Shown here: piece by piece, positions 1 through 18,717 of the stretch
How the letters are laid out: each line of letters opens with the position of its first letter
Position numbering within the stretch: position 1 is the stretch's first letter
Origin: Candidatus Zixiibacteriota bacterium
Lineage (GTDB): Bacteria; Zixibacteria; MSB-5A5; UBA10806; 4484-95
Direction of reading: 5' to 3'
NCBI GenBank assembly: GCA_029932605.1
Contig: JAOZPT010000049.1
Coordinates: forward strand, 1 to 18,717
Length of the DNA: 18,717 nucleotides
Made by a program: the position numbers and the translations under genes
The notes under the pieces: generated by a model
The model's input: the letters and a program-made list of their open reading frames with translations, nothing else
Database searches by the model: none
Told to the model about the DNA's origin: nothing

Positions 1-2
1 GT

Positions 3-110
3 CAGCACAGGATAACCTGGTGCAATAAGGATGTTTCATCAGGAATATATTTCTATGTTTTAAAGACCGAAAAGGCTAAGATAATCCGAATGATGACTAT
101 TTTGAAGTAA
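3..110 (+). CDS. 3' end (partial) of a secreted protein with a T9SS type-A sorting / FlgD Ig-like C-terminal domain
   Basis: Not in the ORF track. Frame 3 reads QHRITWCNKDVSSGIYFYVLKTEKAKIIRMMTILK* (TAA 108-110), matching the W..(SG[IV]YFY.L)...(KM.LLK-stop) pattern of these C-terminal domains. Confidence 0.75.
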   Translation, partial: QHRITWCNKDVSSGIYFYVLKTEKAKIIRMMTILK

Positions 111-125
111 TATACTATTTGTGAT

Positions 126-147
126 AGGCAGATGTCCCCGTCTGTCT
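126..147 (+). terminator. Hairpin between convergent genes (terminator or degenerate REP)
   Basis: AGGCAGATG-tccc-CGTCTGTCT forms a 9-bp stem with 2 G-U pairs, lying between convergent stops at 110 and 172. The U-tract is poor. Confidence 0.35.
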
Positions 148-171
148 GGTGTTTGATTGGTCAAGAAATAA

Positions 172-1071
172 TCATGACAAAAACCGCGCCAGGATATAAC
201 CCACACCAAGTAAAAGCTGTGTCAATAAAACCACGATGATATTAGCCCCCTGGGCAGGTATTAGTTCCTCAAATTCATTAAATGTCAAAGCCCCTTTAAT
301 AGCTTTTAAACCAAATGGAAGCGTAAGTATCGCCAGAAGTGTCCAGGAGGGCATGAGTTTGGTTATAACGCCAACAATAATCCATATATAAACCATTACT
401 ATAAAAACTGAATATACTACAGCTGCTTTCTTTGTGCCAACGACAATAGGCAATGTCCTGCGATTACCAACCTTATCGGCTTCAACATCAGGGATTTCAT
501 TTAACAAAAGAAGGTTAAAAACCAGAAAACCCGAGGGAACCGAGGCATAAAGCGCCTGCCAGTTAAAGTGACCGTGTATTATCAAAAATGTCCCCAGGAC
601 AGGCAGTGTTCCCAATCCAAGACCGGCGGTAATCTCGCTTAGGCCAAACCCCAACCTTGCGATAATACCTGTGTAAGCTAAAACGAAAACTGCTCCAATG
701 ATGAAAATCGGCAGAAGGTATAAACCACGGACAACGAGCAAATATATCCCTATCGGCACAGCCAGAAAAAACGATACCAAACCCAATACCAGTACCGATG
801 AGGCACTCAACTTCCCGGTGGGTAAAAAACCACTGCCACCGGAAAAAGGCGTGAGCCTGGTTTTTAAATCGATGCCGGTTTTATAATCGCTATAGTCATT
901 TAAGGTGTTAACACTGATATGTAAGAATAATAATCCCACAAGCGATAGAACAAAGTAAAGGACATTGAATGTGCCGTTATATAAGGCCATTCCCATACCC
1001 AGAATCACCAGGATAGGCGATAGAATCAAAAATTGAGGCCTTGTCTCCAGAAAATATGTCTTTATGCTCAT
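172..1071 (-). CDS. menA: UbiA-family prenyltransferase, 1,4-dihydroxy-2-naphthoate polyprenyltransferase (MenA)-like
   Basis: N-terminal ETRP; Asp-rich motifs NTLNDYSDYKTGID and NEIPDVEADKVGNRRTL; FSGGSG loop; multiple TM helices; GGAGAGGAG RBS upstream. Confidence 0.8.
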   Translation of the reverse strand: MSIKTYFLETRPQFLILSPILVILGMGMALYNGTFNVLYFVLSLVGLLFLHISVNTLNDYSDYKTGIDLKTRLTPFSGGSGFLPTGKLSASSVLVLGLVSFFLAVPIGIYLLVVRGLYLLPIFIIGAVFVLAYTGIIARLGFGLSEITAGLGLGTLPVLGTFLIIHGHFNWQALYASVPSGFLVFNLLLLNEIPDVEADKVGNRRTLPIVVGTKKAAVVYSVFIVMVYIWIIVGVITKLMPSWTLLAILTLPFGLKAIKGALTFNEFEELIPAQGANIIVVLLTQLLLGVGYILARFLS

Positions 1072-1295
1072 TATGTTCTCCTCTCCATCATTCGACCGGC
1101 AAATTCTTTCATTATATATAACAAGTCAAGAGTTTTTTATTAAAGTCTAAAACATCTGCCATTATTACAACCGGTATTCGCGTACCAATAAAAAACCGAA
1201 GTCATTATTTTAAATAATCTATTGATAAAAAAGTTATATAAAACTAAATTACACAATGCCGAATTTGATAGTAATCTGATTATAGTCAGGTTCTT

Positions 1296-2120
1296 ATGGC
1301 ACAAATATTGAAAAAAACCGGAGAAAGAGTTGTCCCTGAGAAAATCCGCACCAAGGAGGAATATCTTCAGGTGCTTCGCCACACTTATCCCTATACTTAC
1401 GTTAAAGGGGAGATTTCCGGTGAAAGCAATGTCCTGGAGGTGGGGTTTGGAGAGGGTTATGGCACCAATCTGCTTTCTCAGACATGCCGTCACATTGTCG
1501 GCATAGATATTGATGAAAAGGTTGTAAATTATGCCCAAAAAAAATATGGGGCCGAAAGCTGCGAATTCAAATATTACGATGGCCATAATATCCCTTTTCC
1601 CGATAACTTTTTTGATGTGGTTATCTCCTTTCAAGTGATTGAGCATGTTGCAGATGATGCAGGCTTTATTTCAGAACTCCACAGGGTCCTTAAAAAAGGT
1701 GGGAAGTTATACATCACTACACCCAATAAAACAACAAGATTAAAACCCGGTCAGAAACCCTGGAACAGGTATCACATCAGAGAATATTATCCTGTTGAGC
1801 TTGAAACTGTTCTTCGCAGGAAATTTGATGATGTTAACATATTGGGAATAAGCGCCACCGATGAGATACACAGAATAGAATATAATAGATTTCATCAGGG
1901 GTTCCTGTTGAGTTTTGCGTTGAGATTAGGGTTTCGTCAGCTGATACCAAAGTCCATAGACCCATTTATTGCCCGATTCATAAGCCGCATCAAAGGCAAA
2001 AAAACCTCTACTTCGGAGAATAAAGATTTTTCAAAGATTTACTCTCTGGAGGATTTCAGGATTGAGAAGATGAATGTAAAAGAAAGCCTGGATCTTCTTG
2101 GTGTATGTCGTAAAACATAA
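1296..2120 (+). CDS. Class I SAM-dependent methyltransferase (Methyltransf_11-like)
   Basis: Motif I VLEVGFGEGYG, VGIDID, PFPDNFFDVVISFQVIEHV, RVLKKGGKLYITTPN; N-terminal TGERVVP and NRYHIREY. Confidence 0.9.
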   Translation: MAQILKKTGERVVPEKIRTKEEYLQVLRHTYPYTYVKGEISGESNVLEVGFGEGYGTNLLSQTCRHIVGIDIDEKVVNYAQKKYGAESCEFKYYDGHNIPFPDNFFDVVISFQVIEHVADDAGFISELHRVLKKGGKLYITTPNKTTRLKPGQKPWNRYHIREYYPVELETVLRRKFDDVNILGISATDEIHRIEYNRFHQGFLLSFALRLGFRQLIPKSIDPFIARFISRIKGKKTSTSENKDFSKIYSLEDFRIEKMNVKESLDLLGVCRKT

Positions 2121-2135
2121 AGATGCTCTTCAAAT

Positions 2136-2154
2136 ATTACTTATGATAAGTAAT
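2136..2154. promoter_or_regulatory. Perfect 9-1-9 AT-rich palindrome, candidate operator
   Basis: ATTACTTAT-G-ATAAGTAAT, ending 36 bp before the predicted -35 of the DUF3857 operon. Confidence 0.35.
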
Positions 2155-2190
2155 TAAATGATATACATTATAATATTGCCAACAATTTAG

Positions 2191-2219
2191 TTGAACAATT
2201 TTGTTTACTTGCTTATAAT
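2191..2219 (+). promoter_or_regulatory. Sigma70-type promoter for the DUF3857/transglutaminase operon
   Basis: TTGAAC (2191-2196), 17-bp spacer, TATAAT (2214-2219). Confidence 0.5.
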
Positions 2220-2331
2220 CATTCTATGTTTTATTCAGCGTTGAAAATAGCTCCTTTTCCCGAAACTATCCAGCCTAGTCAAACTTAATTTTTCAGGAAA
2301 AGAGGTTAATCGGTTTAATCAAAGAGGAATC

Positions 2332-4347
2332 ATGATGAAAACTAAGATTTTTGTCATCCTGTTATTATTAACAATATCCTGTATCAATGCACAAACAGGC
2401 TTACCTCAATCATTACCACCAGGGGACAATCCACCACCAACGGTGTTTGACCGGATCATGAATGCCGGTGACGCCGAAGATTTTGATAGCGCCGCCTATG
2501 TTATCGTCGTTGACTCTTCTATAAACACAGTGAACAAGCTGGGCGTAGCTAAAGTCAACAGTTATATCCTATATAAGGCACTCACTGAAAAGGGCTGCAA
2601 AGAGCTTTCTGTGCTCACCTGGGGCTATGAACCTATGAGTAATCATGTTGAAATCCATGAGGTAAATATAATCCGAAAAAACAAGGCGATACCAGTACCA
2701 GTGGATAGTATCCGTGACCTGCCTGCTCCACAGAGCGGTATTTACTGGAGTGACAGGATAAAGGTTCTTCAGCTTCCACGGCTTAGGGTAGGAGACGGTA
2801 TCGAAATCAAGGTTTTCCGTAAAGGATATTCCTACGCGCTTCTTGACTCAGAAGGAATTGAGCCCGATGATGAGCCCTACATTCCACCAATGCCCGGTCA
2901 GTATTTCGATATTGTGCTCTTCGAGGCCACCGTGCCAATTGTGGAAAAGAAGTATATTTTGAAATTGCCCTCAGACAAGCGCCTGCATTCCAAAATATAC
3001 AATGGTCCGATGTTCAGCAGTACAAGCTATACAACTGATACCACCATATACACATGGTGGATAAAAAACGTCCCAGCCTGGAAACCTCAGCGATATCGTC
3101 CGGATGATACTGATATTGTAACAAAGGTTGTAGTAGCTACGGTAGAAAGCTGGGAAGCGAAAAGTAGATGGTTTTTTGATATAAACGAGAAACAATTTGA
3201 GGTGACTGACGCCATTAAAACAAAAGTCGATGAGATCTTTGACAGAGCTGGTGTAACCAATGGTACCGAAGATGAAAAAGCCTTTGAGTTGGTGCACTGG
3301 GTAGCACAGAACATCCGCTACAGCGGACAGACTATGGGTAAAGGTGAGGGTTACACTCTGCATTCTGGAGCAATGATTTTTGAACAGCGAAGCGGTGTAT
3401 GCAAAGATATCGCTGGTATGCTTGTAACCATGATGCGGGCAGCCGGAATGGATTCATATGCTGCTATGACCATGGCTGGTAGCCGTATAGAGGATGTTCC
3501 AGCTGACCAATTCAACCATTGTGTCGTGGCTTTGAAGAAAAAGGGTGGCAATTTTGTTATGTATGATCCGACATGGGTTACGTTCAACAAGGATATTTGG
3601 AGCAAATATGAGACGGAACAACATTATTTAATCGGCACTCCACGGGGAGAGACACTAAGGCAGATTGCCTATAGTCCACCTGAGGAATCGCCTTTACGGG
3701 TTACAAGCACCGGCAAGATACTCCCAGATGGCACCTTTGAAGGCACTTTTGAACTCAAAGGAGATGGCGCCATGGACTCACGCCTTCGGGGTATGCTCAG
3801 GCGAAATCGCTTATCCGAGATAAACAACTACCTTGCCAGATTGCTTCATTACATCAGCGACCGCGTTGAGTTAATCAGTTATGAGCACGGTGAATTACTT
3901 GATTTTAAAAAGAGCATGTGGTGGAAAATCAGTTACAGAATCCCTGAATTCGCTTTACTTGTTGATGGTGGTTACGAATTTAAAAGTCCTATGATGCAAT
4001 TAACAAGTTACAATCTTTTCAGATACATAACCTACAATTGGCCGGAAAAACGACGGGATGACGTATTCTTTTATGCCACACAACTGCTTGATGCCAGCGA
4101 GAAAATAAAGCTTCCCAGAGGATATAAAGTGACCAAGCCAAAAGAGGTCAAGGAGATAAATGAAACATACGCCTATTTCAACGGCGAAAGCAAGATGAGC
4201 AAGAAGGATTTTGTGATAAAACAGAAAGTAATCATCAAGCGACGCCAGATTCCACCGGATGGTTACGATGGCTTTCGGAGGGTGATGAGAGAGACTAAAA
4301 AGTATGCCGAGTCTATTTTCCGTGCCGAGAAAGGGGGTACAAAGTGA
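2332..4347 (+). CDS. Exported DUF3857 + transglutaminase-like domain protein, catalytic triad intact
   Basis: Signal peptide MKTKIFVILLLLTISCINAQ; DUF3857-like LPRLRVGDGIE; WVAQNIRY; GVCKD (C357), FNHC (H396), YDPT (D412); C-terminal beta domain (IKLPRGY). AGAGGA RBS; start 2332 or 2335. Confidence 0.88.
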   Translation: MMKTKIFVILLLLTISCINAQTGLPQSLPPGDNPPPTVFDRIMNAGDAEDFDSAAYVIVVDSSINTVNKLGVAKVNSYILYKALTEKGCKELSVLTWGYEPMSNHVEIHEVNIIRKNKAIPVPVDSIRDLPAPQSGIYWSDRIKVLQLPRLRVGDGIEIKVFRKGYSYALLDSEGIEPDDEPYIPPMPGQYFDIVLFEATVPIVEKKYILKLPSDKRLHSKIYNGPMFSSTSYTTDTTIYTWWIKNVPAWKPQRYRPDDTDIVTKVVVATVESWEAKSRWFFDINEKQFEVTDAIKTKVDEIFDRAGVTNGTEDEKAFELVHWVAQNIRYSGQTMGKGEGYTLHSGAMIFEQRSGVCKDIAGMLVTMMRAAGMDSYAAMTMAGSRIEDVPADQFNHCVVALKKKGGNFVMYDPTWVTFNKDIWSKYETEQHYLIGTPRGETLRQIAYSPPEESPLRVTSTGKILPDGTFEGTFELKGDGAMDSRLRGMLRRNRLSEINNYLARLLHYISDRVELISYEHGELLDFKKSMWWKISYRIPEFALLVDGGYEFKSPMMQLTSYNLFRYITYNWPEKRRDDVFFYATQLLDASEKIKLPRGYKVTKPKEVKEINETYAYFNGESKMSKKDFVIKQKVIIKRRQIPPDGYDGFRRVMRETKKYAESIFRAEKGGTK

Positions 4348-6317
4348 AAAGCCACATGAAGAATATGATTTTAATCCTGGCTATTTCAGCCATTCTGGCA
4401 ACATGTACTCCAACAGTATGGGCACAGAAATCCATCTTCGGAATGCAGGATATCTCAGAACTTCTTAAGGTCGCCGAGAAGAGCTTTGATTTGTCAGGAG
4501 AAGATGCTGTTATATTATTCGACAGTAAAGAAGTGAATTGGTTACATAATGGAAAATTATTAACCCATATACATCGTATAATCTGGATAAATACCGAGAT
4601 CGCGAAGAGAAAATATGGTGACCATCGCATTCCATATGATGATGCCCATTGTTATTTCAAGGAGATCACCGTCCGAACCTGGCGGGACGGGCAGTGGTGG
4701 GTGACAGGTTCTACCGGCGTCGTCGAAACTCTCCCTTTCAAACTTGAAAAAGCTTATGATTATACCAATATGCGGGAGATGATGTTGCTTCATAATGGTA
4801 TCGAGCTGCCTTGTATACTTGAAATTGCATACACCATAGGGGACAAGGAACCTTTCCGAAGTGGAGCCGAAGGTCTCTGGACTTTCTCCCGTGAGGAACC
4901 TGTTATACAGTCATGGTTTACTTATGGACTGCCGGCTGGGCAGATGCCCAATTTATTTACATCGGAGGACGTCCCCGAGCCAGAAAAAGATACTGATGAG
5001 GAGCTCGGGCTGGATATCTACCGTTGGAAGATGGGACCGTTAGAGGCCATCCCACGCCCGCATACAGATGACCCCGTGGGATATATACCCCACATAATCT
5101 GGTCAACCTGGAGGAACTGGAAAGAGTATGGAAATTACCTTAATGACTCATTTAAAACTGCAACAAGACTTGATGAATCCCTTAAAAAATCTCTGGATTC
5201 TCTTCTTGTAAACGCTCGTACTATCCCTGAGAAGGCAGATCTTATAGCTGAATTTATAAATAAAAGAGTAAGATTTATCGATTATCCGGAACATTACTGG
5301 TGGCCGTCACCACGGCAAGCTTTACGCACTTATAAAACGGCTTATGGTCATCGTCTAGATCGTGCCATATTGGCTGCCGCCTTGTTTGAGGAAGCTGGAA
5401 TAAAACCATGTCCTGTATTCCTCGGGAAAAGTTATGGCCTTGTCGATGAAGGAGTACCCGCACTCTCACGGATGGTCGGAGTCGGTTTATGGGTCTCGGG
5501 GGATGACCTTGAGGCATACTACGATCCTGCCAGCGGAACGGTTTTCAATGGTCTCACCCGAATTTATAACCGAACCATCTGGTTTCCGGGCTTTGATGAC
5601 AAACCAAGTGTGCTTACCACCGCCGAAAATAAACAGAGCTATATCGAAGTCCGCATCGACTTGGCATTTGATACCCAAAAAGACTGTTTTACCGGCAACG
5701 GTTATCTTTGCGCGGACAATTGTTTTAGTCCTTATGACCGGATGGAGGGCCTTGCTCAGGAATCGAAGAAATATCTTGGGTCGGTTGTCTCCAGCCTTAT
5801 CAAGGGTGCCGAGGTTACGGGTTTCAATCCGAGTGTTTTCAATCGCTCAAGGGTAGTGATGGGATTTGAATTGGAGCTGGAAAAACCCGAGCAAGATGAA
5901 TCGGGGCGTCTTAAAATTATCGTGGGTGAACCATCGGGGGGTGTTTTTGACCATTTACCGGCTGATGTTCACCTTTATCATCAGATGCGTTCTTCCCAGG
6001 TGCAAATTCCATGCTTGATGAATCAGGTCGTAGAACTCCGTTTAGATTTGGAGGGGCTGGATGTGATATATCATGCAACCGACCAGAGTTTAGAGAATGG
6101 GGCTGGAAGTTTCTCTATTAAAACCCATCGAAAGGATAATAAAATAGTTATTACACGTAAGCTTAATCTAACAAAAACAATATATCAACCTGAAGAATGG
6201 TTGGCTTTGCGTTCTTTGCTTTTATCTGACTCTCATGAGAAAAACCAAACCCTGTTCTTAAAGACAACAAAAAACACCAAAGACAACCACATCAAGAAAG
6301 ACAATACCAAGAAATAA
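4344..6317 (+). CDS. Exported DUF3857/transglutaminase-fold paralog, catalytically degenerate
   Basis: GTGA overlap with the upstream stop (alternative ATG at 4356); signal peptide ending VWAQ; DAVILFD; GIELPCILEIAY; FINKRVRF. GHRLDRAILAAAL replaces GxCKD; YDP retained. Confidence 0.8.
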   Translation: MKSHMKNMILILAISAILATCTPTVWAQKSIFGMQDISELLKVAEKSFDLSGEDAVILFDSKEVNWLHNGKLLTHIHRIIWINTEIAKRKYGDHRIPYDDAHCYFKEITVRTWRDGQWWVTGSTGVVETLPFKLEKAYDYTNMREMMLLHNGIELPCILEIAYTIGDKEPFRSGAEGLWTFSREEPVIQSWFTYGLPAGQMPNLFTSEDVPEPEKDTDEELGLDIYRWKMGPLEAIPRPHTDDPVGYIPHIIWSTWRNWKEYGNYLNDSFKTATRLDESLKKSLDSLLVNARTIPEKADLIAEFINKRVRFIDYPEHYWWPSPRQALRTYKTAYGHRLDRAILAAALFEEAGIKPCPVFLGKSYGLVDEGVPALSRMVGVGLWVSGDDLEAYYDPASGTVFNGLTRIYNRTIWFPGFDDKPSVLTTAENKQSYIEVRIDLAFDTQKDCFTGNGYLCADNCFSPYDRMEGLAQESKKYLGSVVSSLIKGAEVTGFNPSVFNRSRVVMGFELELEKPEQDESGRLKIIVGEPSGGVFDHLPADVHLYHQMRSSQVQIPCLMNQVVELRLDLEGLDVIYHATDQSLENGAGSFSIKTHRKDNKIVITRKLNLTKTIYQPEEWLALRSLLLSDSHEKNQTLFLKTTKNTKDNHIKKDNTKK

Positions 6318-6413
6318 AATTGAATGTATATCCCCAAATAGTTGTATATCTCTTTCTCGTTTGCATTTCAACGAAACGGCTATCAAATCTTGGTATACAT
6401 TGATGATATTATT

Positions 6414-8729
6414 TCATCGATTTCGTTTTTTGTAAGGAACGATTGTTATTCCCCTAATTCCATGGCAAACCCTCCAGTGGGTATTTTCTCTTATGCTTCC
6501 GTTTATAAATAACCTGCTTAAAGGTATCTGTAGGTATCGTTCGACAATTCGGTGAAGTTCCCTTACGCCATTTTGCGGGTCGTATCCTTTTTCAGCCAGA
6601 AACTTCTCGGCCTCCTTTTCAATCTCGAGAGTTATTTTATATTGGCGTTTAAGGTCTTCAGAAATTTCGTCAATCATCCGTCTTAAGATTTTCCTTACAC
6701 TTTTTTTATCAAGCGGCCGGAAAACTACCACTTCATCTAATCGATTGATAAACTCCAGACGAAAATGTTTAACAAGTTCGTTGACAACAGCCGTCTTGTT
6801 TAGCCCATTTCCCCGAGATGTGAAACCTATCTTTTTATCGGGAGAGATATTACAGGTCATAATAAAAATAGCGTTTCTCGCATCAACGGTCCAACCTTTT
6901 GAATCAGTGAGTCGACCATCATCAAATATTTGAAGCAGGAGATCAAAAACCTTGGGATGAGCCTTATCTACTTCATCAAGCAGTATAACTGAATACCGTT
7001 TCGTTTTGAGTTTGCCTGTCAGTTGGCCTTCTTCATCGTAGCCTACATAACCTGGTGGAGAACCTACGAGTTTGGCTATACTATGTTCCTCCGAATATTC
7101 AGACATGTCGATTCGTATTAGACCTGATTCGTCTTTGATAAGAGATTCAGCAATCAGCTTTGCCAGTTCGGTTTTTCCAACGCCACTAGGGCCAACGAAT
7201 AAAAACACAGCTAGGGGTTTCTTTCTTTTGCTTATGTTGGCATGAGCCATAAGAAGCCGTTCACACACCTGAGAGACTGCCTCATCCTGGCCAACCAAGC
7301 CTTTTTTTATAGTCTCTTCCAGTTCTGATAAACGCGACTTCCGAACATCTTCCAAATACCCCGCAATAACTTCAAGGGGAACTTCAATCTTCTCCGAGAG
7401 AACTTTCGCAATCGCCAACTCTGTGACTTCTAAACAAGTGTCTATACATTTATTGTTATCATCCGGTGTCATCCTCTTTTTGTCAACATTGTCCATCGCT
7501 CCCAGCCCAGGTATTCGTGTCTGAGCTCCTGCTTTATCGACCAGATCGATTGCCTTATCCGGTAGGCGGTGATCCGAATCGAATTTTATAGAAAGATCAA
7601 CTGCCGCTTCTAAAGCCCTATCGTTAATCCTGGCTTTATGATGTTTTTCCATCTTTGACTTAAGCCCTTTGAGTATCTCTATTGCTTCATCACGGCTCGG
7701 TTCGTTTATAATTATTTTCTCAAACCGCCTTTCCAGGGCAGAATCTTTCTCGATAAAACGTTGATATTCTTTAGCGGTTGTAGCTCCTATACAACGGATA
7801 TCCCCCCGAGCAAGAGCCGGTTTCATAATATTTGCCGCATCCAAACTTCCTCCAGCCAACCCGGCTCCCACAACAGTGTGCAATTCATCGATAAAAATGA
7901 TCACTTCAGGACGGCTACGAACCTCTTTTATAATTTTCTCAAGACGTTCTTCGAATTCACCCCGGTATTTGGTACCACCCACCAAAGCCCCCATATTTAA
8001 TTCGATAATTTTTTGCCCATCTATAACATGCGTATCCTTACCCTCGATGATTTGCATAGCTAAGGCATGCACGGTGGCAGTTTTGCCAACGCCTGCCTCT
8101 CCCACAAGCACCGGGTTGTTTTTTGAAAGGCGGGCAAGGGTTTGGATTACTTGAAGGAGCTCTCTGCGACGTCCTATAAACGGACCAAGTTTGCCTTCTC
8201 GAGCCTCACCTGTCAGGTCTCTACCATATTTCTCAAGTAAACTTTCACCTTCATAAATACTTTCGGGTTGCTTTTTTATCTTGAGCCTTCTGGATACGCT
8301 ATCTTTTTCAAACTGTTTTCCAGCTGTGTTTTTTCGAGATGCTGTTTGGACATTGTTATTTGTATTTTTAATCCATTTATTTGCTTTTTCAAGAATTATC
8401 CTATTGTTAAAAGGCTTAACGACATAATCCGAAGCTCCCGCTTCAATAGCCTTCTTTACGGTTGCTTCGTCCGCAAGACCGGTGGTAATTATTACGGGAA
8501 TAGAAGATGTTTCTGGATTTCCCCGAAAATTACGGCATACTTCGATACCATTGATGTCGGGCAACATTATATCAAGGAAAATACAATCGTATCTGTTTTC
8601 AAGTACCTTACCTGTTGCTTCGTAGCCGGTTAGGGCGCAATCGACTTCATATTCCTTAGTGGATAAAAGACGATTCTTTATGAGCCTTGATACAACAGGT
8701 TCATCATCAACGACGAGGATTTTTTTCAA
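6414..8729 (-). CDS. Response-regulator receiver domain fused to a ClpA/ClpC-type double AAA+ ATPase (ClpP-interacting)
   Basis: TTG start with AGGAG/AGGAA RBS. REC aa 1-120 (D8 D9, D53, T83, K105). D1: GEAGVGKT, KYRGEFEERL, IIFIDE, ALERRF, LPDKAIDLVD. D2: GPSGVGKT, RIDMSEY, PPGYVGY, LLDEVDKAH, GRLTDSKG, EFINRLDE, GVREL. IGF loop at aa 634-636. No Clp N-domain and no coiled-coil M-domain. Confidence 0.92.
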   Translation of the reverse strand: MKKILVVDDEPVVSRLIKNRLLSTKEYEVDCALTGYEATGKVLENRYDCIFLDIMLPDINGIEVCRNFRGNPETSSIPVIITTGLADEATVKKAIEAGASDYVVKPFNNRIILEKANKWIKNTNNNVQTASRKNTAGKQFEKDSVSRRLKIKKQPESIYEGESLLEKYGRDLTGEAREGKLGPFIGRRRELLQVIQTLARLSKNNPVLVGEAGVGKTATVHALAMQIIEGKDTHVIDGQKIIELNMGALVGGTKYRGEFEERLEKIIKEVRSRPEVIIFIDELHTVVGAGLAGGSLDAANIMKPALARGDIRCIGATTAKEYQRFIEKDSALERRFEKIIINEPSRDEAIEILKGLKSKMEKHHKARINDRALEAAVDLSIKFDSDHRLPDKAIDLVDKAGAQTRIPGLGAMDNVDKKRMTPDDNNKCIDTCLEVTELAIAKVLSEKIEVPLEVIAGYLEDVRKSRLSELEETIKKGLVGQDEAVSQVCERLLMAHANISKRKKPLAVFLFVGPSGVGKTELAKLIAESLIKDESGLIRIDMSEYSEEHSIAKLVGSPPGYVGYDEEGQLTGKLKTKRYSVILLDEVDKAHPKVFDLLLQIFDDGRLTDSKGWTVDARNAIFIMTCNISPDKKIGFTSRGNGLNKTAVVNELVKHFRLEFINRLDEVVVFRPLDKKSVRKILRRMIDEISEDLKRQYKITLEIEKEAEKFLAEKGYDPQNGVRELHRIVERYLQIPLSRLFINGSIRENTHWRVCHGIRGITIVPYKKRNR

Positions 8730-8747
8730 CTTCCTTACTCCTTAGGG

Positions 8748-9146
8748 CTAAGCCTGACTTCCCTTTTCTATAAGTTCTTTTACCTCCAACAGCTCTTTAA
8801 TCTTCTTCAACAAATCTTTCGGTTGATAAGGTTTGGTCATATAGGCGGATGCTCTTTCTTCTATGGCTTGTTTCATATCCTTAATTGAATCCCGAGCCGT
8901 AAGCATCAATACCGGGATTTTAGACGTCTGCTCGGATGAGCGCAACCACTGGCATACAGAATGTCCATCCCCCTCGGGCATCGATATATCCAATATTATA
9001 AGGTCTGGTTTCGTTTCGATAGTTTGTTGCTTGGCCTGAGCCCCATTCTCGGCTGTTATAACCTCGTAACCTTTAGCCTTAAGTAAAACAGAGACAGTAA
9101 ACACTATTTCAGGCTCGTCATCCACTACTAAGATTTTTTTTGCCAT
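8748..9146 (-). CDS. Single-domain response regulator (receiver only)
   Basis: KKILVVDDE, PDLIILDISMP, MLTA, YMTKPY; GGAG RBS; overlaps the upstream gene by 19 bp. Confidence 0.92.
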   Translation of the reverse strand: MAKKILVVDDEPEIVFTVSVLLKAKGYEVITAENGAQAKQQTIETKPDLIILDISMPEGDGHSVCQWLRSSEQTSKIPVLMLTARDSIKDMKQAIEERASAYMTKPYQPKDLLKKIKELLEVKELIEKGSQA

Positions 9147-9613
9147 TTTTTGCTCCCCTTCATCGAAATTTTCTTCAATCTATTATACTTAAAGCAATCA
9201 TCCGGACTATGCCGAGTAGTCTTTCCATTATATTTCCTTTTATTTTTTGACATGAGTTGTTCTGCCGTAATTAATAACTCGTCATGCTTGAATGGTTTTG
9301 TAATATACCTGGAAACGCCCTCATCAAAAGCCATCTGGTAGTCCTCTCTTGCTGTGCGTGCGGTTAAAAAGATGATCGGGATTGAGCGGGTTTCCTCAAA
9401 TCTACTCAACTCCTTGGCTACATAATGTCCATCCCCTTTTGGCATTGAGACATCCAATACCAGCAGATCCGGCCTTTCTTCGATTGCTATCTGTATAGCC
9501 CTTATACCGTTCTCGGCAGTTATGACCTCGTAACCTCTTGACTTAAATAACATAGATACAACTGAGACTATCTCAGGCTCATCGTCTACTACAAGCATTT
9601 TCTTGCTCGCCAC
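9128..9613 (-). CDS. Response regulator, receiver domain with a basic C-terminal tail
   Basis: GTG start with AAGGAG RBS; MLVVDDE, PDLLVLDVSMP, FLTA, YITKPF; ~40-aa Lys/Arg-rich tail with no HTH evident. Confidence 0.9.
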   Translation of the reverse strand: MASKKMLVVDDEPEIVSVVSMLFKSRGYEVITAENGIRAIQIAIEERPDLLVLDVSMPKGDGHYVAKELSRFEETRSIPIIFLTARTAREDYQMAFDEGVSRYITKPFKHDELLITAEQLMSKNKRKYNGKTTRHSPDDCFKYNRLKKISMKGSKKWQKKS

Positions 9614-11246
9614 TTGGAATCTCCTTATCGATATTCACCCCTTCTGGTTTTAAAACGGTCATTCTGTTTTCAGCATCTTTTACCCACTGAACCGGATTCA
9701 AATTATCTGACCAGGTTGTAATACCGTAGCCTACGGTCATATTATCGAGAAGCTCCTGAGAAAAAGACTTACGTAAACGATTAATATATCCCATTGCTCC
9801 CTGTTCATCAGATTCTAATAGAATGGCAAAAGTATCCTTTTGGGGATATTGAAGCATTTTATCGCTTGACCTGTGCATTTGTTTTTCAATATTTTCCTCT
9901 AACAATCCGCTGATGGACCTTATTATGCCGGTTTCATTATATGATATGTTATTATTGCGATACTTTATTCTCATCAGAATTAAAGTAATGGTAACCCCAT
10001 TTCTCTTGGCTTTTTTAATGTTTTCTGCCAGCTGCACATAAAACTTCGCCATCGAACTGTATATATGAAGTGAAAAGGAGAATGTGCTACCCTTTCCCGA
10101 CTGGCTTTTCACCCAGATATCTCCGGCATGTAACTCAACTATTTCTTTGGCAATTGATAAACCTAAACCGGTACCTTTTGCTCCTGCTCCCGGTTCTTTT
10201 TTGACCTGACTGAATTTTTCAAAAATTATCTTCTGGTCCTCCTCGCTGATTCCTATTCCAGAATCCTTAACCTCGACAATGACATAATCACTTTCCTGTT
10301 TGACCTCTATGGTGACATACCCACCTTCTGGAGTAAATTTAAAAGCATTGCCTACGAGATTTGTAAGAACCTGTATTATCTTCTCTTTATCCGCCAATAC
10401 GGGCAAGATGTTATCCGGCGCTTCAAGATACAGTTCCTGTGATTTCGTTTGAAATTTTGGTTTAAAGTCATTTATTAATTCTAATAATAGTTCTTTGATG
10501 TTTATTTTAGAGCATTCAAGTTTCATTTTCCCGGATTCGAGTTTGGAAGTATTTAGTAAATCGTCAATTAATGCTCCTAACCTGATGCAGTTTCGTAAAA
10601 CGGATTTAAGGCATTCATGCTGGCCTTCATTGATCGGTCCCGTAATTTCATCAAACACTAAAGAGGTCTGTGATTGAATGATGGTAAGAGGGGTGCGTAA
10701 CTCGTGCGAAACAGTTGATATCAAATTCGATTTCATCTCATCAAGCGACCTGAGCTTCTGATTGGCTTTGGCCAGCCGTTTATTTTCTTTCTCAAGTTCA
10801 GAGCGAAGCCTTAACAACTCCTGATCAGCGTCATATTTCTCAATAGCTTTTGATATAACCGAGGGGAGCAGTTCATAAAACAGTTTATCCTTGACAACAT
10901 AATTGTAGGCGCCTTTTTGTAATGCTCTAACAGCTATTTTCTCATTGCCCTGGCTTGTCATAACCACAAAAGGACAGCACTCGTTAAAGTTGATCAGATC
11001 TATTCCATCGCCATCGGGAAGGCGATAATCGGTTAAAACCACCCTGTAGTTTTCATTCTTCATCAATTTGACCGCAGATTCAACCGAATCGGCAACATCC
11101 ACCGACCATGATGTTTGTTTTTCAAGTGCCGCTCGAGCAAGCAGGGCATGGTCAGGGTTATCCTCAACTATGAGGATTTTTATCTCTTCGTCGTTTCTCT
11201 TCTGAGCCTTAATCTCGATAATATCTTTTACGGTTCGATTATTCAT
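9579..11246 (-). CDS. Cytoplasmic hybrid histidine kinase: REC - HisKA - HATPase - degenerate GGDEF-like domain
   Basis: REC (ILIVEDN, LTD73, VMTS, YVVK); coiled coil; H-box SH181ELRTPL; N box NLVGNAFKF; G1 DSGIGI; F box IFEKF; G2 GTGLGL. The C-terminal ~140 aa has a GGDEF-fold pattern (RSSD-KMLQY-PQKDTFAILL...TVGYGI...DAENRM). Confidence 0.9.
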   Translation of the reverse strand: MNNRTVKDIIEIKAQKRNDEEIKILIVEDNPDHALLARAALEKQTSWSVDVADSVESAVKLMKNENYRVVLTDYRLPDGDGIDLINFNECCPFVVMTSQGNEKIAVRALQKGAYNYVVKDKLFYELLPSVISKAIEKYDADQELLRLRSELEKENKRLAKANQKLRSLDEMKSNLISTVSHELRTPLTIIQSQTSLVFDEITGPINEGQHECLKSVLRNCIRLGALIDDLLNTSKLESGKMKLECSKINIKELLLELINDFKPKFQTKSQELYLEAPDNILPVLADKEKIIQVLTNLVGNAFKFTPEGGYVTIEVKQESDYVIVEVKDSGIGISEEDQKIIFEKFSQVKKEPGAGAKGTGLGLSIAKEIVELHAGDIWVKSQSGKGSTFSFSLHIYSSMAKFYVQLAENIKKAKRNGVTITLILMRIKYRNNNISYNETGIIRSISGLLEENIEKQMHRSSDKMLQYPQKDTFAILLESDEQGAMGYINRLRKSFSQELLDNMTVGYGITTWSDNLNPVQWVKDAENRMTVLKPEGVNIDKEIPSGEQENACSRR

Positions 11247-11269
11247 TCATCAATTCAATTAGCTATAGA

Positions 11270-11779
11270 TTAAACCTTATCCCTGACGGCCAAAACGTTA
11301 GCCGGTTTTGGCAGTTCGGATGTAATAAACCAGTATAGCTGCAGGTCTTCTATCTTGGATTTGAATTCGTTGAAATTAACCGGCTTAACTATATAACTGT
11401 TGGCACCGATGTCATACCCTTTGACGATTTCCTCGTCACGCTTAGAGGTTGTCAGCATAATGACAGGGATTCTTTTTGTCTCCGGTTTATTTTTTATTGT
11501 CTGAAGCAGCTCGAAACCATCCATACCGGGCAATTTCACATCTAATAAAATAACATCAGGATAAGGATATTTTTCTTTGTCTTTATATTCATTCTCGTTA
11601 TAAAGATAGTCATAGGCAGATTCTGCATCCATGAACTGGACTACTTTATTGACTACATGGTTTTTTTTCAGAATTTCTATTGTAAGCTCGGCATGGTCTA
11701 CATTATCCTCGACGAGCATTATAAACGCTGGTTTCGCCAACATATTAGTTCCCTGTGGCTTATTTTCTTCGATTCTCAT
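11270..11779 (-). CDS. Single-domain response regulator, Rcp1-like (phytochrome-kinase partner family)
   Basis: MLVEDNVDH, PDVILLDVKLP, IPVIMLTTS, GANSYIVKP and C-terminal YWF..SELP are typical of the Rcp1 family. ATGA overlap with the kinase stop; alternative ATG at 11743. Confidence 0.9.
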   Translation of the reverse strand: MRIEENKPQGTNMLAKPAFIMLVEDNVDHAELTIEILKKNHVVNKVVQFMDAESAYDYLYNENEYKDKEKYPYPDVILLDVKLPGMDGFELLQTIKNKPETKRIPVIMLTTSKRDEEIVKGYDIGANSYIVKPVNFNEFKSKIEDLQLYWFITSELPKPANVLAVRDKV

Positions 11780-14538
11780 AAAACGGTTTCATTTTCGGTT
11801 TCGTGAGATTTTATTTCCTTTTCTTCATCTGAATCTATAACCGGCAAAGTAAAATAAAATGTTGTTCCCTCGCCGGGTTTTGATTCGAGCCAGATTGTCC
11901 CCCCGTGTGTTTCAATAACACGTTTCACTATTGAAAGTCCAACTCCTGTGCCGCTGGTCTTATCTTTATCAAGGCGCGCTCGCTGGAAAATGTTAAAGAT
12001 TTTTTCATGGAATTTTTTGGGTATTCCTTCGCCATTGTCACGGATAAAAAATGCTCCCCTGTTATGGTCAGAGCTCTCGATACACGGATCGTATCCAACC
12101 TCAATTATCGCTCCTTCTTTTCCTGGCATATATTTAATGGCGTTATCGATCAGATTTTCGAGTGCCTCCCTTATTCTTTTCTGGCGACCGGAGATATTGG
12201 GCAATGAGTCTGAGCATAAGAGCAGGATATTCTTTGTCGATGCAGCTACCGAGAAGCTTTCAAAAATATCGTCAACGAGCTTTTTAAAATTAATCACCTG
12301 GGGCTCGTCCTCGATTCGACCGATTCGGGAAAGATCAAGCAGGTCTTTTAATAGTGCCTCCATGTTCTCAGCATTTGCGGATATCCGTTCTAAATACTTG
12401 GAGGATTTTTCATCAAGTTTTCCGGCCAGATTTTCCGCAAGCAAACCGGCAAATCCCTGCATAGAGACAATCGGAGTTTTCAAATCATGCGATATTGTAT
12501 ATATAAACTCCTCGAGCTCATGCTGGCTTGCCTCAAGTTTACGATTGGCGTTCTCCAGCTGTTCGGTATATTTAGCTATCTCCTCCTCAGCCTGTTTACG
12601 GTCACTTATATCCTCAAGCAAGCCATCATAGCGAATCAGCTTACCCTCTTCATTGCGGTGAGGCACCATAGTATGGCGAACCCAGATAACTTTTCCATCA
12701 CTGCGAACTATCCTGTGCTCAAATGGAGAAACCTCATGACCAGCCATGATCCGATCAATTAGCTTTTCCACCAAAGCCCTGTCATCCGGATAGATCATCT
12801 TACGCCATAAGTCAGGATTATTAAAATAATCTTCGGTGCTGTAGCCGGTTACCGAAAGACATCCAGTGCTATTTTTCCTGGATATGTTCTCATCGTCGCC
12901 GATCTCAACCGAATAAGTGTAAGAGGTTATGGCGGCCACTAGCCGGCGGTAACGATCCTCGGATTCTCGCAATGCTCGCACCGTTCGCTTACGGTCACTG
13001 ATGTCACGCACCGTCCCCTGAATCATTTCCGGCTTGCCATCTTTACCATAGATGACATGACTGTTTACCGAAACAGGAATATCACGCCCAGCCTTGGTCC
13101 GCAGGGTGATCTCGTAATCATTTATCGAACCCTTATGCAATAATATGTTGAGCAACTCATCTCTCTGTTTTTTGTCCGGGTATAAATCAGCCATCGAACG
13201 ACCGATGAGTTCATCGGGTTTAAACCCGGGAAGCGACAAACTTGATGGAGTAACGTTTGTAATAATCCCGTTCATATCGGTCTGGTAATAAAGATCGACG
13301 AAAGACTCAAAGAAGAACCTGTATTTTTCCTCGCTTTCTCTAAGCGCATCCTCTATCAGCTTGTTGTTGGTAATATCATCGATCACCAGAAGCAACCAAA
13401 CACTTCCCTTTTGTTCATATCCCATTTTCCTCAGGTTGACGTGGAAATAGTTATCTTTGTATTTCAGTTCAAATTCACGTCGGTCTTCGAGGACCTTTTC
13501 GCTGGTATTCATCCGTTCCTTTATCATGACAAGAATCTCATTAAGAATTTCGCCGTCAGGGTCTATATCTTCCCAAACTGAATTTGATGACACTAACTCC
13601 AATTGATTATCTCTATCCGAAAAGGATTTAATAACCACCAGTCCGCTAGGAATTGCAGATACAATATGCTCGATATATTCTTTTCTGGTGATGAGGTCGC
13701 TTATAAAACAATCCAAATCCTCGGCCATTTTATCGAAGGATTTGGCTAACTGCCCCAGTTCATCCTCTCTTTTGATGTTCAGGCGAACTTTATAATTACC
13801 CTGGCTGATCTGCTTAGTTGCTTCAGCTATTTTAAAGGCCGGCATTATAAGAAATTTAAAAACACGGTGTTGTAAAAACGAAAATACCAATAAAACCATC
13901 AAACCGAAAACCAATGAATATTTCACAAAGCTTGCCATTTTACTATCAAAGCCATTCAACGATAAAAGAAGAACCATATAACCGATGGAAAAGGTATTTG
14001 CCTCGTTCCGTAATTTCATTCCACTCTTAGAAAATGAATGTTCCTCGGGAGATGACATAGATAATTCGAGTGGTTCCATAATAAGCAAGCTGGTGTTTCC
14101 ATTAATCCTTACAGATATACCCTGAATACGAGATTTATTCTTTACATAAGGTAAGATATTTTTATCCGGACCATCGCCAATAATTAAAAGAGGAGTATAA
14201 TGTTTATCTAATAATGCCAAACCATGAACGTCCTTGATGAGGTAGGTTTTGGAGAAGAAAGATGATAATTTCTGTTTGATTTCTGGTTGACCAAGAACAT
14301 CGGATGTAATTCCGGAATCCATTTCACCATCGGGGTTGATTTTTTCGGTGATATTTAAGGCAATCATATTTAACAAATTATGCCCTTCTTCCTCATAAGA
14401 TTGTATAAGCTTGTCCCTTGACAGCTTATAATTGAACATCAGTATGGCGGAAATGATTATAAGAGAAATAAAACCGCCGAGAATGTTCGTTTTCAATAAA
14501 ACGGATTTCTTGATTTTTTCTTTTATCTTTTTAATCAT
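11776..14538 (-). CDS. Membrane sensor histidine kinase: TM - periplasmic domain - TM - HAMP - PAS x2-3 - HisKA - HATPase (Cph1/BphP-like kinase core)
   Basis: Two hydrophobic helices; HAMP (REDELGQLAKSFDKMA); PAS/PAC ends DIT, DIS, DIS; H-box EEFIYTISH684DLKTP; NLIDNAIKY; DNGEGI; IFNIFQR; GTGVGL. Confidence 0.93.
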   Translation of the reverse strand: MIKKIKEKIKKSVLLKTNILGGFISLIIISAILMFNYKLSRDKLIQSYEEEGHNLLNMIALNITEKINPDGEMDSGITSDVLGQPEIKQKLSSFFSKTYLIKDVHGLALLDKHYTPLLIIGDGPDKNILPYVKNKSRIQGISVRINGNTSLLIMEPLELSMSSPEEHSFSKSGMKLRNEANTFSIGYMVLLLSLNGFDSKMASFVKYSLVFGLMVLLVFSFLQHRVFKFLIMPAFKIAEATKQISQGNYKVRLNIKREDELGQLAKSFDKMAEDLDCFISDLITRKEYIEHIVSAIPSGLVVIKSFSDRDNQLELVSSNSVWEDIDPDGEILNEILVMIKERMNTSEKVLEDRREFELKYKDNYFHVNLRKMGYEQKGSVWLLLVIDDITNNKLIEDALRESEEKYRFFFESFVDLYYQTDMNGIITNVTPSSLSLPGFKPDELIGRSMADLYPDKKQRDELLNILLHKGSINDYEITLRTKAGRDIPVSVNSHVIYGKDGKPEMIQGTVRDISDRKRTVRALRESEDRYRRLVAAITSYTYSVEIGDDENISRKNSTGCLSVTGYSTEDYFNNPDLWRKMIYPDDRALVEKLIDRIMAGHEVSPFEHRIVRSDGKVIWVRHTMVPHRNEEGKLIRYDGLLEDISDRKQAEEEIAKYTEQLENANRKLEASQHELEEFIYTISHDLKTPIVSMQGFAGLLAENLAGKLDEKSSKYLERISANAENMEALLKDLLDLSRIGRIEDEPQVINFKKLVDDIFESFSVAASTKNILLLCSDSLPNISGRQKRIREALENLIDNAIKYMPGKEGAIIEVGYDPCIESSDHNRGAFFIRDNGEGIPKKFHEKIFNIFQRARLDKDKTSGTGVGLSIVKRVIETHGGTIWLESKPGEGTTFYFTLPVIDSDEEKEIKSHETENETVL

Positions 14539-14705
14539 TATCTTTCCACTTAATCAATTCATTTAAAATGACTCTAAATTATAAACACAACGTAAAAAAC
14601 CGGGGACTTTGCCCTGGTAAATTAACCTGCAGGTTCATTAATGTCATAAACCGCTCTGTTATAGTTAATTTTATATTTCTTCTTGCAGACTCTTTATATC
14701 TGGTG

Positions 14706-14735
14706 ATTACCATTCAACGCCCCCCTGATTGTCAA
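14706..14735 (-). promoter_or_regulatory. Possible sigma70 promoter for the signalling operon
   Basis: Perfect TTGACA at 14735-14730 on the minus strand, 18-bp spacer, weak -10 GGTAAT. Confidence 0.25.
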
Positions 14736-15101
14736 TACTGTTAAGACAGATATATTCTACATAGTTTGCGATTTATCCTGATAGACTATCAACTCGTAAA
14801 CGAGAGTCAGAGAGAGTGGTTTCAGCATATATTAATAGCCATCTTCAATTTCATAAGACCTTCCCTGACGATACGGACTGTTTCATAATTAAACGCTCCA
14901 TGTAACCATTTTATCAAACTATCGACAATTTCAAAGTGCTCGTTTAACTTAGCGAGCGAATAGAAGATACTACTGAAACATCGAGGAACTTTCAGGTCCA
15001 CTGCCAAGAACATCAAATATAGCCAAAAAGTACACTATATTCGGGACAGAATTTCCTTTTAATCCTGAGAAATGAAAGCCTTTCTACGACTTTATATTCT
15101 C

Positions 15102-15398
15102 TTATATTTCCTCGGTTAATTCTACGAAGCGTTTGTAAGGGATTGCAGTCCAGCTTTGAGATTCAAAAGCACCATTAGCCAGGCTTATCATCGAAACCTT
15201 GGCAGCTGTCTCTTCATCGGGAGCCTCGTAGATGTCAAGAAAATCGTATGGTCCTAAAAGGGCATAATGGGCAACAAATTTCACCTCCGGGCACTTTTCT
15301 TTTACCTGATCAAGCCAGGCTCGTCCAATCTTTGCCCGGTCTCTAACTTGCTTTGACACCTCAGGTGAAAGCTTGGTCATTAAAATGAAAGTTTTCAT
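15102..15398 (-). CDS. GYD domain-containing protein
   Basis: 98 aa; MKTFILMTKL...LLGPYDFLDIYEAPDEETAAK matches the GYD family G.YD..EAPD signature; AGGAG RBS. Confidence 0.85.
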   Translation of the reverse strand: MKTFILMTKLSPEVSKQVRDRAKIGRAWLDQVKEKCPEVKFVAHYALLGPYDFLDIYEAPDEETAAKVSMISLANGAFESQSWTAIPYKRFVELTEEI

Positions 15399-15466
15399 GT
15401 CCGAACTCCTTTAATTGTATAAATTGACCTTATTTATCAACGTATATATAATGTCACCCTGTAGAG

Positions 15467-16315
15467 TTATAGACTCCCCAGAAACTTTATCACCAGTATG
15501 GAGGAATTTATAGCGGCAACCTTAAAAAACTCGCGCAATTCATATTTGGCAGAATCGGAACCCGAACCGCCAGCTAAATCAGAGGCCGAACGAAATACTA
15601 TGAAAGGAACATTATTGACCTCACATACCTGGGCAACGGCAGCTGATTCCATATCGGTTATAAGAGCGTCGTATGTTGTATTAAGCCAGTTTCTCTTATC
15701 AGAATTATCGATAAAGGCATTTCCACTGACGCCAACACCACCAATTAATAACCTCGGTGTTCTATTACCGATATCCTGAAACGGAATTTCATCCTCATCG
15801 AAATTTGCGGCTATTTTATACATCGAATCGCCTACCGAGAAGTGAGAAATCCTGATTACACTATCCAGTGATGGTGAATATACCCAAATTTCATTAGGTT
15901 GAGGGCCATTAGCCCCATGATAAATGTAGTCATGAGTAACCCAACTTTCGCAAACGACGATGTCACCGATATGCACAGTGCTATCGATAGCTCCGGCAAT
16001 GCCTGAAAATATGACCCCTTTGGGATGAAAATCATCGATCAACTTCTGCGTGGTCATGGCAGCATTAGTCATCCCCACACCGGACTCAGCTAGGACTATC
16101 TCCTTTCCCGAAAGCATGCCCGTAAACACCGCCCTGCCCAATATCTTCTGGCTCTTTATAATTGACATCTTCTCCATTAAAAGTTGACCTTCGGCATCAA
16201 AGGCGTAGAGGACGAGATATGGATGAGATGGCTGAGGCTGTATCTTGCAGTGACCAAGTATCAATAAAGAAAAAACTAAAATAATTTTAATCGAGTACCA
16301 TAACGACCTTGTCAT
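15467..16315 (-). CDS. mtnN: 5'-methylthioadenosine/S-adenosylhomocysteine nucleosidase family protein with an N-terminal export signal
   Basis: AFDAE, SGVGMTNAA, FSGIAGA, GDIVV, DMESAAVAQVC, FRSASDLAG. ATG at 16315 has an AGGA RBS (the ORF track starts at GTG 16339). Hydrophobic N-terminus ends LILGHC. Confidence 0.8.
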   Translation of the reverse strand: MTRSLWYSIKIILVFSLLILGHCKIQPQPSHPYLVLYAFDAEGQLLMEKMSIIKSQKILGRAVFTGMLSGKEIVLAESGVGMTNAAMTTQKLIDDFHPKGVIFSGIAGAIDSTVHIGDIVVCESWVTHDYIYHGANGPQPNEIWVYSPSLDSVIRISHFSVGDSMYKIAANFDEDEIPFQDIGNRTPRLLIGGVGVSGNAFIDNSDKRNWLNTTYDALITDMESAAVAQVCEVNNVPFIVFRSASDLAGGSGSDSAKYELREFFKVAAINSSILVIKFLGSL

Positions 16316-16445
16316 ATATGTCCTGTTAGTTATATTCACTCAAGCACCCTAATGTCTTACATTTTCTCAATAAATCCTCTGACATTGATTCACTTACAAG
16401 ACAAAAAACGGCAAACATTAAAGGACTACCATTGTATTATATAAA

Positions 16446-16468
16446 AAACTGCAGGCCTGCAAACAGTT
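16446..16468 (-). terminator. Possible intrinsic terminator after the secreted hypothetical gene
   Basis: 12-bp palindrome TGCAGGCCTGCA (16450-16461) followed by a T-run on the minus strand; alternative stem AACTG...CAGTT. Confidence 0.25.
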
Positions 16469-16502
16469 GTTTTATAAAAAATCCAATAATAAGGCCATTT
16501 AT

Positions 16503-17033
16503 TTACTTCTTGATGAAATATTCGCCTTCCCATTCTACAGTGTATTCTTTCTCCGAGATAAACCTCCCCTTATAGGTGCCACTCCCCTGGATACCTTCAA
16601 ACTTACCAGTGCCTCTTATATAGGTAAATATCCCTTCAAATGTAATAATAGGAGCGCCCTCATCAGAAAAGATTGTAGTGATTTTGCCATTCCATCCAGT
16701 AAAAGTACTGTTGCCATTTTTTTCATGTTTTAAATAGCCCTGATGAGGCCCATTTCCCTTAATAACATCACTAAACGACATGTTGACAATTCGGGCGCCA
16801 TCCATGAATTCGTTTTCACCAGTACTGACATTCGTACCCTCTGACTGGGCTAGGGAAATAACGTGGCCTTCAGTGTCACCTACATCAAGTTTCTTCTGCA
16901 TGACATAAGCACATGTCATTTTCCCTGCAATCTTAGTCTTCTGCTGTGCCATCGATGTAGCCACGAAAAAAGCAAAGACCAGGGCAAGACCGACAAGCAG
17001 TGCCAGTGGCCTTTTGCATGTAAGTATTCTCAT
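16503..17033 (-). CDS. Secreted hypothetical beta-rich protein (allene-oxide-cyclase/dirigent-like barrel possible)
   Basis: AGGAGG RBS; signal peptide ending SMA-QQ; alternating beta pattern; GTGKFEGIQGSG motif resembles the GGTG.F.G..G of AOC/dirigent barrels. Confidence 0.75.
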   Translation of the reverse strand: MRILTCKRPLALLVGLALVFAFFVATSMAQQKTKIAGKMTCAYVMQKKLDVGDTEGHVISLAQSEGTNVSTGENEFMDGARIVNMSFSDVIKGNGPHQGYLKHEKNGNSTFTGWNGKITTIFSDEGAPIITFEGIFTYIRGTGKFEGIQGSGTYKGRFISEKEYTVEWEGEYFIKK

Positions 17034-17140
17034 GGATTTTCCCTCCTTTCATTATAAGTTACAAGCCCGCAGCTTTTTTTAATCCTATTATTAACAACCA
17101 ATAGCGTTAAACCCCTTTTTCTCTTTTGCGGTAACAGTCA

Positions 17141-17584
17141 TCAGCCGGATTTATCCCTCAGTTTCTTAAGGAACTTCAGATCCTGCAAATCTTTTTCTCT
17201 GCCAGCGGCCTTCTTCATTATTATTAAATCATCCAATGAGGCAAAATAGGTCTTCACGCCCTCAATCTCACCCTTTTTCTTGTTTTTCCAGACCTCCTCA
17301 AACGATATACCGGTAACAAATGGATGAATATCTGTTTCGAGGGCGTATTGTCTGATGAGTATTTTTTTCTTAAGCATATCCTCAACTGCTAAATCAGAAA
17401 CATCATAGCCGAAATCGGATAGTGCCTTAAGAGTTTTTTGCGCATTATCTCTATGGGGTTCGATGAATATGTCTATATCGATAGTGGCCCGTGAATAGCC
17501 ATAGAAAGGGAAAGCGTAGGCTCCGATTATGACATAGCGAACTTTATGTTCGTTTAATGATTTCAAAAGGTTTTTTATGTCCAT
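17141..17584 (-). CDS. Nucleotidyltransferase (DUF6036 / AbiEii-like), putative TA component
   Basis: YVIIGAYA...SRATIDIDIF (G[G/A].A and T.D.D motifs); C-terminal LIIMKKAAGREKDLQD. ATG at 17584 is preferred over TTG 17590. Confidence 0.82.
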   Translation of the reverse strand: MDIKNLLKSLNEHKVRYVIIGAYAFPFYGYSRATIDIDIFIEPHRDNAQKTLKALSDFGYDVSDLAVEDMLKKKILIRQYALETDIHPFVTGISFEEVWKNKKKGEIEGVKTYFASLDDLIIMKKAAGREKDLQDLKFLKKLRDKSG

Positions 17585-17729
17585 TATCAATCAACATCTT
17601 TAATATTGTTCGGCTGGCATTTATCATCATCCTGTAACGCTGGTCAACGGTGAGCGAGGCCTGGAACTCAAGCTCAAGCTCCAGCTCATCGACTTCATCA
17701 TCCGGGCCTATTTTGTAGATTGGAGGCAT
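17544..17729 (-). CDS. Small protein overlapping the nucleotidyltransferase start, putative TA partner
   Basis: ATG 17729 with GAGG RBS gives 61 aa (the ORF track starts at GTG 17771). It contains the SLTVDQR helical motif and overlaps the NTase by 41 bp. Confidence 0.65.
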   Translation of the reverse strand: MPPIYKIGPDDEVDELELELEFQASLTVDQRYRMMINASRTILKMLIDNGHKKPFEIIKRT

Positions 17730-17751
17730 TATTCGGTTTTCCTCGTTTACA

Positions 17752-17768
17752 GTTTTAACAGTTAAAAC
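17752..17768. promoter_or_regulatory. Perfect 8-1-8 palindrome, candidate operator of the TA-like pair
   Basis: GTTTTAAC-A-GTTAAAAC, 23-39 bp upstream of ATG 17729. Confidence 0.35.
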
Positions 17769-17799
17769 CACAGGGGTTTTGACCTACTTTGATTTACAA

Positions 17800-17895
17800 G
17801 TCATTGCGAACCGAATGTGAAGCAATCTCATCATTTTACAGATAGCACAGACGTGTCCCGGAGATTGGTCGTCCATGCGGACTGGTCGCAATGAC
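17800..17895. repeat. RPE-like palindromic element (GTCATTGCGA...TCGCAATGAC)
   Basis: Perfect 10-bp terminal inverted repeats at 17800-17809 and 17886-17895; inner arms CAATCTC (17823-17829) and GAGATTG (17861-17867). Confidence 0.7.
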
Positions 17896-17932
17896 GAAAG
17901 ACATTTGCTTTTTAACATAACTTCAAGATTTA

Positions 17933-17961
17933 ATGATATATTAAAGTAGTTAAAACTGCAA
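17933..17961 (-). promoter_or_regulatory. Sigma70-type promoter facing the TA-like pair
   Basis: Minus strand: TTGCAG, 17-bp spacer, TATCAT. Confidence 0.35.
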
Positions 17962-17994
17962 GGGATTTGAGATGCATATCCTTGGATATTATAT

Positions 17995-18021
17995 TTGTCA
18001 GGTCAGGCGACCTGACAACAC
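17995..18021. repeat. REP-like hairpin, family A
   Basis: TTGTCAGGTC-aggc-GACCTGACAA-cac, a perfect 10-bp stem. Confidence 0.6.
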
Positions 18022-18038
18022 AAGAATCCGTACCTTGT

Positions 18039-18112
18039 GTAGGCGGGTAGCTTGCTGCCCGCACTAATTTCGTATTCGTAACTACTTTGTCGGTAGCAAG
18101 CTACCGACCTAC
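18039..18112. repeat. Inverted GTAG-REP doublet (REPIN-like), family B
   Basis: GTAG-GCGGGTAGC-tt-GCTGCCCGC (18039-18062) and the inverted copy GTCGGTAGC-aa-GCTACCGAC-CTAC (18089-18112). Confidence 0.75.
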
Positions 18113-18175
18113 ATTTTTTCCCTCTTTCAGTTTTAAGAATATTATGGCCTCAGAGATAAATCTTTTGGCGCAGCC

Positions 18176-18194
18176 TCAGGCGTCCTGACAACAC
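18176..18194. repeat. Partial second copy of REP family A
   Basis: TCAGGCGTCCTGACAACAC is 18/19 identical to 18003-18021. Confidence 0.6.
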
Positions 18195-18233
18195 TGAAAA
18201 AGGGGTTTTGAGCTTTAAGGCTTTTAGAAATCA

Positions 18234-18283
18234 GTAGGTCATACATTCCTGTATGACCTGACAGGCAAGAATGCCTGTCCTAC
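18234..18283. repeat. Inverted GTAG-REP doublet, family C
   Basis: GTAG-GTCATACA-ttcc-TGTATGAC-ct-GACAGGCA-agaa-TGCCTGTC-CTAC. Confidence 0.75.
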
Positions 18284-18671
18284 GGGCCTTGATCTTTAAA
18301 TACTGATTCCAGTACGATGCGAACTATATGAATTAGCATTTCTATATGTGTCATAGCAATAATTGTTAAAACAGGATAAACTTCGGTGCCGACTGCATAG
18401 GCGACATGCATAGAAAAATTTTTGAAAGCTTCTTGCGAAAACCCCAACTTCCTGTAGTATGCAATTCGCTTGGATGCGTCTAGCGGTTGTCCCAACCTAA
18501 ACTTAATATCAGGTGAAATTGATGCTACTTCAAGTTCCCGAATTCTCAAAAATTTCCTGCGGTTAAAGTATTTTTTTAGATATTCGAGAATCTTGCAATT
18601 GTTTTACGTGCTTTCGGGTTGCCTCACCCTGGTTACTAATTAATCAAAAACTCAAAGGGTTTGTTCTTTAT

Positions 18672-18699
18672 GCAGGGGCGTATCGCAATACGCCCCTAC
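18672..18699. repeat. GTAG-type REP palindrome, family D
   Basis: GCAGGGGCGTAT-cgca-ATACGCCCCTAC, ending in CTAC (GTAG on the minus strand). Confidence 0.7.
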
Positions 18700-18717
18700 C
18701 TTGTCAAAATTACACAT

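Follow-up and report, generated by a model that had tools for sequence, protein, structure and literature searches.

Genomic locus and domain architecture

The gene under study lies on the minus strand of the window, i.e. the whole stretch of 18,717 nt of DNA that was analysed, and joins a response regulator receiver to a Clp motor in a single protein, here termed REC-Clp. Its start codon is TTG, located 18 bases past the stop codon of the upstream gene. The following features were assigned:

6414..8729, minus strand: REC-Clp gene, 771 aa, one unbroken ORF
8730..8743, minus strand: Shine-Dalgarno-like AAGGAG / AAGGAAG, directly 5' of the REC-Clp start
8385..8720, minus strand: receiver domain, aa 4-115 (Pfam PF00072 Response_reg, E 1.4e-26)
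8571-8573, minus strand: codon of D53, the receiver phosphoacceptor
8244..8366, minus strand: linker, aa 122-162, 41 aa, polar and basic, predicted to be disordered from about aa 131
7506..8243, minus strand: AAA+ module D1 and lid, aa 163-408 (Walker A/B, KYRG pore loop, ERRF)
7431..7505, minus strand: variable loop of 25 aa at the position of the ClpB/ClpC coiled-coil M-domain, predicted to be disordered (pLDDT <50 at 410-431)
6720..7334, minus strand: AAA+ module D2, aa 466-670 (Walker A/B, GYVG pore loop, Arg finger R663)
6822..6830, minus strand: IGF motif, aa 634-636, predicted ClpP-docking loop, invariant in 4/4 fusions
6468..6713, minus strand: D2-small domain, aa 673-754, with sensor-2 R723

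Pfam placed the motor domains at residues 207-340 (AAA), 345-408 (AAA_lid_9), 504-667 (AAA_2) and 673-754 (ClpB_D2-small), which confirmed the order proposed in the first-pass annotation (Response_reg, AAA, AAA_lid_9, AAA_2 and ClpB_D2-small, without Clp_N). That annotation had described an uninterrupted 771-aa frame with an intact receiver, a polar linker and two complete AAA+ modules; Pfam and motif positions agree, and the Walker motifs, pore loops and ERRF that it had named as intact were all found in place, with Walker A at 210 and 513, Walker B at 277 (IIFIDE) and 582 (ILLDE), pore loops at 254 (KYRG) and 560 (GYVG) and ERRF at 333. Clp_N was absent among the Pfam families on REC-Clp (25 of 27 families listed), and PF02861 (Clp_N) was absent from the precomputed domain lists of all four clusters of fusion proteins described below. 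A Lon domain was likewise absent among the families listed for REC-Clp, and the detected domains fill the protein. By its two AAA+ modules with intact motifs and its D2-small domain, REC-Clp fits a class I Hsp100/Clp ATPase, and the motifs suggest that it would form a hexamer with ATP-driven unfolding activity.

A first structure model built from 5 sequences was poor (pLDDT 44). The second model (32 rows) gave a confident two-module motor with a mean pLDDT of 74 and a disordered linker and 25-aa loop; its receiver was poorly modelled (pLDDT 35-63), which leaves the placement of the receiver relative to the motor undefined. Fold matches of the model were ClpC, ClpB and ClpA structures, and no solved structure matched both the receiver and the Clp parts among the best 60 of 159 sequences.

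REC-Clp is the last gene of a cluster of six close or overlapping same-strand genes containing two kinases and five receivers, in the order sensor kinase, receiver, receiver-kinase, two receivers and REC-Clp. The preceding genes were assigned by Pfam:

11776..14538, minus strand: sensor histidine kinase of HAMP-PAS-PAS architecture, 920 aa, with intact H-box; it opens the cluster
11270..11779, minus strand: single-domain receiver, 169 aa, Asp intact
9579..11246, minus strand: REC-HisKA-HATPase hybrid kinase with a degenerate GGDEF-like tail, 555 aa, H-box intact
9128..9613, minus strand: single-domain receiver, 161 aa, Asp intact, overlapping both neighbours
8748..9146, minus strand: single-domain receiver, 132 aa, Asp intact

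Pfam detected no DNA-binding domain in the six genes; apart from the kinases, the Clp motor is the only output of the cluster that is intact. Promoter and terminator scans gave counts matching those of shuffled sequences (23 vs 23.5 and 9 vs 7.0).

Authenticity of the fusion

The first-pass annotation had considered a misassembly at the junction of receiver and motor (8240-8400). Contigs of other assemblies run across this junction, and at 95% likeness the listings for 4 runs contained neither joints nor indels. Seven runs, drawn from six studies of DNA from vents and marine sediments, contained at least half of the sampled words, and one of these runs may be the source of this DNA. One near-identical contig of run X2, which may be that source, covers the entire REC-Clp gene and part of the operon; a contig of run X3, from the same study as the possible source, covers 8206-8642 from the receiver into D1. 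A further contig (L004) is 97% identical over residues 1-190, with the frame open to residue 414 and five of the six cluster genes in order. The metagenome scan yielded one same-species contig among 7 loci, and five proteins on record are near-identical to REC-Clp over the full length. Among the 17 runs listed as containing the sequence, none was RNA, which has no bearing on expression.

The strongest evidence came from homologues: the same receiver-Clp architecture recurs in three diverged clusters, at 77, 75 and 68% identity, which refutes a misassembly. An assembly chimera might be suspected in a metagenome-derived contig, and contigs rather than raw reads were examined, but with the junction spanned elsewhere and the same fusion kept in these homologues it was rejected as exceedingly improbable.

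Placement within the Clp family

REC-Clp scored below the NCBIfam cut-offs for ClpA (630 against 993, TIGR02639) and ClpB (674 against 1232), and those of ClpV, ClpG and ClpK were likewise missed. The spacing from PDKA to the second Walker A motif is 124 aa, compared with 100-101 aa in ClpA-like, 157 aa in ClpC-like and 220-222 aa in ClpB proteins; by this spacing and the disordered 25-aa loop, REC-Clp has no coiled-coil M-domain. A quick tree was built from 68 cores, among them 44 collection hits and 18 loci, hand-chosen, with ClpA-like rows identified by spacing and without Actinomycetota ClpI. In this tree the four fusions group together as a single clade (SH-aLRT 100), which lies within proteins of about 790 aa bearing a diverged Clp_N (support 98 and 100) and is separate from ClpA, ClpB and ClpC; the lineage of the window has the longest branch of the four. 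The tree thus places the fusions inside an accessory, Clp_N-bearing Clp family distinct from ClpA/B/C, and a single fusion event with loss of Clp_N would be the simplest history.

The term ClpA-type used in the first-pass annotation is therefore appropriate for the architecture only. REC-Clp resembles ClpA (PDB 1KSF, 6W1Z) in having two AAA+ modules, no coiled-coil M-domain and an IGF/L-type loop of similar total length, but it has no Clp_N, its score is below the ClpA cut-off, its core is only about 38-43% identical and it branches separately. ClpC with MecA or McsA-McsB provides the best fold matches, a ClpP motif and phosphorylation-linked control in the wider family; REC-Clp differs in lacking both Clp_N and the M-domain that serves as resting-state element, and the short coiled-coil M-domain of ClpC, ClpE and ClpI is absent from it. 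ClpB has a long M-domain and no IGF/LGF motif, and REC-Clp is the opposite in both respects. It shares with ClpE, ClpG/ClpK, ClpI and ClpV the character of an accessory paralogue in which the N-domain sets specificity (PMC13125188, PMC10149685, excerpts); none of these is described with a receiver in the excerpts, and the NCBIfam scores of REC-Clp lie far below cut-off.

Conservation of the receiver and the linker

The receiver of REC-Clp contains the residue set of a phosphorylatable response regulator (DD, D, T/S, aromatic switch and KP). The intact receiver noted at first annotation (D8/D9, D53, T83, K105) was corroborated, and D8, D9, D53, T83, Y102, K105 and P106 are invariant in 4/4 fusion clusters. 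Identity among the clusters is 69-95% in the receiver, 79-95% in D1, 73-91% in D2 and 18-79% in the linker, which in the three homologues is 14 aa longer than in REC-Clp. The receiver is hence conserved about as well as D2 while the linker drifts, although such patterns are weak because only four clusters exist, two of them 91-95% alike. The fusion is real and probably under selection.

Within the fusions, alpha4 (9 of 12 positions invariant) and beta5 with its loop (9 of 11) are better kept than alpha1 (4 of 14), whereas in 37 generic receivers alpha4 and alpha1 are equally variable (0.26 each). The FATGUY (FxSGY) motif is absent at beta4 of the receiver, where IITTGL is found. This motif marks intermediary receivers of the CckA/CpdR type, which take part in passive phosphotransfer, although some intermediary receivers lack it (PMC9981736, excerpt). 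By our own alignment, one of the two salt bridges of OmpR-type dimers is kept (D101/K115; bridges according to the excerpt of PMC9981736). The favoured reading of this receiver is that phosphorylation of Asp53 gates a ClpP-coupled unfoldase in cis, which on the sequence evidence has in our estimate an even chance of being correct.

Alternatively, the receiver might be a targeting module that docks on the cognate kinase or pairs with receivers of the cluster, so that a constitutively active unfoldase would degrade or remodel its own pathway and reset signalling. A flexible linker of 41-55 aa speaks against rigid allostery, Hsp100 N-domains select substrates (PMC13125188, excerpt), DegU~P and PhoP are examples of regulators degraded by Clp proteases (PMC12471899, excerpt), and the 555-aa kinase has no sensor or membrane domain detectable by Pfam. 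Since the kinase-facing alpha1 is the least conserved part and the output face is among the most conserved, we regard such targeting as unlikely.

No donor of the receiver was found, the best stand-alone or other-context receivers being at most 50% identical among the matches listed. The adjacent 132-aa receiver is 41% identical to that of REC-Clp, which does not support a local duplication. Because alpha1 of the REC-Clp receiver is unlike that of both adjacent receivers, the cognate kinase is not obvious. In the lineage of the window, E221 is replaced by His (E221H), a position occupied by Glu in 115/115 family members and in the three other fusions. Twelve strain variants were found, six synonymous and six non-synonymous, none of them at conserved sites; all 3 variants in the receiver or linker are non-synonymous.

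ClpP-docking motif and other Clp genes of the genome

The sequence KKIGF at residues 632-636, overlooked at first annotation, contains an IGF motif. IGF/LGF-type motifs serve for ClpP docking in ClpA, ClpC, ClpE and ClpX (PMC10149685, PMC13125188, excerpts). The geometry in REC-Clp is atypical: the motif follows sensor 1 at an offset of 6 residues (ClpC, 11; ClpA-like proteins, about 10), and its loop comprises 28 aa (ClpC, 37 aa; ClpA-like proteins, 30-31 aa). Among the 115 members of the accessory family, 28 could not be parsed, and [ILVMF]GF was found in 77 of the 87 parsed members. The conserved motif suggests that REC-Clp could dock on ClpP.

The short and shifted loop would also suit a phosphorylation-regulated remodeller that acts without ClpP and disassembles complexes like ClpB or the LGF-less ClpIb. 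Consistent with this, 10/87 parsed family members have no ClpP motif, no clpP gene is present in the window and, among ClpI paralogues, some have the motif and others lack it (PMC10149685, excerpt). The IGF, however, is invariant in all four fusions inside an otherwise variable loop and the M-domain of ClpB is missing, and a ClpP-free role is in our view rather improbable.

The genome (99.96% complete) encodes ClpC, ClpB and a tig-clpP-clpX cluster on other contigs, as judged from translations and, for clpP, by Pfam. As ClpC, ClpB, ClpX and ClpP are already present, REC-Clp is an extra paralogue. The genome's own ClpC has 821 aa and is preceded by two ORFs which we take to be McsA and McsB; one run of genes (G000:C11:1492-7573) holds lolC/lolD-like, mcsA/mcsB-like and clpC genes, labelled from translations.

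Neighbourhoods and N-terminal domains of the accessory Clp family

Members of the accessory family were found in two other phyla (2/251 and 10/351 genomes), and the own phylum yielded a single, more distant member (1/285 genomes). Among 13 family loci, five adjoin Ser/Thr kinases (three with an FHA-kinase and PP2C), six adjoin a receiver or His-kinase gene (three of them close kin), 10 have either, two have neither and one contig was too short, counts that are descriptive and are to be read against the 38 receiver-bearing frames in the own 2.5 Mb genome. At three loci (L121, L122, L128) a receiver gene lies directly upstream of the accessory Clp gene on the same strand, an arrangement that plausibly represents the pre-fusion state. 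In the L122 assembly the accessory Clp is frameshifted in D2 (L122:8615-11009).

The N-terminal region of the family also accommodates other domains. A class III nucleotide-cyclase-like domain lies between Clp_N and D1 in P0013 and is likewise listed for P0008 and P0010; these three proteins form the sister group of the receiver fusions with weak support (89). In P0057 such a domain stands instead of Clp_N, and more distant family members carry PP2C or CHAT. Clp ATPases with PP2C, CHAT protease, phage Mu F-like and beta-helix additions were also encountered (P0146, P0150, P0166, P0193, P0142, P0176).

Two further arrangements were observed. In two phyla, a cassette of FHA-kinase, PP2C phosphatase and accessory Clp is accompanied by a nearby TPR Ser/Thr kinase (L107:8666-16549, L108:3214-9944, L120:5707-14371). 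At L125, L126 and L127, a hybrid kinase (HisKA-HATPase-REC-Hpt) directly follows the accessory Clp, and in L126 this pair adjoins an enoyl-CoA hydratase gene, a combination that to us is reminiscent of RpfC/RpfF.

Distribution of the fusion

In a collection of 5.8 billion proteins, the fusion forms four clusters at 90%, which were recovered both with a receiver-plus-D1 query (best 120 of 7993 matches) and with the receiver (best 120 of 164). Among 1.84 billion 50%-representatives, a single entry of the best 150 combined both domains; a generic fusion of receiver and Clp ought to reach that score, although Clp_N-bearing representatives could mask fusions clustered with them. Only members of the four clusters combined both domains among 511 proteins fetched, and no fragments or stand-alone copies of the fusion were found among the best 120 of 189 shorter proteins. 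The fusion was absent from 60 relatives checked and from 284 other genomes of the own phylum (0/284, three candidates scored per genome); searches of similar kind elsewhere caught members of the accessory family at 51-65%. The 301 genomes around G285 and the 301 around G286 yielded no member of that family at E<=1e-175, and no plasmid match of at least 60% identity was present among 2476 records with a match. The receiver-Clp fusion is extremely rare, and this rarity limits its biological reach.

Such rarity would be expected of a tolerated fusion between a stand-alone receiver and a downstream Clp gene, in which the receiver would be a phosphate sink or passenger and the lineage may be relaxing. 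The receivers directly upstream at the three loci named above suggest that such a fusion is easy, and E221H and the non-synonymous receiver variants of the window lineage fit this explanation. The fusion has nevertheless been kept over 23-32% divergence with the receiver, but not the linker, conserved like D2, and the native N-domain was lost rather than merely preceded; a passive receiver is accordingly judged to be quite improbable.

Among 102 loci scanned (best 150 of 429 matches, 141 genomes), none joined a receiver to a single AAA_2/D2-small module in one frame. Three ESM Atlas clusters were noted, with 67, 91 and 130 members, whose proteins have 484-510 aa and come mostly from Acidobacteriota (scores 0.89-0.94); at least one joins a receiver to a single AAA module, and others show AAA_2 or ClpB_D2-small. 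These clusters possibly represent a receiver-ClpX-like or receiver-D2 family larger than that of REC-Clp.

Known receiver-coupled motors and proposed mechanism

NtrC-family enhancer-binding proteins carry a receiver upstream of an AAA+ ring and use it to control assembly or activity. These proteins have a single AAA+ module and a DNA-binding HTH, whereas REC-Clp has two Clp modules with pore loops and IGF and no HTH. Two-component control of Clp proteolysis is also exerted by the separate adaptors CpdR and RssB, whose phosphorylation state tunes ClpXP (PMC9981736, PMC7226468, excerpts); they act in trans via the zinc-binding N-domain of ClpX, whereas in REC-Clp the receiver is the N-domain. 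The closest precedent in cis is DVU3303, a receiver-Lon protein of Desulfovibrio vulgaris for which Rajeev et al. proposed a requirement for phosphorylation (2011, PMC3333781, excerpt). Here, too, a receiver is wired to an ATP-dependent protease, but Lon has its own peptidase and one AAA+ ring, whereas REC-Clp, a class I Hsp100 with two rings, would depend on ClpP. The receiver-Lon architecture occurs widely (an Atlas cluster has 144 members), as opposed to the four clusters of the receiver-Clp fusion; no receiver was found near any of 10 Lon loci from 5 genomes within the fetched stretch.

The novelty that the first-pass annotation had suggested holds in part. No receiver-Hsp100 fusion was found in the open literature (subscription papers, Galperin's census and supplements being outside this scope), and none appears in the excerpts of a 2025 review and an archaeal census, but the concept of a receiver-in-cis protease is in print for Lon (PMC3333781, excerpt). 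Among class I Clp ATPases the fusion thus seems not to have been described before, but it is a variant of an idea already published as a proposal.

N- and M-domains are known control points of Hsp100 proteins (PMC5699869, PMC8056383, PMC13125188, excerpts). In ClpC, contacts of the M-domain keep the motor inactive and adaptors activate it (PMC5699869, excerpt), and a flexibly tethered N-domain can sterically inhibit ClpB by hindering its M-domain (PMC8056383, excerpt), an element that REC-Clp does not possess. As Clp_N and the M-domain are both gone, the receiver above the pore is the remaining candidate for control and would replace the function of these two elements in ClpC. In the favoured gating reading, a kinase of the cluster would likely phosphorylate Asp53, phospho-Asp53 would switch the admission or recruitment of substrates by the receivers at the entry face, and the substrate would probably next be threaded by the motor into ClpP. 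Our guess is that phosphorylation is activating, the direction of the switch being a guess, and that it would work by re-pairing of receivers or by steric release across the flexible linker and not through a rigid interface.

Gating is supported by the invariant phosphoacceptor set, the D2-like conservation of the receiver and the retention of alpha4/beta5 over alpha1, and by the missing FATGUY motif together with the presence of Y102 (PMC9981736, excerpt). It is further supported by IGF in 4/4 fusions, the tig-clpP-clpX cluster in the genome, the two-component cluster devoid of a DNA-binding domain, the family loci beside kinase or receiver genes and the receiver-Lon precedent DVU3303. It is weakened by the short, shifted IGF loop, E221H, the long branch and the non-synonymous receiver/linker variants, and by the finding that RssB phosphorylation alters delivery only about threefold (PMC7226468, excerpt). 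A kinase signal would likely control protein destruction directly via REC-Clp, an idea in print for Lon only within the searchable papers.

More broadly, and more tentatively than for gating itself, REC-Clp may be a response regulator with a whole Hsp100 as its output, in which His-Asp phosphorylation would switch ClpP proteolysis in cis and without an adaptor. It would have arisen once from a little-described accessory Clp family in which the N-terminal position has repeatedly been filled by domains of signalling proteins (receiver, class III cyclase-like, PP2C, CHAT), trading Ser/Thr-kinase-linked for two-component control, and with receiver-Lon and the possible receiver-single-ring Clp family it might belong to a recurrent class of phospho-gated proteolysis motors. 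With separate adaptors such as CpdR and RssB, the own role of phosphorylation is hard to isolate. The presence of receiver and unfoldase in one soluble protein makes Asp-phosphorylation gating of an Hsp100 motor testable in vitro and, if true, would offer a natural template for signal-switched degradation.

Other features of the window

Two overlapping DUF3857 genes at 2332-6317 (plus strand) are convergent with REC-Clp, one with a transglutaminase core and one with DUF3858. A DUF3857-transglutaminase neighbour of Clp shared with locus L119 was treated as coincidence (21% identity). Within the gene of the 169-aa receiver, about 45 bases (11511-11560) match unrelated contigs of very high depth at 80% likeness in three runs, probably a chance likeness to an abundant repeat. 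At 17141-17771 (minus strand), a 75-aa ORF without Pfam match overlaps a 149-aa DUF6036 nucleotidyltransferase, an arrangement resembling a minimal-nucleotidyltransferase two-gene module.

Follow-up and report, generated by a model that had tools for sequence, protein, structure and literature searches.

The signalling cluster

The window analysed here is an entire contig of 18.7 kb (C48) from a 2.5-Mb genome that is 99.96% complete. It holds six genes in the same orientation, given here in gene order with the parts of their products on which our argument turns.

11776..14538, minus strand: HK1, a membrane sensor histidine kinase of 920 aa (ORF, Pfam and motifs)
11270..11779, minus strand: RR1, a single-domain receiver with D80 (Pfam, tree and motifs)
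9579..11246, minus strand: HK2, a cytoplasmic protein of 555 aa with the order REC (D73)-HisKA (H181)-HATPase-degenerate GGDEF (Pfam and motifs)
9633..10043, minus strand: degenerate GGDEF of HK2, a predicted c-di-GMP receptor (R459, D462 and R490 kept, active site lost)
9128..9613, minus strand: RR2, a single-domain receiver of 161 aa with D54 and a basic tail of about 30 aa that is absent from orthologues
8748..9146, minus strand: RR3, a single-domain receiver with D53
6414..8729, minus strand: REC-Clp, 771 aa, a receiver plus class I Hsp100/Clp ATPase (D1 and D2), with a TTG start and a strong RBS
8385..8720, minus strand: receiver domain of REC-Clp, of the REC-HDOD subfamily, in place of the Clp N-domain (D53 at 8571-8573)
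7410..7520, minus strand: middle region of REC-Clp, 37 aa, no coiled coil
6822..6830, minus strand: IGF tripeptide of REC-Clp (residues 634-636), in the ClpP-docking loop of D2

The successive junctions measure -4 (an ATGA overlap), +23, -35, -19 and +18 bp. The original prediction had described six co-oriented genes with just these junctions, and the coordinates and all five spacings are exactly reproduced. From the spacing alone we infer that the cluster would be co-transcribed; a promoter scan gave 23 sites against 23.5 expected by chance, and a terminator scan stayed at chance level. The signalling chemistry was also read correctly: both histidine kinases carry H, N, G1 and G2 boxes (H684 in HK1 and H181 in HK2), and all five receivers retain the acidic pocket, the phospho-Asp (D80, D73, D54, D53 and D53), the Thr and the Lys. 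A Pfam scan of the six proteins found no DNA-binding, EAL or HD-GYP domain, and the sole cyclase-like match is a sub-threshold GGDEF at residues 402-538 of HK2 that does not contain the GG(D/E)EF motif, in agreement with the claim that the cluster encodes no DNA-binding domain, active cyclase or phosphodiesterase.

HK1 has two hydrophobic segments, an outer domain of about 165 aa that has no Pfam match, a HAMP domain, two PAS domains, HisKA and HATPase. RR1 we take to be of the Rcp1-like type, and RR2 and RR3 are 53% identical to each other. The basic C-terminal tail of RR2 (window 9128-9250) is about 30 aa longer than in its orthologues, probably through a lost stop codon: 53 residues follow the KP motif, compared with 17-24 in six of seven orthologues (the seventh was not parsed). 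This extension probably accounts for the 19-bp overlap of RR2 with RR3.

An overlapping pair of DUF3857 genes on the plus strand (2332-6317), the first with a transglutaminase-like core, converges on the clp gene; at locus L217 a Clp of the parent clade described below likewise has a DUF3857-transglutaminase gene next to it, perhaps by chance. The remaining neighbours, at 15102-17590 on the minus strand and at 172-2120, are ordinary: a GYD-domain protein, a nucleoside phosphorylase, a 176-aa protein with no Pfam match, a DUF6036 nucleotidyltransferase, a UbiA prenyltransferase and a methyltransferase.

A receiver joined to a Clp ATPase

The product of the last gene consists of a receiver (residues 4-115), a D1 ring (164-403) and a D2 ring (441-745). 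It has the two AAA+ modules, Walker A/B motifs, pore loops and arginine fingers of class I Hsp100/Clp proteins, the arginine fingers having been located in the window's protein. The Clp N-domain (PF02861) has no match in it, and the receiver stands there instead. Its middle region, with 37 aa against 75 in the ClpC and 137 in the ClpB of the same genome, does not contain the short coiled-coil M-domain of ClpC type, and a coil there has low confidence in the structure model. The Pfam families displayed for the protein, 25 of 37, include no Lon domain, and the C-terminus is a ClpB D2-small domain. The NCBIfam equivalogs for ClpA, ClpB, ClpV, ClpG and ClpK all scored under their cut-offs (for example ClpA 630 against 993, and ClpB 674 against 1232). 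The core shares 48% identity with both ClpC and ClpB of this genome, and the PDB matches are 3j3s and 1ksf. In a full-length structure prediction the ATPase core folded well and the receiver was forced into helices by the mixed alignment (pLDDT <50); a prediction of the receiver by itself was weak (53.7), and we use neither model as evidence on the receiver.

The motifs of both parts are intact. The receiver's catalytic set (D8/D9, D53, T82 and K105) is invariant in all four REC-Clp proteins that we found, and the same four have intact Walker A/B motifs, pore loops (KYRG and GY(V/I)G) and IGF. The IGF aligns on the VGF loop of Bacillus subtilis ClpC, and it is by this loop motif that a paper on ClpI tells ClpP partners from ClpB (PMC10149685). 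The genome has a single clpP, in tig-clpP-clpX, and separate mcsA-mcsB-clpC and dnaK-dnaJ-clpB loci, these gene names being assigned by reading translations; no ClpS was found. Since clpC and clpB have loci of their own, REC-Clp is an accessory third class I Clp, and it would likely use the housekeeping ClpP as its peptidase.

We put at roughly one in two the probability of the following reading: REC-Clp would be a ClpA/C-type unfoldase in which the N-domain has been swapped for a receiver, making it a phosphorylation-switched partner of ClpP under the control of the cluster's kinases.

Origin of the fusion

Where did such a protein come from? The closest relatives of its receiver are REC-HDOD proteins, with identities of up to 57%. 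We examined this in a careful tree of 26 chosen rows, run after a larger quick tree. One clade (98/95) unites the four Clp receivers with four HDOD receivers; within it the Clp receivers are monophyletic (96/94) and are nested among the HDOD receivers with moderate support (85/80). The HDOD relatives, two of which came from the phylum search and two from protein searches, represent a small subfamily with a distinctive receiver (L204:4547-5944, L205:9005-10372, P0211 and P0288). At L204 the REC-HDOD gene directly follows orthologues of HK2, RR2 and RR3, and at L205 it lies in a different signalling cluster. A KaiB-like gene is found upstream of the REC-HDOD gene of that second locus (L205:8606-8926).

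The ATPase core has another ancestry. It falls inside a clade of short-M Clp proteins of about 790 aa that carry a normal N-domain, in a tree that contained no ClpI sequences. Its sister there, with weak support (0.84), is a group of Clp proteins with an inserted adenylate/guanylate cyclase domain. This domain lies between the N-domain and D1 in P0007, P0009 and P0012, and at the N-terminus in P0056; three of these four short-M proteins constitute the sister group. Members of the parent clade were seen in 8 of 301 genomes sampled from one phylum; among 401 genomes sampled from another, none was found at E 1e-190.

In the nine loci examined, parent-clade genes often lie beside signalling genes. 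Seven loci adjoin them, one does not and one contig is too short, the genomes being themselves rich in signalling genes. The seven neighbourhoods comprise a Ser/Thr kinase-TPR gene (two), REC-PilZ with a cyclase (one), a hybrid kinase (three, closely related) and a two-component pair (one). The loci examined include L217:11217-14384, L219:6207-14868, L218, L221, L222, L224 and L207, and FHA-kinase and PP2C genes are also among the neighbours. The short-M clade is possibly an undescribed, signalling-associated Clp subfamily. For REC-Clp itself the simplest history would be an output-domain swap, in which the HDOD output of a REC-HDOD protein was replaced by a short-M Clp core.

Spread and conservation

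REC-Clp makes up four clusters at 90% identity (P0001-P0004) among the matches listed from 5.8 billion clusters, in two word-indexed searches of which the first scored the best 7994 candidates and listed 120 of them, and the second scored 413. An exhaustive search of the 50% representatives with residues 1-200 gave one REC-Clp among the best 150. None turned up in 284 other genomes of the same phylum, and no close copy in plasmid records, where the best identity was below 60% in all 311; no cultured host was seen among the four clusters. From these searches we judge the family to be real but narrow. The homologues are 68-78% identical to the window's protein. Across the four proteins identity is 69-96% in the receiver, 70-89% in D2 and 24-83% in the variable linker of 45-69 aa that joins the receiver to D1. 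The receiver is thus conserved like D2 and far more than the linker, which argues for selection on the receiver.

These numbers bear on a first alternative, that REC-Clp is a young, near-neutral fusion: an accessory Clp would have recombined into a terminal REC-HDOD gene, leaving a receiver that does not regulate the motor, or a gene in decay. The small number of clusters and the lack of a match in the 284 other genomes of the phylum are what one would expect in that case. REC-Clp proteins also depart from the conserved columns of the parent clade more often, at 18-27 of 274 columns against 4-13 in four parent members, an excess that may reflect relaxed selection. However, in homologues this far diverged from the window's protein neither part has lost a catalytic residue, the receiver has been kept far better than the linker, and the host-like composition (GC 0.408 vs 0.409, tetranucleotide distance at the 72nd percentile) speaks against a fresh arrival. 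We regard such a fusion as improbable, and prefer to see in REC-Clp a switched partner of ClpP. The composition also led us to reject a recent horizontal island as an explanation of the locus.

Does REC-Clp travel with the kinases, as the original prediction expected? The closest orthologues of HK2 are P0298 (81%) and P0299 (71%), the next best reaching 40%. They share longest-contig size and source with the REC-Clp clusters P0002 and P0004 (19069 and 12906; Logan), and as a positive control for this matching the window's own clusters share 49528. For P0003 no link was seen, the HK2 cluster's second member being on a contig of another size. By matching contig size and source, two of the three homologues keep REC-Clp and HK2 together although the proteins have diverged by about 25-30%, and the expected co-occurrence is supported for HK2. 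Neighbourhood scans with a receiver alignment, run on metagenome and genome contigs with generic patterns, returned only ordinary regulators at 32-50% identity, with a Clp fragment near the edge in 1 of 160 loci.

The upstream cassette

Kinases of the HK2 family were found at 10 loci in 8 of the phylum's 284 other genomes, and at six of these loci one or two regulators of the RR2/RR3 type follow the kinase. Yet none of the nine loci with readable downstream DNA has a Clp gene there; the tenth contig ends at the kinase. The genes downstream differ between loci and comprise REC-HDOD, additional kinases, an acetyltransferase or pilus/T2SS genes, or are lacking altogether. We read the cassette as a general signalling module to which, in this lineage, Clp would be a specific output added. 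The original prediction had made the AAA+ unfoldase the only apparent effector of the system; as a property of the cassette this fails, with 0 of 9 assessable loci ending in Clp. Because the cassette recurs in this Clp-less form, the regulators of the RR1-RR3 type probably aim at other targets, and Clp is not necessarily the only output of the window's cluster.

Related cassettes occur elsewhere. A second kinase/Rcp1-like/REC-kinase trio in this genome (G000:C45:9178-15716) is followed by pilus or T2SS genes, and so are related cassettes in two other genomes, at L215 and L216; these genes encode an MshEN-bearing ATPase and a PilC-like protein. At L208:1407-11276 a related cassette includes KaiB-like, KaiC and anti-sigma/anti-anti-sigma-like genes, the last of these read from translations only.

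This pattern lends some weight to an alternative in which REC-Clp is phospho-controlled and ClpP-coupled and its clients are RR2, RR3 and HK2. Its task would then be to reset or end the pathway, and the real outputs would be the single-domain regulators, with targets elsewhere such as pilus or c-di-GMP machinery. Cassettes that encode no Clp, and the pilus/T2SS genes behind the three just mentioned, are in keeping with such a role; moreover, removal of response regulators by proteases is a described way of silencing two-component systems (PMC12471899). On the other hand the HDOD ancestor that occupied the same slot resembles an output and not a feedback part. We hold a feedback role to be rather unlikely, if worth keeping in mind, and continue to favour Clp as a switched output.

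A predicted c-di-GMP input

The tail of HK2 combines a degenerate active site with a complete I-site, R459-x-x-D462 and R490, whose spacing is that of R763/D766/R794 in SgmT. For SgmT, binding of c-di-GMP at this site has been demonstrated (PMC3509222). Given so complete an SgmT-like I-site, a c-di-GMP input to HK2 is predicted, with the GGDEF-like tail as the predicted receptor. The 120 sequences compared gave 106 usable ones and 63 tails of the family; 40 of these tails have RxxD and 51 the second Arg, and none has an intact GG(D/E)EF. The genome encodes two intact GGEEF cyclases and one protein with an HD-GYP motif. An active cyclase in HK2 itself was rejected, the GG(D/E)EF motif being lost.

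Wiring of the cluster

Helix alpha-1 of the receivers gives some indication of who talks to whom. Among 32 other receivers of the genome, the receiver of HK2 is the best match to RR1 in this helix, which suggests that HK1 feeds both. For the Clp receivers the same comparison is less telling and does not group them with the presumed clients of HK2. In likeness to the RR2/RR3 clade the four rank 18, 62, 63 and 98 of 100. No stretch of these receivers varies more than alpha-1, in which 3 of 13 positions are invariant. In the same test two of the three HDOD receivers took ranks 5 and 8. In the Clp-bearing lineage the HK2 residues after the phospho-His are changed relative to the rest of the family, a change that would fit rewiring and proves nothing.

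The original prediction had spoken of a phosphorelay. In the CckA-ChpT sense this is not supported: the Hpt family PF01627 has no match in the 99.96%-complete genome (the same search matched in 9 of 14 control genomes), and with no Hpt found the arrangement is better termed a two-kinase cascade.

A last alternative takes REC-Clp for a phospho-controlled remodeller that dismantles complexes without ClpP, or for a protein that answers to a kinase outside the cluster. The IGF loop is short, and is absent from 20 of 103 short-M proteins of the parent clade; ClpI enzymes occur with or without the loop (PMC10149685). The genome, with 38 receiver-containing ORFs and many kinases, offers other partners, and the alpha-1 match to the clients of HK2 is weak. 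Against this, IGF is retained in all four fusions while the flanking loop residues vary, and the linkage to HK2 is conserved in two of three homologues. Neither form of this alternative seems probable to us, and we set out below how a ClpP-coupled REC-Clp under the cluster's kinases could work.

Proposed mechanism

In a first step HK1 would detect an outside signal and phosphorylate RR1 and the receiver of HK2, the two that share helix alpha-1. HK2, whose activity or place in the cell c-di-GMP would also set through the I-site, would in turn phosphorylate RR2, RR3 and D53 of REC-Clp. We imagine that phosphorylation of D53 alters the pairing or partner binding of six flexibly tethered receivers above the ring, which would act as a built-in adaptor or gate, and that engaged substrates are then unfolded into ClpP. 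Coupling of the NtrC type is tight; a variable linker of 45-69 aa fits an adaptor or gate better.

What, then, is left of the circuit from membrane signal to proteolysis that the original prediction proposed? For this cluster it has gained from the HK2 linkage, a receiver derived from the REC-HDOD slot, the ClpP-docking loop and the presence of clpP; as a type of cluster it has not, with no Clp at any of the nine assessable homologous loci.

Relation to known systems

As a rule, separate adaptors convey phosphorylation signals to Clp proteases. The receiver-domain adaptors of ClpXP, namely RssB and the Caulobacter proteins CpdR, RcdA and PopA, are separate proteins that act on the housekeeping ClpX. 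Common to them and, by prediction, to the window's system is that delivery to a Clp protease is controlled by receiver phosphorylation and by c-di-GMP at a degenerate GGDEF; the difference is that the window's receiver sits inside a dedicated ClpA/C-type motor, that the I-site is on a kinase, and that no Hpt was found. PopA carries an I-site (PMC3509222). The parallel with PopA is therefore closer than was originally argued, since the degenerate GGDEF of HK2 with its full I-site had been missed.

SgmT of Myxococcus xanthus resembles HK2 as a hybrid kinase with a C-terminal GGDEF, a dead active site and the same I-site R/D/R spacing, a likeness of shared domains; the order is GAF-kinase-REC-GGDEF in SgmT and REC-kinase-GGDEF in HK2. 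SgmT signals to a DNA-binding regulator, and c-di-GMP altered its localisation and not its kinase activity (PMC3509222).

With ClpC, ClpA and ClpI the motor shares D1 and D2 rings, pore loops and the ClpP-docking loop, and with ClpI also the position of an accessory paralogue beside ClpB and ClpC and a short middle region. REC-Clp differs in having neither a Clp N-domain nor an M coiled coil, and in belonging to a separate short-M clade. ClpI is defined within Actinomycetota in PMC10149685, whose text does not contain the words 'receiver' or 'response regulator'.

The nearest precedent is DVU3303 of Desulfovibrio vulgaris, a Lon-containing response regulator encoded with the kinase DVU3304 and the regulator DVU3305, for which the authors suggest that phosphorylation may be required for protease activity (PMC3333781). 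In both cases a receiver is covalently joined to an ATP-dependent proteolysis module within a two-component operon. However, Lon has its own peptidase, whereas the class I Hsp100 motor of REC-Clp would need ClpP in trans; and the DVU operon has a DNA-binding regulator, which the window's cluster lacks, its own features being a pair of kinases and a predicted c-di-GMP site. REC-Lon and REC-Clp are independent fusions. In the ESM Atlas we also saw REC-Lon clusters with 73-144 members, and clusters of about 509 aa with REC, AAA and AAA_2/D2-small domains (67-130 members, mostly Acidobacteriota), which may be another receiver-unfoldase fusion.

Full-text literature searches, whose coverage of subscription papers was small, returned no description of a receiver-Clp fusion. 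The REC-Clp fusion is thus rare and apparently undescribed, its concept having a precedent in REC-Lon DVU3303. Its weight as a finding is limited by this precedent and by its rarity, with four clusters and no cultured host seen. A broader claim, which we offer tentatively and hold at somewhat under even odds, is that in REC-Clp an Hsp100/Clp unfoldase would, for the first time, be a response regulator in its own right. Two kinases, one in the membrane and one binding c-di-GMP, would converge on the receiver of the motor, placing the logic of CpdR and PopA in one ClpP partner, and the Clp core, taken from an undescribed signalling-coupled clade, would have been swapped into the slot of a response regulator.

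With a receiver built into a class I Clp, one protein would make up a switchable motor of degradation that lends itself to purification and assay, and inducible proteolysis would gain a natural template. The clear ancestry of the protein, from a REC-HDOD slot and a short-M Clp core, also shows the birth of a new response-regulator output.
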